DNA of 64,000 nucleotides from a virus (taxonomy: Duplodnaviria > Heunggongvirae > Uroviricota > Caudoviricetes): IMG/VR virus record IMGVR_UViG_3300035701_007101. The stretch is one strand, 5' to 3'. The position numbers were made by a program, and so were the translations under genes. Shown here in pieces: positions 1-64,000 of the stretch (positions are counted from its first letter, which is position 1; each line of letters starts with the position of its first letter). The notes under the pieces are model-generated. The model ran no database searches. It saw only the letters and a list, made by a program, of their open reading frames with translations, and was not told the origin of the DNA.

Positions 1-2160
1 TCTGGATCAATTACACCAGTTGAAAAAGAAAGAAAATTAAAACAAAATATTGAGTCTTTAAAGCAAAAGTTAAAAGAGCAGCAAAAAACATTAACAACAA
101 GCGAAAAAGTACATACTAAAGATGTCAGTCAATTAAGAAAAGAAATTGAAAAAATGAGGCAAAAAATGGAAAAGCCAACTGAAAAAGTTGTTGGTCATCC
201 ATTTACAAAAAAACCTGTTACTGATGAAATAAAAACTACAGAAAAAATAGATAAACCTGCTGCTGATGAAATTAAAGCTACGGAACAGCAGAAAGATGTT
301 CAAGAAAATCAAAATAAAAAACTACAACAAGTTGGCGATAAATCTAATGAACAATATCAAGAAACTTTAAAAACTGTTACGAAAAATGAGAAAAAACTTT
401 ATAGAGATGCTAGTTTTTTAAGTAATCCAGTGCCACCAGATCCTGAAAAAATTAAAACAATGCAGCTAGATCAAGCTAATTTAGAAAGAGCTGTAAAAGC
501 AATGGAGATTGGTGACGCAAAGATATCTGATGTAGTTAATAGTCCAAATGTTGTAACGTATAAAATAGATTTGTCAAATTTATCAGATATAGATAAAACA
601 AAGGCAATGAAAAAATTATTGTCATCAGATACAAAATCTATTTTTAGTCATTTTATTGGTAAAAAAGAAAATGTTATAATTGATGAAAATAGAGATACTG
701 ATACAATAGATGTTCATGTGCCAAAGGGTACTGAATTAAAGGATAGAGATCCTGTGTCGTTTAAGGAATTAGTGACAAATGACAAGTTTGTTAGTGCAGC
801 AAATGATGTAACAAAATTGCCAATTGCATTTGGTAAAAATGAAAATAATGAGACAATAATGTTTGATTTTAGCAAAACGCCGCATTTAATAGTTTCAGGA
901 GCTACTAAGTCTGGTAAGTCAGTATTCATTGAAAGTATTGCAAATTCAATTCAAATGGGCAAGTCTCCTGAAGATGTAAAAATGATATTAATTGATGTAG
1001 CTAAAAGAGGAACTGAGTTTGAACAGTTTAAAAATAGTGAATATTTAGATAGACCGATTGCAACTTCAGCTAAAGAAGCTGAAGAATCATTACAATCTTT
1101 GAATGATGAAGTAAATAGAAGAAATGATTTTTTAAAAAATGTTAGCGGCAAAACAGGAATGAGTTTTAGAAATATAGAAGATTGGAATTCATTTATTACA
1201 AAAAGTCCTGAGAAAATGAATGAAACTGAGAAAAAAGCATACGACACTATTCCTGAAGATCAAAGAAAAAAGATGCATAGAATTGTGACTATTGTTGATG
1301 AAGCTAAAGATTTATTTAATAAAGAAGTCAATCCAAATGCTGCTAAATTATTTGGTATGGTAGATCACATGTTAACTGTTGCAAGATCTGTCGGTGCTCA
1401 CATGGTTATTGCTTCTCAATCACCTGCAAAGCAAAATATACCAGGAAAAATACAGGCTAATATTGGTGCAAAAATGACTTTTAGATTACAAAATAAAAAT
1501 GATGCTGAAAATATTGGTGTGCCGGATGCAACTGATTTGTTAATGTATGGTGATGGTTATTTTGAAGATCCATTCTCTGGAGCAAAACCAACTAGATTGC
1601 AGACTGGTTTTATTGATAAAAGTGATGCTGCAAAAATAAATGAAAAGACGAAAGGTGATCAAAAATTTATTGAAAAAGCACCCAAAAAGGTTATGCCAAA
1701 ATATGAACCTACAACTGAGTCTACATCTGATTTCAAATTAAAAACTGAAGAAACTAGAAAACGTCTTGATGAGCAAAGGAAAAGAATTCAAGAAGATATT
1801 GCAAATTTAGAAAGAAAAAGAATTCAACAAGATCAAACTGAAAGTGAAAATAGACAAAAACGAGAAACTAGTGATCAAAAAAGACGCGAATTAGCACAGC
1901 AACAAGGTGATATTGAATCGAAAAAAGACTTAACGCCTGAAACAATTGAACCTTCAACTGAAACTACAACTGATGTTGCCGAACCTGAAACTGCAGATGA
2001 TGATTTGCAAAGGCAAATTGATGAATTAACTGTAGAAAAACCAGTTGATGAAGTTAAAAAACAAATGCAAAAACCAAAAGAAGAAAAACTTGAAGAAAAA
2101 CCGGTTCAAGAAAGAAAAAAAGGTCTTCTTGATAGAATTAAAAAATTTATAGGTAAATAA
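1..2160 (+). CDS. FtsK/SpoIIIE-family DNA translocase ATPase (5' partial; frame is open from nt 1 upstream of the first Met at 154)
   Basis: Walker A 'PHLIVSGATKSGKSVFIESIANS' followed by 'VKMILIDVAKRG' closely matches the FtsK motor core (PHLLIAGTTGSGKS...IMIDPK). Walker B 'IVTIVDEAKDLF'. Charged coiled-coil C-terminus. No stop between nt 1 and 154 in frame. Confidence 0.7.
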   Translation, partial: SGSITPVEKERKLKQNIESLKQKLKEQQKTLTTSEKVHTKDVSQLRKEIEKMRQKMEKPTEKVVGHPFTKKPVTDEIKTTEKIDKPAADEIKATEQQKDVQENQNKKLQQVGDKSNEQYQETLKTVTKNEKKLYRDASFLSNPVPPDPEKIKTMQLDQANLERAVKAMEIGDAKISDVVNSPNVVTYKIDLSNLSDIDKTKAMKKLLSSDTKSIFSHFIGKKENVIIDENRDTDTIDVHVPKGTELKDRDPVSFKELVTNDKFVSAANDVTKLPIAFGKNENNETIMFDFSKTPHLIVSGATKSGKSVFIESIANSIQMGKSPEDVKMILIDVAKRGTEFEQFKNSEYLDRPIATSAKEAEESLQSLNDEVNRRNDFLKNVSGKTGMSFRNIEDWNSFITKSPEKMNETEKKAYDTIPEDQRKKMHRIVTIVDEAKDLFNKEVNPNAAKLFGMVDHMLTVARSVGAHMVIASQSPAKQNIPGKIQANIGAKMTFRLQNKNDAENIGVPDATDLLMYGDGYFEDPFSGAKPTRLQTGFIDKSDAAKINEKTKGDQKFIEKAPKKVMPKYEPTTESTSDFKLKTEETRKRLDEQRKRIQEDIANLERKRIQQDQTESENRQKRETSDQKRRELAQQQGDIESKKDLTPETIEPSTETTTDVAEPETADDDLQRQIDELTVEKPVDEVKKQMQKPKEEKLEEKPVQERKKGLLDRIKKFIGK

Positions 2161-2601
2161 ATGGATCAAACAGCAATTATAAAACAATGTCCAAAAAAAG
2201 ATAAAGATTCAAGACCAAGTAATGAACAGAAGTTTTGTTTATATACTAGTGATGGTTCTAGATTGCTTGGTCGACATCCTTCAAAAGAAAAAGCTAGAAA
2301 TCAAGAAAAAGCAATTCAAAAACATAAACATGGCAAAATAATTAAACTTGAATTTTCTAAATTAGCTGTTGACTGGTGGAATGATTTGACCATTAAAGAG
2401 CAAAGAGAGTATTTAAGAAATCATCCAAAATCAATTTTAAGAGTAAGAAAAAGAGATGTTCCTGTTGGATCACTCCAATACTATAATGGTAGATATAGAC
2501 TATTGACGCATGATAGAGGTTGGATTTATTTTGATCCTGATGAAAAAGATGAATTAAAAGAAGAAAAAGCTAAAACTGACAAATTTTTAAATAGGGAGTA
2601 A
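2161..2601 (+). CDS. Small hypothetical protein, copy 1 of a paralogous 'WNDLxIxEQRxYLxxHPKS' family
   Basis: ORF start abuts the previous stop (TAAATG). Shares the motif 'WNDLTIKEQREYLRNHPKS' and 'GRHPS' with ORF 12288..12494. Confidence 0.45.
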   Translation: MDQTAIIKQCPKKDKDSRPSNEQKFCLYTSDGSRLLGRHPSKEKARNQEKAIQKHKHGKIIKLEFSKLAVDWWNDLTIKEQREYLRNHPKSILRVRKRDVPVGSLQYYNGRYRLLTHDRGWIYFDPDEKDELKEEKAKTDKFLNRE

Positions 2602-2605
2602 CTAA

Positions 2606-5500
2606 ATGTCAACAAATGATTATGGAACAACTGTTTCAAGAACATTACAGGCAGAATTCAGAGCGTTTGATACACTAGTCTTTAATGCTGGAAAGCCTGC
2701 GCTTGATTCAGAAATTAATTTGCTTTATGACATTGCTGCTGACAAACTTCAAAAATATATTCAATCTCAAATTCAATCTGGATTTTATAACAATGAGTTA
2801 TTTGCATTTGATGCTTCATGGTCTAATAAATTTCAATTACCAATTAGTACAGCTTTTGTTAATGGATTAAAAATTAACGTCAATGCTTATGGTGATCAAT
2901 TTATTTATTTGAATCCTGCGTCATTAGGCAATGGAAATCATAGATATGATTTTGTGTTTCTTGAAGTTTGGAAAACAATAATATCAGGTGAAACCACTGA
3001 ACATAAGCCGTCTTCAACAACTATTTATAAAGAAGGTAATGTACAAAATACGATTGAAACTTTGCCTGATGACATATATGATCCTGTTTTATTAACGATA
3101 GATCTTGAAACATCTAAACGTGTTCAAGTTCAATATAGGATTAGAATTCAAGAAGATACAACAACTCCAAATCAACAAAATTCTTCAATTTTTGATGGTA
3201 TAACTTTTGCACAGGGCGGTGCGTTAATACCTATTGATTCATTTACATTTATAAATTTAGGCGCATCAATTGGTGATTATGGTTTGTGGAGAGCAGGAAA
3301 TGGAGATAATGCTTCCAGATCACAGTTGCAAACTGTTGATGGATATGTGTATGCTATACCAATAGCATTAGTATTTAGAAGATCAATTGCTCCATATATT
3401 GATGAAGATCTTGGAGGACAATTTGCGTCTGACTTTGATATTGCTAGTGCATCATCAGATAGACCAGATGGATTATTTTATGATTCAGTTTGTGAAGATG
3501 ATGTAATTGATGTAAGACATAAAATAGCCATACAGCAATCTTATGATGATATATTAAGACTTACAGTACAAGATTTATTGACAGGACAAAATAAGACAAA
3601 AAGACCAATATCACTAAGATATGATGCACTAAGTGATGTTGCTATTACAGGGTATTCAATTCTCGGAAATGCAGACAAAACAAAGACGACAATAAGTGAT
3701 GTTCAAACTACTGTAGTTTCAAATGTAGTTAGAATAAATGTCGGTGACACAGATACATCTCAAGACTTTTATACAAGTAGAGCTTCTGGATCTTGGCAAA
3801 TTGGTGATACTATTACTATTAAAGTGCCTAATGGATCACCGTTAGGAACTTTAATTTTAGGAACTAATGATGCAAATGTAGCAACAAAGCCATTTGTATA
3901 TAAAAATGCAGTAGGTTTGACAAATGTGCTTGGTTCTTGGACTGGTACAGGAACTCCAATAGCATCATTTGCGATTAATGAAAATTTAGCAGGTCAAGAA
4001 TTATGGATTGTATATGATATTCAATATCCTGTAAATCAAGGATTATCATTTATTGCTGATGATATATTGAAAGTAAATTATGTAAATGCTGCATCATTTC
4101 CAATATCTCAAACAGCTTATGTGCCTCATAGCGGTATTGTTAGAGCTAGTTCAGATTTGTCAAATACATCTTTATATGTTTCAAGACATTCAAAACAGTT
4201 AAATTATACTCATACTGGCGCTGTAAATAGTTTTGCTTCAAATTATCAAATAAATAAACATAATAAAGAAATAAAAATTACGCCAATTGTTTCATCAACT
4301 ACAGTTGTTAGTGGTATTACAAGAACATTATATACTACAAATACTAATGCTACAACCAGAAAATTGTATTTGCCGTTTGCTACAAATAAAGTTTGGATGA
4401 TTAAAGGCGTTTATACTTCACAGTCTGGAATATCTCCGACAGATGATGTTGTTACAATTTCATTTTATGATCAACAGCCGTCAATAATTTCTGGTCAAGT
4501 ATTTAGACATCCAACGTCAGTAACTCAATATTCATTTGCAAAAATAACAGCTGTAGTTTTTGTGCCTACAAGTACTGATTTAATTGCTGCTGGTTATTCT
4601 CCTGTTTATAGACAAAGTTCAAATGGAAATATTGATCAGTTTGTTTTAGTTAATAGTAGTGGTGTTATTTATAATCCACCGTCTTCAAATCCAGTGGATT
4701 ATAAGTTAACGTATAAGAGTATACCAACTGTAAATGTAGCAGCATATACGACTAGTAGTAGTAGTCCAGTTGATAATTGGATTCAAGTTAGAGATGATGC
4801 TATTATTATTGATGGTCAGCAATTATGGATTGATATGGATTATATTGCAGAGCTTCATGATGGTGCTCAAACAAAAATAATATATAAGTATTTGCCATAT
4901 CAAGGTGTAGTTGATAGTACAGGTTTACAATTAAGTGCAGTGTTAAAGTCAATAACTGGACTAGTTCATACTGATGGGACAGGAAATGTTGGTATAAATA
5001 TTGATGTTAAGAAATATCCGAGAACATTAATTTCATATTTGCCGACTCAGAAGGATATTGAGTATTTATTGAAAGGAGACGCGATAAATGGAGTGGGCAA
5101 TATAGGAAAATTTAGTAGTACAGATTTATGTTATGCACTTACAAATTTATTAGATTATTCAGATTTACAACAAACAGCGATTAAGTTAAGTGACATTGTC
5201 ACTGCTCGTTATAATGATATGTTGAGTCAAATAGAACGCGGCGGAAATGAAGCAACTGCATTAAAGTCAGTAATGATTTTGCCATTGAATATAGCTAATT
5301 ATAAACAAGCAGTGGTTTTTGCATTAGGTGTTACAGCTGATGGATTTGCATTAAAGAATGAATTAGTATTATATGTATGGACATATACTAACAATGATGC
5401 TAGTAATATATTGACGTCAGCAGATGCAGATCATATTGGAGTAGATTTTTTCTTTATTAATCAAAGATTATTAACAAAAAAAGAGGGAAATTATGCTTAA
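2606..5500 (+). CDS. Large hypothetical protein (964 aa), possibly virion-structural; function unknown
   Basis: Long uninterrupted ORF, RBS GGGAG upstream, Ser/Thr/Asn-rich beta-type composition, no catalytic motifs recognised. Confidence 0.5.
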   Translation: MSTNDYGTTVSRTLQAEFRAFDTLVFNAGKPALDSEINLLYDIAADKLQKYIQSQIQSGFYNNELFAFDASWSNKFQLPISTAFVNGLKINVNAYGDQFIYLNPASLGNGNHRYDFVFLEVWKTIISGETTEHKPSSTTIYKEGNVQNTIETLPDDIYDPVLLTIDLETSKRVQVQYRIRIQEDTTTPNQQNSSIFDGITFAQGGALIPIDSFTFINLGASIGDYGLWRAGNGDNASRSQLQTVDGYVYAIPIALVFRRSIAPYIDEDLGGQFASDFDIASASSDRPDGLFYDSVCEDDVIDVRHKIAIQQSYDDILRLTVQDLLTGQNKTKRPISLRYDALSDVAITGYSILGNADKTKTTISDVQTTVVSNVVRINVGDTDTSQDFYTSRASGSWQIGDTITIKVPNGSPLGTLILGTNDANVATKPFVYKNAVGLTNVLGSWTGTGTPIASFAINENLAGQELWIVYDIQYPVNQGLSFIADDILKVNYVNAASFPISQTAYVPHSGIVRASSDLSNTSLYVSRHSKQLNYTHTGAVNSFASNYQINKHNKEIKITPIVSSTTVVSGITRTLYTTNTNATTRKLYLPFATNKVWMIKGVYTSQSGISPTDDVVTISFYDQQPSIISGQVFRHPTSVTQYSFAKITAVVFVPTSTDLIAAGYSPVYRQSSNGNIDQFVLVNSSGVIYNPPSSNPVDYKLTYKSIPTVNVAAYTTSSSSPVDNWIQVRDDAIIIDGQQLWIDMDYIAELHDGAQTKIIYKYLPYQGVVDSTGLQLSAVLKSITGLVHTDGTGNVGINIDVKKYPRTLISYLPTQKDIEYLLKGDAINGVGNIGKFSSTDLCYALTNLLDYSDLQQTAIKLSDIVTARYNDMLSQIERGGNEATALKSVMILPLNIANYKQAVVFALGVTADGFALKNELVLYVWTYTNNDASNILTSADADHIGVDFFFINQRLLTKKEGNYA

Positions 5501-6401
5501 ACTTTTAATTTATTATGGATGGTTAAGCGCGTTTAATTCTGGAGTTAATCAATGGAACAATGATTCAGTTGCTCATGATTTTGCAAAATATCAAATAATT
5601 GTTTTTGGTGATGGTATTGCAGATCCAAATCACAGTGATTATACTAATACAGTGTATGTAACTGCTAAAATTAAGCAATATAATCCAGAAACAAAAATAT
5701 TTGGATATGTTTCATCAAATCAAAATTATAGTTCATTTTGTGCAAAAGTAGATTTATTAGCTAATATATGTGTTGATGGTGTGTTCATGGATGAGTCTGG
5801 TTATGATTTTGGTGTCACAAGAGCTAACTTTAATCAAAAAGTCACATATATTAAGACAAAATTATATAGAGCATGTTTTGTAAATGCTTGGAATATTGAT
5901 CATGTGTTAGGTACCACTAATGATCCATCTTATCCAAATAGTGTTTATAATCCTGGATTAGCTGTTTCTAATTTAGAAATTGGTGATTGGTACACAGCTG
6001 AGTCATTTGTAGTAAATCCATCTTATCCAGGTGGATTTGCAACTGCTAGTGATTGGAAAACTAGAGGAGATAAAATAAAAAATTCTAGAAATACATATAG
6101 AATAAATGTTGCTGCTTCAGGTGTTATTGATAATAATGATATTAATGGTCAAAGTAAATCAGATTTTTCTTATCATGCAGCTTTAGGATATGAGTTTCAA
6201 GCACATGGAACTTCAGACATTAATTATGCAGCTAGTTCAGCTGCTGTGAAGATGTTTAATGATGCAATTAATGTTTATTGGAGAACAGGAACATCAATTG
6301 CTTGGACTAAATCAGGAAATATATATTATCGCAATGGGCAAAATCAGCAGCGCTTAAATTTAAATTTTAATACACAACAAAGTTATTTAACTACATATTA
6401 A
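5493..6401 (+). CDS. Hypothetical protein (possibly glycoside-hydrolase-like TIM-barrel; weak)
   Basis: ORF overlaps upstream gene by 8 nt (coupled). Asp/Glu-containing segments 'DGVFMDESGYDFG' reminiscent of GH-like families, not diagnostic. Confidence 0.4.
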   Translation: MLKLLIYYGWLSAFNSGVNQWNNDSVAHDFAKYQIIVFGDGIADPNHSDYTNTVYVTAKIKQYNPETKIFGYVSSNQNYSSFCAKVDLLANICVDGVFMDESGYDFGVTRANFNQKVTYIKTKLYRACFVNAWNIDHVLGTTNDPSYPNSVYNPGLAVSNLEIGDWYTAESFVVNPSYPGGFATASDWKTRGDKIKNSRNTYRINVAASGVIDNNDINGQSKSDFSYHAALGYEFQAHGTSDINYAASSAAVKMFNDAINVYWRTGTSIAWTKSGNIYYRNGQNQQRLNLNFNTQQSYLTTY

Positions 6402-6472
6402 AGTATATTTTTTCTTTATTAATCACAGATATAATAATATTAAAAAGAAAAACATTAAAACAAGGAGAATAT

Positions 6473-9400
6473 ATGTCAATTGATTTATCAGATCTGTTAG
6501 CAAAATTCTTACATGAACCTATTATAGTTACATCTACTAGAAGTCAACATGTAGATTTAGGAAAAACAGTTGCTTTAATTGTTGCAGCCATAGGTTGGCC
6601 ACAAATGACGTATCAATGGAAGAAAAATGGTGTTGTTATTACTGGCATTGATCATTGTGCATTATTACTTCTTAGGAAAGTATCTGTCATTGATGCTGGT
6701 GATTACACATGTACAGTGACAAACAAATATGGAAGTACTGTATCTCCTGTTTGTAGACTTGATGTTCATGCAATGCCGTTCGTACTTGTGCAGCCTGTTG
6801 CTGTTACTATCGATGAAGCAACTGCATTAACATTATCAGTTGTTGTAGCAGGATCATTACCAATATCATATCAATGGCAAAAGAATGGAATTGATATAAT
6901 TGGTGCAATATCTTCTACATATACAAAAGCTTCTTCAGAAGTTCAAGATACAGGCTTTTATTCATGTAAAGCTGTTAATCAATATGGACTTGTTACTAGC
7001 AAATCAGTTGCTGTTATAGTCAATCAAGTAGGTTTTGCTCCAAAAATTGATGTTCAACCTATAGGATCAAGCATTTTTGACGGTGGTAGTTTTTATTTAT
7101 CAGTTGTTGCATCTGGAACAATTCCGCTGTCATATCAATGGAAAAAGAATGGATCAATTATTACAGGAGCAATTGAAAATTTTTATGCTAAGAATGGTGC
7201 TGTAATGTCTGATTCTGGATCTTATACTTGTGTTGTTACTAATAACAATGGATCAGTTGAAAGCGTTGCTGCTGTTATATCAGTTGTAGGTGTTGCTCCA
7301 ATAATTGATGAACAACCTCAAGATGTTACTATTTATGACGGTGGAGACTTTTCTTTATCAGTCACAGTTCATGGAACAATTCCACTATCATATCAATGGA
7401 AGAAAAATGGTTCAATCATTGGTGGTGCAACAAGTGCAACATATATTAAAACTAATGCTGTAATGTCAGATTCTGGTTCTTATACTTGTGTTGTTACAAA
7501 TGTTATCGCATCTACTGAAACAATAGCTGTTGCTGTTGTAGTTCAAGGCGTAATTCCTGTAATTGACACTCAACCTCAGGATGTTACTATTTATGATGGT
7601 GGAGACTTTTCTTTATCAGTTACAGCTCATGGAACTTCTCCATTGTCATATCAATGGACAAAGAATAATGTTGATATTGGCGGTGCAACTAGTTCAACGT
7701 TTACTAAATCTCCGGCTGGAATGACTGACACTGCATCTTATGCTTGTATTGTGTCAAATATAGCTGGATCGACTTCAACTGATGAAGTTATTGTAACAGT
7801 TCAGGGCGTTGTTCCAATAATTGATGAACAACCACAGAATGTTACTATTTATGATGGTGGAAATTTTTCTTTATCAGTTACAGCTCATGGAACTTCTCCA
7901 TTGTCATATCAATGGAAAAAGAATAATATTGATATTGGTGGTGCAACTAATTCAACTTATTCTAAAGTTGGAGCGCTAATTAGTGATTCTGCACATTATG
8001 TTTGCGAAGTTTCAAATATTATTGGAACTACTAGAACTAATATTGCTGTTGTTACAGTTCAAGCTATTGTTCCGACGATTCAAGTACAGCCTAAAGATGT
8101 AACAATTGATGATAATGAAATTTTTACATTGACTATTGCTGCTACTGGAACGTTACCTTTATTGTATCAATGGAAGAAAAATGATATTGATATTCTGGGT
8201 GCAAATAGTGCGATATATTCTAAAGTTAGTGTCATGAGTGATTTAGGATCTTACACTTGTGTTGTTACAAATGCAGGAGGGTCTATAACTAGTGATGCCG
8301 CTGCAGTAGTAGTAGTAGGAGTTGCGGCTGAAGTTGTTAGCATTGAACCAGACAGTGTAGCAATTGTTGACGGTGAAAATTTTACTTTGACTGTTGCTGC
8401 TATAGGAACTCCTGTATTAACATATCAATGGAAGAAAGGTTTGTCAAATATTCCAGGTGCAACATTATCAGTCTATAATAAAGTTGGCGCTTTAATGACA
8501 GATTCAGGATCTTATACTTGTGTTGTTACAAATGATTATGGCACAGACACTAGTGCAGCTGTCATTGTGGCAGTAGCAGGTATTGCGCCAGTAATTGATG
8601 ATCAACCTCAGGGTGTTTCAATTGTTGACGGTGAAGATTTTACTTTATCAATTACAGCTCATGGAACAATTCCATTAGCATATCAATGGAAAAAAGGTGG
8701 TGTTGTTATTGAAGGAGCAACTAATTCAACTTATTCTAAAGTCTGCGCTTTAATAACAGATTCAGGATCTTATACTTGTGTTGTTACAAATGTAGTTGAT
8801 TCTATTACAAGCAGCGCAGCTATAGTGACTGTTGCAGGAATTGCTCCAGTAATTATGTCAATGACAGGTCCTCAAGGTAATGAAGTGTGGCAAGATATTG
8901 GAACAGCTTTTACGATAATTTTAGTTGCTGCAGGAACTGAACCGCTGTCTTATCAATGGAGAGTTGATTTTACAGGAACTGAAAATGATGATGGTTTAGG
9001 AATTAGAGATATTGTTGGAGCAATTGATACAGTTTATTCAGTAACTAATGCACAAAAAACTGTTTCAGGATTTTATTCTTGTAAAGTGACAAATGTATTT
9101 GGTGTGGCAACGAGTTATTCAATGCTAGTCAATATTGGTCAAGTACCAATGGTAATTAGCAATCCTGAAAATGTTACAGTTGATGAAAGACAATCTTTTC
9201 AGTTAGTAAGTCAAGCAAGAGGAGCATTTTTAAAGTTTCAATGGACAATAAATAGTTTACCAGTAGGCTCATTTGAATCAGTTACGCTTGATGGTCATGC
9301 GATTTTTACAAAACAAGCAGAAGTTTCAGATTTTGGTGTTTACAGTTGCAGATTCGTTAGTTGTTTAGAAAATGGCGATATTCCTGTAGATGCAAAATAT

Positions 9401-10624
9401 GCTTATAGTAAAGCTGTAATTGTATTAGTAACTGAAATTGGATTTGCTCCTGAAATTACTATTCAACCAGTCGGTGTTCAAATTCCTAAACCTGGTGTTG
9501 TAATTACTGGTGGTCAAACAGGCATTGCTGAAGTCGGTACTGTTCAACAAACAATAGCTATGTCTTCACTTGGTGATTATCAAACAATTTTTTCTAATAG
9601 TAACTATGCTCAGTTTTCATCAAATTTTGGAGCTACATGGGTAGCAAGACGTATTGGTCCATATTGGAATCAGTCTGTTAGTGTGTCTGGCAGTGGACAA
9701 TATCAGACGTCTTTTGCTACTGAAGGACGAGGACTGTATGTTTCAGCTAATTATGGTGTAAGTTGGGCGCTGAAAACAACAACTGAAGTAACGAATCCAT
9801 ATATTAGATCTAGTTCAATGGACAATTCTGGACAATATCAATTGGTATTGAATGAAATTTATGGTACTGCAGGAGCTTGGTTATCCAGAGATTATGGAAA
9901 TACTTGGACTAAAGTTGTAGCTCAAGGTGGGTGGGGTGCAACTGCTATATCTGCTAATGGTCAATATATGGCTGTAGCTTTAGCTGCTGTTGGATTTTGG
10001 AGGTCTACTGATTATGGCATAACTTGGACAAAACTTGTCAATTCTCCCTCATATAATGCGTACCAATTTAGAAGTCTTGCATTATCTTATGATGGAAGGA
10101 TTTGGTATTGGGTGGGTCAAAACAGTAATGTATTTGCATCTTCTGATTACGGTGCATCTTTTTATGTTCATTCAGCTTCACCGGCTGGTATAACGTGGTT
10201 ACGTCTTAGATGTTCTATTGATGGTAAAGTCATAGTTGGTGCTGCTGCAGGTCGTCCAATTTATTTTTCAAGAGATTATGGTGCAACATACAATATATTG
10301 CCAGGTTCTGAAGGTAAAGAATGGTCTGATATTGCAATATCAGCTGATGGTTCGAGAATAACTGGTGTAATGACAAATGCTAACATATATGTGTTTACTA
10401 TTTATGAAAGCCCGATTTCATTTACAGTCAGCTTAACTGTTATTGGAACTCCTCCATTATCATATCAATGGGAAAAAGAAGGAATAATTGTTCCTGATGC
10501 AACACAATATTTTTATTACAAGAATTCAGCTCAACCTTCTGATCTTGGTAATTACACTTGTGTTGTAACAAATAATTATGGTGAAATTGAAAGTGATATT
10601 GCAAGAGTTGAAATGGTTCCATAG
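6473..10624 (+). CDS. Giant surface/adhesin-like protein: about 13 tandem Ig-like (I-set-type) domains + BNR/Asp-box beta-propeller + terminal Ig domain
   Basis: 'SYQWKKNG...' followed by 'YTCVVTN..GS' recurs about every 90 aa, 13-14 times (I-set Ig signature). C-terminal region carries repeated Asp-box motifs S-x-D-x-G-x-T-W ('SRDYGNTWTKV','STDYGITWTKL','SANYGVSWAL','SSDYGASF','SRDYGATYN'). Strong RBS AAGGAGAATATATG. Ends with TAG followed by a terminator hairpin. Confidence 0.8.
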   Translation: MSIDLSDLLAKFLHEPIIVTSTRSQHVDLGKTVALIVAAIGWPQMTYQWKKNGVVITGIDHCALLLLRKVSVIDAGDYTCTVTNKYGSTVSPVCRLDVHAMPFVLVQPVAVTIDEATALTLSVVVAGSLPISYQWQKNGIDIIGAISSTYTKASSEVQDTGFYSCKAVNQYGLVTSKSVAVIVNQVGFAPKIDVQPIGSSIFDGGSFYLSVVASGTIPLSYQWKKNGSIITGAIENFYAKNGAVMSDSGSYTCVVTNNNGSVESVAAVISVVGVAPIIDEQPQDVTIYDGGDFSLSVTVHGTIPLSYQWKKNGSIIGGATSATYIKTNAVMSDSGSYTCVVTNVIASTETIAVAVVVQGVIPVIDTQPQDVTIYDGGDFSLSVTAHGTSPLSYQWTKNNVDIGGATSSTFTKSPAGMTDTASYACIVSNIAGSTSTDEVIVTVQGVVPIIDEQPQNVTIYDGGNFSLSVTAHGTSPLSYQWKKNNIDIGGATNSTYSKVGALISDSAHYVCEVSNIIGTTRTNIAVVTVQAIVPTIQVQPKDVTIDDNEIFTLTIAATGTLPLLYQWKKNDIDILGANSAIYSKVSVMSDLGSYTCVVTNAGGSITSDAAAVVVVGVAAEVVSIEPDSVAIVDGENFTLTVAAIGTPVLTYQWKKGLSNIPGATLSVYNKVGALMTDSGSYTCVVTNDYGTDTSAAVIVAVAGIAPVIDDQPQGVSIVDGEDFTLSITAHGTIPLAYQWKKGGVVIEGATNSTYSKVCALITDSGSYTCVVTNVVDSITSSAAIVTVAGIAPVIMSMTGPQGNEVWQDIGTAFTIILVAAGTEPLSYQWRVDFTGTENDDGLGIRDIVGAIDTVYSVTNAQKTVSGFYSCKVTNVFGVATSYSMLVNIGQVPMVISNPENVTVDERQSFQLVSQARGAFLKFQWTINSLPVGSFESVTLDGHAIFTKQAEVSDFGVYSCRFVSCLENGDIPVDAKYAYSKAVIVLVTEIGFAPEITIQPVGVQIPKPGVVITGGQTGIAEVGTVQQTIAMSSLGDYQTIFSNSNYAQFSSNFGATWVARRIGPYWNQSVSVSGSGQYQTSFATEGRGLYVSANYGVSWALKTTTEVTNPYIRSSSMDNSGQYQLVLNEIYGTAGAWLSRDYGNTWTKVVAQGGWGATAISANGQYMAVALAAVGFWRSTDYGITWTKLVNSPSYNAYQFRSLALSYDGRIWYWVGQNSNVFASSDYGASFYVHSASPAGITWLRLRCSIDGKVIVGAAAGRPIYFSRDYGATYNILPGSEGKEWSDIAISADGSRITGVMTNANIYVFTIYESPISFTVSLTVIGTPPLSYQWEKEGIIVPDATQYFYYKNSAQPSDLGNYTCVVTNNYGEIESDIARVEMVP

Positions 10625-10650
10625 TTATTTGAAGATTTGTAGAAATAATA

Positions 10651-10680
10651 AAAGTCAGTAAGAAATTACTGACTTTTTTA
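10651..10680 (+). terminator. Rho-independent terminator downstream of the Ig-like protein gene
   Basis: AGTCAGTAA-gaaa-TTACTGACT perfect 9-bp stem followed by a T5 run. Confidence 0.6.
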
Positions 10681-10754
10681 TTGTAAAATAACTATTATAC
10701 AAGACATAGAATAGCATTAAACAAAACAATGGTTTTAAAAATGACTATTATCTT

Positions 10755-12230
10755 ATGCTATCATTAGAAGTTGGTAATGTTAATATTAAACTAATTGGCA
10801 ATATAGACAATTTAACAATTCAAAAATTGTTTGAAGTTATGACATATAAAACCATTGAATTCAATGGTTTTAATTTTATTGAATTACAACACAATTTATT
10901 CAACAAATTAAAACAATCATTTCCGACTGGGCTTTTTTCGAAGGCTGCGGACATATTAGAAGAATTAGATGTAAAATATGATATCGTTGATAAAAGACAA
11001 CATTTCAAAATAAATCAACCTCTTAAATTGCATGATCCAAAAGATCCTCAAAAAAATGCACAACTCAGAGATTACCAAAAAGAAATTGCTAAACTAGCAG
11101 TTGAAGCTCAAAGATTTGTAATTCAAGTTGCTACTGGTGGTGGAAAAACAGTTATTGCTGCTGCTATACTTGCTGAATTAAACGTGCCTTCAATATTTGT
11201 AGTACACACTGGTGATTTATTTGAACAAGCACATGAAGAATTGAGTAAAATGTTAAATATACCAATTGGCAAAATTGGTGGAGGTGAATGTGACATACAA
11301 AAGATTAATGTATGCATGATCCAAACAATTCATTCAGTTTTAAATAAAAAGTATATACCCTTTGATGAAGATGAAAAAGAATTAATGGAACATGATGAAA
11401 TCGTAAAAAAGAGTTTCATTAAAAATGATAAAATTAAAAAATTTATTCAATCAGTCTCGTGCATACTAGTAGATGAAGTTCATCATCTTTCTTCTCGTAC
11501 TTACATTGAAACAATGAAAACATGCACATCTGCATTTTGGCGAGGAGGAATGTCAGCAACACCACACTCAGGTCAGGAAAAAGATATGATTTTGCAAGCT
11601 TATGCTGGTAAAATAATTTGTAGAATAACTGCTTCATATTTAATAAAGAGACATTTTTTAGTAAAACCAAAAATTTATTATTTGTTAGGAACAAAAAGCG
11701 GCAAATACAAATTTAGTAGAAAAAGATATAATGCTATCTATAAAGAATTCATAATCAACAATACATATAGAAATGAATTAATTTCAGATTGTGTAAGTAG
11801 ATTAAAATCACTAAATAAGTCTGTGTTAATAACTGTTACAACTAAAAATCATGGTCAAAAATTACTGAAAATTATTCAGGGTCTTGAAAATACATCAGTT
11901 CAATTCATTTGTAGTCATGTTAATAAAATGGTAAGAAAAGAATATTTGAATCAGATTAGAAATAAAGAATTAGATGTTATAATAGCAACACAACTTGCAG
12001 ATGAAGGTCTTGACTTGCCTGCACTTGATTCATTAATATTAGCTGGTGCAGGCAAGTCACCAACAAGAATGATTCAAAGAATAGGTAGAGTATTACGAAT
12101 ATATCCCGGTAAAGAAGATGCAATAGTTATTGATTTTAAAGATAGTGCAAGATATTTAGCAGGTCATTATAAGAAAAGACGCGAAATGTGCGAAAAAGAA
12201 TCAGAGTTCGAGATTATCGAGAATTTATAA
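10755..12230 (+). CDS. Superfamily-2 DNA/RNA helicase (DEAH/DExH; UvsW / type III res-like)
   Basis: Motif I 'QVATGGGKT', motif II 'VDEVHH', motif III 'SATP', motif VI 'QRIGRVLR'. Confidence 0.7.
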   Translation: MLSLEVGNVNIKLIGNIDNLTIQKLFEVMTYKTIEFNGFNFIELQHNLFNKLKQSFPTGLFSKAADILEELDVKYDIVDKRQHFKINQPLKLHDPKDPQKNAQLRDYQKEIAKLAVEAQRFVIQVATGGGKTVIAAAILAELNVPSIFVVHTGDLFEQAHEELSKMLNIPIGKIGGGECDIQKINVCMIQTIHSVLNKKYIPFDEDEKELMEHDEIVKKSFIKNDKIKKFIQSVSCILVDEVHHLSSRTYIETMKTCTSAFWRGGMSATPHSGQEKDMILQAYAGKIICRITASYLIKRHFLVKPKIYYLLGTKSGKYKFSRKRYNAIYKEFIINNTYRNELISDCVSRLKSLNKSVLITVTTKNHGQKLLKIIQGLENTSVQFICSHVNKMVRKEYLNQIRNKELDVIIATQLADEGLDLPALDSLILAGAGKSPTRMIQRIGRVLRIYPGKEDAIVIDFKDSARYLAGHYKKRREMCEKESEFEIIENL

Positions 12231-12287
12231 TTGCGACATAAATATATGTCAAAAATAGTAGGAACTATTTGAATTAAAGGAAAAATA

Positions 12288-12494
12288 ATGAAGCATTTAT
12301 CTGCAATTCAGACCGAATTTTTAAAAGAAGCTCGAAAGTGGAATGATTTGTCGATTGAGCAACAAAGAACTTATTTAAAGAAGCATCCAAAAAGTAAGAA
12401 AAAAATTAATGCAAAAGATTTTATGAAAGATTTTTCTCATGATGAACAAGTTATGTATTTAGGGCGACATCCAAGACTTAAAAAACATATTTAA
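12288..12494 (+). CDS. Small hypothetical protein, copy 2 of the 'HPKS' family
   Basis: 'RKWNDLSIEQQRTYLKKHPKSKKK' and 'GRHPRLKKH' parallel ORF 2161..2601. RBS AAAGGAAAAATAATG. Confidence 0.45.
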   Translation: MKHLSAIQTEFLKEARKWNDLSIEQQRTYLKKHPKSKKKINAKDFMKDFSHDEQVMYLGRHPRLKKHI

Positions 12495-12516
12495 TGTTGT
12501 AACATACATATTTGTA

Positions 12517-12545
12517 AAAAGGCTCATTTTTAAGAGCTTTTTTTA
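12517..12545 (+). terminator. Putative terminator hairpin
   Basis: AAGGCTC-atttttaa-GAGCTTT stem (one G-T pair) followed by a T run. Confidence 0.35.
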
Positions 12546-12582
12546 TGTAAAGTTGACGAGAATTTTTAGCTAAAATTATATT

Positions 12583-13524
12583 ATGACATATTTTACAATT
12601 GAACAAATTATTATTGAAAAATACATAAATGAATTAAGTGGCGATGCTTTTAAGACGTTGCTTAAAATAATTTATATTGCTAGAAGCAATAATGATGATA
12701 TTAATGTGCGCAATACTAAAATGCTTCAACGAATACTTGGTGTTAATTCAATTGATTCAACTAGTGTATTAAATGAATTAGTTAATTATGACGTTTTAAT
12801 TAAAAGAGAAAAACAAAATAAAATAACATATATCTTAAATAATAAAAAAATTCGTCAAGACAATCAGATATATTCAGAGAATAATGTGTTAAGACCGGCA
12901 AAAATAACTATATTTAGTGTGCAAGAGTCAAAAGTATTAAATGAAGTAGTTGATGAAATATCTGATGAAGTTATTAAGAAAAAAATGCGGCAAGTATTAG
13001 CAAGCGCTGATACTATTTTAATTGATAATTTGCTAAAGACAATTAGATTAATACAAAAGTATAATATTGAAAAAGAGCGAAGATTTTCATTTGCAATGCT
13101 TGCAAAATTTTTAGTAGATATATCTGTGTTTAATGTGCACCTTATAATGGATGTTTGTCAAAGGTATAATAATAATCCATCCATTGCTGGTTTACGAGGT
13201 TCTAGATATGTTTTGAGGATGGCTGAGGGTATTTCAAAAGAAGATCCAAGTTATGGAATAGATGAAAATTTTACTGTCGAAAATGAAAGACGACGACAAG
13301 AAGGTGAGATAAAATTTGCTCTAAAAGTAGTAAGAGGATTAGATATTGATGAAAGTGCAATTTATTTAAAATTAAAAAGAAACAATGTCGATGAATTAAA
13401 TAGATTGTGGCAGATCGGCGCTGACATATTAAGATTGCAACAAAAAGAAGATGAAATTTACTATGCATACAATTGGTTGAAACTTAAAGAAGTAAATAAT
13501 GAATCAAAAAAACAAATTTCTTGA
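12583..13524 (+). CDS. Hypothetical protein
   Basis: 313-aa ORF in the replication module, no motif recognised. Confidence 0.45.
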   Translation: MTYFTIEQIIIEKYINELSGDAFKTLLKIIYIARSNNDDINVRNTKMLQRILGVNSIDSTSVLNELVNYDVLIKREKQNKITYILNNKKIRQDNQIYSENNVLRPAKITIFSVQESKVLNEVVDEISDEVIKKKMRQVLASADTILIDNLLKTIRLIQKYNIEKERRFSFAMLAKFLVDISVFNVHLIMDVCQRYNNNPSIAGLRGSRYVLRMAEGISKEDPSYGIDENFTVENERRRQEGEIKFALKVVRGLDIDESAIYLKLKRNNVDELNRLWQIGADILRLQQKEDEIYYAYNWLKLKEVNNESKKQIS

Positions 13525-14227
13525 ACATTATTTTAGAATGTACGAGATGACAGAATATGATGGTACTCGATATCTTCTAAAAGATGAACAAAATGAAACT
13601 AAACGACACATGATTTTAGCAAATATTCCGGCTAATTATTATTCATATTCATTTACTGATGTTACTAATATTTGGAGTGATGATGTTTCAAATGATGAAG
13701 CCATACATGACTATACATTGTATTATGATAACCTTGAAGCTGCTAAAACTAATGGTACTGGATTATTTTTCTCTGGTGCTCATGGTTTGGTTAAGACTAC
13801 AGCAGCTGTTGTTGTATTAAAGAAAGCAATTTTACAAAAATTTACTGTGTATTTTATTTCAATGTCTGATTTAGTTGATTTTGTTACATCAGGATGGAAA
13901 GACTATAACTTAAAATTGAAATATCAATATATTGTCATGAATGTTGATTTTTTAGTAATTGATGATATTGGTCGAGATTACAAAATACAATCAAGTCAAT
14001 CAACTCAATTTTTAGACAAATTATTTGTTAGTAGATGCAATCAAAAGAAATCTACAATATTAACTTCTATGCACGACATAACATCTACATCAACTATCTT
14101 CACTGATTCATTAGTTACATTATTAAAGTCAAATTTAATTGAAATTAAATTGGTAGGCTCTGACATACGAGAGACTAAATCAAAATCTCTTATTGGTCAG
14201 TTAAAAATTGGTAAAAAAGGTGTCTAA
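13499..14227 (+). CDS. AAA+ helicase-loader-like protein (DnaC/IstB-like, degenerate P-loop)
   Basis: 'GLFFSGAHGLVKTTAAVVVL' (P-loop-like) and 'FLVIDDIGRD' (Walker B as in DnaC 'LLVLDDLG'). Sits directly upstream of a DnaB-like helicase with overlap. Confidence 0.4.
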   Translation: MNQKNKFLEHYFRMYEMTEYDGTRYLLKDEQNETKRHMILANIPANYYSYSFTDVTNIWSDDVSNDEAIHDYTLYYDNLEAAKTNGTGLFFSGAHGLVKTTAAVVVLKKAILQKFTVYFISMSDLVDFVTSGWKDYNLKLKYQYIVMNVDFLVIDDIGRDYKIQSSQSTQFLDKLFVSRCNQKKSTILTSMHDITSTSTIFTDSLVTLLKSNLIEIKLVGSDIRETKSKSLIGQLKIGKKGV

Positions 14228-15653
14228 AATGTTTGCGTCTATAAAAGGCGAAAATAAATTACTAAAGAGTCTAATTAGTCATGATACTATTGACCAGCAA
14301 ATTGCTATTAAAAATATTGAAAAGGTAATTAATAGTAATATATCACCTGAACATTTTACAACTGATTTTAGAGCATGGTTATTTTCTTCAATAATCTCAC
14401 ATTACTATTCATATTCTGCTGCTTTAACAATTGATCTTACTCATCAAAAAATAGTCAAAACATATAAAAAAGAACAGTCAATAAATGATGCAAACGCTTT
14501 ACTTGAAAAAGTTATTAATAGACTGTTTGATCAATTAGAACTAGAACCAACAATTGATGAATTAAAAAATTTACATCAATTAAGAAAAGTATTTGATGTA
14601 ACTCAAAGTCTATTGACAGACTTAAAAGCAATTAAAGAAGGCACTAAGGACGTAAATGCAACACCGTTAATTACTAAACTAGATAGTGCAATTGAACAGT
14701 TAAATAGTCAAAGCACTATGGAAAGAATAATTGAAGAAGACGCATTTCAAGACATTAATGGTGATATTGCATCAATACAAGACAGACACGATAATCCTGA
14801 AAAATATAAAGGTATAGATACTGGAATTGGGCCGTTAACATTAGCTACTGGTGGTTGGCAAGGCGGAGATCTTGTAACAGTAATTGGGCGAACAGGACAC
14901 GGCAAATCTATAGTTCTTTTAAATTTTGGATATTCTGCGTGGATTACTGGAGAAGATATTTTATATGCGACTATTGAAATGCCAATAGGTCAACAAAAAA
15001 GAAGATTACATTCTAGAATGACAGGTGTGCCTTATTTTAGAATGAAAAATGCAGATAAGTTGACTAATGAAGAATTGATTTATATTGAAAAAAAGATTAA
15101 GGACATTAAAAGTAAACATGACAATTCATTTGTAATATTGGATGCTCCTTCAGCTTGTAATGCTAATTTTATAAAAAAGAGAATTTATAATTATGAAAAA
15201 AGCACTGGCAAAAAAATTAAGCTTGTTATAGTTGATCCGATTTATTTAATGCAACCTAACGAACATAATGAAATGTCAAAAAAAGATCCTGTTGGAGCTA
15301 TTTCATGGGACCTTAAATTATTAGCTAGAGAATTAGATGTGCCTGTATTAACTGCAAATCAAATTAGTAGAGAAGGCAATAAAAGACATTTACAGGGTAG
15401 AGAGATAGATACCATGGATTCATCTAGTTCTGATAGATTAGGTCAAAATTCAGATATTATGTTAGGCATAATCTCTGATGATTTACAATGGTTAAAAATG
15501 ACTATTGTAAAATATAGAGATGGTAAAGGTCCAACATTATTTTTACGAAGAAAATTTGACGTAATGAAGGTAGAATATGATGTAGAATACAATCAGCATG
15601 ATGAAATAATCTCTCAAATTATGGGAACCAATAAAGAGGAAGAAAATGAGTGA
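14208..15653 (+). CDS. DnaB-family replicative helicase
   Basis: 'GGWQGGDLVTVIGRTGHGKSIVLLNFGYSAW' (Walker A), 'KLVIVDPIYLM' (Walker B), 'ELDVPVLTANQISREG' (DnaB H4 motif). Confidence 0.75.
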   Translation: MVKKVSKMFASIKGENKLLKSLISHDTIDQQIAIKNIEKVINSNISPEHFTTDFRAWLFSSIISHYYSYSAALTIDLTHQKIVKTYKKEQSINDANALLEKVINRLFDQLELEPTIDELKNLHQLRKVFDVTQSLLTDLKAIKEGTKDVNATPLITKLDSAIEQLNSQSTMERIIEEDAFQDINGDIASIQDRHDNPEKYKGIDTGIGPLTLATGGWQGGDLVTVIGRTGHGKSIVLLNFGYSAWITGEDILYATIEMPIGQQKRRLHSRMTGVPYFRMKNADKLTNEELIYIEKKIKDIKSKHDNSFVILDAPSACNANFIKKRIYNYEKSTGKKIKLVIVDPIYLMQPNEHNEMSKKDPVGAISWDLKLLARELDVPVLTANQISREGNKRHLQGREIDTMDSSSSDRLGQNSDIMLGIISDDLQWLKMTIVKYRDGKGPTLFLRRKFDVMKVEYDVEYNQHDEIISQIMGTNKEEENE

Positions 15654-15816
15654 ACAATACAAAAAGCAGTTGTTTGATAAAGATCTAGTATTTAAAATAA
15701 CAGCTGCAGCTATTACACTGTATGTATTAGAAGATAATGATGAAGTAAACGAGAAAAAGATTTCAAGTTTTGTTATTAAAAACTTTTCACAAATAGTTGA
15801 ATCAGTTACAAGCTAG
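15646..15816 (+). CDS. Small ORF (56 aa) ending in TAG immediately followed by TAA
   Basis: ATG overlaps the DnaB stop (ATGAGTGA). Not in the supplied ORF track because it is under 60 aa. Confidence 0.25.
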   Translation: MSEQYKKQLFDKDLVFKITAAAITLYVLEDNDEVNEKKISSFVIKNFSQIVESVTS

Positions 15817-15818
15817 TA

Positions 15819-16472
15819 ATGTCTACAAGTGTTATTGAAGAGTTGTATTATAAATTATACAATGCTGTGCTTCTTGGAAATATTAATGATTCAAGAATAT
15901 ATTTGGATTTGCTTAGAGATGAGTATGCTACGTGTGAAAAAGATTTTGAAATATTAAATGATGGCAGATTTGATCATTTACAACAATTAAGTATTGCAGT
16001 TGAACAAGGTCTAACTATAAAAAATTTCAATTATAAAGATGACTATGTTGATACTACTAATAAAGATGATGACCAGTTTATCACAGAAAAAGAATTAGTC
16101 GTTAGAATTTGCAAAGGTAATGAATTAAAAAAACTACTCAAGGCGTCTGACAACTTTTATATCTATAATATGGAGCATCCTACAAGATATGGCAAAATAG
16201 ATATTGTTGCTCAAGATAATTTAACAACTTATATTATTGAAACGAAAAAAAGTCATGCACATTATTCGGTCATTAGTCAGATTGATAAATATTTATTAGA
16301 TGTTAAATTGAAATTGAATTTAAAACATTACACTAAAGTTATTGGCATTGTAATAGCAAATGGCTATATTGGTAACGTGACTCAGGAATTAGTAAAACTT
16401 GGAGTGATACCAGTTAAATATATGATAATGAATGATGATTTAAAACTTAGTCTAATGATCAAGGAGATGTAA
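15819..16472 (+). CDS. Putative PD-(D/E)xK-fold nuclease-like protein
   Basis: 'GKIDIVAQD...TYIIETKK' fits the D...(D/E)xK arrangement. Weak. Confidence 0.35.
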   Translation: MSTSVIEELYYKLYNAVLLGNINDSRIYLDLLRDEYATCEKDFEILNDGRFDHLQQLSIAVEQGLTIKNFNYKDDYVDTTNKDDDQFITEKELVVRICKGNELKKLLKASDNFYIYNMEHPTRYGKIDIVAQDNLTTYIIETKKSHAHYSVISQIDKYLLDVKLKLNLKHYTKVIGIVIANGYIGNVTQELVKLGVIPVKYMIMNDDLKLSLMIKEM

Positions 16473-17770
16473 TGGAAATTAAATTAAAAAGACTAGCAAC
16501 ACCACATAAACTAAAATTTGTCGAAGATGCAGAAAGTGTAAAAAAACTTATTGATGAATGTTATGAAAAAGTAAAACCACAAATTATTGTAAATGGTTTT
16601 CGTAAAGGTAATGTACCTCGAGATGTAGCTGAAAAACAACCACATTTTGATAAATACAGAGTATATCAAACAATATTTGACATTTTATATAAAAAAGCAG
16701 TTGAACAACAAGGTCTTAAAATTGTTGATGCTAGTAATTTTGAAGTTATGGGTGCGTTTGAATATGGTGAATCATTGTCAATGCAAGCAACAGTTTATTT
16801 AAAGCCAACTGTGATAAAGTTTAATATTGATGATGTTAAAGTTTCAAGAGCTGATACAGTCATAACTCAGCAAATGGTTGACGATCAAATTAATGTATTG
16901 CAAAATACAAAAGCAATATTTACAAATGTTATTGATGTTGATTACAAGGCTAAAAAAGGTGATGTTCTTATAATTGACTTTGCAGGTAAATGTGAAGGAA
17001 AAGCATTTGCTGGAGGAACAGCTAATAATTTTAGGTATGTCATTGGTGAAACAAGATTTATTGAAGGCTTTGAAGAACAAATACTCAATATTAAACTGAA
17101 TGAGACAAATGTTGTTAAAGTGACATTTCCCGAAACATATCATGAAAAATCATTAAAAGGTAAGGCAGCTGAGTTTACAGTAACAGTACGAAAAATTGAC
17201 TCTAAAACTGTTAGATCAATTGAAGAAATGGCTGCTGCTGAGAATAAGTCTATTGAAGAATATAGAAAGTTTGTTTTTGATAAATTGGTTGAAGATTATA
17301 AGAAAATTGATGATGAACGATATGAGGCAGATGTTTTATCTCAGTGTGTTCTTATTGCTGAGATTCAACCAATACCAGATTCAATGGTAGAATATGAATT
17401 AGCAAATGAATGGAATCAATTGTTATATAGAATGAGTATGTCTGAAGAAGAATTTTTGAAAAAGAATAAGAGTGGTAAAGATGTATTTTATGCGCAAAAA
17501 AGATTGAGAGTCGAAAAAGCTCTTGAAATTAAGATGTTTTTAGATCATATTTGTGAAAAGTATAATATTACTGCGTCAGAAGAAGAAGTGCAGAAATTAT
17601 TTGACGACAGATTTACAAAGCTTAATAAAACTGAAGAAGAGAAAACTGAAATTAAAAATAATCTTAAGAAAAAACAAAATTATTCTGCAGGTGAAATGGC
17701 AGTTAAGCACGAAAAAGCAACGAAATTGTTAGTTAAATCAGTAAAAAATATTGACGATTATGCAAGCTGA
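16472..17770 (+). CDS. tig: Trigger factor-like ribosome-associated chaperone / PPIase
   Basis: N-terminal 'NGFRKGNVPRDVAEKQ' matches the trigger-factor ribosome-binding signature (GFRKGKVP). Central FKBP-type domain 'DFAGKCEGKAFAGGTANNFRYVIGETRFIEGFEEQILNIKLNETNVVKVTFPETYHEKSLKGKAAEFTVTV' matches the TF PPIase core. Length 432 aa as in bacterial Tig. Confidence 0.7.
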   Translation: MEIKLKRLATPHKLKFVEDAESVKKLIDECYEKVKPQIIVNGFRKGNVPRDVAEKQPHFDKYRVYQTIFDILYKKAVEQQGLKIVDASNFEVMGAFEYGESLSMQATVYLKPTVIKFNIDDVKVSRADTVITQQMVDDQINVLQNTKAIFTNVIDVDYKAKKGDVLIIDFAGKCEGKAFAGGTANNFRYVIGETRFIEGFEEQILNIKLNETNVVKVTFPETYHEKSLKGKAAEFTVTVRKIDSKTVRSIEEMAAAENKSIEEYRKFVFDKLVEDYKKIDDERYEADVLSQCVLIAEIQPIPDSMVEYELANEWNQLLYRMSMSEEEFLKKNKSGKDVFYAQKRLRVEKALEIKMFLDHICEKYNITASEEEVQKLFDDRFTKLNKTEEEKTEIKNNLKKKQNYSAGEMAVKHEKATKLLVKSVKNIDDYAS

Positions 17771-17801
17771 GTTGTGACGCTTGTTATGAAAAAATAAAAT
17801 A

Positions 17802-18137
17802 ATGCGTATATTGGTGCTTGATGATGATCAAATAAGATTGAGTAAATTTAAACACAAATATTTAAATGATGATGTAGATTGTGTTGAAACTTCAAAAGAC
17901 GCCATTAATAAACTTGACACTGAAAATTATGATTGCCTTTTTTTAGATCATGATCTCGGTGGTGAAGTTTATGTTGATTCAGGCGAAAACACTGGTTATG
18001 AAGTAGCTAAATGGCTTGCTGATAATCCTCAAAAACAACCAAAAATTATTTTCATACATAGTTTAAATCCTATTGGATCTGAAAACATGAAACAGTTGTT
18101 ACCCAGAGCTGTAAAAAAGACATTTGCATGGATATAA
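17802..18137 (+). CDS. Stand-alone response-regulator receiver (CheY-like REC) domain protein
   Basis: 'MRILVLDDD' acidic pocket, phospho-acceptor-like 'CLFLDHDLGGE', conserved Lys near the C-terminus. 111 aa with no output domain. Confidence 0.55.
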   Translation: MRILVLDDDQIRLSKFKHKYLNDDVDCVETSKDAINKLDTENYDCLFLDHDLGGEVYVDSGENTGYEVAKWLADNPQKQPKIIFIHSLNPIGSENMKQLLPRAVKKTFAWI

Positions 18138-18924
18138 AATGAAAAAACTTGATTTTAATCTATCTGCTTCTACAATAAATTATTTTTTTACATGTCCATG
18201 GGCATTTAAACAAGATAAAATTCTAAAAAGAGAAAAAATAAAACTATCAAATACAATTTTAGTTGTTGCACAAGCTTTTCATAAAATGCTTGCAGAGTTC
18301 TATGATCAAAAGAAATTTAGAACTTATGATTTATTCAAAAATTGGGATAAGTGTTTTGATGTAGAAACTAAAGTGCAAAAAGCTCAAAATTTGCAAGGGT
18401 TATCTTATGCAAAAATGTCAGGTTATACTCTTATAAAAAATTGGGTTGCAATGGCCAAAGAAAATGATTGGCTACATGAAGCAATTGGTGCTGAATTAGA
18501 ATTCATGCAACCATATAAGAATGATAGATTTGAAATTAATTTTCACGGTTTTATGGATTTAGTTATTGAAGTCAATAATAAGATATATGTGCTAGATTGG
18601 AAAACAGGAAAACATAATAAAGAAAAATATAGATTGCAAGCTTTGACTTATAGTTGGGCTCTTTGTAAACAATTCAATATGGTAGATGAATGCATAAGAT
18701 TCATTCATCCTTCTAAGAAAATGAATACGATTATTGATGTATATGTTAAGGATGAAGATTATTTAATAGTCAAAGATAAAGTTGAAACAATTTTCAACGC
18801 TATTGAAAAAGATGATTTTAAGAAAAACGCAGATAAAAGTCATTGTAAGTATTGTAATTGGACTGAATGTGAACATAATGTCAATGATAACTTAAAAGAG
18901 TATATAAAAAATAATGAAGATTAG
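18124..18924 (+). CDS. Cas4/RecB-family PD-(D/E)xK nuclease with C-terminal Cys cluster
   Basis: 'MDLVIEVNNKIYVLDWKTGK' (D..ExK). Cys at the N-terminus (CPWAF) plus 'CKYCNWTEC' suggest a 4Cys Fe-S cluster as in Cas4/AddB. Overlaps the REC gene by 14 nt. Confidence 0.6.
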   Translation: MHGYKMKKLDFNLSASTINYFFTCPWAFKQDKILKREKIKLSNTILVVAQAFHKMLAEFYDQKKFRTYDLFKNWDKCFDVETKVQKAQNLQGLSYAKMSGYTLIKNWVAMAKENDWLHEAIGAELEFMQPYKNDRFEINFHGFMDLVIEVNNKIYVLDWKTGKHNKEKYRLQALTYSWALCKQFNMVDECIRFIHPSKKMNTIIDVYVKDEDYLIVKDKVETIFNAIEKDDFKKNADKSHCKYCNWTECEHNVNDNLKEYIKNNED

Positions 18925-18976
18925 TATTCTATGTTGTTTGAATTGATTATTATTAAAATAAAATCAATAAAATAGG

Positions 18977-20950
18977 ATGAAAATTATGAAAGTTACTGAA
19001 AAGTCAAAGAATCAAGAGATTGGTCGATTAGAAGGCGATATACGGTTGCATAGGTATTTGTATTATAATAAAGAACCTCGAATATCTGATCAAGCTTATG
19101 ATGCTTTAGTTGAACGTCTAAGGCAATTAGCACCAAATAGCGAAGTACTCAAAGAAGTTGGTGCACCGGCAGATGAACATTCTGGATGGCAAAAAGCTAC
19201 GCATTCTATGATAATGGCATCGTTAGCAAATGCTATGACAATTGATGATTATAATAAATGGGTTCATACTACAAATGTCATTGGGAAAGTTTTAGTTTTA
19301 GAAGATAAACTTGATGGTTCATCAATTGAGTTGAATTATGAAAACGGTGAATTAACACAAGCAATTACTCGTGGTGATAGCAGAATCGGTGAAGATATTA
19401 CTCTCAACGTTAAAAAAATGAAATTTGTTCAATCCACTTTAAAGGAAAAAATTACCGTCAGCTTACGCGGTGAAATAATGTTGTTTAACGAAGAGTTTGA
19501 AGAAATCAATACATTAGTGGAAAAACCTTTTGCAAATCCAAGAAATGCAGCAAATGGCATAGCAAAACGATTTGATGGGAAATTTTGTGATAAGTTATGC
19601 ATTGTACTGTATGATATGATTTCGCCTAATGTTACATTTTCGTATGAAACTGAAAAATTAGATTACATGGCTAAAGCTCTTGATTTAGTAACTATTAATT
19701 ATAAATTAGTTACTCCTCAAGAAGTCGTTAAAGTTCGAGAGCAATATACAAAAACTGATAGAGCAAATTTACCATATAATATTGATGGCCTTGTTATTAA
19801 AATAAACAGTATTCAACGACAAAAAGACCTTGGCCGTCATCCCAATGGTGATCCTAAAGGTCATGTTGCTTTCAAATTTGATGCAAGAGGCGTTGCTACT
19901 ACTATTTTAGATTGCATTGCTGAAGTTGGTAGGACAGGAGTAATTACACCAAATGCTGTTTTAGATCCTATTAATATTGATGGATCGATTGTAAAAGCTG
20001 CAACATTACACAATTATGATGAAATTGCTCGATTAGGTGTCGGTATTGGTGATACAGTTGTCGTAGTAAAATCGGGGGAGATAATTCCCAAAGTGATCGA
20101 AGTTATTAAACATGTAGGTAATAAGATTTTACCACCTACGCAATGTCCTGCTTGTGGAGGACCAGTTGTTAAAGATGGTGACGGTGCTCATCTTTATTGT
20201 GACAATGATAATTGTGTTGGTAAGGAATTCAGAAAATTACGTCATTTTACAGATGTTTTAAAGAAACGAATGAGTTTGACTGATATTGGTCATAGTACCG
20301 TTGAGCAATTATTTGAAAAAGGTTTTATAAAGGATCCTGCTGATTTTTATACATTAACAATGACAAAAATTGCAAGTTTAGATAGATCGGGCGAAAAGTC
20401 TGCTAAGAAAATAGTTGATGGTTTTGAACGTTGTAAAGAAATGGACGTTGTTACTTTTTTAATGGGACTTGCAATACCTACATTAGGTGAAACTATGGCT
20501 GAAACTATTACTGATGAATATGATTTATTTGCATTAATGGAAGAAGTTACAGAAACAGATTTGTCAAAAATATCTGGTATTGGTCTTTCTCGTGCTCATG
20601 ACATTCTTGAAGGATTATCTCAACGTAAAGAGTTGATTGAAAAATTGATGCAAGTTGGTGTTAAAATTAAGAAATCTGGTGATGTGAAACTTGAGTCAAC
20701 TAAATTACAAGATAAGTCATTTCAAGTAACAGGACCAATTACGAAAATAAATCCAAAAACAAATAAATCATATAAACGCGAAGAATGGTATGATTTTGTA
20801 AAAGCTAATGGCGGAGAGATTAAACGAGTGAACAAGGAATTAATGTACCTTATAGCTAATAGGTCAAGTGGAAATAAGCTATCCAAGGCCTCTAGTATGG
20901 GGATTAAAGTAATATCTGAGGATGACTTTTGGAAAATGATTGACGATTAA
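18977..20950 (+). CDS. ligA: NAD+-dependent DNA ligase
   Basis: Adenylation motif 'EDKLDGSSIEL' (KxDG), Zn-finger 'CPACGGPV...C..C', HhH region, C-terminal BRCT-like domain. 657 aa. Confidence 0.85.
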   Translation: MKIMKVTEKSKNQEIGRLEGDIRLHRYLYYNKEPRISDQAYDALVERLRQLAPNSEVLKEVGAPADEHSGWQKATHSMIMASLANAMTIDDYNKWVHTTNVIGKVLVLEDKLDGSSIELNYENGELTQAITRGDSRIGEDITLNVKKMKFVQSTLKEKITVSLRGEIMLFNEEFEEINTLVEKPFANPRNAANGIAKRFDGKFCDKLCIVLYDMISPNVTFSYETEKLDYMAKALDLVTINYKLVTPQEVVKVREQYTKTDRANLPYNIDGLVIKINSIQRQKDLGRHPNGDPKGHVAFKFDARGVATTILDCIAEVGRTGVITPNAVLDPINIDGSIVKAATLHNYDEIARLGVGIGDTVVVVKSGEIIPKVIEVIKHVGNKILPPTQCPACGGPVVKDGDGAHLYCDNDNCVGKEFRKLRHFTDVLKKRMSLTDIGHSTVEQLFEKGFIKDPADFYTLTMTKIASLDRSGEKSAKKIVDGFERCKEMDVVTFLMGLAIPTLGETMAETITDEYDLFALMEEVTETDLSKISGIGLSRAHDILEGLSQRKELIEKLMQVGVKIKKSGDVKLESTKLQDKSFQVTGPITKINPKTNKSYKREEWYDFVKANGGEIKRVNKELMYLIANRSSGNKLSKASSMGIKVISEDDFWKMIDD

Positions 20951-20964
20951 AATGAGGAGTTTTT

Positions 20965-21276
20965 ATGATTAAAGAAACTATTACTATTCAAGACGTGTGC
21001 GATCTTTTAAATGAGCTATTGAAAAAAGATCCTTTTTGTATTAATAGTCTTATATTTCAAAGAGTTTTTTGTAATAAAGCTATTGCAAATCATCCTACAG
21101 TACAAGTTGATCAATGCGGAAATCAACCTCGTGTGGGTTTAATAGGAATAATCAATGGTTTGTTTGGCATTAGAGAAGATGGTATGGGTGCTTTATGTGC
21201 GGAAGTTAATAATGATGGCGAACTAATAGTTTTTAAGCCAACGCCTCCTCCTATTTCAAATGGACAAATAAGTTGA
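20965..21276 (+). CDS. Small hypothetical protein
   Basis: RBS GAGGAG upstream. First of a run of small ORFs. Confidence 0.35.
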   Translation: MIKETITIQDVCDLLNELLKKDPFCINSLIFQRVFCNKAIANHPTVQVDQCGNQPRVGLIGIINGLFGIREDGMGALCAEVNNDGELIVFKPTPPPISNGQIS

Positions 21277-21288
21277 AAGGAACGCAGC

Positions 21289-21501
21289 ATGAACAAGTAT
21301 AAACAAGCGTTAGTTAAAATATCACATTTTGATGTTCCGCCAGCTGATAATTCATGTTGTTATGAAATGCAAAGAGCTGTATACGACATCAAGGACATAG
21401 CAGAAGCTGCGATCGGTAAACAGCGTAAATCACAACAAACTCAAAAGTTTTGTAGTTGGCAGTGGAAATGTATTGTAGACAAAATATTCGGGCGTTGTTG
21501 A
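21289..21501 (+). CDS. Small hypothetical protein
   Basis: RBS AAGGAACG upstream. Confidence 0.3.
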   Translation: MNKYKQALVKISHFDVPPADNSCCYEMQRAVYDIKDIAEAAIGKQRKSQQTQKFCSWQWKCIVDKIFGRC

Positions 21502-21552
21502 ACTGTTGGTTACAATTTCATTCTTAATTGATACTGAGGAGTTTGCGTTTAA

Positions 21553-21801
21553 ATGAAACATTATACAATTGGTGCTAAGATGGCTTATGGAGATATTAGT
21601 CCTGTTTACGCTGATAATCAGCATGGTGAATGGGTTAAAGCAAAGGATATGGATAAAGCTATAAATAAACTTAAGCTTAAGTTAATAACAGTCAAGAAGG
21701 CAGTATTTACACAATCAAAATTATTAGATAATTGTGCATCTAACTTTAAATCAAAAACAATTTCTGATATAGCGTCTTCTTTAAGAAGCATTAAGTTCTA
21801 A
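21553..21801 (+). CDS. Small hypothetical protein
   Basis: RBS GAGGAG upstream. Confidence 0.3.
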   Translation: MKHYTIGAKMAYGDISPVYADNQHGEWVKAKDMDKAINKLKLKLITVKKAVFTQSKLLDNCASNFKSKTISDIASSLRSIKF

Positions 21802-21836
21802 TAGTCAAGCAGTTTCATTGTGATCAAAAACTGTAA

Positions 21837-22121
21837 ATGATAATGAAATTTAAAAAAATAGAATTAGCTTCAACAAAAGAAACTGACAAGTACGATGAGT
21901 TTGCTGCTGAATTTTTGAAAAAAATCTTTGGAATAAAAAATTTTTTAATTACTGATGAATCAAGTATCTATGATTTTGATTTTGAACTTGTAGGAAAAGT
22001 TCATCATAATACTGAGAAAGTTTTAAAAAAAATTAAAAAAAATTATGGTGTAGATGTTTCAAAAATAAAAGGTTTAAAGCTTCATAAAATTTTTCAAATG
22101 ATTTTTAAACAAAGGCATTAA
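21837..22121 (+). CDS. Small hypothetical protein
   Basis: ORF in a same-strand array. Confidence 0.3.
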   Translation: MIMKFKKIELASTKETDKYDEFAAEFLKKIFGIKNFLITDESSIYDFDFELVGKVHHNTEKVLKKIKKNYGVDVSKIKGLKLHKIFQMIFKQRH

Positions 22122-22122
22122 A

Positions 22123-22380
22123 ATGAGTATAATCTATGATTATCCATTATACAATAATGGGTTTTTACCGATTAAGTTACAATACATAGCTGCTGCTATT
22201 ACTCAAATAGTATGTGATGCAGATGAGTTTGTTTTTAATATAGTTTTAACAGAAGGTCATACTATACGAATATCACGATCAATGGAAACTCCTATTCCAA
22301 ACAATAAAGCTGAATTTGCAGAACAAAGAACAAGATTAATTACAGCATGGAAAGAGCATGAGAATCTTGCAAATAAATGA
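22123..22380 (+). CDS. Small hypothetical protein
   Basis: Start overlaps the previous stop (TAAAATG). Confidence 0.3.
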   Translation: MSIIYDYPLYNNGFLPIKLQYIAAAITQIVCDADEFVFNIVLTEGHTIRISRSMETPIPNNKAEFAEQRTRLITAWKEHENLANK

Positions 22381-22741
22381 TGACACTTTAGTTGATGTCA
22401 AAAAAGTAAAAAAGTATGCTGAGCAGAATATTGTTTCAATTGATACAATAAAAGCTGCAGTTGAATGTCCCATGGAAAGTATCCCTATAGGTGATAATCC
22501 TGAACATGTTGTGTATATTCATGATGGATTTCGTGTAGTTTATTCGATTGAAGAACAGCCTATAGGATTAATAGCTCATTTGTCTATTTCAGTAGAAGCT
22601 GTAGGTAAATATTCAAATGAGCAGGCTGTTAATGTAATTCTTAAAGAATTCGGAATGAATGATGTATCTGAAAGTATAAACGTGTGGTTGGATGAAAGTA
22701 ATCAATCAGTGAACATTTTACAAGAATTTATAAAGGATTAG
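22358..22741 (+). CDS. Small hypothetical protein
   Basis: Overlaps the previous ORF by 23 nt. Confidence 0.3.
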   Translation: MRILQINDDTLVDVKKVKKYAEQNIVSIDTIKAAVECPMESIPIGDNPEHVVYIHDGFRVVYSIEEQPIGLIAHLSISVEAVGKYSNEQAVNVILKEFGMNDVSESINVWLDESNQSVNILQEFIKD

Positions 22742-22860
22742 TATGTTTAGTTTTTTTGAAGATATGATGGACGGTATTTATTTTGCTATTGATGTGTTTA
22801 TAGAAACTGTCAATGACATTGTAGACAGCCTTTTCCAGTGGTGATTAATAGGAGAAAATT

Positions 22861-23430
22861 ATGAATTATCAAGAAAGACCTTGCGAGTCTCAACCAGGCG
22901 ACATAATAAATAGCATAAAGAGATATGAGTGTGCCGCTATGATATGTAAAGGCAAACGAGTGTTAGACTTTTCATGCGGTTATGGCTATGGTACAAATGT
23001 TTTTCATAAAGCCGGTATTGATGTAGTAGGAGTAGAAAGAGATGCTCCAGTTATAGAAGAGGCAAGAAAGAAATTTCCAAGATGTAAATTTATGGTTGCT
23101 GAAGCGTTTGCTATTGATTTAACGCAGTTTGACATAATTGTTTCTATGGAAGTTATTGAACATTTAGAATTTGAAGACAGAGATGCAACGTTGAAATTAT
23201 TTAGTAGTAAAGTAAAAGAAATTATTATGTCAACACCAAATGGTGACATGTTTCCTTATAGACCAAAAGAGAAAAAAGATCGAATTGGTTTTCATGTTTG
23301 TCATTATGCATATCTTGAACTGGACGATATTTTCAGAAAATTCTACAGCAATGTTGCAATTCTTGGACAAGCCTTTGACCCAAGAATTGGAAAATATACA
23401 GGTCATTTAGTATATGCTGCAAATACATAG
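22861..23430 (+). CDS. Class I SAM-dependent methyltransferase
   Basis: Motif I 'VLDFSCGYGYG', motif 'DIIVSMEVIEHL'. RBS AGGAGAAAATTATG. Stop codon TAG. Confidence 0.65.
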   Translation: MNYQERPCESQPGDIINSIKRYECAAMICKGKRVLDFSCGYGYGTNVFHKAGIDVVGVERDAPVIEEARKKFPRCKFMVAEAFAIDLTQFDIIVSMEVIEHLEFEDRDATLKLFSSKVKEIIMSTPNGDMFPYRPKEKKDRIGFHVCHYAYLELDDIFRKFYSNVAILGQAFDPRIGKYTGHLVYAANT

Positions 23431-23440
23431 GAGATTGCCT

Positions 23441-23584
23441 ATGAATGAACGTTCAATTAAAGTTTTGAAAAGTCAAGGATTCTTTTTAATTAAAGAATTG
23501 GAGAATGGAATGTATAGAGCTCAGTATGATAAAACTGTTTATTACAATTTGTATGTTGTTGGTAATTTAGTGAGACAAGCCTAA
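23441..23584 (+). CDS. Small ORF (47 aa)
   Basis: RBS GGAG 8 nt upstream of ATG. Under 60 aa so absent from the track. Confidence 0.25.
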   Translation: MNERSIKVLKSQGFFLIKELENGMYRAQYDKTVYYNLYVVGNLVRQA

Positions 23585-23586
23585 TT

Positions 23587-24753
23587 ATGAAAGCAATTTA
23601 TGCATTTTCGGGTGATCCAATAACATTTGGTCACATTGATATTATAGAAAGAGCTGCTAAGGTTTTTACAAAAGTGTTAGTTTGTATTGGCAGTAATCCA
23701 GATAAAAAGTATATGTTTACACTTGAACAAAGATTGCAAATGGCCCAAGATGCATTGTCGTCAATTAAAAATGTTGACGTCAAATCTTTTTCAGGATTGC
23801 TTGTTGACTTTGCTTTTGAGCAAAACATTTCAGTTATAATAAAAGGTGTTAGAAATACTACAGATTTTGAATATGAAAATACTCTTCATGCTGTAGGCGA
23901 AAGTCAAAAATTAGGTATTGAAACATTTATATTGTTTGCAAAACCACAATTGGCTCATGTTAGCTCTAGTACAGTTAAGTCAATTCAAAAAGAACATGGC
24001 TTTATTCATGAATATGTTACATTGAATGTTAAAGAAGCTTTAGAGAAGCAGATGTCAAAACAGCTTATTATTGGTGTGACTGGTGAAATTGCTGCTGGAA
24101 AATCGTATGTAACTGATGCATTAGTTAGTTTGCTGGATAAGTCAAAAATTGAAGCTCATAATATTGATTTAGATATTATTGCACATGAAATATTAGGTAG
24201 TTTAAAATTGCCTCAATATGTTGAAGTTAGACACAAAATATCTGCTAGATTTGGTGAAACCATTAAGGATCTTTATGATTCTATTAATAGAAAAAAATTA
24301 GGAGCAATAGTGTTTAAGGATTCAAATGCTCTTAAAGATTTAAATGACATAATGAGAGATTCAATACTTGTAAGAATTAAAAGAGAATTAAATAACAAAG
24401 AAGGCATTATCTTTTTGAATGCTGCTTTACTTGTAGAAGCAGGTATGACAGATTTATGTAATAATAATGTGATTTTAGTTAAGTGTGACAAAGTTGTTCA
24501 GAGATCACGTCTTTACAAACGAGGCCTTTCAACTGTTCAATTAAATAAACGATTAAAATCTCAATATTCTTATGATGAAAAGAAAGCAGTTCTTGCTGAG
24601 AGAATAAGAGAACATAACAAATATACAGGTAATATATTTATTGTAGATACTTCAAAAAATGACTCTGACATTATAAATACTGCTAAATTATTATCAAATT
24701 TGCAAAGCGGTGATTCTAAAGGATTGTGGAAAAACAAATTTTTGACTTTATAA
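23587..24753 (+). CDS. Bifunctional phosphopantetheine adenylyltransferase / dephospho-CoA kinase (CoaD-CoaE fusion)
   Basis: N-terminal 'KAIYAFSGDPITFGHIDIIERA' is the PPAT (CoaD) signature (GTFDPIT.GH..I.ERA). C-terminal half has the P-loop 'IIGVTGEIAAGKSYV' and 'NIDLDIIAHE' typical of DPCK (CoaE). Confidence 0.7.
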   Translation: MKAIYAFSGDPITFGHIDIIERAAKVFTKVLVCIGSNPDKKYMFTLEQRLQMAQDALSSIKNVDVKSFSGLLVDFAFEQNISVIIKGVRNTTDFEYENTLHAVGESQKLGIETFILFAKPQLAHVSSSTVKSIQKEHGFIHEYVTLNVKEALEKQMSKQLIIGVTGEIAAGKSYVTDALVSLLDKSKIEAHNIDLDIIAHEILGSLKLPQYVEVRHKISARFGETIKDLYDSINRKKLGAIVFKDSNALKDLNDIMRDSILVRIKRELNNKEGIIFLNAALLVEAGMTDLCNNNVILVKCDKVVQRSRLYKRGLSTVQLNKRLKSQYSYDEKKAVLAERIREHNKYTGNIFIVDTSKNDSDIINTAKLLSNLQSGDSKGLWKNKFLTL

Positions 24754-24824
24754 CCCTCTATAACTCAGTGGTAGAGTGGCGTTCTCTAAAAATGCTGTCA
24801 TCAGTTCAAATCTGATTAGAGGGA
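24754..24824 (+). tRNA. Suppressor tRNA, anticodon CUA (reads UAG amber)
   Basis: Manual cloverleaf fold. Acceptor CCCTCTA/TAGAGGG (7 bp), U8, D-stem ACTC/GAGT with loop AGTGGTA, anticodon stem GCGTT/AATGC, loop C-U-CUA-A-A (anticodon at 24786-24788), variable 4 nt, T-arm ATCAG-TTCAAAT-CTGAT, discriminator A. No encoded CCA. Confidence 0.8.
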
Positions 24825-24837
24825 TTGATAAATTATA

Positions 24838-24861
24838 AGAGGGATTAAAATCCCTCTTTTT
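24838..24861. terminator. Bidirectional terminator hairpin between the tRNA and the convergent minus-strand genes
   Basis: AGAGGGAT-taaa-ATCCCTCT perfect 8-bp stem followed by a T run. Confidence 0.55.
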
Positions 24862-25243
24862 ATGCAAAATTTAAGTGCTTAAAAATCTCGCCAGTATCAA
24901 TACATGCAATAGCTGTAACTTGATTATTCAAATCAGGTTCTTTAAATGACACATATATTTTTTTACGAGCAGCAAGTTTTGCTGCCCATAAATTTAAAAC
25001 TGATTCATTTCTTATACCAAGAAATATAAGATATGAATTATTCCATTTTTTATATGCTTCTAAATCACCTTTTAATGAATACTCGACAATAGCATGAGCA
25101 CCTTGCACGCACCGATACGTTTGATCTAGATCTTTACGCACCAATACATACATTCTCGGTTCTCGAATATTCATTAATCCAACTCCTAATAAGTTCTTGA
25201 TCAGGTTCGTTACCTTCTGCACATTTTGACTCAATTTGCTCAT
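24860..25243 (-). CDS. Putative peptidyl-tRNA hydrolase, PTH2 family (start uncertain; may be the internal Met near 25153)
   Basis: 'RMYVLVRKDLDQTYRCVQGAHAIVEY' resembles the Pth2 core 'KMVIVVRSDIKMGKGKIAAQVAHAA'. Length about 115 aa for the domain. Overlaps the upstream ORF if the first Met is used. Confidence 0.45.
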   Translation of the reverse strand: MSKLSQNVQKVTNLIKNLLGVGLMNIREPRMYVLVRKDLDQTYRCVQGAHAIVEYSLKGDLEAYKKWNNSYLIFLGIRNESVLNLWAAKLAARKKIYVSFKEPDLNNQVTAIACIDTGEIFKHLNFA

Positions 25244-25436
25244 ATTTAGTTCCTCGCATTAAACAATATGCAATATGTTTATGTCTGTATTGCCATCGTT
25301 CAAGTTTTAATTTGAATTGTAATTCACCAGCATAAAGACAACTTCTTTGAGTTTCTTTGAGATTCTTTTTATTAATTTTAATTTGAGAGGCTAATTGCTT
25401 AAGTTCGTTTTTGAAAGAAAGAATATTTGAATTCAT
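25134..25436 (-). CDS. Hypothetical protein
   Basis: 100-aa ORF overlapping the PTH2-like ORF's 5' region. Confidence 0.3.
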   Translation of the reverse strand: MNSNILSFKNELKQLASQIKINKKNLKETQRSCLYAGELQFKLKLERWQYRHKHIAYCLMRGTKYEQIESKCAEGNEPDQELIRSWINEYSRTENVCIGA

Positions 25437-25588
25437 AACTACACTCCTATTTATTTGTTTGTTGATTAATTAAACGTAATTTGACATGATCAACGAGCGT
25501 AGTTAAAATTAGGGAGGTTTGAATATCTACAGCATTTTTTAATATCTCCTATTATAATAGCTAATATATAACATTTTAATCAACGATG

Positions 25589-25810
25589 TTACATGTTTTC
25601 AATAAAATAATTGCATTGACAATATTTACAGCCCACGACAGCCATCTTTTCATAAGTGTCAAAGTGACGATAATATGGATGACCACATTTACATAGTCGA
25701 TCATCACCATAATTTGGATTGTAATGTAATTCTTTAACTATTGAAGTAATTTCAATGTATGGCTTATTATCATCTTTTAATGGTTTAATATCTGTTATTC
25801 TCATTGTCAT
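25589..25810 (-). CDS. Small Cys-rich (zinc-binding?) protein
   Basis: 'CKCGHPYYRHF...CKYCQC'. Confidence 0.35.
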   Translation of the reverse strand: MTMRITDIKPLKDDNKPYIEITSIVKELHYNPNYGDDRLCKCGHPYYRHFDTYEKMAVVGCKYCQCNYFIENM

Positions 25811-27072
25811 TGTTTAAATACCTCGTCAAATGTTTTTTCTTCAATAGTAGAATTAAAATGAGTCTTAAACATATTTTTACTGCGCATGTAATCGTGTATT
25901 GTTATTTTTTGATGTTCAGTAATTTTATCATAATCCCAGAAAAATCTATTCATTGACACTTTGACAAAACCTTTTTTATCAAGAAGAATTTGAGCATCTT
26001 TTCCTTCATGTTTGAAATTAAATTTTTCACAAAGTTCTTCAGAAAAATTAATATGATTCAAGTCAGAACAACCATAAAAATTTCCATCGCGATCAATATA
26101 ACCGGATCTCCATTCTGTTTTTCTAATATCTTCTGGCTCAATATTTTTGCGATCACTTTCTTTAAGTAATGCATTAACATATTGTTCTACATTTATAGCA
26201 GGCCCAATATTAGCCATAGCTCTGGCAATAATAGCATCAGATTGATTAGTTCTTGCATTGACAAAACTATCATTTTCATTTCCTAAAAGAGTAGTGAATT
26301 CCGGTTGTTTTGACTCATAACTTTCATGAACTATTTCATTGTCGCTAAAAACAAACAAATGCTCATATTTTTTATTAAAATAGTCTCTTATTGGATTTAA
26401 ATATGAAAATACTTCAGTGTAAACTCCGTAATTATGAAATTGACTCTTATAATTTTTTTTGTTTTTAAAAGTAGGGCCTTCAGATAATTCTAAAAAATCA
26501 GTAGGCAAATATTCTAAAGTTGGATCTAAAAAGAATTGTCTTGAAATATTTCTAATATCTGCCCAATATTCATTTATTTTTACTCTAATACTATTTTCAA
26601 TTTTATTTTCTTCAACTGCTGAAAGCCAATTTAAAGTGTAAAATTTATTCTCTTTAAAAGTAGAAGGATATTTTCGAATTAATCTAAAAGAACGAAGATG
26701 AAACTCTGAGATATATAATCGAACTTTCTTAAGTAACATTACATCATGCCAACTATCAAGTAACGGAAAATGCTTATTGTCTTTGCCTGATTTATTAGGA
26801 TCCCAACATTTTCTGTTATCATCCACAATATCAAACTCATTAGTACCAACAAATTTTTTCTTGCCAGATACAATATCAATGAAATGTGTGTTTATGTCAT
26901 CAATAGAACTGCATTGCGGAAACGTGTCTGTCCACATTTTGACGGCTTTTAATTCGCTACCTTCAGCCCAAAGATGTCGAAGTAACCATGTCATCGCTTT
27001 TCCTTCAATAGTAAAATAACATATTTTCATTGTCATAGTTTGTTTTTCTTTCAATCGTAAAAATTGCGCCAC
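25807..27072 (-). CDS. Hypothetical protein (421 aa)
   Basis: Long ORF, overlaps its neighbours by 4 and 22 nt (operon-like coupling). Confidence 0.5.
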   Translation of the reverse strand: MAQFLRLKEKQTMTMKICYFTIEGKAMTWLLRHLWAEGSELKAVKMWTDTFPQCSSIDDINTHFIDIVSGKKKFVGTNEFDIVDDNRKCWDPNKSGKDNKHFPLLDSWHDVMLLKKVRLYISEFHLRSFRLIRKYPSTFKENKFYTLNWLSAVEENKIENSIRVKINEYWADIRNISRQFFLDPTLEYLPTDFLELSEGPTFKNKKNYKSQFHNYGVYTEVFSYLNPIRDYFNKKYEHLFVFSDNEIVHESYESKQPEFTTLLGNENDSFVNARTNQSDAIIARAMANIGPAINVEQYVNALLKESDRKNIEPEDIRKTEWRSGYIDRDGNFYGCSDLNHINFSEELCEKFNFKHEGKDAQILLDKKGFVKVSMNRFFWDYDKITEHQKITIHDYMRSKNMFKTHFNSTIEEKTFDEVFKQ

Positions 27073-27401
27073 AAATAGTGAACACGAGATGAGTTTCGTA
27101 ATAATCCAAGTTGGGTAATTTTATTGATATTATCCACATTCAACTTTTCATTGATATTGTTCACATCCAGCTGATTAGGCAGACAAGAAAATGAGTCTAC
27201 ATTAGTTGATCGCATATCTTTTATTAAAAAATCTTGTTGATGATCAACTGTAATATACTTTACATTTTCACATGATTTTTTAATTTCACTTGAAAGTGCA
27301 GACGAATCTGACATTGATCGCATATCTGGAGACACTTTTACTGTATGATTTGGCCATTGTAGTTCATCTGCTTTGTTGTCTATATGTAATATCATAAGCA
27401 C
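27051..27401 (-). CDS. Hypothetical protein
   Basis: ORF in a minus-strand array. Confidence 0.35.
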   Translation of the reverse strand: MLMILHIDNKADELQWPNHTVKVSPDMRSMSDSSALSSEIKKSCENVKYITVDHQQDFLIKDMRSTNVDSFSCLPNQLDVNNINEKLNVDNINKITQLGLLRNSSRVHYLWRNFYD

Positions 27402-27619
27402 TCCTTTGTATAGTTTTTTTTACTTAATTTTTCACATTCTTTACAATATGTTTCAGACAAATGCCCTTTTTTACCCCAGACAGAGAGAGGAATTTCAGTT
27501 CGCATTACTTTTTTATTACCACATAAAGCAGGCTGACCGTTTAAACCAGTCTTTGATAAATGGAAATGCCACATGCCTTCTATACCTTCAACTATTTTTA
27601 AATTCTTTTGCATTTTCAT
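27392..27619 (-). CDS. Small zinc-ribbon-like protein
   Basis: 'CGNKK...CKECEK'. Confidence 0.35.
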   Translation of the reverse strand: MKMQKNLKIVEGIEGMWHFHLSKTGLNGQPALCGNKKVMRTEIPLSVWGKKGHLSETYCKECEKLSKKNYTKECL

Positions 27620-27812
27620 ACTCTTCTGTATATTGTATTATTTTTTCACAATCAGTTTTATCAAGTTCACCAATATGAATTTTTTTCTTTCCCATTTTAT
27701 TTGATATCCAAGAATAAGCTTCATTTTTAGTCATTTTGCCGTTTTTCCATAATTTATCAAATGCATTGTGCGCTTTAATTCGCCAATCTTTAACTTCTTT
27801 GGTTGCGGGCAC
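27588..27812 (-). CDS. Small hypothetical protein (GTG start in track; true start uncertain)
   Basis: Protein-like sequence; overlaps the upstream zinc-ribbon ORF in a different frame. Confidence 0.3.
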   Translation of the reverse strand: MPATKEVKDWRIKAHNAFDKLWKNGKMTKNEAYSWISNKMGKKKIHIGELDKTDCEKIIQYTEEYENAKEFKNS

Positions 27813-27814
27813 TC

Positions 27815-27982
27815 CTAATGGCTCACTTTCAGATTTGCACCATGAGAGCCATTACAATTAGGATAATTGATACAACTATAAAATTTTTTACTTTGACCAT
27901 TGTATTTGAATTTTGAAGTCTCTTTGAGGATCATGTCTGATTTGCAATATGGACAAGCATTTTTTAATGTTGTCGTTGTCAT
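27815..27982 (-). CDS. Small topoisomerase-type C4 zinc-ribbon protein (55 aa), TAG-terminated
   Basis: Own translation: MTTTTLKNACPYCKSDMILKETSKFKYNGQSKKFYSCINYPNCNGSHGANLKVSH-TAG. 'CPYC...SCINYPNC' resembles zf-C4 of topoisomerase. RBS AAGAG 5 nt upstream. Under 60 aa so absent from the track. Confidence 0.3.
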   Translation of the reverse strand: MTTTTLKNACPYCKSDMILKETSKFKYNGQSKKFYSCINYPNCNGSHGANLKVSH

Positions 27983-27995
27983 TGACTCTTATTTC

Positions 27996-29660
27996 TCACT
28001 TCTTGAAAATGTTATCTACAGTTAACCACGCTCTTTTTGACATCCACAAACCAAATGTTTTCACATATATAATTTGATTTTTTTCATGAGCATCAGAACC
28101 CAATGAAATTTTTACGCCCAAACTCTTGCATCTTTTAAGAATCATTTCATTTGCATCTAATCTATTTGGCTGACAATTCAATTCAATTGCAACATTATTC
28201 TGTTTACAGGCTTGCAAAACAGTTTCTACGTCAACTAAATGACCCTCACGTTCATTTATTATTCGACCAATTATATGACCTATTGTATGAACTTTGCCTG
28301 TCTGTATTGCTTTCACGTACGTTTCTGTAACATCTTTCTGTGTATTGGTATGAATTGAAGCGATTACAAAATCAAGCTGATCTAAAATTTCATCAGGATA
28401 ATCTAATGAACCATCACTTTTAATATCAACTTCAGACCCTTTCAATATCTTAATCATTGGATATTTTACTCTCAAAATATCGATTTCTTTATTCCTTTTC
28501 AATAAATCATTGATAGATAAACCTTTTGCAATTTTCAATGACTGAGAATGATCTGTTATTGCTATTTCTTCAAGATCTTGACTAATGGCAAAATTAACAA
28601 TTTCTTCAATTGATGATTTGCCGTCTGACCACGTTGAGTGTATATGATAATCACCTACAATATTTGACTTATCTAATAAAGTGATAATATTTTGGTCTAA
28701 TTTGTATTTTTGTATTTCATCTTGACCGCTTCTATGTTCTGGCGGTACCCAATGTAAACCGAGCAATTTGTAAATGTCTTTTTCAGTTCCATTGTCAAGT
28801 CTATCGCCAGTTCTTTCATTTCCATTTCTTTTGTATAAACCGTATTGTGAAAGAATGAGACCTTTTGATATTGCAATTTCACGCAATCTTTTATTATGAT
28901 CTGCAGAACCTGTTAAATGCATCAAACCAGATTCAAAATCTTTTTCACTAAATGCATAACAATCAACTCGAACGCCTTTTATCCATATTGATGATTTTTT
29001 TTCACCAGAATCAATTACACTATCGACAATTGGCATTTGTTCAAACACTCTTAATGAATCTTCTTCATTTTTTGGAATGATTGCGATGTCAATGTCACCG
29101 ACAGTTTCCGTCGACCTTCTGAATGATCCACCGACATCGATTCTTAAAACGTAAGGAGATACATAAGAAAAAATATCTCTGACTAAAATAATTGCTTCGT
29201 CTAATCTTATCCTGCCCTTTGTTTTATCTAAATATTCAAGACCTTTTTTTACTTTCAAGATCATTTTATCACCAAGGACAGAACTAATTGAATTGTCAGC
29301 TATAGAAGCTTTTAATTGTTCAATCGTAAATATGCTTAATTCACGTTGAATCTTTATAGCAGTTTTTTCTCCAATACCTTCAACTTTTAATAATTCATCA
29401 ATTTTAAAACTAGATGTAAGATGTTGTTTATTGTCTTCGATATATTGGATTTTACCCGTAGATAAATATTCTTTGATATGACCTGCTATTTTAGGCCCTA
29501 TGCCTTTTGTATTTTCTAAATCTATAGTATTTATAGGTACTGATAATAAACGGACAAATTGCGAAGCTTTTACATAAGCTCCAACAGAGAATGCATTAGA
29601 ACCAGTAGCTTTTTTAATCTTCGATATCTCTAATAAAATATCACTTACATTATCATTCAT
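27996..29660 (-). CDS. Family X DNA polymerase (Pol beta-like) with C-terminal PHP domain
   Basis: HhH motifs at the N-terminus, nucleotidyltransferase motif 'GGSFRRSTETVGDIDIAI', PHP motifs 'GDYHIHSTWSDG' and 'ITDHS'. Confidence 0.8.
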   Translation of the reverse strand: MNDNVSDILLEISKIKKATGSNAFSVGAYVKASQFVRLLSVPINTIDLENTKGIGPKIAGHIKEYLSTGKIQYIEDNKQHLTSSFKIDELLKVEGIGEKTAIKIQRELSIFTIEQLKASIADNSISSVLGDKMILKVKKGLEYLDKTKGRIRLDEAIILVRDIFSYVSPYVLRIDVGGSFRRSTETVGDIDIAIIPKNEEDSLRVFEQMPIVDSVIDSGEKKSSIWIKGVRVDCYAFSEKDFESGLMHLTGSADHNKRLREIAISKGLILSQYGLYKRNGNERTGDRLDNGTEKDIYKLLGLHWVPPEHRSGQDEIQKYKLDQNIITLLDKSNIVGDYHIHSTWSDGKSSIEEIVNFAISQDLEEIAITDHSQSLKIAKGLSINDLLKRNKEIDILRVKYPMIKILKGSEVDIKSDGSLDYPDEILDQLDFVIASIHTNTQKDVTETYVKAIQTGKVHTIGHIIGRIINEREGHLVDVETVLQACKQNNVAIELNCQPNRLDANEMILKRCKSLGVKISLGSDAHEKNQIIYVKTFGLWMSKRAWLTVDNIFKK

Positions 29661-29730
29661 ATATATATAGTCATATAGATAAGCGTAGAAAACAATAATC
29701 TATGACTTACTCTATCAATTATCGTAGCAT

Positions 29731-30090
29731 TTACTTTATTTCAATTAGCGTAGAATCAGCTGTAAGTGCAGTCTGCTTAGGTAAAATAACTGATAGCCCA
29801 CAATCATGACCTTGAAAGAAAGAATGAGTGACGCAAGCTGCGCCTTGAGGTATATTAACAACTTCATTTTCTGGTCTTTTCCAAGGAGCAAAATCAGGAG
29901 GTGTTAATATCTTTTTATTATCTAATCGAACAAATTTATAATAAGTTCGAGAACCGCCAGACCAATTTGCGTTGTATCCAGTGTCTATAGAGTCTTCATA
30001 AGATAAATAAAATTTTCGACCGGTATAATCTGGATATACTTGTTTTGCTAATCTATAAATTTTAGGATGCGACTTCTTTGTTATTTTCAT
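29731..30090 (-). CDS. Hypothetical protein
   Basis: 119-aa ORF. Confidence 0.4.
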   Translation of the reverse strand: MKITKKSHPKIYRLAKQVYPDYTGRKFYLSYEDSIDTGYNANWSGGSRTYYKFVRLDNKKILTPPDFAPWKRPENEVVNIPQGAACVTHSFFQGHDCGLSVILPKQTALTADSTLIEIK

Positions 30091-30176
30091 AAATAAATAA
30101 TCAATTAAATAATCATAGACATGTAAAGCTATTGAGGCATCTTACATATAAATCACTATGAAAGGAATCTTCTTTT

Positions 30177-31049
30177 ATGAAAATTGAATTTTATGGTGTT
30201 CGTGGAAGCTATCCAGTACCAGGTAATGATACTATCAAATATGGTGGCAACACAACGTGTGTTTCAATTTCAAAAGAAGTTAATGGTAAAATAATTAGAC
30301 TTATTTTTGATAGTGGTACTGGCATCATTCGTCTTGGAAAAGACATTATTAAAAATTATTTTGAAGGCAAAGAAACTTTATGTGTTAATTTGTTTTTCAC
30401 GCATTTACATCCTGATCATTGTCAAGGATTTCCATTTTTTGCTGTCAATTTTTTTAAAAATAGTTGTTTAAAGCTTTATGGAATGCAAACTTTGCATAAA
30501 CATATTGGCGATATTTTATCCGAACAAATGTATCCGCCAAATTTTCCTATAGAATATCGAGATTTAAAAAGTGATAGAGAAAGCATTGTTTTAGTTGATG
30601 GTCAAACAATAACAATAAGTGATTTTACTGTTACTTGTATGCAAGCGTTTGCACCGTCACATCCTCAGCAAGGTGCAATGTATTATAAAGTACGTGATAA
30701 TTATGCTAATACAGAAGTTGTTTGTGTTTGGGACAATGAGTCAAAAATTGGTGGTGATCAAGCAGTTATTAGGTTTGCAAAAGATTGCAATGTTATGATT
30801 CATGACACACATTATACTTCTGAAGAATATGTAAGTAATAAAATAATTGTTCAAGGTTTTGGTCATTCAACATACGACATGGCTATGAATAATGCTATTC
30901 AAGCGCATATAAAGCAAAAGTTGATTTGTTTACATTTTAATCCGTTACATGATGATTATAAATTAGATTTAATTCAGAAACAAATAAATGATAATTGTAG
31001 ACCTTTTGAGACAGTTTTGGCCAAAGAAGGATTGATTTTAATAATATAA
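30177..31049 (+). CDS. Metallo-beta-lactamase-fold hydrolase (RNase Z/BN-like candidate)
   Basis: 'FFTHLHPDHCQGFPFF' (HxHxDH), N-terminal 'IRLIFDSGTGI', C-terminal 'GFGHS'. The tRNA 3'-processing role is inferred because the phage tRNAs lack encoded CCA. Confidence 0.55.
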   Translation: MKIEFYGVRGSYPVPGNDTIKYGGNTTCVSISKEVNGKIIRLIFDSGTGIIRLGKDIIKNYFEGKETLCVNLFFTHLHPDHCQGFPFFAVNFFKNSCLKLYGMQTLHKHIGDILSEQMYPPNFPIEYRDLKSDRESIVLVDGQTITISDFTVTCMQAFAPSHPQQGAMYYKVRDNYANTEVVCVWDNESKIGGDQAVIRFAKDCNVMIHDTHYTSEEYVSNKIIVQGFGHSTYDMAMNNAIQAHIKQKLICLHFNPLHDDYKLDLIQKQINDNCRPFETVLAKEGLILII

Positions 31050-31058
31050 GAGGAATGT

Positions 31059-31265
31059 ATGTTTTTAATATTATTGGAAATTACTGTAGCGTGTATAGTG
31101 TTAATATTTTTTGTTACGCAATTAATTATACCTCTTTTTAGAGGAACTGTTTTCTTTCCTATGTTTAGAGAAGAGAGTGATTTAGAAACTAAATTACGAA
31201 AAACAAAGCAAAAGAAATTAGAGAAAAACTTGCAAGATGAAATTAAAAAAAATGAAAGCATATAA
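31059..31265 (+). CDS. Small single-pass membrane protein
   Basis: Hydrophobic N-terminus 'FLILLEITVACIVLIFFVTQLIIPLF', charged C-terminus. Stop overlaps the start of the SPFH gene. Confidence 0.35.
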   Translation: MFLILLEITVACIVLIFFVTQLIIPLFRGTVFFPMFREESDLETKLRKTKQKKLEKNLQDEIKKNESI

Positions 31266-32464
31266 TGTCAAAAAAACTATTAACAAATTTAAAGGAGAAG
31301 AGTATGTCACCGAAAACGATGGGTTTAACTGCTTTAGTTTCTATTGCATGTTTATTTTTTCTAATTTCATGTTTTAAATTGTTTGAAAATAATAATGCAA
31401 ATCAAATTATGTGTGTTCAAAGTCCTATACTTGGTAAATTAACATGGTACATTACTGCCGGCACTAAATGGCAAGGATTTGGAAAAATTACAAAATATGA
31501 TAAACGTTCTATTTATAATTTTTCATTACCAGTTAGATTTAATGATGCAGGACACGCCACTATGACTGGATCAGTTCAATTTGATATGTCATTATCTAAA
31601 GAACATCTTGATAAAGTACAATCTAAGTTTGGTACTGAAGAAGCTATAAAAACTCAATTGTTACAAACTGTAGTTAATAAGTGTTTGTATATGACTGGCC
31701 CAATGATGAGTAGTAAAGAATCGTATGCTGAAAAGAGAAGCTATCTAATTAATTATGTAGAAGATCAAATATCGAATGGCATTTTTAGGACTGCTATAAA
31801 AGATACTACAATTAAAGACCCTATTACAGGAGTAGATAAGATGGCTTCTTTAGTTGAAATTGTCACTGTAAACAAAATTCCTCAGCGTCAGGAAGAAGCT
31901 GTATTAAAAGAATTTGGAATTAGAGCATTTAACTTTTCTATTGAGAAATTAGATTATGACGAAACTGTTGAGAAACAAATACAGCAACAACAACAAATGA
32001 CAATGGCAGTACAGACGTCAATAGCTGATGCAAAGAGAGCAGAGCAAGCAGCTATTACTGCAGAAGCTAATGGAAAAGCAAATGCTGCTACTGCAAAATG
32101 GGAACAAGAAACTAATAAAGCTCGTGCTGTTACTATAGCTGAAAAAGATAGAGATAGTTGTAAATTAGTTATGGAAGCTGCAGCATTTAGGAAGCAAGCA
32201 AGTATATTGGAAGGCGAAGGAGAAGCTACTAAACGTCGATTGATATTACAGGCAGACGGTGCTTTATCCATTAAGCTCGACAAGTGGATTGAATCTCAAA
32301 AAGTATGGGCTGTAGCATTTGCAGCATATAAAGGTCAGATTGTTCCCACTACTGTCATGGGTGGAAATTTTAATGGTCAAAACGGTGCAACTACTTTTAT
32401 GGATATAATGGCTGCAAAAGCTGCTAAAGATTTATCTTTAGACATGAGTGTGCCAAATAAATAA
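31265..32464 (+). CDS. SPFH/band-7 (flotillin/HflC-like) membrane protein
   Basis: N-terminal TM segment, then Ala/Glu/Gln/Lys-rich coiled region 'AKRAEQAAITAEANGKANAATAKWEQETNKARAVTIAEKDRD...EGEGEATKRRLILQA' typical of the SPFH C-terminal region. Confidence 0.6.
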   Translation: MSKKLLTNLKEKSMSPKTMGLTALVSIACLFFLISCFKLFENNNANQIMCVQSPILGKLTWYITAGTKWQGFGKITKYDKRSIYNFSLPVRFNDAGHATMTGSVQFDMSLSKEHLDKVQSKFGTEEAIKTQLLQTVVNKCLYMTGPMMSSKESYAEKRSYLINYVEDQISNGIFRTAIKDTTIKDPITGVDKMASLVEIVTVNKIPQRQEEAVLKEFGIRAFNFSIEKLDYDETVEKQIQQQQQMTMAVQTSIADAKRAEQAAITAEANGKANAATAKWEQETNKARAVTIAEKDRDSCKLVMEAAAFRKQASILEGEGEATKRRLILQADGALSIKLDKWIESQKVWAVAFAAYKGQIVPTTVMGGNFNGQNGATTFMDIMAAKAAKDLSLDMSVPNK

Positions 32465-32538
32465 TTAATATTTGATAATGATAATGATAATTATGTTGTC
32501 TAAAACTAATTTTTCACAATTTTCAAAGGATTAAAACA

Positions 32539-32820
32539 ATGATGTCGATTTTTATTGGTAATCTTCCATTCTCATCAACTGAAGAATCTATTAAAAATCT
32601 CTTATCTACTTATAGCAATGTTATATCTATCAAAATAATTATTGATCGAGAAACAGGCAAATCGAAAGGTTTTGCTTTTGCTGAGGTTGATGATGGCGAT
32701 AAAGTGATTGCTAATCTTAATGGAACTGATTTTAATGGTCGAAAATTAGTAGTCAATCAAGCAAGACCAAAAGAAGATAAACCAAGAAATGACAATCGAA
32801 AACCGAATTATGTCAGGTGA
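32539..32820 (+). CDS. RRM-type RNA-binding protein
   Basis: RNP-2 'IFIGNL', RNP-1 'KGFAFAEV', 93 aa like bacterial Rbp proteins. Confidence 0.7.
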   Translation: MMSIFIGNLPFSSTEESIKNLLSTYSNVISIKIIIDRETGKSKGFAFAEVDDGDKVIANLNGTDFNGRKLVVNQARPKEDKPRNDNRKPNYVR

Positions 32821-32839
32821 CGCAAAACAAGTTATATAT
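32810..32839. repeat. 30-bp exact repeat copy A (ATGTCAGGTGACGCAAAACAAGTTATATAT)
   Basis: Identical 30-mer found again at 38673..38702. Here it spans the stop codon of the RRM gene. Confidence 0.7.
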
Positions 32840-33136
32840 TGAAAAGTAATAATTATTTTATAATTTCTAAAATAATACACGGTAGTGATTATCGGAAGTG
32901 CTCTTGGAGTTGTCTAGTTGTAAATAGAAACGTTGAAGAGAGAAGTTACTTTTGTAACGATCAATAGTAGAAATCGCTAGGACAATGAAGTTACATTAGA
33001 CACAAATGTAGCTTCATTATGTCATTATCATAGAATCACATCTGCTAAGCTATGATATGACGTAGATATTTCAAACATTCACAAATCATTGAAATTATTT
33101 CAATTGTTAAGGAGTTACATGTCAACGTAAAATATA

Positions 33137-34105
33137 TTGACTAAACTATTCATAAACTCATTTAAAAGGAGATTTATGGATAAAAGAAATTTCGTTGATT
33201 ACTCATTCGTTGACCCTATTCTTCTACAAAATCCTGAGATAACTTGGGCTGAATTTAATAAAATGTATTCAGTTAAAATGTCAGATGCTACATTTTACAA
33301 TAGGAAAAAATTTCTACTTAAAACGCTTGCAAATGAAGCTAATCCTTTAATTGATCAATCGCAAGACTTACTTACTCACTTTCACTTTCGACCTAATACT
33401 AAAACGTATGAATTAGTTAAAATGTTAATTGAGAAGCCTGAAGGCATTGATATTACTGCTGCTTCCGGTGCATTAAAGTTGAGTCAAAAGAACATTTGCG
33501 ACATTATTAGTCGTCTCAAGAATCGTAAACAAATGTCGATTGGTCATTCTGGCAATCTTATTTATATTAACAACACTAAATCAAAGCAACTAACAGTTGT
33601 CGAAAAGACTACGCAAGATCAATTATTGCCTAGCTCATTAGTGCCGGTTGAAAAGTTGCCGAGGCAGGGATCGTTAATGTATAAGATACTTGAATTATTA
33701 ATAGTTCATAAAGAGACGGGTATAAGTATTGATGAATTAAAGGGTCAATTAAAGGTCAAACGTACATCTATTTATTATCTTATTCATCACTTGAAGAAGA
33801 AAGGTATAAATATAAATTCAACACACGGTATTTATAAAATCAAAGTATCAAAAGCAATGGTGAAATCTCAGCAATTTGTTACAAAATCTGATGCATTGCA
33901 ATTTGTTACGAAATCTGATGCATTACCTTCACAAAACAAAATATTGTTGGAGCTTTCTAATTTAACAGATTCTGATTTGGGCGATGCACTTCAACACATA
34001 AAGTTGGCACGTTTTCATAGTGCTGTTTATCAAGCAATCATTGAATCAAACGCAATTGTAGTACGTTTAGAAAAAGAAATACAATCTGGACGTCAACTTA
34101 TATAA
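33137..34105 (+). CDS. Hypothetical protein with internal 27-bp tandem duplication (FVTKSDALQ x2)
   Basis: ORF. Direct repeat 'caatttgttacRaaatctgatgcattR' at 33872..33925. Confidence 0.45.
   Translation: MTKLFINSFKRRFMDKRNFVDYSFVDPILLQNPEITWAEFNKMYSVKMSDATFYNRKKFLLKTLANEANPLIDQSQDLLTHFHFRPNTKTYELVKMLIEKPEGIDITAASGALKLSQKNICDIISRLKNRKQMSIGHSGNLIYINNTKSKQLTVVEKTTQDQLLPSSLVPVEKLPRQGSLMYKILELLIVHKETGISIDELKGQLKVKRTSIYYLIHHLKKKGININSTHGIYKIKVSKAMVKSQQFVTKSDALQFVTKSDALPSQNKILLELSNLTDSDLGDALQHIKLARFHSAVYQAIIESNAIVVRLEKEIQSGRQLI
33872..33925. repeat. 27-bp tandem duplication inside ORF 33137..34105
   Basis: caatttgttacaaaatctgatgcattg / caatttgttacgaaatctgatgcatta. Confidence 0.6.
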
Positions 34106-34126
34106 AACCGTTGAAAGGAGCAGTTA

Positions 34127-34546
34127 ATGCAATCAATACAGTTGTTAACAGAAAATCAAAAACAAATTCAAGGTCTTTTGAAAGATCGCACGTATCTTCA
34201 TGCAAAAGAAATCGCTGAAGTTGTTGAAGTTCCTATAACAAGAGTATATTCGGCTATTAAGCAAATGAGGATAAGTGGCATTGGCGTGATGACTATCAAT
34301 AAAGGGTATGTGTTGTCGAACAAAGCTACAAAAAGAGACGACATTAATTTCACGCGACGGTTATATGGACGAAGAGCAAGCGATTTATTGGCTGTTATGG
34401 TCTGCAAAGATGATATTCAAAAGCGGTGGAACACTCCTCGCGATAGAGCAATGTTTCAGAAAATTACATCGCCATTACTTGTAAATTTGAGTAATTCAAA
34501 AGGTATGCAAGTTTTGTTGACTATTGAAAAGGAATTAAAAGACTAA
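34127..34546 (+). CDS. Hypothetical protein (possible HTH)
   Basis: 'LHAKEIAEVVEVPITRVYSAIKQMR' is HTH-like. RBS GGAG. Confidence 0.4.
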   Translation: MQSIQLLTENQKQIQGLLKDRTYLHAKEIAEVVEVPITRVYSAIKQMRISGIGVMTINKGYVLSNKATKRDDINFTRRLYGRRASDLLAVMVCKDDIQKRWNTPRDRAMFQKITSPLLVNLSNSKGMQVLLTIEKELKD

Positions 34547-35170
34547 ATGCCAAAAGTAAAAGTAAATGGCGAGATTTTTCTTGCTGCATGGCCAAAAGAA
34601 AGCGACAAAATAATTATAGCTGTTGCTAAAGCATATAAACGTGGTAAACTAATACAATGGCAATTAGCTGAATCTGAAGGTGCTCTCAATGGTGTTTTAA
34701 ATGTACCAATTAAAAAAATAAGATGTAGATACAATTTTTTGAGAGATAAAATAAAAATTTATGCTAAAAGAAGACTTCAAAAGCAAATCACTCGTGTAAG
34801 TAGTTATCACAATTTTAAAAGAAGATTAACTCTTCAATATGCTGCTGGTTACAATTCAAAAAGGACAAAATGGTTATTAAAAGATGAAATTTTACTATTA
34901 TGTCTTGCTAAAAAATATACAATAAATAACAGAATTAAATGGAAGCTTCTGGTTAATGATAAAAAAGTAAAAAAATTACCAACAAATAATATTAAATCAT
35001 TGTCACATACTTACAATAGATTTATTAATCTAGACGTTCATAGAAAGTCTGCTTTGAAATGGAAAAAGAAAAATCGACAAAGATTTAATGAGACTGTTCA
35101 AAAAAGATTAAAAAATAAAAGACAGCTTATACGACAATTTCTTTGGAATAAAATAGGAATAAGATCATAG
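34547..35170 (+). CDS. Highly basic (K/R-rich) hypothetical protein
   Basis: 207-aa ORF starting at the previous stop (TAAATG). Confidence 0.4.
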   Translation: MPKVKVNGEIFLAAWPKESDKIIIAVAKAYKRGKLIQWQLAESEGALNGVLNVPIKKIRCRYNFLRDKIKIYAKRRLQKQITRVSSYHNFKRRLTLQYAAGYNSKRTKWLLKDEILLLCLAKKYTINNRIKWKLLVNDKKVKKLPTNNIKSLSHTYNRFINLDVHRKSALKWKKKNRQRFNETVQKRLKNKRQLIRQFLWNKIGIRS

Positions 35171-35587
35171 TTTAAGAGTGATAGCAATTTATATAACTTT
35201 TGGATGATTTTATAGTAACCAATAGAAATTGCGTCGTAATCAAAACGTAATAATAGGAGTAAGATTTGTAAAATAAAGACTTTATTGCACAGATTAACTA
35301 AAAAGAAGTTAAAAAATGCAAAAAAAAACATCACAAAAACTTAACGTACAAAAACTTAAAGTAAAACTAATTAGTAACGAACTTGGGTGGTTTGTGTCGA
35401 TTGAACAATCTAAGTCTTTTTCATATTATTGGTACTCTTTTTTAATATGGTTAATGAGAACATTTATGAGATATGAAATTAAAATTGCCAAAATATGTAG
35501 AAACATTCATAACTTTCTTTACTGTGATCATAATGATATACGATAAATTAGTACTACAATTGTAGGTCGTTTTGAATAAGGAAAAAT

Positions 35588-35857
35588 ATGATATGTTTAC
35601 GTTGTGGTTATTGCTGCAAAAAATATTTTGTAGCAATAGTTAATGATCCAAGCAAAGGTATAACAGATAAAAATATAATTATACAAACTGGCGATAATCG
35701 ATGTAAACATTTAGTAGGTACTGAAGTAGGTAAATATAGTTGCGCCATACATGACTATACTTGGTATAAAGAAACACCGTGTTATCAATTTGATCAAGTA
35801 GGTAAAATAGATGCTCCATGTAGAATAGGTGTTTATCAATTAAGTAAGGTTAACTAA
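35588..35857 (+). CDS. Small Cys-rich protein (YkgJ/CxxCxxCC-like zinc/iron-chelating domain)
   Basis: 'CLRCGYCCKKYF' plus additional Cys (CKHL, CAIH, CYQ). Confidence 0.35.
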   Translation: MICLRCGYCCKKYFVAIVNDPSKGITDKNIIIQTGDNRCKHLVGTEVGKYSCAIHDYTWYKETPCYQFDQVGKIDAPCRIGVYQLSKVN

Positions 35858-36170
35858 AAATTTTGTGATTATCTTGCAAAAGGATAGTAATAGTTAGTCT
35901 ATGGTTACTCGATTAATGCATTATTACAGATGGTCTGATCGTGCCGGTAATGGCAATTAATTGCTACTCGTAACTCGGCGATTAAACACCATACTATTAC
36001 AAATTCGATAAGTGCGGGTGCACACGTGCGTGTATTAATTGGTAACCTGGACTTTTTAAAAACTTTTGGGGTATAGATCAACAGTTATGACTATGAAATA
36101 TATAGTTAATAATAATATAAATTATAGCAGTCGCATTTTATTTATACCATAGCTTTAAAAAGGAAAGAGT

Positions 36171-37148
36171 ATGAAAGCAAATTTAGCAAAACAAGATAAA
36201 AAGCGCTTTGTAATTATGTTAATTTGTCTCATTTTATTTTCATTGTGCTTTGCGCAAAAAGATTCAACAAGTGATAGTTCACACGTGCTATTACCAAAGT
36301 CAATCGGTCCAACAACTCTATTTCAAAAATCATCAAGATTTAGAATGCAAGAATATAATTATTTCCTTTTTGGTTTAAGTAAAAAAAGTCCTATAATGGA
36401 ATACAAAAATCAAGTTAAAATTTTATTTAGCATGAAATTTAATTTTTTTACTTTTACTTATGATTCATTATTAGTACTTGTTAAATTCAAAAAGATAACT
36501 AAAAATTTTAATTTATATAGAAGTTTAAACGTTGATATCGGCTATAGACAAAAAAGCTTCTGGAATATTTATGATGATTCTACTTCTCGTCCAATGTATG
36601 ACAATAATTACTCACCCTCTTTCTATCTTTCATGGATAACTTACATCAAAAAAATATCATTACCAATTTCAATATTAGCAGGCTATGTTCACGAATCAAA
36701 CGGTGGAGCTACTTTTTTAAACCCATATTGTCCGGCAATATCAAGAAGTTGGGATAGAATTTATTTAGGCGCAAGCGCAGGAAATTTACAAACAAATCTT
36801 GTAACATTTCAATTAGATATGTGGGTACCTTTTGGTCTTGAAGAAAATACTGATATATATAAACATTATGGAATTGGTGAAATAACTTTGTACTATCAGC
36901 CATTTTTCAAATATCAACATTCATTATCAAATTTTGGTCTATCATTTACGTGGAAAATAGCTAGTGAAAATTTCAACAATGCTGAACTTAGCTTATTTTT
37001 CAGTCCCTTTCAATTTGCTAAAAACAAAATTCTACGATTATTCACGCCCACATTTTATTCTCAACTATATTTAGGAAGCGGTGAGAATTTAATTGATTAT
37101 CAAACTAGACATATTTCTTTTAGAATCGGTTTAGCTACGTTATTTTAA
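36171..37148 (+). CDS. pldA: Outer-membrane phospholipase A (OMPLA, PldA family)
   Basis: Signal peptide 'KRFVIMLICLILFSLCFA'. Catalytic block 'GYVHESNGGATFLNPYCPAISRSWDRIY' vs E. coli 'GYNHDSNGRSDPTSRSWNRLY'. C-terminal 'YSQLYLGSGENLIDYQTRHISFRIGLATLF' vs E. coli '[32 protein letters not shown]'. Terminal Phe of an OM beta-barrel. Confidence 0.8.
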   Translation: MKANLAKQDKKRFVIMLICLILFSLCFAQKDSTSDSSHVLLPKSIGPTTLFQKSSRFRMQEYNYFLFGLSKKSPIMEYKNQVKILFSMKFNFFTFTYDSLLVLVKFKKITKNFNLYRSLNVDIGYRQKSFWNIYDDSTSRPMYDNNYSPSFYLSWITYIKKISLPISILAGYVHESNGGATFLNPYCPAISRSWDRIYLGASAGNLQTNLVTFQLDMWVPFGLEENTDIYKHYGIGEITLYYQPFFKYQHSLSNFGLSFTWKIASENFNNAELSLFFSPFQFAKNKILRLFTPTFYSQLYLGSGENLIDYQTRHISFRIGLATLF

Positions 37149-37304
37149 GGTCATAGAATGAATGTAAAATGCATTTCAACGATAGTAAAAATACTCTATA
37201 ATGGCAAATTGTTTGACCATAATCAAGTACTTAATTACAAAAACAGATTTTGACTTGTCTATGTGAATTTAGTTGACTATAATAATAGTTCGATAGGTAG
37301 TTGT

Positions 37305-37470
37305 AAGAAATAAAGGGTTACTTTTATGATTAGTATGCAGCGTTCATTAGGTGTGCGACAGTTTTCCTTCGAGGGAAACCCATGGTACGCGAACTCGAAG
37401 ATACCGCGTATGGTGTCTTATTCGTTGCTGAAAATTATGAAGTAACCCTTTTTACAATAACGTCAAAATT
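37305..37470 (+). ncRNA. Structured intergenic element (candidate ncRNA / leader) upstream of the NadD-like gene
   Basis: 12-bp closing stem AAAGGGTTACTT ... AAGTAACCCTTT enclosing about 115 nt with nested complementarity (TTCGAG/CTCGAA, TACGCG/CGCGTA). GC content above the local background. Confidence 0.3.
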
Positions 37471-37496
37471 ATTTTAAGATCATAGAACTAGATTAA

Positions 37497-38429
37497 ATGA
37501 AAATTTCAAATATTCATTCATTAATGACAAGAATACAAACTGTATTTATTGATAATTTTGGTTTTACACCATTACGTCAAAGAAATCAAGACATACTCAC
37601 AGAAGCTATTGAGATATCAAGGTTTTCATCGACTGCTAATCTCAAAGAAGAACATGGTGATTTATTGTGCAGCCTTTTAATGAGTTTCAAAGAAAACGGT
37701 TGGGACCCTGTTGAATGTGTTGAAGCAACATTAAATAAAATTGAAAGAAGAAAAAGTCAATATCAAGCATACGGTCGAAAATTGTCAATAGCTATTTTAG
37801 GTGGTGCGTTTGACCCAATTACTGTGGGCCATATTGCAGTCGCTGAATTTCTATTAAATGCTAGCTCACAATTCGACGAAGTCTGGATAACACCCTGTCG
37901 TAAGCATTTATTTAATAAAAAATTAGCAGATGCTGAGTATAGATTAGAATTATGCAGATTAGCAACAAAGCATGATAGACGTATAAAAGTTTGGGATTAT
38001 GAAATTAAACATAAACTTGGCGGTGAAACTTACAATCTTGTTAAACGATTATTAGCAGATAAAGAATATTATGATAAATATAGTTTTTCAATTGTAATAG
38101 GCATGGATAATGCAAACACTTTCAATCAATGGATGAATTTTGAACATCTTGAACGATTAATACCATTTGTTGTTGTTACTAGAAGTGGTATAGAGATAAA
38201 GCATGAAAGTAATTGGTATTTAAAGTCACCGCATAAGTTTCTTGTGCCAGAGAAACCATTGCCTGAAGTTTCATCAACAATTATTAAAGCTGATTTATGC
38301 ATATATTATAATATTTTTAAATCAGCGGGTGCTAGTTTAGGTAAAGAAAATCCATTAATAAATCGATTGAAAAATAATTTGAATCCTGAAGTTTTTGCGT
38401 CAATTATAAAAAATGAGGCATATAAGTGA
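37497..38429 (+). CDS. Nicotinate/nicotinamide mononucleotide adenylyltransferase-like protein (NadD/NMNAT family) with about 95-aa N-terminal extension
   Basis: 'LSIAILGGAFDPITVGHIAVAE' ((H/T)xGH nucleotidyltransferase motif as in NadD 'GGTFDPIH.GH'). C-terminal 'VSSTIIK' (NadD 'ISST.IR'). Confidence 0.55.
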   Translation: MKISNIHSLMTRIQTVFIDNFGFTPLRQRNQDILTEAIEISRFSSTANLKEEHGDLLCSLLMSFKENGWDPVECVEATLNKIERRKSQYQAYGRKLSIAILGGAFDPITVGHIAVAEFLLNASSQFDEVWITPCRKHLFNKKLADAEYRLELCRLATKHDRRIKVWDYEIKHKLGGETYNLVKRLLADKEYYDKYSFSIVIGMDNANTFNQWMNFEHLERLIPFVVVTRSGIEIKHESNWYLKSPHKFLVPEKPLPEVSSTIIKADLCIYYNIFKSAGASLGKENPLINRLKNNLNPEVFASIIKNEAYK

Positions 38430-38573
38430 AAAATAATGAATTATTTGCAACTATTTTATCATTAGAAAACGAAGTTGAAGATTTGACCAGTGAAAAAATC
38501 AGTACAAGTAAACAAAAAAAATTATTGAAAAGGTTGAAAATTCAAGCAAAAAATCAATTTAGACTAAAAGACA

Positions 38574-38936
38574 ATGCAACATATAATTTGTAAACCTCGT
38601 GTACAAAAGAATTGTTTTGCAGAGCATTTAACTGACGGTATTTTTTTAAATTCACATGGCGAATTACAATATATGTCAGGTGACGCAAAACAAGTTATAT
38701 ATACAAGAACTGTTTTTTTCGAATCAAACACTACTACTGCAAGTTTTATTGAAGCTTTTAATTTAACAAGAACACTTTTTAAAAAATTTTTACAAAATTT
38801 TACAAAATATTCTATTATAATATTCACTGTTTATTGGTTTTTCATTCAAGAAGAAAACAAGATTATAGTTAATATTTTTGTTAAATCAGAAGATGAAGAT
38901 GTTAATGATTTTTTTAGATATTTAAAAATATTGTAG
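38574..38936 (+). CDS. Hypothetical protein; contains copy B of the 30-bp repeat in-frame (MSGDAKQVIY)
   Basis: 120-aa ORF. Repeat at 38673..38702. Confidence 0.3.
   Translation: MQHIICKPRVQKNCFAEHLTDGIFLNSHGELQYMSGDAKQVIYTRTVFFESNTTTASFIEAFNLTRTLFKKFLQNFTKYSIIIFTVYWFFIQEENKIIVNIFVKSEDEDVNDFFRYLKIL
38673..38702. repeat. 30-bp exact repeat copy B
   Basis: Identical to 32810..32839. Confidence 0.7.
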
Positions 38937-39139
38937 TTCATGATTCAGAAAGATATGGTCTTGCTTCTGTTACTAATCAAGATAACGTTGAAATACGAAA
39001 AATGCCGTATGCAAGTCATAGTGTTCAAGTTTTAGTAAGCAAATAAATTACTACACTATATTTTTGAGAATATTGTAATACATTGAGAAAATTGATATAT
39101 ATTATACTTATAAGAAATATTGCTCTTTGGAATATAAAA

Positions 39140-39232
39140 AGAAGTGGTGCTTTAGTGAAGTTTCAGAAAATGTTCTAGGTGAACACCAAAACTGCTAATT
39201 TTGTATGACGGTTCAAATCCGTGTCTAACACT
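39140..39232 (+). pseudogene. tRNA-like fragment / degenerate tRNA (does not fold into a full cloverleaf by hand)
   Basis: Shares the 5' leader 'GAAGTGG(T/C)GCT' and 'TTCAGAAAAT' with the downstream tRNA. Has a T-arm-like 'ACGG-TTCAAAT-CCGT', but no acceptor partner was found for the 3' segment. Confidence 0.25.
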
Positions 39233-39296
39233 TTACTAGAATTTCATCCTTCTTTTAAATTTGAAAAAATGAAGTGGCGCTCAAGAATAGGACTTC

Positions 39297-39369
39297 AGAA
39301 AATTTGCTCAATTGGTAGAGCGAAAGATTTAGGATCTTTACGTTGTTGGTTCAAATCCGACATTTTCAT
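39297..39369 (+). tRNA. tRNA with anticodon UAG (Leu codon CUA/CUG by standard rules) but class-I (short variable arm) structure; A1-A72 mismatch
   Basis: Manual fold. Acceptor AGAAAAT/ATTTTCA (6 bp plus 1-72 mismatch), D-arm GCTC-AATTGGTA-GAGC, anticodon stem AAAGA/TCTTT with loop UU-UAG-GA, variable 5 nt, T-arm GTTGG-TTCAAAT-CCGAC. Confidence 0.5.
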
Positions 39370-39604
39370 CCAAACGTTTTATTCAATTTCGCCCTTCTTT
39401 TAATAAAAATTCTGTTGATACATGAGGTTAAACTCATGGTTTTAAAGGGTGCTGGTGAAAAGTCATGATTCCTCCTCGCCCTTTATTTTAAAGGTATAAA
39501 AATTATGAAAATGACAACGAACTTCACTTTTAATTGTAGCAGTTGCTTTAATAGTAGCAACTCAGTGAGGTTCATTTTCTAATTATTCCATTATAGAACA
39601 ACTA

Positions 39605-39643
39605 GAAAAAAGGGCCTCACCTAAAAAATGAGGCCCTTTTTTT
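39605..39643. terminator. Strong bidirectional terminator hairpin
   Basis: GGGCCTCA-cctaaaaaa-TGAGGCCC flanked by an A run 5' and a T run 3'. Confidence 0.55.
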
Positions 39644-40169
39644 ATTGAGAAAAACTATGAAAATGTATATTTTAAGGTATTTGTTTGATATGAATATTAA
39701 ACAATCTAAAAACTTTATTTTAAAGAAATCCCATACCTCAATTTGGAATTTTTTACTTGTAATTTCTAATTTAATGTTTTTATTAAAAACAACATTATCA
39801 CTAAATTCTTCCAATGACTTAGGGATAACAACAATAAATTCATTTAAATTTAAATTACAAGAAAACTATGTACTAAACGCATTTTTAATTTTACATATTT
39901 AAGATTCATAAAGTGAAGATTGTAATTTTTTAAAACTTTGAAATTGTATAAATGAATATGAGTTATGAATTAAAATTAAGTTTTGGTATGATGTGCAGGA
40001 AACAAAACTATTTGAGTTCTTTACAAGGATATGAGATTTTGTCGTGTTCAGAAATATTAAAACGTTATACTATTGTAAAACACGAAAATGATTATGATTT
40101 GGTAGACAATTTGGATTTGTTAGTTGAGTTTTTATATAAGAATATATTTTGAAAATTAGTGTAGTCGCC

Positions 40170-40241
40170 GCCGCCTTAGCTGAGATGGATTAGCGCAAGC
40201 CTGAAGAGCTTGAGAGCACAGTTCGATACTGTGAGACGGCA
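40170..40241 (+). tRNA. tRNA-Phe (anticodon GAA)
   Basis: Manual fold. Acceptor GCCGCCT/AGACGGC (one C-A mismatch), D-arm GCTG-AGATGGAT-TAGC, anticodon stem CAAGC/GCTTG with loop CU-GAA-GA, variable AGAG, T-arm CACAG-TTCGATA-CTGTG, discriminator A. Confidence 0.6.
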
Positions 40242-40252
40242 TTTGAAATCAT

Positions 40253-40327
40253 AGATAGGTACGCAAATTGGCACGCGGCAGGATTGTTACTCCTGTGATT
40301 TTGGGGGTTCGACTCCCTCCCTATCTG
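40253..40327 (+). tRNA. tRNA-Asn (anticodon GUU)
   Basis: Manual fold. Acceptor AGATAGG/CCTATCT (perfect), D-loop AATTGGCA, anticodon stem CAGGA/TCCTG with loop UU-GUU-AC, T-arm GGGGG-TTCGACT-CCCTC, discriminator G. Variable loop is 7 nt by this fold and needs a software check. Confidence 0.55.
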
Positions 40328-40488
40328 TTATTTTAATTATGGAGAAGTATAGGCAATGGATAATAATGCTTTTATAAATTTTCTAATGGAAAGTAGTCGG
40401 ATATTGGTTTGCCGAAGCTATCTGCTAAATAGTTGTTCAATAAAATGAACTGAAAGTTCAATTCTTTCACTTTCCGTTAGGAGATTTT

Positions 40489-41631
40489 ATGTATAAATGC
40501 AATGATTGTAAATTAGATTTTAAAAATCGATCACAATTAGCAAATCATTTTAGATGGAAACATAAACAATGTTTAATTTTCAAATGTAATAAATGCAACA
40601 AAGAAATAACAGATAAAAGCGGTTTGACGATTCATGAAAAATTTTGTACAGGTGTTAAAGAAAAGAAAAACAATATTTGTCCAAAATGTAACTTTACAAT
40701 TAAAACAAACTATAAGAAACATGTTGTTTCATGTAATGGGTTAGGTCCTCGTCGATTAAGAACAAAACATCGCGAGAGAGTTGTTTTAACAAAAGAAAAT
40801 ATTGAAATAATTAGAAAACAATATGATGATAATGTGCCATTAAAAATTATTAGACAGCAAAATAAGTTTTCAAAATTACAAGTTAGACATGCATTAAAAG
40901 GATATAAGAAGCGATCAAAGTCAGACGTTATTAAAAGAAGTCACAAAGAAGGTAGAATGTGCAGACTGCAATTTCACGAATCTTTTGCTGAAAAGTTTTT
41001 TAATGACTTTTTACAAAAATCAGGATATAAATTAGGATTGGATTATATTCGTGAATATAGAGTTTCTTATTATCGAATTGATTTCTTTTTTCAAAATTTG
41101 AATATAGCAATAGAAGTAGATGGATCACAACATTATACATATAATCATCAAATAGAAATTGATAAAAGAAAAGATCAATTATTGAATAATCTTGGTATTA
41201 AAGTAATAAGGTTACCTTGGAAAGTGGTTTGTAATGAGTCAAAAAATACATTAAATGAGGTACTAGATATTATTAAAAACAAAAATGTTGATGAATTTAA
41301 TAATAAACAGAAAATTAAATTAGCAGATTTATTAAAAAAACGAAAAGAAACAAAGAAAAAGCAAAAACAAAGAAAGAAAAATTTGCCAAAAAAATACATT
41401 GAAAAATTAATAATTGCATTAAATAAATGCATTGTATATAAAACATATATGAAGCGCATGAATGATTTAAACAATGTTGATTTAAAAAAATGGGGAACTA
41501 TTTCTGAGCTTTCAAATTTATGGAATGTTTCTCATACTCAGGTTAGACGATATATTGAAAAACATTGTTTGTTAGAAAAATCAAAGACGGTGTGGCAGAG
41601 TTGGTACATGCTACGGTCTGCAAAACCGTAA
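40489..41631 (+). CDS. C2H2 zinc-finger + DUF559/Vsr-like (PD-(D/E)xK) endonuclease-domain protein; candidate tRNA-associated homing-type endonuclease
   Basis: Three C2H2-like fingers ('YKCNDCKLDFKNRSQLANHFRWKH','FKCNKCNKEITDKSGLTIHEKFC','CPKCNF...HVVSC'). 'YRIDFFFQNLNIAIEVDGSQH...LGIKVIRLPW' matches the DUF559 pattern. The 3' end overlaps tRNA-Cys by 46 nt. Confidence 0.5.
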   Translation: MYKCNDCKLDFKNRSQLANHFRWKHKQCLIFKCNKCNKEITDKSGLTIHEKFCTGVKEKKNNICPKCNFTIKTNYKKHVVSCNGLGPRRLRTKHRERVVLTKENIEIIRKQYDDNVPLKIIRQQNKFSKLQVRHALKGYKKRSKSDVIKRSHKEGRMCRLQFHESFAEKFFNDFLQKSGYKLGLDYIREYRVSYYRIDFFFQNLNIAIEVDGSQHYTYNHQIEIDKRKDQLLNNLGIKVIRLPWKVVCNESKNTLNEVLDIIKNKNVDEFNNKQKIKLADLLKKRKETKKKQKQRKKNLPKKYIEKLIIALNKCIVYKTYMKRMNDLNNVDLKKWGTISELSNLWNVSHTQVRRYIEKHCLLEKSKTVWQSWYMLRSAKP

Positions 41632-41658
41632 ACGTCGGTTCAAATCCGATCACCGTCT
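41586..41658 (+). tRNA. tRNA-Cys (anticodon GCA)
   Basis: Manual fold. Acceptor GACGGTG/CACCGTC perfect, D-loop with GG, anticodon stem ACGGT/ACCGT with loop CU-GCA-AA, T-arm GTCGG-TTCAAAT-CCGAT, discriminator U (Cys identity element). Confidence 0.7.
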
Positions 41659-41842
41659 CTTTTTAAATCAATTCTACGATAAATCACATGATTATAATAA
41701 TAAAGGAGGATATTTGACATTATTATAAACTTTTCAAGGAGGTTTTTATAAGATCTATGTGATTAGTTTATTGTTATCTTGTCAGTTTACTGGCTAGATA
41801 TCGTTCTAAAACGAAAATTAACAATTAACGAAGGGATTAAAA

Positions 41843-42427
41843 ATGCTTGAATTACATGAACTTTTAAATTTACAGAGTGATTTTAATCAATATCAATATG
41901 GTATTGGCAATAATTTAATTCACTATTTCGCTCATCCACGAATTCCTCAACCAACTTTTATCTTTGCAAACGCTATAAATTCATTTGTCAAACGTCAACA
42001 TGCTGAATCGTTAGATCAAATGAGAATGGCACCTCAAGACGTTTCAATTTTCAAAAAACGAGCAGGACTTCTTGCAACGAATAACGCAGCTTATTATATT
42101 GCAAGTAAAGAATATCCGGCAGTGCAAGAATTATATGATTTTTCATTAATTCAACCATGTTGGTCAATACTTTTTCCGCTTAAACATTATTTACTTCATC
42201 ATCCAGAGACTGCAAGAAATTATAGAGGATTATTACCGTTTGGATCTGAAGTAGTAAAGTATATTAATAAGATGATCAAAAATAAACCTAAACCTGTATT
42301 AGCGTCACCAGATGTCGCAGATCATGTTTTCTTACAGCAAATAACTAACAGTATGTCTGATTTTACTGGAATGACTACTGTGACAATTAACAATGTAATG
42401 TATTTAGAAGGTCGAAAAATAGATTAA
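41843..42427 (+). CDS. Hypothetical protein
   Basis: 194-aa ORF, RBS GAAGGGA. Confidence 0.4.
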   Translation: MLELHELLNLQSDFNQYQYGIGNNLIHYFAHPRIPQPTFIFANAINSFVKRQHAESLDQMRMAPQDVSIFKKRAGLLATNNAAYYIASKEYPAVQELYDFSLIQPCWSILFPLKHYLLHHPETARNYRGLLPFGSEVVKYINKMIKNKPKPVLASPDVADHVFLQQITNSMSDFTGMTTVTINNVMYLEGRKID

Positions 42428-42615
42428 TTTTTTCAAGAGAGGCGAGAAATCTCTACTCTCTTACAAATCTTCGTCAAACTATATGATTATAATTACGTAA
42501 TACTACTTTCTTTGACAAATATACAGTTGACAATAGTGTTCCATTAAAATGTTCATTGATTAGTCTCAGAGTCATCTTTCGACCTATAAAGGGCAACTAG
42601 AATGAAAGGAATATA

Positions 42616-42843
42616 ATGAAGATTAATAAACGATATTATTTGTATGCTTTTCCTATTTTTCTTATTGTAGCTTTAATTCTTACTTGTACAGATAGCGAAG
42701 TTATTTCGATATATATGACATATATGAAAAGTCTTCAACTTGTAATGTTTAATTGTTCTCCAATATCAATTGTTAGAATTGCATGTTTTGTGTTGGCATT
42801 TGCTTCGTATATTATGTATTTCATTTCAAATGATAAACGATGA
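42616..42843 (+). CDS. Small membrane protein (two hydrophobic segments)
   Basis: Hydrophobic composition, RBS AAAGGAATATAATG. Confidence 0.3.
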   Translation: MKINKRYYLYAFPIFLIVALILTCTDSEVISIYMTYMKSLQLVMFNCSPISIVRIACFVLAFASYIMYFISNDKR

Positions 42844-43259
42844 ATAAAATACTTTGCATAGACGATAGTTGCTGGGTTCAAGGATTTCATGGTTATGTTA
42901 GAAAATTAGATATAACTATTGGAAAAACTTATTCTATCATTGAACAAGAAGATAGTCGTTATTACTATATTTATGATGATAAAAATAGTAGAGGATATTA
43001 TCCAAAACATTGTTTTAAAATAAGCGACGAGATTGACGATCCAAAAAATTTAGAAATTTTCAGACAAAAAGAGCTTGATGATATTAAAGCACAAACACGA
43101 CTCAATGAAGAACAGCAAAAGTTAGATAATCAAAAAGCAATAAGTGATGAAATGGATAGATTTTATAATTCACAAAAATTTTATGATCGAATAAAATGTT
43201 ATGATGCATTTGTAAATAAAATTTCACAAGTGTTTGTACAGGGCATATCGTATGATTAA
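42840..43259 (+). CDS. Hypothetical protein
   Basis: ORF overlapping the previous one by 4 nt. Confidence 0.4.
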   Translation: MNKILCIDDSCWVQGFHGYVRKLDITIGKTYSIIEQEDSRYYYIYDDKNSRGYYPKHCFKISDEIDDPKNLEIFRQKELDDIKAQTRLNEEQQKLDNQKAISDEMDRFYNSQKFYDRIKCYDAFVNKISQVFVQGISYD

Positions 43260-43369
43260 ACTAGAATTAGTTGGGGATAGCGGTCTACGTAAGTTTATCG
43301 CACTTTGTCTAACTAGATTAGATGAATCTCGGATAATCCCCTTCTAGTTCTAATTAACAAGAAATAGAT
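43260..43369 (+). other. Intergenic element closed by a long imperfect inverted repeat
   Basis: TAGAATTAGTTGGGGA ... TCCCCTTCTAGTTCTA bracket about 70 nt of relatively GC-rich sequence. Confidence 0.25.
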
Positions 43370-43577
43370 ATGAAAATAAGTAAAAATTTTGCTTTTGAAT
43401 TAAGCTTCTTAAACTTCATTCGAGAATTCTCTGATAGTATAACTTTCTTTACTGTAAACATTGAAAGTGACTGGTATAAAGGTGATCATAATCCTCAATT
43501 TGGCATTAGTTTAATTTTTTTAAATATTATGATTTTAGAATTTCGAATATACAATATTCATCATGAGGTGATAGACG

Positions 43578-44180
43578 ATGAAAAGTAAGTTTGCTAGAAG
43601 GATGTCGTTTGTTCAAAAAGATCAAATGCGTAAAATGTTTGTTGAGCAATATGCAATTAGTTGTATAGCACGAAAGTTTAAATGTCGTCAGAATACAGTA
43701 TGGAATAATGTATTTGATCTTGACAAAAATTACACACTTTCTAAAGAAAGAAAAATTAGAGCAATTACACATAGTAAGTTGAAAGTTGAACAAGTGAAGT
43801 TAATTAGAAGTTTGTCATATAAAGATAGAAAAAAATATAATGCAATTGCATTAGCAAAGCTGTATAAAGTTAGTCAATCAACTATTCTTGGTGTAGTACG
43901 AGGTAAAACTTTTAGATGGGTTGATGGATGGATATGTTCTAAAAAAGTTTGGAATTATTTGAAACCATCTAAACAAATTAGACCAAAAGGAAAAACTGAT
44001 GTTAAATTTGGTCCAAGAATAGGATCACATTTTCATTATCGTAATGGTGAATTAACAGTTATTGCGAAAAAAGCCGGTGTTTCTCTTTCTACTATGTGTA
44101 GAAAAATGAAGAGAATGAGAATGAAAGAATTGACAAAGAAAAAGAAATTGCATTTAACACATAATGATGAAGAACGATAA
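43578..44180 (+). CDS. Basic DNA-binding-like hypothetical protein (two HTH-like segments)
   Basis: 'YAISCIARKFKCRQNTVWNNV' and 'ALAKLYKVSQSTILGVVRGKTF'. Confidence 0.4.
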   Translation: MKSKFARRMSFVQKDQMRKMFVEQYAISCIARKFKCRQNTVWNNVFDLDKNYTLSKERKIRAITHSKLKVEQVKLIRSLSYKDRKKYNAIALAKLYKVSQSTILGVVRGKTFRWVDGWICSKKVWNYLKPSKQIRPKGKTDVKFGPRIGSHFHYRNGELTVIAKKAGVSLSTMCRKMKRMRMKELTKKKKLHLTHNDEER

Positions 44181-44204
44181 TCTGTTGCCGGTTTTGAAAA
44201 GAAG

Positions 44205-44495
44205 ATGCAACTGGATGTTACTATGATAGATTTTATACTAATTATAATAGGTTTAATACTCATATATAAATGTAATATAGTTCTTATCAACGAGGATAAG
44301 TATTTATTATGGGTTTTCCTCGCTCCTTATGGATTAATATTTAAAGTTTTATTAATAAAAGCTACTTTTAATACTTATATGGGTAACTCATGGGATTTTA
44401 GTTTTTATACTATAGTAACTATATATTGTTGTTTAGCGGGTTTGCTTGATGTACGGTGGTATTATAAATTTAAAAATAAAATAAATAAAATATGA
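44205..44495 (+). CDS. Small membrane protein
   Basis: Hydrophobic segments 'IDFILIIIGLILIY', 'LWVFLAPYGLIF'. Confidence 0.3.
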   Translation: MQLDVTMIDFILIIIGLILIYKCNIVLINEDKYLLWVFLAPYGLIFKVLLIKATFNTYMGNSWDFSFYTIVTIYCCLAGLLDVRWYYKFKNKINKI

Positions 44496-44528
44496 GAGTT
44501 TGTAAAAAATAAATTCGCAGAAGATAAA

Positions 44529-44687
44529 ATGACTGACAATATGAATGACGATGATTACATTGTTTGTGGTCAATGTGGCTGCGATGAATTTATTATTGAC
44601 GAGAAAGATGTAGTTAACGTTGAAAATAAAACTGCTACATGTGCTAATTGTAAAAAAGCATATAAAGTTAAATTTTTAAAAAATTGA
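44529..44687 (+). CDS. Small zinc-ribbon protein (52 aa)
   Basis: Own translation MTDNMNDDDYIVCGQCGCDEF...TATCANCKKAYKVKFLKN. Under 60 aa so absent from the track. Confidence 0.3.
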   Translation: MTDNMNDDDYIVCGQCGCDEFIIDEKDVVNVENKTATCANCKKAYKVKFLKN

Positions 44688-44858
44688 GGTTGGAAATGCA
44701 AAAATTTAATAAAGGTGAGAAAAAAGTAGATAATACAGTTGGAATTTCTACAAAATCTAAAAAACTAATGTTCTTTATTGATCCACAAATTAATTTTATA
44801 AAAAATAAAGACGACAACTTGTCTAATTTCATTAAAGCGAGACATGTCAATCAACTTA

Positions 44859-45506
44859 TTAGAACGTGGCGCTGCACCGGCGTCTAATTTCATCAATTAA
44901 CCATTTTCTAGCATTAGTCTGCTGCACAAGTTTATGATTCATGTTGATTTTTTCAATAAATTCTTTGTATGATATTTTTTCAAATGTATAAATAGCTGAT
45001 TCAAGTGAAACATTGTATATCTTACTCAAACTATTTTTGTAGACTTCATAATAAGCATTGCCTCTTAAATATGCTTTCTCATTTTGTTTTCCTCTATGCT
45101 CTACATCATGAAAGTGACTTTTATTATTAATAAATCTACCATCATATCCCAATAAATATATTTCTTTAAATTGTAATGCAATACCCACTGATAAGGCAAA
45201 CAAACCCACTAAATAAGGACTATACATGCCATCTTTAAATCCATTAGTATTATATTGTTTTGACGTTTTTAATGTAATGAAATCATCAGGAACTGACAAA
45301 ACTTTTTTTGTTATTTTCAATGCTTTATTATTTAGTATTTGTTGTTTATTGTTTTGAGAAAAATCTTTATCGACCCAAACAATAGCTGTCGGCTCATAAA
45401 AATGACATACAAAATTTAATCCAAACGTTATGTGATTATTTAATGTATGCAAATCAAAACTATCTATGCTAGAACCACCACCAATTATTATTAGCTTTTC
45501 ATTCAT
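44859..45506 (-). CDS. Hypothetical protein, co-oriented and overlapping with the large glycosyltransferase gene (possible accessory enzyme)
   Basis: 8-nt overlap with 45499..48771. Confidence 0.45.
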   Translation of the reverse strand: MNEKLIIIGGGSSIDSFDLHTLNNHITFGLNFVCHFYEPTAIVWVDKDFSQNNKQQILNNKALKITKKVLSVPDDFITLKTSKQYNTNGFKDGMYSPYLVGLFALSVGIALQFKEIYLLGYDGRFINNKSHFHDVEHRGKQNEKAYLRGNAYYEVYKNSLSKIYNVSLESAIYTFEKISYKEFIEKINMNHKLVQQTNARKWLIDEIRRRCSATF

Positions 45507-48500
45507 TTTTTAATCTTCTTGATGCTTGAAAGTGTTCAATTACAGGCTTATCTGCATCTTTCATTGTGTCAAAGATTTGACAATATGCAGGAGATAAAAT
45601 GTAAGTTTTCAAATTTTGCAATGAATTAACTGCTTCATGAAGATAGGATTGATCTAATTTATATTTTTTATTATTGCTATTAACTAACTGTTTCCATTTT
45701 TCTAACAATTCAAAAGCTTTTTGAGTATAATTGAAATACATAGTACCGCCAAGCAGCTCGCTAGTGTTATTTCTTTTCATTCTTAAGTGATATGCAAAAT
45801 CATATTTATCTAACTTAAATAATAACTCAGGCTGTTGTTGAATTATTGCATCACAATCAACCCATACTACAGGACATCTATGCTTATTTAGCATGTCTTT
45901 AACAAATTCAGTTCTATAAAAACAATTTGCAAACCAACTACCCTGTGAGTTAATACCAATTATTTCATAATTCAATTTAAATTTTTTCAATGATAATTCT
46001 AAAGTTTTGTATTCTTTTTCATAGCCTGTATTTTTAGTATAATAAGACACAAACACTAAGTTAGAAGTCGGTTGTTCTAGTTGACGTGTAACTTGTTTTG
46101 ATTCAACAATTGGTTGAATTTGTTCAATCTCTTTAAATGTGGTTTGTTCAAATTGAATATCTAAATTTTTAAAATCTATATTCTTACGATTAGGTAACAA
46201 ATTAATAAAATCATTACTCATATTTTCAATCTCTTTAAATTTATTTTGCATTACTAATTGAAAAGTGTTATCCCATAATTTCTGAGTGACTGACCAACTA
46301 AAAAACTTTTCAATGTGTTGTCTATTTCTTTCGCCAGTTTGTCGTCTTAATTGAAGATTGTTTTTCAATAACAATAACTTTTCATTCATTTCTTTTATTA
46401 CTTGATCATCAGGTGTCACTGACACTATCCATTGCTCGTCTAATAGCATACAGATACTGCCAACTTTAGTTGAAACAACTGGCAATCCGCAAGCCATTGC
46501 TTCTAATACTACTCTTGGCATACATTCACTTATGCTTGTTAAAATTAATACATCAATTGAATTGTAAAAGTCTTTCATTTTGTCTAATGTTTGACCATCA
46601 ACAAAGTATTGCTTTCCCCAGTCACTCTTTTTTTCAACTTTAAAATCTAATTGATCTAATAAATAAGGTCTTTTTACATCTCTGATGCAGCCTGCCCAAC
46701 CAACAATAAAACTATTTGATTTTTTATTAGAAGGAATAAAGTAATTAGTATCAATAGCTTCAGGTAAGAAAATTACTGACTTGTTAGGATACATTTGTCT
46801 CAAAAAATCCAGATGTTGAATCGAAATTGAGACTATTATGTCAGGCTCAGGTTCGTATTTCATTTTACATTCGCCGCCATAGCCGCCAATTATTTTCACA
46901 TTCTTTTGTTTTAATTGTGTTATCAATTGCTGACATCTAGTATAATCTATATTCGGTGAATGTATGTACACTACATCAGCGCTTAAAGTTGTTACATCTA
47001 GTAATCTTTTATATTCAATGTTATGAGTTGAATATTTTTGTTGATCTTTTGCAATAAAATAATATGCCCAACCGAACTGGTCAATTATTTTACAAATAGT
47101 AAGTTTTTTGTTTTGTAAGGTTGGTTTCTGTTGAATATTTTGAACATTTTTTTTAGTAGGTACATATTCATTCCAATTTCTAAAACATAACTTGCATGTG
47201 TCATTCATTTTATTTGGCTCACAGAGACTGTCTCTTAAATTGCTGGCATAGTCATTTTGCCAGACAATATTATCTTTTATGGTTCCGTGTTCTTTTGCAG
47301 GCGCAAAGACGGAACCACAAAATGAAACGCTTCCGTTACCATTTATGCCAATTGTTGTCCACGGTATTTGACAATTACATCTTATTTCATTTCGTTGTAT
47401 TAATGTAGGATAAAGCTTGATAATGTCAGCTTCTGGTAGATTTTGCAATTCGTCAATTTCTTTTTTATCATTATACGTTAATACTTCATTCCAAAAATTT
47501 TCATCATCATAATTGACAGCTAAGTGAGGTAATAAATTTAATAAATGAACTGTTTTAACACCATGATCTTTTACTAATTTTAAAAATTCAGGAACATATT
47601 TCAAATTACTTTTCGTGCAAACATAAGAACAAAATGTATTAAGATCATTACTTATACAAAAATCAATGCCTTGTAAGACTTTTTGAAATGTATTTGAATT
47701 ATTTATTTTATTATGTAGTTTTGCATTTGGTGCATTTAAGCTAATCGATATATAATCAGGTTTTGCATTAAGTAATTCATTAGCTCTATCAATTATTAAT
47801 GACCCATTGGTTATTAGACCCACAATTTTATTTTTATTTTTCAAATGGTTAATAATTTGAAATAAATTTTGATTTAGAAATGGTTCACCATACCCTGCAC
47901 AACAAAAACTTTTTAAACTATCAAATTTAGATAATAAATTATTGACAGTTTCAATAGTTAAGTCAGGCGCTTGTTCAATTAGATTTGTATTTCTGTAGCA
48001 AAAATTACAATTAAAGTTGCATTTTGAAGTTAAGTATAAATTTGCATTTATAGGCATTTGTAAGAAGCTACGTGCACGTTCAAAGCTTCGATGATGACAT
48101 CTAAAATCTTTTTCACCAATTTGTATGTTATCATTAATCAAACTAGTGTATATTCCAAGAAATGCATATAAGTTATTTTCGGAAGGATTAGATTTTAATA
48201 TATTCCATAATTTTAGCGGTAAATCAGCAATCCATATATATTTGAATTGCTTAAATTTGTCCATTAAATTATAATAACGTTCAAATATACCTTCATTTGA
48301 CCATTGTGGAGCATGTTTGCCAACTATATTTTTAAATAATTTAATTAAATATCCATCTTGTTTAAGTCTGTCAATTTGTTCAACTTCACAAGACATTGAT
48401 TCTAAATTATATGGATATTTTTTGAGAATATCATGCTTGTAAATTTTTACGCCCGAGATTTCAAAGTCAAGATGAACATCAATTAAATTACAAATTATAA

Positions 48501-48771
48501 TGGCAGTTTTATTATTAGATTGCTTAGCGAAATTATAGAGTGTTTCAATGCCATTTTCATTCATAACCATATCTTCATCTATTTCAATATAATATGACGT
48601 TTTACAAGAGTCAATCATTAATTGAAAAGCTGCAGACATTGGATGAACATTTTTAATAATTTCAATATTGAACGTGAGCGTTTGCTGTTGCAATGCTTTT
48701 ATACATTCATTATAGCACGGATTTTCCCCACAGCTAATTACAAAAACAGTTAAGTCTTTAGCAAAGTTCAC
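45499..48771 (-). CDS. Multi-domain enzyme: GT2-like glycosyltransferase + radical-SAM (with extra Cys cluster, SPASM-like) + GT4/GT1-like glycosyltransferase
   Basis: N-terminal 'VFVISCGENPCYNECIKALQQQT' (GT-A-like). 'CNFNCNFCYRN' CxxxCxxC radical-SAM cluster followed by 'CNCQIPW...CGS' and 'CEPNKMNDTCKLC'. 'ILTSISECMPRVVLEAMACGLPVVSTKVGS' is the GT4 E-x7-E signature. Confidence 0.65.
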   Translation of the reverse strand: MNFAKDLTVFVISCGENPCYNECIKALQQQTLTFNIEIIKNVHPMSAAFQLMIDSCKTSYYIEIDEDMVMNENGIETLYNFAKQSNNKTAIIICNLIDVHLDFEISGVKIYKHDILKKYPYNLESMSCEVEQIDRLKQDGYLIKLFKNIVGKHAPQWSNEGIFERYYNLMDKFKQFKYIWIADLPLKLWNILKSNPSENNLYAFLGIYTSLINDNIQIGEKDFRCHHRSFERARSFLQMPINANLYLTSKCNFNCNFCYRNTNLIEQAPDLTIETVNNLLSKFDSLKSFCCAGYGEPFLNQNLFQIINHLKNKNKIVGLITNGSLIIDRANELLNAKPDYISISLNAPNAKLHNKINNSNTFQKVLQGIDFCISNDLNTFCSYVCTKSNLKYVPEFLKLVKDHGVKTVHLLNLLPHLAVNYDDENFWNEVLTYNDKKEIDELQNLPEADIIKLYPTLIQRNEIRCNCQIPWTTIGINGNGSVSFCGSVFAPAKEHGTIKDNIVWQNDYASNLRDSLCEPNKMNDTCKLCFRNWNEYVPTKKNVQNIQQKPTLQNKKLTICKIIDQFGWAYYFIAKDQQKYSTHNIEYKRLLDVTTLSADVVYIHSPNIDYTRCQQLITQLKQKNVKIIGGYGGECKMKYEPEPDIIVSISIQHLDFLRQMYPNKSVIFLPEAIDTNYFIPSNKKSNSFIVGWAGCIRDVKRPYLLDQLDFKVEKKSDWGKQYFVDGQTLDKMKDFYNSIDVLILTSISECMPRVVLEAMACGLPVVSTKVGSICMLLDEQWIVSVTPDDQVIKEMNEKLLLLKNNLQLRRQTGERNRQHIEKFFSWSVTQKLWDNTFQLVMQNKFKEIENMSNDFINLLPNRKNIDFKNLDIQFEQTTFKEIEQIQPIVESKQVTRQLEQPTSNLVFVSYYTKNTGYEKEYKTLELSLKKFKLNYEIIGINSQGSWFANCFYRTEFVKDMLNKHRCPVVWVDCDAIIQQQPELLFKLDKYDFAYHLRMKRNNTSELLGGTMYFNYTQKAFELLEKWKQLVNSNNKKYKLDQSYLHEAVNSLQNLKTYILSPAYCQIFDTMKDADKPVIEHFQASRRLKNE

Positions 48772-48839
48772 TTTTTTGTCACTTTCAAAAATTTTTAATC
48801 TATTAATATAAGATTTAGATTAGGCACCAGTTTACATAA

Positions 48840-49505
48840 TTAGAATGTTCTTCTAAAAGGAGATGCAGTCGGAATATTTATATTGTATGACTGCGGCTTT
48901 GATCCTTTAGGCGCTGCTACTACATTTACTATATAATTGTAATTGTCACTCCAAATAACACCGTCACTGACTTGTAAAGCTATTTGACGAGACATATCTG
49001 ATACGTCGCCCAACACTTTAATTTTAGCTGTTGTGTCAGTTACTGAAGAAATTTCGTATTTAGTTCCAGGTGATACTAGTAATTTAAAACTACCAGGATA
49101 AGGTTTACTTGTTTGAACGTTTAGATTGTTCAAAGTAATTGTAAAATATGAGCCAATGTACATTTTTGGAAAGCTTGTTTGATTGACAATTATTGGAATT
49201 TCAACAACTGTTACATTCAATATGTACCAGTTACTATAATCAATTCCATTATTTACTCTTACTTGAACTGACAGGTTACCTTTATAACTAGCTGTGGGAA
49301 TCACATATAAGTACGTGACTTCACCTGAGTCAGTGTCAATAGTATAATGAGCGCCTGAATGAGCTTCTATTGACCAGTCTTTGCCACTACCGTCTGGATA
49401 GTCTGGATCATCAACAATCAAATCTGTTAATCTGACTGTTAAAACTTTGTTTTCTCCTAAAATAATAGGATTTACAATTTGACCTGTAATAATTGGAGCT
49501 GACAT
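48840..49505 (-). CDS. Hypothetical beta-rich protein (possibly structural)
   Basis: 221-aa ORF. Confidence 0.45.
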   Translation of the reverse strand: MSAPIITGQIVNPIILGENKVLTVRLTDLIVDDPDYPDGSGKDWSIEAHSGAHYTIDTDSGEVTYLYVIPTASYKGNLSVQVRVNNGIDYSNWYILNVTVVEIPIIVNQTSFPKMYIGSYFTITLNNLNVQTSKPYPGSFKLLVSPGTKYEISSVTDTTAKIKVLGDVSDMSRQIALQVSDGVIWSDNYNYIVNVVAAPKGSKPQSYNINIPTASPFRRTF

Positions 49506-49580
49506 AAATTTTTCCTTTCGTTATGAAACGACAATTCTGTTCATTTAGATTTAGATGAAAGATAAACTCTTAAGAAAATT

Positions 49581-50038
49581 ATGATTTTTGACACAATCAT
49601 TAAAACATTTGAAGAAAAGAACAAAAGAAACTGGACAACACTTTATTTTGCAATTGATCTACACGGCACGATAATCAATAAATATAAAGGTGATGAAATC
49701 GAGCCAATTGAATTTGCGACTGAAGTACTTACAGAATTGAGTAGTACACCTGACATTGTTCTGATTCTATTTACTTCAACTTATCTCGAACAACTTACTC
49801 ATTTTTATAAATGGTGTTCAGAAAACAACATTAACTTCAAATATCTAAATGAAAATCCAGAATGTCCTAGTACTATTACTGGAGATTTTTCAAAAAATTC
49901 TACTATAATGTATTGATTGATGATCGTGCAGGGTTTGATCATTCAGAATGGCTCGAAGTTCTCAGAGCAGTCAAAATTGGTTCTAAGTTGTACTATAATA
50001 AAAAACGACTGCGTGCTATTACGCCAAAGAAGAATTAG
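49581..50038 (+). CDS. HAD-superfamily hydrolase (5'-nucleotidase-like) interrupted by a -1 frameshift at A_AAA_AAT; second part ends at TAG
   Basis: Frame 1 'FAIDLHGTIINK' (HAD motif I-like) stops at 49916. The -1 frame carries 'FYYNVLIDDRAGFDHSEWLEVLRAVK' (HAD motif IV 'hhhDD') and is open from 49871. The heptamer A_AAA_AAT at 49893..49899 is the only junction. Confidence 0.45.
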
Positions 50039-50233
50039 TCCTTACCAGTTATGGGGGTGACCTTTTACTATCCCCATTTTTCCTCTGCACGTCATCCATG
50101 TAATACCATGAATATAGTTTATTCCTTTAGGCATTTAATGCTATACACGTTAGATACTTATTGGACATATCGCGCTGAGAGGTGGTTCGCTTCACTCATT
50201 AAAGATGGCTGCCTCTAAGCCCACTGCAATCGT

Positions 50234-50560
50234 TTATAATTCTATTGACCATTTAGATCTTAATATTATTCGTTTACCGTCTTGAGAAACAACTCTATTA
50301 ACGCCGTCTCGCAAATGCACTTCTATTTCGTCACTGCCAACAAATTTCTTAATTTCATCATTTTCTAATTGCTTTAACTTTCTTAATAAAAAGAATGTAG
50401 TAAATAAAAATCGTTTTGCATAACTTTTATTAGATGCAAATACTATACAATCTAAGTCATGATTTTTCCATTCTTTACTAATCCAAGTTTCCTGTCTTTG
50501 ACTCCAATCTCTATCATGCCAATTTGATTGCGTAAAATTTAATCGTTTTATCGTAAACAT
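50234..50560 (-). CDS. Hypothetical protein
   Basis: 108-aa ORF. Confidence 0.4.
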   Translation of the reverse strand: MFTIKRLNFTQSNWHDRDWSQRQETWISKEWKNHDLDCIVFASNKSYAKRFLFTTFFLLRKLKQLENDEIKKFVGSDEIEVHLRDGVNRVVSQDGKRIILRSKWSIEL

Positions 50561-50568
50561 ATAATCCT

Positions 50569-50724
50569 TTACGGTTCTTGCAATTTTGCACGTTCTTCAT
50601 CTGTTAAGTCTAACCAAATTGCATCCATTTTATCAAGTAAATTATCTTCCTCATTACTTTCCAAACCATTATGTAATTCTCGTATTTTCACAAGGTCATT
50701 TAGTAAAGATATATATTCAGACAT
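50569..50724 (-). CDS. Small acidic ORF (51 aa) translationally coupled to the AAA ATPase gene
   Basis: TAATG stop/start overlap with 50724..52412. Own translation MSEYISLLNDLVKIRELHNGLESNEEDNLLDKMDAIWLDLTDEERAKLQEP. Confidence 0.3.
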   Translation of the reverse strand: MSEYISLLNDLVKIRELHNGLESNEEDNLLDKMDAIWLDLTDEERAKLQEP

Positions 50725-52412
50725 TATAGTCCCTTTGGCATTAATCCTTCAGATTTATCATCAGCAACTTTTGATAAAACTTCTTTAAATAATTCATCGA
50801 TTTCATCAGTTTCATTATTAGCGAATCTTGCTCTTATACCTTCATTTCTTTCTTTATCATAACCAACCCATTTTACAAGATACTCTAATTGTTTTTCCAT
50901 CGTTTTGACAATTGGCACTTTCATTCTTAACGAGTTTTTTAACATTGCTTGCGTTAAATCAGATTTCTTATCATTTTTATAAAGTGAAAAAGCTTCATAT
51001 AAACTTTCATGAGTCGCTTGCATGATTTCTCGACCAGCTAAATTTGGGCAGCAACCAGCTAATTCATCAAGATTGAATTTTTTTGGATCTCTATTATTTT
51101 GTTTTAAATGAATATCAATAATTTCTTTTCTTTCATTTAAGTCAGGCGGCCCAACAAAGAAAATACCATCAAATCTTGATACTAATTCCGGTGGTAAAAT
51201 ATGAATCTGATTGCAAGTTGCAGCGACGAAAGTAAATGACTTATTATCATTCATCCATATCAAAAATATACCAATAGTTCTAAGAGTAGTCCCTGCATCA
51301 GAAAATGAAGAACTCTGTGACCCTGCAAAACCTTTTTCAATCTCATCAATAAACATAATTGACGGCGCTAAACTTTCAGCCCTTGCAAGAACTAAATGCA
51401 TATTTCCTTCACTCTCTCCAACCCTCGATGAAAATACTTTTGAAGGATCAAACTGAATAAAATTTAAACCCCACTCACTTGCGAGAGCCTCACAGATAAG
51501 ACTTTTTCCGCATCCTGGAAGTCCGACTAGAATCACGCCTTTTAATGGAGGTAATCCGAATTCTTTACCTTCATTAGTCCATCCACCATACATTTTTCTG
51601 AACCATTTTTTAAGTCTGCCTAAGCCGCCCACAGTCTTGAATGTAACTTCTGGCTCTTTAAACTTTAAAAGAGAAGTTTTACTAATAGCAGTTCTTTTTA
51701 GTGTATTAATTATAGTTGGATCGAGACATCCTTTACCATGTTTATTTTGTTTTCTAGTGATATCAATGCAAGAAGTTATAACTTGATGTATTTGAGGTAT
51801 GATTAGACCTTTTAATGAATTAATAACTTCAAAATCTGTTCTAACTTCAATGCTTTTTGATTTATCTTTTAAAGCATTATTAAATTTTGCAACCAAACTA
51901 ACTAATTCAAACCGTATTTCTTCATCATCAGGATATGGATATGTAAATACATCAATATATTTTTCTAATTTATCAGGCAAAAATAACTTTGAAGACATCA
52001 AAATAACAACTTTTAAATTACTATCACTACTATCAGCTTGTATAGCAAAATCTTTAACTCTACGTAATACTTGAGCATCTTCTAAATGTTGATCTGCTTC
52101 AGTGATAATAAATATTTGTCGTCTATCTTTTTTGTTTTGTTGATGAATATGAATAAGTGCATTATGAATGTCTACTGTAGCAGCATCAGCTAAACACTTT
52201 TTTTCATCAATTTCCTTCTTGTAACTTTGAATGTTCACTATGCCAGTTGTAGATTTGTAAATGAATATTTCAGTAGTATACTTATTACTTGCAGAAATTT
52301 TTTCAATATTCAAAATTACTCTATGTTCGTCTTCAGTTAATACATAAACAAGAGATGTAATTTGATCTAATTTTGATTTGAAATAATCAATTGAATTTGT
52401 TTTAATCATCAT
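50724..52412 (-). CDS. AAA+ family ATPase (classic AAA clade)
   Basis: Walker A 'VGLPGCGKSLICEALA', Walker B 'IMFIDEIEK', second region of homology / sensor 'ATCNQIHILPPELVSRFDGIF'. Confidence 0.7.
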   Translation of the reverse strand: MMIKTNSIDYFKSKLDQITSLVYVLTEDEHRVILNIEKISASNKYTTEIFIYKSTTGIVNIQSYKKEIDEKKCLADAATVDIHNALIHIHQQNKKDRRQIFIITEADQHLEDAQVLRRVKDFAIQADSSDSNLKVVILMSSKLFLPDKLEKYIDVFTYPYPDDEEIRFELVSLVAKFNNALKDKSKSIEVRTDFEVINSLKGLIIPQIHQVITSCIDITRKQNKHGKGCLDPTIINTLKRTAISKTSLLKFKEPEVTFKTVGGLGRLKKWFRKMYGGWTNEGKEFGLPPLKGVILVGLPGCGKSLICEALASEWGLNFIQFDPSKVFSSRVGESEGNMHLVLARAESLAPSIMFIDEIEKGFAGSQSSSFSDAGTTLRTIGIFLIWMNDNKSFTFVAATCNQIHILPPELVSRFDGIFFVGPPDLNERKEIIDIHLKQNNRDPKKFNLDELAGCCPNLAGREIMQATHESLYEAFSLYKNDKKSDLTQAMLKNSLRMKVPIVKTMEKQLEYLVKWVGYDKERNEGIRARFANNETDEIDELFKEVLSKVADDKSEGLMPKGL

Positions 52413-52424
52413 TAATCTTCTCCG

Positions 52425-52775
52425 TTAATAATTTGAACTTACCCATTGCCGTAAACTCTCAACTATTTCAGAAGCTACCATGTCATCTAAAGACATACAA
52501 CTATGAAGACTAAATTCAGTCTTTGCAGTTGATTGTCTATCAAGAGTTTTCATGTTGAAATATCTTTTTATTTCTTGTGGCAGAAATTGTTTCTCTGTAA
52601 CAGAAATAGAAAGAAACTCATTATTTTTGTTATCACAAAATCTAAAACATCTACCCATTGCGTCGTCAACAACTTTTAATGGTCCTTCAGGATAAATTTC
52701 TAAAAAACCTCTAGGCTCTGGATAAGATAAAAACATATTTTTTATTTTTTGCTTTAATTCAGCTTTAGAAGACAT
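52425..52775 (-). CDS. Hypothetical protein
   Basis: ORF. Confidence 0.4.
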   Translation of the reverse strand: MSSKAELKQKIKNMFLSYPEPRGFLEIYPEGPLKVVDDAMGRCFRFCDNKNNEFLSISVTEKQFLPQEIKRYFNMKTLDRQSTAKTEFSLHSCMSLDDMVASEIVESLRQWVSSNY

Positions 52776-52786
52776 CTACTTCTCCA

Positions 52787-53116
52787 TTAGATAGGTTTGT
52801 TGACTTTTACTTCTTCAATCCAATAATCATACTCTGAACTGTGGTCATGACTAGTTTGTCGTTTAAACTTATTGTCACCAATAGAATATACAGAACATCC
52901 TGAATCTTTTGCTACTTTTTTAATGAGATTTTCAGCAGCAATAATATCAGTACCAACACCAATAACAACACTAACGTCAAAATCACCGTTAGTATATACT
53001 AAAAAAACAGTATTCATAATTTTACAGGTTTTTCCATAGTGAAAACAGGTCTTAATGTTCGTTTTTTGTATATAAAAAAATGTGCCCATTTCCAAGGTAT
53101 GAAGATAAAATACCAT
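52787..53116 (-). CDS. Hypothetical protein
   Basis: ORF. Confidence 0.35.
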   Translation of the reverse strand: MVFYLHTLEMGTFFYIQKTNIKTCFHYGKTCKIMNTVFLVYTNGDFDVSVVIGVGTDIIAAENLIKKVAKDSGCSVYSIGDNKFKRQTSHDHSSEYDYWIEEVKVNKPI

Positions 53117-53364
53117 TTAGGCGGCACAATTTTTCTTACATCAAAATTAGCATAGCGAAACGTAACTTGTAATTTAATGTCAGCCACAATAAATCTTTGG
53201 ATGGTCACCATTTAAATCAATAAGTTGTTGACGTTCTTCTTTTGAATAAACAGTATCAAGTATCAAATCAGAAAATTCTGGGTTTATCCATTGAACAAAA
53301 ATTGAACCATCTTCATTAATTATAAATGTTTGAATTGATTCAACTTCTTTAAATTCATTCATAC

Positions 53365-53676
53365 TTAATACGATGCATTGATTTCAATTTTGCCGTCTAC
53401 ATTCTTCACTGACTTCACTCTGTGACCTTTTTTAGCAATTTCAGCAAGAATAAAATTTTTGCTATATGTTTGTTTAAGTCTATCAAACTCGTAACTGCGC
53501 ATTTCGTCGTACTTAATTTCACCTGTAATACAATTAATTGTCATTTTGTCGTAGCCTTGACCCCATTGAAAATTGCCTTCTTTGAGTTCATTATAAGAAA
53601 TGTTCATTTCTTTCAATGATTGTTCAAGAATTGCCCTGTTACGAATGTCAGTTGTTCCTATTATTTGTCTTGACAT
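53365..53676 (-). CDS. Hypothetical protein
   Basis: ORF. Stop/start overlap with the next gene. Confidence 0.35.
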   Translation of the reverse strand: MSRQIIGTTDIRNRAILEQSLKEMNISYNELKEGNFQWGQGYDKMTINCITGEIKYDEMRSYEFDRLKQTYSKNFILAEIAKKGHRVKSVKNVDGKIEINASY

Positions 53677-53900
53677 TAGTTGCCTCCTTGTACGAATAGG
53701 TCATTTTTTACTGGTACGTGATCATCTTTTTTGTTTTTGACAGAATCAACATTTCCCATTGAATTCATGACAGTCACAAATTCTTCACATTTGTGAGTGC
53801 CGGCATTTACAACAGATCCATTCCATGAACCGTCTCTTTCAACTGTAATTTTATATTCCATGAACTTCCTCCTCATTGTATTTTTTATTTTTTTTAACAA
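53676..53900 (-). CDS. Small hypothetical protein
   Basis: ORF. Confidence 0.3.
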   Translation of the reverse strand: MLKKIKNTMRRKFMEYKITVERDGSWNGSVVNAGTHKCEEFVTVMNSMGNVDSVKNKKDDHVPVKNDLFVQGGN

Positions 53901-53965
53901 TAAAAATTATCGCAAGTATAATTAAGGTGGTAATCATTCCTGAGGTCAAAGCAATCTTAATTTTT

Positions 53966-54709
53966 TTATTCATTTTTTTCTCCATTCATAAGCCATTTGA
54001 ATTTGTTTAAGTTATTTTTATAATATACTTCTTTATCAATAAATTTTACGACACGTTGCGGTTCCCTTACTAACAAACCGAATTTACTGCGTGTGGTTAT
54101 ATTAACTGCTAAAGTATTTGCATCTAAATCTTGATTACAATTAATATCATTAATTAAAAACCCATCAAGTTTATCTATTGCCAAGATTATGCCTGGTTCA
54201 ATAGTATCACATCTGATAATATTATTATTAACATCATGAATGGTTTTCATACTCAGTCTAGTTTTGTAGTTACATACATAATATTTAAAATCACAGTATG
54301 TGCTGAAATCAAGTTCATTGAAATCTTGAAAATCATTTATAATTACGATATTTTTAGTCATATCAAAAATATAATTAATGATTTTTAACAAACATTGCAT
54401 TTCTAGTTCAGACAATTGATCTGCGATTTTAATTGCCAAATCAGTCTTATCTAAAAGAAGCTCTATATCTAAACGACATTGCAAATCATATTTTAAAACA
54501 TGAAATGCTGCACTATTACACTTAAATAATGTAAACGCTTCTCTACGAACTGAATTAGCTATAGAATTTGATGGATTAATAATAGTAATGTTTTGATTAT
54601 TATCTAATGTAATGTACGTGTCATTTAGACGCAAAACAGACATTTGTGATTGAATAAAATTTTTACGAATGAAGTGGCATTGTAATCGTTGATTAATGAC
54701 ATTTATCAT
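53966..54709 (-). CDS. Hypothetical protein
   Basis: 247-aa ORF. Confidence 0.4.
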   Translation of the reverse strand: MINVINQRLQCHFIRKNFIQSQMSVLRLNDTYITLDNNQNITIINPSNSIANSVRREAFTLFKCNSAAFHVLKYDLQCRLDIELLLDKTDLAIKIADQLSELEMQCLLKIINYIFDMTKNIVIINDFQDFNELDFSTYCDFKYYVCNYKTRLSMKTIHDVNNNIIRCDTIEPGIILAIDKLDGFLINDINCNQDLDANTLAVNITTRSKFGLLVREPQRVVKFIDKEVYYKNNLNKFKWLMNGEKNE

Positions 54710-54735
54710 AAAGAAAAGGCTTAAATTAATGAGAC

Positions 54736-56067
54736 TTAAATTTTTAAACTAAGTTTTTTCCTCTTTTTTCGTTCTACTTCAGATTCTTCATCTTGTAGTT
54801 CAGTTTTTTCAACTACTGATTCAATCTGTGGTTCAGGAGTTTCATCGTCACTATTTGAAACATTCTTTTCAGAATATGCTGAATCTGGTATTTCTTCCTT
54901 GACTTGATCTTTATTGACAAATATTTTTCTGTCTTTAATAAGATCATTGATCTTTTGTTTTATTTCTGGTTTTGTTTCCAAGATTTCATCAAATTTTCTT
55001 TTAGAGAAGTCGTCCAAGTCATTGTATAATTTTTGACCAGATACAGGATTGACAAAATTATATCTTAAAGTTATTTTTCCATCTTTTTTGGTTGTTTGAT
55101 ATTCCTTTATAACACCATTTATGAAAGCAACATCAAATAATTCTTTTTCATTATTTACACCAGAACCATCGTGCATAAGCGTAAATACAATTGCATCTTC
55201 TGGTAAAGGTCCTGCTTTATTTTTCTCAAAAGTAACTTTTACATCATGAGAGAGTATTTCACCTGCCTCATCTCTTTCAACTGAGTCCCAAACTTTTGCC
55301 ACTTTAAGAGCAACTGTGTCATAAAATGGCAGAGCATTACCACCCGTTCGATAATCGCTAACTCGTCCTAAAGAATTGGGATTTTTACGTAATTGATTGA
55401 TAAAGAATAATATTGATCTTGATTCAACGTCTGTTCTAGCCATTGCTGAAGTAACTTTTTTCAAGCCTAAGCCAATAGCTGAAGCCTGTGATCCTCTTTG
55501 TCTTGAGTCACCTAATTGTTTAACTGAATCAATAGTCGAAACAAGTTGAGTAACACTGTCAATACCGATTATTGCATATTTGCCAGGATTAATAACTTTT
55601 AATACTTCACCTGTTTTCTTATCTACTTCATGTTCACCTAAAACTAAAGCATGAATCATATCAAAACATTCTTCAGCAGTTGAACATTTCAATACAATAA
55701 GCTTTGATATATCAACACCAACTTTTTCAGCCCATTCAGCCTGAAATTCAAATTGTCTTTCAGCATCTATTAATACGCATGGTTCATCAGGATATTTCTT
55801 TTGTGCTTCAGCTATTGCTAAATAAAGAAGCAATGTCTTACCTGCGCCTTCCCAGCCAAAAACTTCAATTGTTGAACCTCTAGGATATCCTTTACATTTA
55901 CCAATAGAATTATCCAGCAAGATTGATCCTGATGAAATAGCTTCAATAGGCTTTTTATATTTATCTCCTGATACTTCAATGGAACGACCAAATCTTTCTC
56001 TTATGATATTTGCAGCGCTAATAACGACTGATTTTTTTTCTTTTTCTTTCTTTTCTTCGTGCGACAT
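54736..56067 (-). CDS. RecA-superfamily recombinase (UvsX/RadA-like) with C-terminal extension
   Basis: Walker A 'EVFGWEGAGKTLLLYLAIAEA', Walker B 'AIIGIDSVTQL', RecA-like core. Adjacent to a gp32-like SSB gene. Confidence 0.6.
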   Translation of the reverse strand: MSHEEKKEKEKKSVVISAANIIRERFGRSIEVSGDKYKKPIEAISSGSILLDNSIGKCKGYPRGSTIEVFGWEGAGKTLLLYLAIAEAQKKYPDEPCVLIDAERQFEFQAEWAEKVGVDISKLIVLKCSTAEECFDMIHALVLGEHEVDKKTGEVLKVINPGKYAIIGIDSVTQLVSTIDSVKQLGDSRQRGSQASAIGLGLKKVTSAMARTDVESRSILFFINQLRKNPNSLGRVSDYRTGGNALPFYDTVALKVAKVWDSVERDEAGEILSHDVKVTFEKNKAGPLPEDAIVFTLMHDGSGVNNEKELFDVAFINGVIKEYQTTKKDGKITLRYNFVNPVSGQKLYNDLDDFSKRKFDEILETKPEIKQKINDLIKDRKIFVNKDQVKEEIPDSAYSEKNVSNSDDETPEPQIESVVEKTELQDEESEVERKKRKKLSLKI

Positions 56068-56147
56068 AGTTATCCTTTCATAAATAAACTAATTTTTTAT
56101 GTGCGTGAAAAAATTAGTGCCGTTAAAGCAATGGCACTAATCATCAA

Positions 56148-57428
56148 TTAAAATGGTAATTTACGTTTTACAGCAGCAGCAACTGGTGTAGAAGTTGATG
56201 CAACAGGTTTTTCAGGAATCGGTGTACTTGACCCTTGTTTACCGACTTTTCCTTGTTTGCCGACTAAACTTTTAGTAGCTTCTGCAGTTTTTTCTTTTAT
56301 GAGCTTTTCAATTTCAGCACCTGACATATTAGCAATGCTAATGTTTAATTCTTTAGCTTTTGCTTTAAATGTTGATTTTAGTTCTTGACATTGTTTAACA
56401 AATGGACATTCCTGACAACCAACATCTTCTCCATCATGAGTACCACGACAATCAAGTGCTTCAAATGTTACAGTTTCTTCATTTGATTCATTTGCATTTT
56501 CAGGTGAAGTAAAAGCACTGCTGTCATTATTGTCATCACTTGATGAGTCAGTTTCAGTATCAGTATCATCATCAGCAGATGGAGTAGCTACATCATGATC
56601 GTCTTCATCATTTGTCGAAGTAGCAGTTGTGTTTTCACTAGCTACGGGTGCAGAAGATTTTTCGTCATCATCACTATCAACTTCTTTTAATTGTTTTTTT
56701 AGTTTTTTGAGGTTAATAGTATCAAGAGGAGGTTTTGCATTTTCAATGATGTCAATCATTTCTTCAGCAGATGAAAAAGTTCTGAGTTTTATAAGATCAT
56801 AAGCAGTGGCTTTTATTGCTTGTATTTCTTCTTCAGTTAAACTTTTACGTTCAGAATCAGGCAATATTGTATATTCTCTTTTAATCTTTTCTCCAGTTAC
56901 TGTTACAGTCAAATCATAACCTCTATCTCCTGATGATGAAGGATTGCCCCATTTTGAGCTACTTCCGAGTTCAATAACAGGTTTCCAAATAGTAGGCCCA
57001 GCCACTAATCTTTTAATCTTTATTTGTCCTTTTTCATTGCGATAATCTTCTCTATGAATGACATTCATATCGTAAGTTTTTTTACCACGAAATACATTAA
57101 TTTGTTTGATCAGTTTTTTAATTTCTGGTGATTCGTCAGTCATATTTTCTTCTTCTTTTAATCTGTAAACTTCACTCCATAATAAACTAACGTAATCACA
57201 AACGGGACATTTGTATTTTACATCATGTATAATTGGTCTGTTTTTAATACTAGTTTTTATTGGAATCCAGTGAACAATGTACTTTACAAACGGTAAACCA
57301 TTTGGCTTTACACTAGGACAAATTCTAAGTGTATGATCACCTTGTTTCCATGTCATGCCTACAATGTCACTTCTTTTAGTTTTACTACTTTCTTCATTTT
57401 CATGTGCCCAGGGATTTTCGTCATGCAT
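56148..57428 (-). CDS. gp32-like single-stranded DNA-binding protein
   Basis: 'YKCPVCDYVS' matches the T4 gp32 zinc site 'VCPVCQYIS' with upstream His. Long acidic tract 'DSDDDEKS...DDDTDTETDSSSDDNND' typical of the SSB acidic tail. Confidence 0.6.
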   Translation of the reverse strand: MHDENPWAHENEESSKTKRSDIVGMTWKQGDHTLRICPSVKPNGLPFVKYIVHWIPIKTSIKNRPIIHDVKYKCPVCDYVSLLWSEVYRLKEEENMTDESPEIKKLIKQINVFRGKKTYDMNVIHREDYRNEKGQIKIKRLVAGPTIWKPVIELGSSSKWGNPSSSGDRGYDLTVTVTGEKIKREYTILPDSERKSLTEEEIQAIKATAYDLIKLRTFSSAEEMIDIIENAKPPLDTINLKKLKKQLKEVDSDDDEKSSAPVASENTTATSTNDEDDHDVATPSADDDTDTETDSSSDDNNDSSAFTSPENANESNEETVTFEALDCRGTHDGEDVGCQECPFVKQCQELKSTFKAKAKELNISIANMSGAEIEKLIKEKTAEATKSLVGKQGKVGKQGSSTPIPEKPVASTSTPVAAAVKRKLPF

Positions 57429-57463
57429 TTGCTGACTCCTTTGTTAAATGTTTATTGTTTGTT

Positions 57464-58030
57464 CTATTTTGTATCATCTTCATCTTCTTTTTCATCTTCA
57501 TCGCTACTAAAAGCACGTACATCATCATTTTTATCTTTTCTAACAAATGTTGTCGGCTTTTCTGACTTCATCATTGAAATGATATTAACTAATCGTTCTC
57601 CTCTTTCTCCAAAGCCATAGGCAATTGACTTAATATTTGCAGCATCTTTCTTTCTCATTAAAACCTGATTATATTGTCTCATATATTCAGGATCAGTCAT
57701 TACAGCTTCTTTTACCATTTTGTCAGTTATTCTTTTACCAGACACTGTCTCAGTCAATTCTTCCCTATAATGCTTTGATTGCTCTTCAACCCATATATCA
57801 AATTGTATCTGAGCTCTATCAAAATCAACTGCAGCTTCATTTGAAAGAACATTCCACCTTGCATGAAGTGCCGGATTTTCAGCCATCATATTGCATACTT
57901 TAGCTGGCGTCAAAAGATCTATATAAGGAATATGTAACTTTTCATTAACATCTATCTCTAATGTCTCTTGACGAACAAATATAGATACTTTAAATTCTGA
58001 CTGAGCAACTTTTCCTTTTTTTCCTATCAT
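57464..58030 (-). CDS. Hypothetical protein with acidic C-terminus
   Basis: ORF. Confidence 0.4.
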   Translation of the reverse strand: MIGKKGKVAQSEFKVSIFVRQETLEIDVNEKLHIPYIDLLTPAKVCNMMAENPALHARWNVLSNEAAVDFDRAQIQFDIWVEEQSKHYREELTETVSGKRITDKMVKEAVMTDPEYMRQYNQVLMRKKDAANIKSIAYGFGERGERLVNIISMMKSEKPTTFVRKDKNDDVRAFSSDEDEKEDEDDTK

Positions 58031-58073
58031 ATTATTTATTATATGTTAAATGGGTATAAAATTTTACAGAGAT

Positions 58074-61000
58074 TTATTCGTTTGCCATTTCATCATATTT
58101 GGCTAATTTCTCCTTTTGCTCGGGAGTTCTTTCATATAAATTGCCAACACAACAAATATCTAACAAATCTATAAATATTCTGCCCATATATTCGCTAGCA
58201 ACAGCTTCACCAACTAAAATATTATCAACTTTGATAACTTCTTGAACTTTGACTTTTGCATATTTTCCAGTTTCTTGTTTTAAAAGAAAAGCGCTTGAGC
58301 ATCTTCTATTATAACAGGGTATTCTAACTTTGACCATGTTAAATTTTGAATCAGTTAATGTCACATAATAATAACTATTATTAGCTTTACTTGTTTTTTC
58401 AACAATCTCAGAAGCTACTCCCCAAACAGTAGCTTTCATATTTACTTTTGGTTGTGTAAAATTTGTTAACATGACAGCTTTTAATTTTGCAACTTCTCTT
58501 TTTTGACTATCAGATAATTTTGTTCGCCAATCTAAAGCATAAGCATCAATAAACTGTTCATGTTCATATTTTGTATCATTATAATCAACATCTCGTTCCC
58601 ACTTTTTCTCTTTTCTTATTTCTTTGTAATATTTTTCTAATATCTCATTTTGAGTGCCAAATGCATCAAATGCATGACCGCTAATTAAAGCTATCATAGC
58701 TGTTTTTGTTATTTTCTTTATTTGTGATGTTTTCTCGCAAAAATCTTCAAATGAATCAAATGGCTGTGACTGTAAAATATTATTTATAACTGCAGGTCCT
58801 ACATGATTTATATGGCCTAAGCCAAACATAATACTTTTTTCTTCACCATATATTGAAAAACCTTCTTTAGCTCTGCTAATATTTGCAGGAACAATACTTA
58901 TGCCATGACTTATGATCTCTGCAAAATAACTTGTAAACTTTTCCTTCAATGAATTTGACAACAATACTACATAAAACTCCAAAGCATAATATTCTTTAAA
59001 CCACATCATCTGGTAACTTAGAACAGTGTATGCTACTGCATGCGAGCGGTTGAATCCGTAGCGTGCAAATGCGACGCAACTTTGCCACAAAATTTCAGCA
59101 GAAGTTTCAATTAAGTCACCGACGCTTATACAGCCCTTAATAAATTTATCATGAATTTCTTTTCGTTGTTTAGCTTCTTTATCTTTTGCATCAGTGTCTC
59201 GTATTGATTTCATTAAATTTTTTCTAACTGTATCAGTCAAATCTAATGGAAATCCTGCAACCATGTGACACAATCTCATTACATCTTCTTGATAAACTAA
59301 AATACCATAACTTGATTTCAAACATTTTTCAACTAATTTTGATTCGTAATTGAATTCTTTACCATTTTTTCTTTGTGCATATTCATGATGCATTCCCATA
59401 TCTAACGGTCCGGGGCGACCTAGCGCTGTTGCTGTCGTTATGTCAGAAAACGTTGTAGGTTTTATTTCTTTCAATAAAGCTTTCATTAAGTTGCTATTAT
59501 GAACTACAAATCCATTAGCTATATAATTATGATTTATAGCTTCAGGATCAAAACCAATATCATAAACTTCTTTTGTACCAACAAATTGAATGGCTTTAAT
59601 TGGCACATATATATACCTGAACATGTGTCTTGCAAATCGTTTATATATTTTAACTTTAACTTTACCCTTTTTCCATACACGTCTAAGAATATAATCTTTC
59701 TTATAAGTTTTTATTGGTCTAAATTTTGACAACAATTGAGGTCTACATGTTCTTTGACCACTTCTAATGCAACTTGCGCAATTTTCAGCTATACCTTGCA
59801 CATCTACTGATCTATTGTAAAATGCACAATAATGTTGACATCTGAACCGCTCTTGATCAATTAATATTTTGTCATCAACTTTTAATTCTTCTAATCTTTT
59901 CCAACCGCGAGGTGTATAAAATTCATGTAGTAATGCAGTTTCAATACATCTATCGTTATCATATTGAACTGTAACTCTGTAAACATCTCGTACTTGTTTT
60001 TTCATAGCAAATATTTTTTGTCTAATTTTCATTTTTCTAGTTGACGGATTTAAATTAACACAGCTAACTTTGTGTATTGACTTTTTATTTTTTTCAAACA
60101 TATCATATAAGTTTTTGATTCTATATGAGCCAACCCATGAATTGCCGTCAATACATTCAAATTGAAAAATACCATTTGTATCAGTTTGTCTAAATTTTGA
60201 ATAAATTGTGTTATTGCCATCTAACGGCAATTTTGATGAAAATTCTTCATAAAATAATGATGTTATTTGCTTATGTTCAATAGATCGTAAATCAAAATCT
60301 GCTTTATCATTATACGATTTTGTTGATCTAATAATGTCAAGTATTTCTTTTATAATAGATAATGTTTTTAGACCAAGAATATCAAATTTAATGAATCCTG
60401 AAGATTGTAAATCTTTTCGAATGATGCCATCAACCCAGCTTGTTATAAGCTCATTTTTATGTCTCATTAAAGGTATTGTTTCATCAATTTTTGTCGGCGT
60501 TGCAACTACACCTGCGGGATGTTTTGTAAGATGTCTTAATTGGCCTTTTAGTTTGAATAAGATCTCTCTTATTTGAGGATGTCGTCCAAGATATTGTTTT
60601 ATATCATATAGATCCTGTCTAAAGCCATCTTGACCAGATTCAATCATTAAAGTTGCGTCAAACACTTCTTCAGACATTTCATCAACATCATCAGCAAGAT
60701 TTTTAACAACATCATTAGTGTCTTGAATATCAATATCAAATATTCTAGCAATATCTCTTAAAACCATTTTCATTTTCATTTGACCGTAAGAGCCAATAGG
60801 AGCTACATGGTCATTGCCATATTTGTCAATAAAATATTTAATGACAAGTTCTCTTTCATTCATACTAAAATCACTATCAATGTCAGGAAATGAAGATTGC
60901 TTTTTGATTTTTAGAACGATGTTGTTTTTGATTGGATCTGTAGACGATATGTTTAAAAGATAATACATTAAAGAACCGTGCGTTTTAACTTTTACTTTAT

Positions 61001-61160
61001 TTTTAATGAGGCTAATTATGTAGTCTTGTAAATTTTGAACATTGACATTTGTTAATTCTCTTTCAAGTGCTTGAATATATTTATCATTTTCATGTAATGA
61101 TAGTTCTTTTAATTTTTTCTCACACAAATATTGAATAAAATCAATTTTTTTTATATCCAT
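58074..61160 (-). CDS. dnaE: DNA polymerase III alpha (DnaE) C-terminal part: palm, fingers, OB; carries an in-frame mini-intein; begins with a 90-aa non-DnaE leader
   Basis: 'FPDIDSDFS' (catalytic Asp pair, vs E. coli PDFDVDFC), 'KFDILGLKTL', 'ALGRPGPLDMGMHHEYAQRKNG', 'GFNRSHAVAYTVLSYQMMWFKEYYALEFY' (vs [27 protein letters not shown]). The intein interrupts between 'FQFE' and 'SNLMKALL'. Confidence 0.8.
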   Translation of the reverse strand: MDIKKIDFIQYLCEKKLKELSLHENDKYIQALERELTNVNVQNLQDYIISLIKNKVKVKTHGSLMYYLLNISSTDPIKNNIVLKIKKQSSFPDIDSDFSMNERELVIKYFIDKYGNDHVAPIGSYGQMKMKMVLRDIARIFDIDIQDTNDVVKNLADDVDEMSEEVFDATLMIESGQDGFRQDLYDIKQYLGRHPQIREILFKLKGQLRHLTKHPAGVVATPTKIDETIPLMRHKNELITSWVDGIIRKDLQSSGFIKFDILGLKTLSIIKEILDIIRSTKSYNDKADFDLRSIEHKQITSLFYEEFSSKLPLDGNNTIYSKFRQTDTNGIFQFECIDGNSWVGSYRIKNLYDMFEKNKKSIHKVSCVNLNPSTRKMKIRQKIFAMKKQVRDVYRVTVQYDNDRCIETALLHEFYTPRGWKRLEELKVDDKILIDQERFRCQHYCAFYNRSVDVQGIAENCASCIRSGQRTCRPQLLSKFRPIKTYKKDYILRRVWKKGKVKVKIYKRFARHMFRYIYVPIKAIQFVGTKEVYDIGFDPEAINHNYIANGFVVHNSNLMKALLKEIKPTTFSDITTATALGRPGPLDMGMHHEYAQRKNGKEFNYESKLVEKCLKSSYGILVYQEDVMRLCHMVAGFPLDLTDTVRKNLMKSIRDTDAKDKEAKQRKEIHDKFIKGCISVGDLIETSAEILWQSCVAFARYGFNRSHAVAYTVLSYQMMWFKEYYALEFYVVLLSNSLKEKFTSYFAEIISHGISIVPANISRAKEGFSIYGEEKSIMFGLGHINHVGPAVINNILQSQPFDSFEDFCEKTSQIKKITKTAMIALISGHAFDAFGTQNEILEKYYKEIRKEKKWERDVDYNDTKYEHEQFIDAYALDWRTKLSDSQKREVAKLKAVMLTNFTQPKVNMKATVWGVASEIVEKTSKANNSYYYVTLTDSKFNMVKVRIPCYNRRCSSAFLLKQETGKYAKVKVQEVIKVDNILVGEAVASEYMGRIFIDLLDICCVGNLYERTPEQKEKLAKYDEMANE
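59496..60155 (-). mobile_element. Mini-intein (220 aa) inside DnaE, with Cys-rich insertion; no LAGLIDADG/HNH motif seen
   Basis: Begins 'CIDGNSWV' (block A, Cys1). Ends 'VYDIGFDPEAINHNYIANGFVVHN' followed by Ser+1 (canonical blocks F/G). The flanking sequences re-join to a conserved DnaE stretch (FQFE|SNLMKALLKEI... equivalent to E. coli FQLES-RGMKDLIKRL). Confidence 0.7.
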
Positions 61161-61177
61161 TATTATCCTTATGCTTT

Positions 61178-61510
61178 TTAATTGTCGAGAGTTACAATTT
61201 TTACTTTTCTCGACGTTAATAGCGTTTGAAGATCAATATTAAAGGTGTTGTAATCTAGAATCCAACATTTTTTATCTATGAAAGTGTCGCCGTCAATATC
61301 AAATTGCTTGAAATAAATAGCTTGCCATGAAATTGATTTATTCAAAGTTGTATTACAATACATTAATAATGATGAAAAACTTTCAAGCATTATCATGGAG
61401 CTAAATTTTTGTATAAAATAGTCAAACCACATATTTCGTTGTTTGATGCCTGTAAGTTGTACAAAATCAAATAACGTTAAATTTTTATCAACAATAAACA
61501 TTATTTTCAT
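61178..61510 (-). CDS. Hypothetical protein
   Basis: ORF between the DnaE parts. Confidence 0.35.
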   Translation of the reverse strand: MKIMFIVDKNLTLFDFVQLTGIKQRNMWFDYFIQKFSSMIMLESFSSLLMYCNTTLNKSISWQAIYFKQFDIDGDTFIDKKCWILDYNTFNIDLQTLLTSRKVKIVTLDN

Positions 61511-61532
61511 AATTTAGATCTCATCATTAACA

Positions 61533-62162
61533 TTACCTCGTAGCTAAAGAGCAAATGTTCTCTTTAGAAATATCAACGTCTATTTGCTTACTTTGAATAG
61601 TAAGTTTTGCAATTGCTTTATCTTTTATAGATACAAACAATTCATTTCCCTTTAATTCAACTGATAATTGTTCATGTAATTTATCGACATCAATATTTTG
61701 TCGTAACATCCATGAAGGTGAAAACGGATCACTATGACGAAATCTTGGTACTTGAAAAGACGGTCTTCCAAATGTACCTGTTACACCTGATAAACCTGTA
61801 ACACCTGATAAACCTGTAACACCCTGTATACCCATATATCCTACAAGTTCAGCAGGCGCACCTACAAATTCAGTGCCAGTTGCACCACCAATAAGCCCGT
61901 TAGTTACCATGTGTCCGTTAGATGAAAGTGCAACACTTTGAACTCGTCTTTCAAAAAGAGTATCACGGGAAAGACATTCTTGACTTATTTGTTCATTTTC
62001 TATTTCATCGTTACAAAGTAAATTAAATTTTTCAAAAGATTTTTTACTAACAATATCTACTTTGTCAACAACTATATCGTCTACTCTATTATAGCTTCTA
62101 AAAAATAATTTTTTCTTAACTAAATCTAACCCATTAATTGCTAAAAATTTTTCATTTGACAT
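61533..62162 (-). CDS. Collagen-like (Gly-X-Y x8) repeat protein
   Basis: 'GIQGVTGLSGVTGLSGVTGTFGRP'. Underlying 18-bp tandem DNA repeat at 61772..61832. Confidence 0.45.
   Translation of the reverse strand: MSNEKFLAINGLDLVKKKLFFRSYNRVDDIVVDKVDIVSKKSFEKFNLLCNDEIENEQISQECLSRDTLFERRVQSVALSSNGHMVTNGLIGGATGTEFVGAPAELVGYMGIQGVTGLSGVTGLSGVTGTFGRPSFQVPRFRHSDPFSPSWMLRQNIDVDKLHEQLSVELKGNELFVSIKDKAIAKLTIQSKQIDVDISKENICSLATR
61772..61832. repeat. 18-bp tandem repeat (cctgataaacctgtaaca x2 plus partial copies) encoding the Gly-X-Y tract
   Basis: Direct adjacent repeats read from the plus strand. Confidence 0.6.
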
Positions 62163-62923
62163 TTTAGCTTCTTTATAGTTCTTTCATAGTCCTCAAATCT
62201 AATTTTTGCTATTTTTGATCGATCACTTGTCCTGACTACAATACCTTCTGGTTTTCCACCCTCTCCGTCAATAGGTGCATTTGTCTTACCGGGAAGCATA
62301 GTTTTTAACCAAGCAAATGTCTCTATTAAATCTTTAGGCGGACAATATGACTCTAATCTTGGAACTATTGGTATATCGACTTTTCTTGCTATATCTTGAA
62401 ATTGCTGTTCATTAAGAAATTTTTGATGACCATGATCACGAAGAAAAGAAATTGACTGAATTGAATTATTCACTAAAAAACTATCAAAATCATATTCAGA
62501 ATCATAATAAGCGACATCGAATAATCTAAAACCAGGTGCACGACAACTTGTATAATTTTTAGCGTTATTAATATTCAATCCATATACTTCACCAAAAAAT
62601 ATCCATACATAACTTGTTAAATTTATATCATTGAACTTTGACATTAATGGTCTTAAAGTATCTACTATGCCCATTGATGGATTGTAAATTAAATCACCAC
62701 TAGCAGTAAGTAGTTCTTCCCTTGAGCCTATAAAATAAGACTTATCATAAAATAGAATGATCCTTGCATTAGTGCCATCAATCTTCTCTGTAAGAATTAC
62801 TGGATCATTAAATTCAACTTGAACATTATTTACTAAACTACCTTTATCACCAAGTTCATGATAAGTAAGAATTGAAGGATATTTTGCTGCTGAATTTAAT
62901 TTGTCTAAATTTGTCTTAATCAT
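62141..62923 (-). CDS. ATP-dependent RNA ligase (Rnl2-like nucleotidyltransferase)
   Basis: Motif I 'VILTEKIDGTNARII' (KxDGxN, cf. T4 Rnl2 EKIHGTNF), motif IV-like 'FFGEVYG', motif V-like 'KPEGIVVRT', Lys motif 'KIAKIRFEDY'. Confidence 0.55.
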   Translation of the reverse strand: MIKTNLDKLNSAAKYPSILTYHELGDKGSLVNNVQVEFNDPVILTEKIDGTNARIILFYDKSYFIGSREELLTASGDLIYNPSMGIVDTLRPLMSKFNDINLTSYVWIFFGEVYGLNINNAKNYTSCRAPGFRLFDVAYYDSEYDFDSFLVNNSIQSISFLRDHGHQKFLNEQQFQDIARKVDIPIVPRLESYCPPKDLIETFAWLKTMLPGKTNAPIDGEGGKPEGIVVRTSDRSKIAKIRFEDYERTIKKLKCQMKNF

Positions 62924-63000
62924 TTCATTTCCTTTAAAAATCTGTCTTTATCTTTAAAAAAATATGTATGTTGCACATATCTTCTAAAACTGCAGAAAAT

Positions 63001-64000
63001 TTATTCATTATCCAACCTAATGAGTCTATTATTATACCATTCTTCAAATTCATTTTCTATATATAATTCGTTCTTATCTTCTATTTCTTTAATCTCACCA
63101 ACAGATAAGTCATATACAGCCATACTTCTTGACATACTCAAAAATCTCTCAAATAACAAATCATGCTTTAATGGATCTATATTTGTAATATCCATTAAGT
63201 AACATGCAAGAGAACCTGCGCTCGACCCACGTGCTGGGCCTACAAGCACACCATGTTCTTTGGCCCATTTAATATAATCAGCTACAATTAAAAAATAATC
63301 AGACATTTCTGTGCGCCTGATAACACTTAATTCATATTTTATTCTTTTTGTATATTGACTATTTTCTTCATACCAATGATCTTCAGCTTTTCTATCCCAT
63401 CCATCTCTAGTCAACTGAACTAAATAATCGTAACTGCTCAAATCACCAGTATCAATTTTTGGTAATTTTTCTTTAGTATCCCAGTCCCAAGAATCAATTT
63501 TTTTAGCTACTTTTATTGTATTATCAAGAGCCACTTGAAAGTCTTCAAGGCTTAAGTATTTATAATGACCTTGATCTATATATGCATCAATCATTTGATG
63601 TCTGTCTTTAAACCAGAAGTCTTTAGTTGAAAACTCCCAAACTCTTTTAAATTTTTTCTTTCCAGTAACAATGTCTAAAATTTCATTAAAAGTAATTCCG
63701 TCATCTTTATCTCTTAATGGTTTAAACTTTTTAAATCTATCTAACTCAATAAAACTATTGTAAGTTTTACGTATATGATTTGGATCAACATCATTTCCAA
63801 TTGCATCTAAAATTTCACCCATTGCATGCAATCTTTCTTTATCTTTCATTGTAACTTGTTCACCATCATCTTTAGAACCCAACATTAGTGATATTTCTTG
63901 AGCTTTAGAATCAAGTTTATCTAAATAATGAACGTCGTTTGTTACAATGAAATTAATGTTTAATTCTTTAGCAATCTCAACTAATATCTTATTTACATAT
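63001..64000 (-). CDS. dnaE: DnaE N-terminal part (PHP domain to start of palm), 5' partial (ORF continues beyond window end); ends with a 40-aa non-DnaE tail
   Basis: '[54 protein letters not shown]' vs E. coli '[59 protein letters not shown]'. Own translation upstream of 63885 shows '[10 protein letters not shown]' (PHP) with no stop to nt 64000. Confidence 0.75.
   Translation of the reverse strand, partial: [332 protein letters not shown]

Follow-up and report, generated by a model that had tools for sequence, protein, structure and literature searches.

Among the closest described counterparts of the element examined in this study are the DnaB mini-inteins of cyanobacteria (Ssp and Npu; PDB 1MI8, 4O1R, and 6FRG). 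The Ssp DnaB mini-intein was engineered by deleting a LAGLIDADG endonuclease, and the endonuclease insertion point is common to all inteins. In phage homing endonucleases of the I-TevI type, a Cys4 finger and NUMOD3 constitute the non-catalytic part, which serves DNA binding and spacing.

The window was a stretch of 64,000 nucleotides of viral DNA (Caudoviricetes; IMG/VR record IMGVR_UViG_3300035701_007101). One of its genes, which encoded the C-terminal part of DnaE, was interrupted by an element of 220 aa. The class 1 HINT organization of the DnaB mini-inteins was shared by this element, including Cys1, the block B His, the block F Asp and His, and the terminal His-Asn pair, and these mini-inteins were its best fold matches (Foldseek E 4e-8 to 1e-7; target TM 0.71-0.81). 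They differed from it in the host protein, which is a helicase, in the lack of a Cys4 module, and in sequence (16-18% identity). The DnaE inteins of cyanobacteria (Ssp and Npu; PDB 1ZD7 and 4KL5) shared the DnaE host family and, according to Foldseek, the class 1 HINT fold, whereas they are naturally split, splice in trans, occupy another insertion site, and have no Cys module. Overall, we have good confidence in reading the element as a cis-splicing class 1 intein, located in the split DnaE of a virus of jumbo-phage size, that probably lost its nuclease and kept a Cys4 ribbon.

Results

Boundaries and Host Site of the Intein

The intein-bearing gene and the parts that define the boundaries of the intein were located as follows.

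58074..61160, minus strand: intein-bearing gene of the DnaE C-part, 1028 aa, from the ORF list
60156..61160, minus strand: N-extein, aa 1-335; palm with PDIDSDF and FDILGL, end ...TNGIFQFE (Pfam DNA_pol3_alpha)
59496..60155, minus strand: whole intein, 220 aa in 220 codons, precursor residues 336-555; CIDGNSWV begins at 336 and GFVVHN ends at 555
60153-60155, minus strand: Cys1 codon, TGT
59496-59498, minus strand: Asn220 codon, AAT
59493-59495, minus strand: Ser+1 codon, AGC, the first C-extein residue, which matches the conserved Ser of FQ(F/L)E-S in uninterrupted DnaE
58074..59492, minus strand: C-extein beyond Ser+1, with fingers, HhH, C-terminal region, and stop codon (Pfam DNA_pol3_finger and HHH_6)

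The insertion at 59496..60155 that had been proposed in an earlier note, made from the sequence alone, was exact to the base, running from Cys1 to His-Asn with Ser directly behind. The chance of an open frame of 220 codons was ~2e-8 at the composition of the intein region, and the plus strand of this region contained many stops. The GC content of the intein was the same as that of the DnaE gene. An intron in place of an intein was rejected, since no Rfam family was found in the region and the frame was open (P ~2e-8).

The intein was located between Glu and Ser of GIFQFE|S, a conserved motif of the DnaE fingers domain. In the NF004226/PRK05673 DnaE model, this site, FQFE|S, fell at approximately position 610, and residues 555-851 of the C-part aligned to positions 610-901 of the NCBIfam DnaE models. 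When the element was removed, the flanks aligned without gaps to eight uninterrupted DnaEs across GIFQFE|S, and the rejoined junction was spanned by single tblastn and blastp segments. The exteins were accordingly found to rejoin into a conserved segment of contiguous DnaE, as the earlier note had claimed.

Conserved Residues, Fold, and Predicted Splicing of the Intein

The domains and the catalytic positions of the two HINT lobes, together with the region between them, are given below.

59856..60155, minus strand: HINT N-terminal lobe, intein aa 1-100, with block A Cys1 and block B ETALLHEF (pLDDT 88-98)
59925-59927, minus strand: block B His77, invariant in 28 aligned inteins and aligned with the block B His of the Ssp and Npu DnaB inteins
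59733..59855, minus strand: Cys-rich module, intein aa 101-141, located where inteins canonically carry an endonuclease (pLDDT 81-89; strand-strand-helix)
59622..59732, minus strand: basic linker, intein aa 142-178, including a 27-aa insertion, KKDYILRRVWKKGKVKVKIYKRFARHM (pLDDT 49-65)
59496..59621, minus strand: HINT C-terminal lobe, intein aa 179-220, with block F VYDIGF...HNYIANG and block G FVVHN (pLDDT 92-98)
59559-59561, minus strand: block F Asp199, invariant

The Hint-domain profile search proposed in the earlier note gave scores above the cut-offs for two families. Intein_splicing (Pfam PF14890), with a gathering score of 35.8, reached 38.0 bits on the excised element and 32.0 bits in the full-length protein, so that this family passed on the excised element only. 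TIGR01443 matched in the C-terminal lobe with 24.2 and 18.3 bits (cut-off 15.6). TIGR01445, which describes the intein N-terminal region, remained under its cut-off (16.7 against 24.5 bits). The N-terminal lobe aligned to the Ssp and Npu DnaB inteins, and the best sequence matches in the PDB were the Npu and Ssp DnaB mini-inteins, with blocks B, F, and G aligned (E 1e-3).

The fold was evaluated with an AlphaFold model of the intein based on an alignment of 28 sequences (pLDDT 85.9; pTM 0.81), which replaced a model from the single intein sequence with a pLDDT of 38. The top Foldseek matches of the model were DnaB, GyrA, DnaX, and RecA inteins. All 45 PDB fold matches at E<=1e-3 were HINT-family domains, nearly all of them inteins, with a target TM of up to 0.83. 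The matches among viral structures were intein-bearing proteins.

According to the alignment of 21 homologous inteins, C1, H77, D199, N210-G215, V218, H219, and N220 were invariant, and block F His209 was conserved in at least 90%. Ser+1 followed directly after His-Asn in all 21. The intein blocks A and F/G named in the earlier note were present, represented by Cys1, by Asp and His in block F, and by the terminal His-Asn before Ser+1; the His of block B was present as well. These inteins were only ~50% identical overall; hence, the invariance of C1, H77, D199, H219, N220, and Ser+1 indicates selection for splicing. The Thr or Ser of the block B TxxH motif was absent in the window intein, in which this position was occupied by Ala (E-T-A-L-L-H), and a Thr was located one position upstream. 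At the corresponding position, three residues before the His, Thr was found in 17 and Ser in 3 of the other 20 clade members; the Ala was found in the window intein only. The block B Thr or Ser is frequent and not universal, and many natural inteins have no block B Thr. Loss of this Thr slows the first splicing step in some characterized inteins. The Ssp DnaE T69A precursor-trap structure (4GIG) was among the Foldseek matches. The block B Ala is a caveat on the splicing rate and no ground for exclusion from the class 1 inteins. On the basis of the conserved residues and the predicted fold, the element is very probably a real, splicing-competent class 1 intein.

Splicing would begin after translation with an N-S acyl shift at Cys1, and the resulting thioester would be attacked by Ser+1. 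Asn220 would then cyclize with the help of His219, His209, and Asp199, and an O-N shift would yield the ligated DnaE C-subunit of 808 aa. This subunit would pair with the separately encoded N-subunit of 614 aa. An inactivated intein that no longer splices and whose persistence within the polymerase fingers is tolerated could account for the block B Ala, which is unique to the window sequence, and for the extra insertion that makes the window intein larger than its relatives. This explanation is very improbable. All other catalytic residues were intact and invariant across the clade. Moreover, the site splits a DnaE motif that is nearly invariant, so that a replicative polymerase is unlikely to tolerate a permanent insert of 220 aa there. 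The viability of the phage is indicated by the occurrence of the identical protein on at least five contigs, which came from two or more independent samples.

Distribution of the Intein in Related Phages

Relatives were found by an exhaustive phmmer search with the intein and by a search with the whole host protein. In the search of 5.8 billion proteins, the intein was present at the same site in 21/21 related jumbo-phage DnaE C-parts, and it was also present in 5/5 IMG/VR loci. No empty GIFQFES allele was found among these 21 clade members and five loci. An apparently intein-free allele in one IMG/VR locus (L007) was a tblastn artefact, and the ORF had both inteins. The pairwise identities of inteins and exteins were correlated (Mantel r=0.82, p=1e-4). 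From the correlated divergence of intein and extein, the absence of empty alleles among these loci, and the matching GC content of intein and gene, the intein appears to be fixed and vertically inherited in the phage clade, not sporadic. The protein identity of the available DNA pairs did not exceed 62%, and the synonymous sites were therefore saturated for dN/dS.

Searches of other scope returned few matches. When only the intein was used as query, a word-seeded protein search gave one weak match, and with the intein profile it gave ThyX inteins only. The IMG/VR scan with the intein alone gave no match. GenBank phages contained no nucleotide match, and at the protein level they contained only a block F/G match of 35 aa to the intein, in Acinetobacter phage ME3.

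Absence of a Nuclease and the Basic Linker

The earlier note had described the element as lacking LAGLIDADG and HNH motifs, and a nuclease was found neither in frame nor in the other frames. The 90-aa insert between the HINT lobes matched no Pfam family at E<=10. The whole element had no LAGLIDADG, HNH, GIY-YIG, or PD-(D/E)xK match in Pfam, also at E<=10; the sole sub-threshold match, which was elsewhere in the element, was PT-HINT, a HINT family. An HMM of the nuclease of the bacterial relatives gave ~0 bits on the window intein. The only ORFs of at least 50 aa in the other frames or on the other strand encoded 76 aa (plus strand) and 56 aa (minus strand), neither with a Pfam match, and no free-standing or out-of-frame nuclease was located in or beside the intein. 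The intein is no longer mobile by itself because it has no nuclease.

The 27-aa insertion KKDYILRRVWKKGKVKVKIYKRFARHM in the basic linker contained 12 K/R and 1 D/E and was specific to the window lineage. This spot was empty in 19 of 20 relatives, and the remaining one (P0152) had a different insertion there. Typical inteins of the clade had 176-199 aa, compared with 220 aa in the window. A remnant of the PD-(D/E)xK core ('YTPDFY...EVKG') was considered for this insertion and for that of P0152 and was rejected, with ~0 bits from the nuclease HMM. Local duplication was also rejected, with no meaningful DNA repeats.

The Cys-Rich Module as a Putative Zinc Site

The Cys-rich string quoted in the earlier note, RCQHYCAFYN...CASCIRSGQRTC, was present in the intein. 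Cysteines were located at positions 106, 110, 126, 129, and 137, from which a putative Cys4 set of C110, C126, C129, and C137 was derived, with C106 as an extra residue. C110, C126, and C129 were invariant in 21/21 phage inteins. A fourth Cys was always present, either at the position of C137 (18/21) or as a CxxC with the first Cys, three residues after it (3/21). The two patterns, C-x15-CxxC-x4-8-C in 18/21 and CxxC-x9-CxxC in 3/21, represent a compensated ligand swap. The identity of the remainder of the module was only 32%. Three invariant cysteines and a fourth that is supplied from alternative positions provide good indirect support for a Cys4 zinc site, and the suggestion of a zinc-binding module in the earlier note was strengthened by them. 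The window module alone matched no curated zinc-ribbon profile in Pfam. Sub-threshold scores were obtained for the modules of relatives with zf-UBR (19.6 bits), Zn_ribbon_6 (17.9 bits), DZR (13.8 bits), and Zn_ribbon_TiaS (17.5 bits). The conserved cysteines suggest that the module is likely a small Cys4 knuckle or ribbon that binds zinc.

Outside the cysteines, the identity of the module was 32-38%, compared with 52-60% for the HINT lobes. This difference bears on whether the Cys4 module is a functional addition instead of a passive relic, that is, whether it makes splicing conditional on zinc or redox state or binds DNA, in the latter case as a tether of the precursor or as an aid to a trans-acting nuclease at the homing site. 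The module was kept in all 21 nuclease-less inteins, and its fourth ligand was compensated when it moved. In addition, the adjacent linker was strongly basic in the window, and in the endonuclease-bearing relatives the ribbon preceded the NUMOD3 DNA-binding motifs. However, the faster evolution of the non-Cys positions relative to the HINT lobes is what a knuckle with a purely structural role typically shows, the basic insertion was lineage-specific and poorly modelled, and a nuclease that such a module could assist was found neither in nor beside the intein. A functional addition is improbable on this evidence.

Endonuclease-Bearing Bacterial Inteins and the Origin of the Module

Endonuclease-bearing DnaE inteins at the same site were found in all 45 parsed loci of GTDB genomes (at least 45 bacterial genomes). 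These inteins of ~375-390 aa, which belong to uncultured bacteria and thus have cellular and not viral hosts, include those of NJM41472.1 (Anaerolineae), MBA3534226.1 (Ardenticatenales), MCL5407358.1 (Patescibacteria), and a Thermoflexus hugenholtzii JAD2 MAG. They resembled the window intein in the DnaE host and the site, which was FQxE|...|S(x)GM or, shifted by one residue, FQVEG|...|SGM. Their HINT domain was homologous (E down to 2e-13), and a CxxC...CxxC ribbon was located at the same point of the fold, with cysteines that aligned with those of the window. They differed in ~200 further residues, which comprised NUMOD3 and a Phage_endo_I-like PD-(D/E)xK nuclease with the pattern E...PD...E-x-K. 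With this nuclease they are potentially mobile, whereas the window intein has none of it.

The phage and bacterial modules were aligned column for column at the cysteines by unsupervised MAFFT. The phmmer matches examined with a continuous alignment from query residue 1 to ~130-145, that is, through the Cys module, were same-site DnaE inteins. According to the phmmer ranks, the HINT core was not clearly nearer to the endonuclease-bearing DnaE inteins than to ThyX inteins. The module-only profile-profile comparison with the endonuclease ribbon was weak (P ~0.02 with 8 and 42 sequences; hhalign probability <3%). The equivalence in position is itself weak evidence of common origin, because all inteins share the endonuclease insertion point.

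These comparisons lean towards the Cys module being a relic of a homing endonuclease that consisted of a zinc ribbon, NUMOD3, and PD-(D/E)xK nuclease. An ancestral in-frame endonuclease would have lost NUMOD3 and the nuclease, and the N-terminal DNA-binding ribbon would have survived. The ribbon was probably kept because it closed and stabilized the loop left by the deletion of the nuclease. The description in the earlier note of a Cys-rich insertion instead of an endonuclease therefore held for the missing nuclease and not for a simple replacement, since the module is probably what remains of the endonuclease.

The module could also have been gained independently in the phage mini-inteins, as a metal-stabilized de novo hairpin or a captured zinc knuckle. 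CxxC knuckles arise easily, the spacing of the knuckles was x9 or x15 in the phage clade compared with x13-14 in 42 of 43 bacterial inteins, and the module-only comparison stayed below database significance. An independent gain is a possible but doubtful origin: the host sites agreed to within one residue, and the module occupied an identical place in the fold, as the first element after the same beta-strand. Furthermore, the Cys-to-Cys alignment emerged without supervision, the phmmer alignments of the examined same-site DnaE inteins extended across the module without a break, and the three most divergent phage members showed the classical CxxC...CxxC of the bacterial inteins.

The Split DnaE Gene and the Second Intein Site

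The features around the break between the DnaE halves and at the second site were as follows.

63001..64000, minus strand: 3' part of the DnaE N-part gene (PHP and start of the palm); the start lies beyond the window end, and the full gene encodes 614 aa
61178..62923, minus strand: three unrelated ORFs between the DnaE halves
62141-62923, minus strand: RNA ligase ORF
61533-62162, minus strand: Gly-rich ORF of 209 aa
61178-61510, minus strand: ORF of 110 aa
59040..59057, minus strand: second intein site GFNR|SH, empty and uninterrupted in the window

The full N-part of 614 aa was found on two identical contigs (L001 and L002), and its alignment to the reference DnaE stopped at reference residue 405. 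The earlier note had proposed two types of interruption in the same gene, and both were observed, namely, the intein and the upstream split. The split was kept in the relatives, in which the cargo between the halves varied from 1 to 5 genes. A split intein at the break was rejected, since neither the last 45 aa of the N-part nor the initial 90 aa of the C-part had a HINT match; the C-part segment showed a weak match to DnaE itself. The break between N-part and C-part is accordingly read as a plain gene split.

An intein at the second site, GFN(K/R)|C...HN|SH, was found in 8 of the 21 relatives, with 269 aa in six and 176-177 aa in two. The HNH nuclease of the 269-aa inteins was identified in the sequence of one member (P0002), and PF01844 of Pfam matched three of the six proteins. 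The cyanobacterial DnaE intein site, ...Y|CFNKSH with a C-extein that starts CFNKSH, corresponds to this GFNRSH region at 59040-59057, which is empty here. The sites differ (FQFE|S and the GFNRSH region), and the comparison of insertion sites raised in the earlier note gave no site in common with the cyanobacterial DnaE inteins.

Discussion

For annotation, the 'DnaE' of 1028 aa should be considered a precursor, from which a mature C-subunit of 808 aa would be released as the partner of the 614-aa N-subunit. Both ends of the homing cycle are represented in one gene, that is, a fixed nuclease-less intein that co-diverged with its host and a sporadic second site, which is filled by an HNH-bearing intein of 269 aa in six relatives and empty in the window. 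The Cys4 knuckle kept in the window intein suggests that the splicing domain can structurally lock in a fragment of a non-LAGLIDADG endonuclease. Judging from the bacterial relatives, an in-frame architecture of intein endonucleases that is composed of a zinc ribbon, NUMOD3, and a PD-(D/E)xK nuclease similar to T7 endonuclease I may be widespread. No description of an intein endonuclease of this composition was found in the literature searched, and the search for DnaE intein site nomenclature and zinc-containing mini-inteins gave nothing usable.

There is a small chance that the Cys4 module, kept for millions of years after the loss of the nuclease, is a metal or redox switch or a DNA-binding tether. 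If this were true, the replicative polymerase of a jumbo phage would mature only under certain states of the infected cell, and the intein would be regulatory, not a decayed parasite. Compact Ser+1 inteins of AT-rich phages, possibly in a metal-dependent variant, could be of interest to protein engineers.

Comparison with Known Systems

A combination of intein and zinc finger is also found in the yeast HO endonuclease and its relatives, which are described as a degenerated intein scaffold fused to zinc fingers (bioRxiv 10.1101/2020.01.20.913210). In these eukaryotic proteins, the zinc finger is fused to the intein and not nested at the endonuclease insertion point, and an active nuclease is kept. 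The likeness to the window intein is one of combination only, with no evidence of homology. NUMODs have been described in I-TevI (PMC3239194). The finger and NUMOD3 of the I-TevI type resemble the ribbon and NUMOD3 of the bacterial DnaE inteins in arrangement, and no sequence similarity is claimed; I-TevI, a GIY-YIG enzyme, is encoded by a group I intron and is not an in-frame part of an intein, and its nuclease precedes the other domains, which is the reverse order. Current understanding is not overturned by the window intein. It is an ordinary class 1 intein with one modestly unusual feature, a Cys4 module without a nuclease.

Intein Identity and Insertion Site

The element described in the earlier note as a mini-intein in the C-part of the split phage DnaE was located on the minus strand. 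Its proposed coordinates proved exact, with 220 codons followed by Ser.

58074..61160 (-): open reading frame of the DnaE C-part precursor, 1028 aa
59496..60155 (-): intein, from CIDGNSWV (starting at residue 336 of the precursor) to ...NGFVVHN (ending at residue 555)
59040-59057 (-): second intein site, GFN(K/R)|C...HN|SH, empty in the window and filled in 8 of 21 relatives

Read with the standard code, the DnaE gene contained no in-frame stop, and the probability of a 220-codon open frame arising by chance was about 2e-8 at the composition of the window (30% GC). The plus strand of 59496..60155 had stop codons throughout. The GC content showed no difference among the intein (0.29), the gene (0.30) and the window (0.30).

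The excised element scored 38.0 bits against the Hint-domain model Pfam Intein_splicing (gathering score 35.8), and the score in the full protein was 32.0. NCBIfam TIGR01443 (intein C-terminal region) was above its cut-off for the excised element and the full protein alike; the score of TIGR01445 (intein N-terminal region) was under its cut-off. The top sequence matches in the PDB were the Npu and Ssp DnaB mini-inteins, which aligned with the window intein in block B (…IETALLHEFYTPRGWKRLEEL…) and blocks F/G (…EVYDIGF…HNYIANGFVVHN). An AlphaFold model built on a 28-sequence homologue alignment reached a pLDDT of 85.9 and a pTM of 0.81, with the HINT core above 90, whereas single-sequence input gave a pLDDT of only 38. 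In the Foldseek search of the PDB with this model, all 45 matches at E<=1e-3 were HINT-family domains, nearly all of them inteins, and the matches among predicted viral structures were viral proteins bearing inteins. The catalytic set was whole: Cys1, His77 (block B), Asp199 and His209 (block F), His219-Asn220 (block G) and Ser+1. The sole irregularity was in the TxxH motif of block B, where Thr was replaced by Ala and a Thr sat one position upstream; the same position was Thr in 17 and Ser in 3 of the other 20 clade members. The profile matches, the modelled fold and the catalytic residues bear out the intein claim, and the element is a nuclease-less class 1 intein, a well-known kind, in a large-phage replication protein. 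We infer that it is removed by four-step class 1 splicing, which would yield an 808-aa DnaE C-subunit.

The flanks of the intein matched the Pfam families DNA_pol3_alpha, DNA_pol3_finger and HHH_6 and the NCBIfam DnaE models. The exteins had been said to rejoin into conserved DnaE; with the element removed, a single-segment alignment ran over the junction with intact DnaEs of phages and bacteria. In the multiple alignment, the junction was gapless within GIFQFE|S, an almost invariant motif where the fingers domain begins. A DnaE site without the intein would be of the GGTATTTTTCAATTTGAAAGC type, and an uninterrupted junction would read ...TTTCAATTTGAA|AGC... in DNA.

A homing endonuclease was absent, as had been supposed. 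The approximately 80 residues between the HINT lobes gave no Pfam match even at E<=10, and the alternative-frame open reading frames overlapping the intein, only 76 aa and 56 aa long, were likewise without matches. No intron or other RNA family was detected by Rfam over the intein region.

Inheritance and a Second Intein Site

Word-seeded searches that used only the intein as query detected almost nothing, and the clade was recovered by exhaustive phmmer and whole-host-protein searches. It comprised 21 DnaE C-parts with 52-100% identity to the query (best local alignment); their spliced exteins were 58-80% identical to that of the window. The contigs extended up to 416 kb, and the clade genomes are jumbo-phage-sized. 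Five IMG/VR viral contigs also belonged to the clade, one of which (L005) added a 22nd intein. The intein was positioned at exactly FQFE|C...HN|S in every clade member, with a length of 176-227 aa, and no intein-free allele at FQFE|S was found in the clade or the IMG/VR loci. One IMG/VR locus that seemed to be intein-free owed this to an artefact of the alignment. The mean pairwise identity was 0.50 for the intein and 0.71 for the extein, and the two were correlated (Mantel r=0.82, p=1e-4), as would be expected of an immobile intein that descends vertically with its host gene.

The second site was occupied in the proteins P0152, P0153, P0157, P0160, P0162, P0002, P0165 and P0168. Six of these inteins were 269 aa in length, and two were mini versions of 176-177 aa. 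An HNH motif was seen in the 269-aa intein of P0002, and Pfam PF01844 matched three of the six proteins. The second-site intein is presumably mobile, and its sporadic occurrence contrasts with the fixed intein at GIFQFE|S in one gene.

The RecA-like gene of the window (54736-56067 (-), 443 aa) was uninterrupted. The RecA-like gene at 18113-18982 of the related viral locus L003 (416-kb contig) encoded 802 aa with a weak LAGLIDADG_2 match; given this length and match, it probably carries an intein, and the RecA-like gene would be another sporadically occupied intein site in the phage group.

The Cysteine Module

The stretch between the HINT lobes had been noted as a possible zinc-binding module, and the comparison of the 21 inteins is in keeping with this putative role. 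The invariant columns of the alignment included C110, C126 and C129, and a fourth cysteine was present at the position of C137 in 18 sequences (C-x15-CxxC-x4-8-C). In the three sequences that diverged most, the fourth cysteine was located three residues past the first (CxxC-x9-CxxC), without the trailing cysteine. Hence, four cysteine ligands were always there, one of them relocated, which is the pattern expected of a maintained tetrahedral metal site, and the module would bind zinc. Outside the cysteines, the mean identity of the module was 32%, versus 52-60% for the HINT lobes, which would be consistent with a small structural knuckle. The module was modelled with a pLDDT of 81-89 as two short strands and then a helix starting at the CxxC. 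Curated zinc-ribbon profiles gave no match to the window module.

Origin of the Module

The phmmer evidence on origin was based on those matches examined whose best alignment extended without a break from residue 1 across the Cys module; these were other DnaE inteins, 371-386 aa in length. They were inserted at the same DnaE site as the window intein (FQxE|...|S(x)GM) or offset from it by a single residue (FQVEG|...|SGM). The endonuclease-bearing family as a whole was 371-391 aa in length, and its members had a CxxC...CxxC ribbon at the place of the module, then NUMOD3 motifs and then a PD-(D/E)xK domain. This domain carried E...PD...ExK residues and matched Pfam Phage_endo_I, with one match exceeding the threshold; it was T7-endonuclease-I-like. 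The intein family included the following.

P0005, P0024, P0035, P0036, P0039, P0049, P0090, P0124: proteins
L010-L061: bacterial genome loci

In a scan of GTDB with one genome per species, 97 stretches encoded relatives of the query, and all of the parsable loci (45/45) were in DnaE at the FQxE|S site. The hosts were Chloroflexota (including the Thermoflexus hugenholtzii JAD2 MAG), Patescibacteria, Acidobacteriota, Acidimicrobiaceae, Elusimicrobiota and Clostridia.

In an unsupervised alignment, the four cysteines of the relatives shared columns with those of the phage clade. On the simplest interpretation, the phage mini-intein derives from an endonuclease-bearing intein, of which it would have kept only the first element, the ribbon. 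This descent is given only slightly better than an even chance. The profile-profile comparison of the module alone with the endonuclease ribbon was weak (P ~0.02), the knuckle spacing differed between the phage module and the endonuclease-bearing relatives, and these inteins were not unambiguously the closest to the HINT core of the phage intein.

Residues 146-172 of the intein (KKDYILRRVWKKGKVKVKIYKRFARHM), with 12 K/R, were found only in the lineage of the window and were poorly modelled by AlphaFold; in the closest relative, P0152, a different insertion occupied this position. A remnant of the relatives' nuclease and a local duplication were both rejected, the former for lack of similarity to that nuclease and the latter for lack of DNA repeats suggesting it. 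The insertion may reflect indel accumulation in the loop that a lost endonuclease would have left.

The DnaE Split and Neighboring Genes

Two interruption types in one gene had been proposed, and both were found: the intein and a plain gene split, the latter conserved in relatives.

63001-63885 (-): 294-aa open reading frame, in-window portion of the N-part gene
61178-64000 (-): region of the split upstream of the C-part, with the in-window N-part and, between the halves, the RNA ligase, Gly-rich and small open reading frames
61533-62162 (-): 209-aa open reading frame between the halves, with a short collagen-like repeat (GVTGLSGVTGLSGVTG; Pfam Collagen E=0.044)

On identical contigs, the N-part was a 614-aa gene (PHP and the start of the palm) beginning about 845 nt past the window end; therefore, the reading of the 294-aa frame, with its internal Met, as a short protein was a window-edge artefact. 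The split was kept in all relatives examined (L001, L003 and L004 listed), with an N-part of 614-623 aa. Between the halves lay three genes in the window, five in L003 and a single one in L004, and the break resembles an insertion hot spot. No HINT motifs occurred at either terminus of the break, so a split intein was ruled out in favor of a plain gene split. The halves overlapped by about 30 residues, both covering reference residues 376-405. The first ~90 aa of the C-part (60890-61160 (-)) weakly matched the DnaE-profile segment that ends the N-part (63001-63130 (-)), at Pfam profile positions 3-89 against 2-99. As both halves match one profile segment, the C-part start appears to be a degenerate copy of the terminal GS..GSL..Y.L.IT.IDP segment of the N-part, duplicated at the break.

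Elsewhere in the window, tRNA genes were predicted.

24754-24824 (+): tRNA with anticodon CTA, labelled tRNA-Pyl by ARAGORN and confirmed by Rfam (60 bits)
39297-41659 (+): cluster of five more tRNA genes (Leu-TAG, Phe-GAA, Asn-GTT, Ser-GCT, Cys-GCA)

The CTA anticodon would make the first an amber-suppressor type, and TAG may be recoded in part of the phage's genes. The cluster fits a large phage genome.

Comparison with Known DnaE Inteins

The intein itself would be no surprise to a specialist, whose interest might lie in the retained ribbon and in the contrast of fixed with sporadic intein sites in one gene. No description of a conserved Cys4 knuckle in such an intein was found in the searchable literature, and the knuckle is a modestly unusual feature of an otherwise well-known kind of intein. 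The ribbon/NUMOD3/PD-(D/E)xK architecture, of which no description was found in the literature searched, may also be of interest as an intein endonuclease widespread in bacterial DnaE. The cyanobacterial DnaE split inteins are located in a ...Y|CFNKSH motif, whose counterpart in the window DnaE is GFNR|SH. The insertion sites, when compared, were not the same: the window intein is at GIFQFE|S, whereas GFNR|SH at 59040-59057 is uninterrupted in the window.
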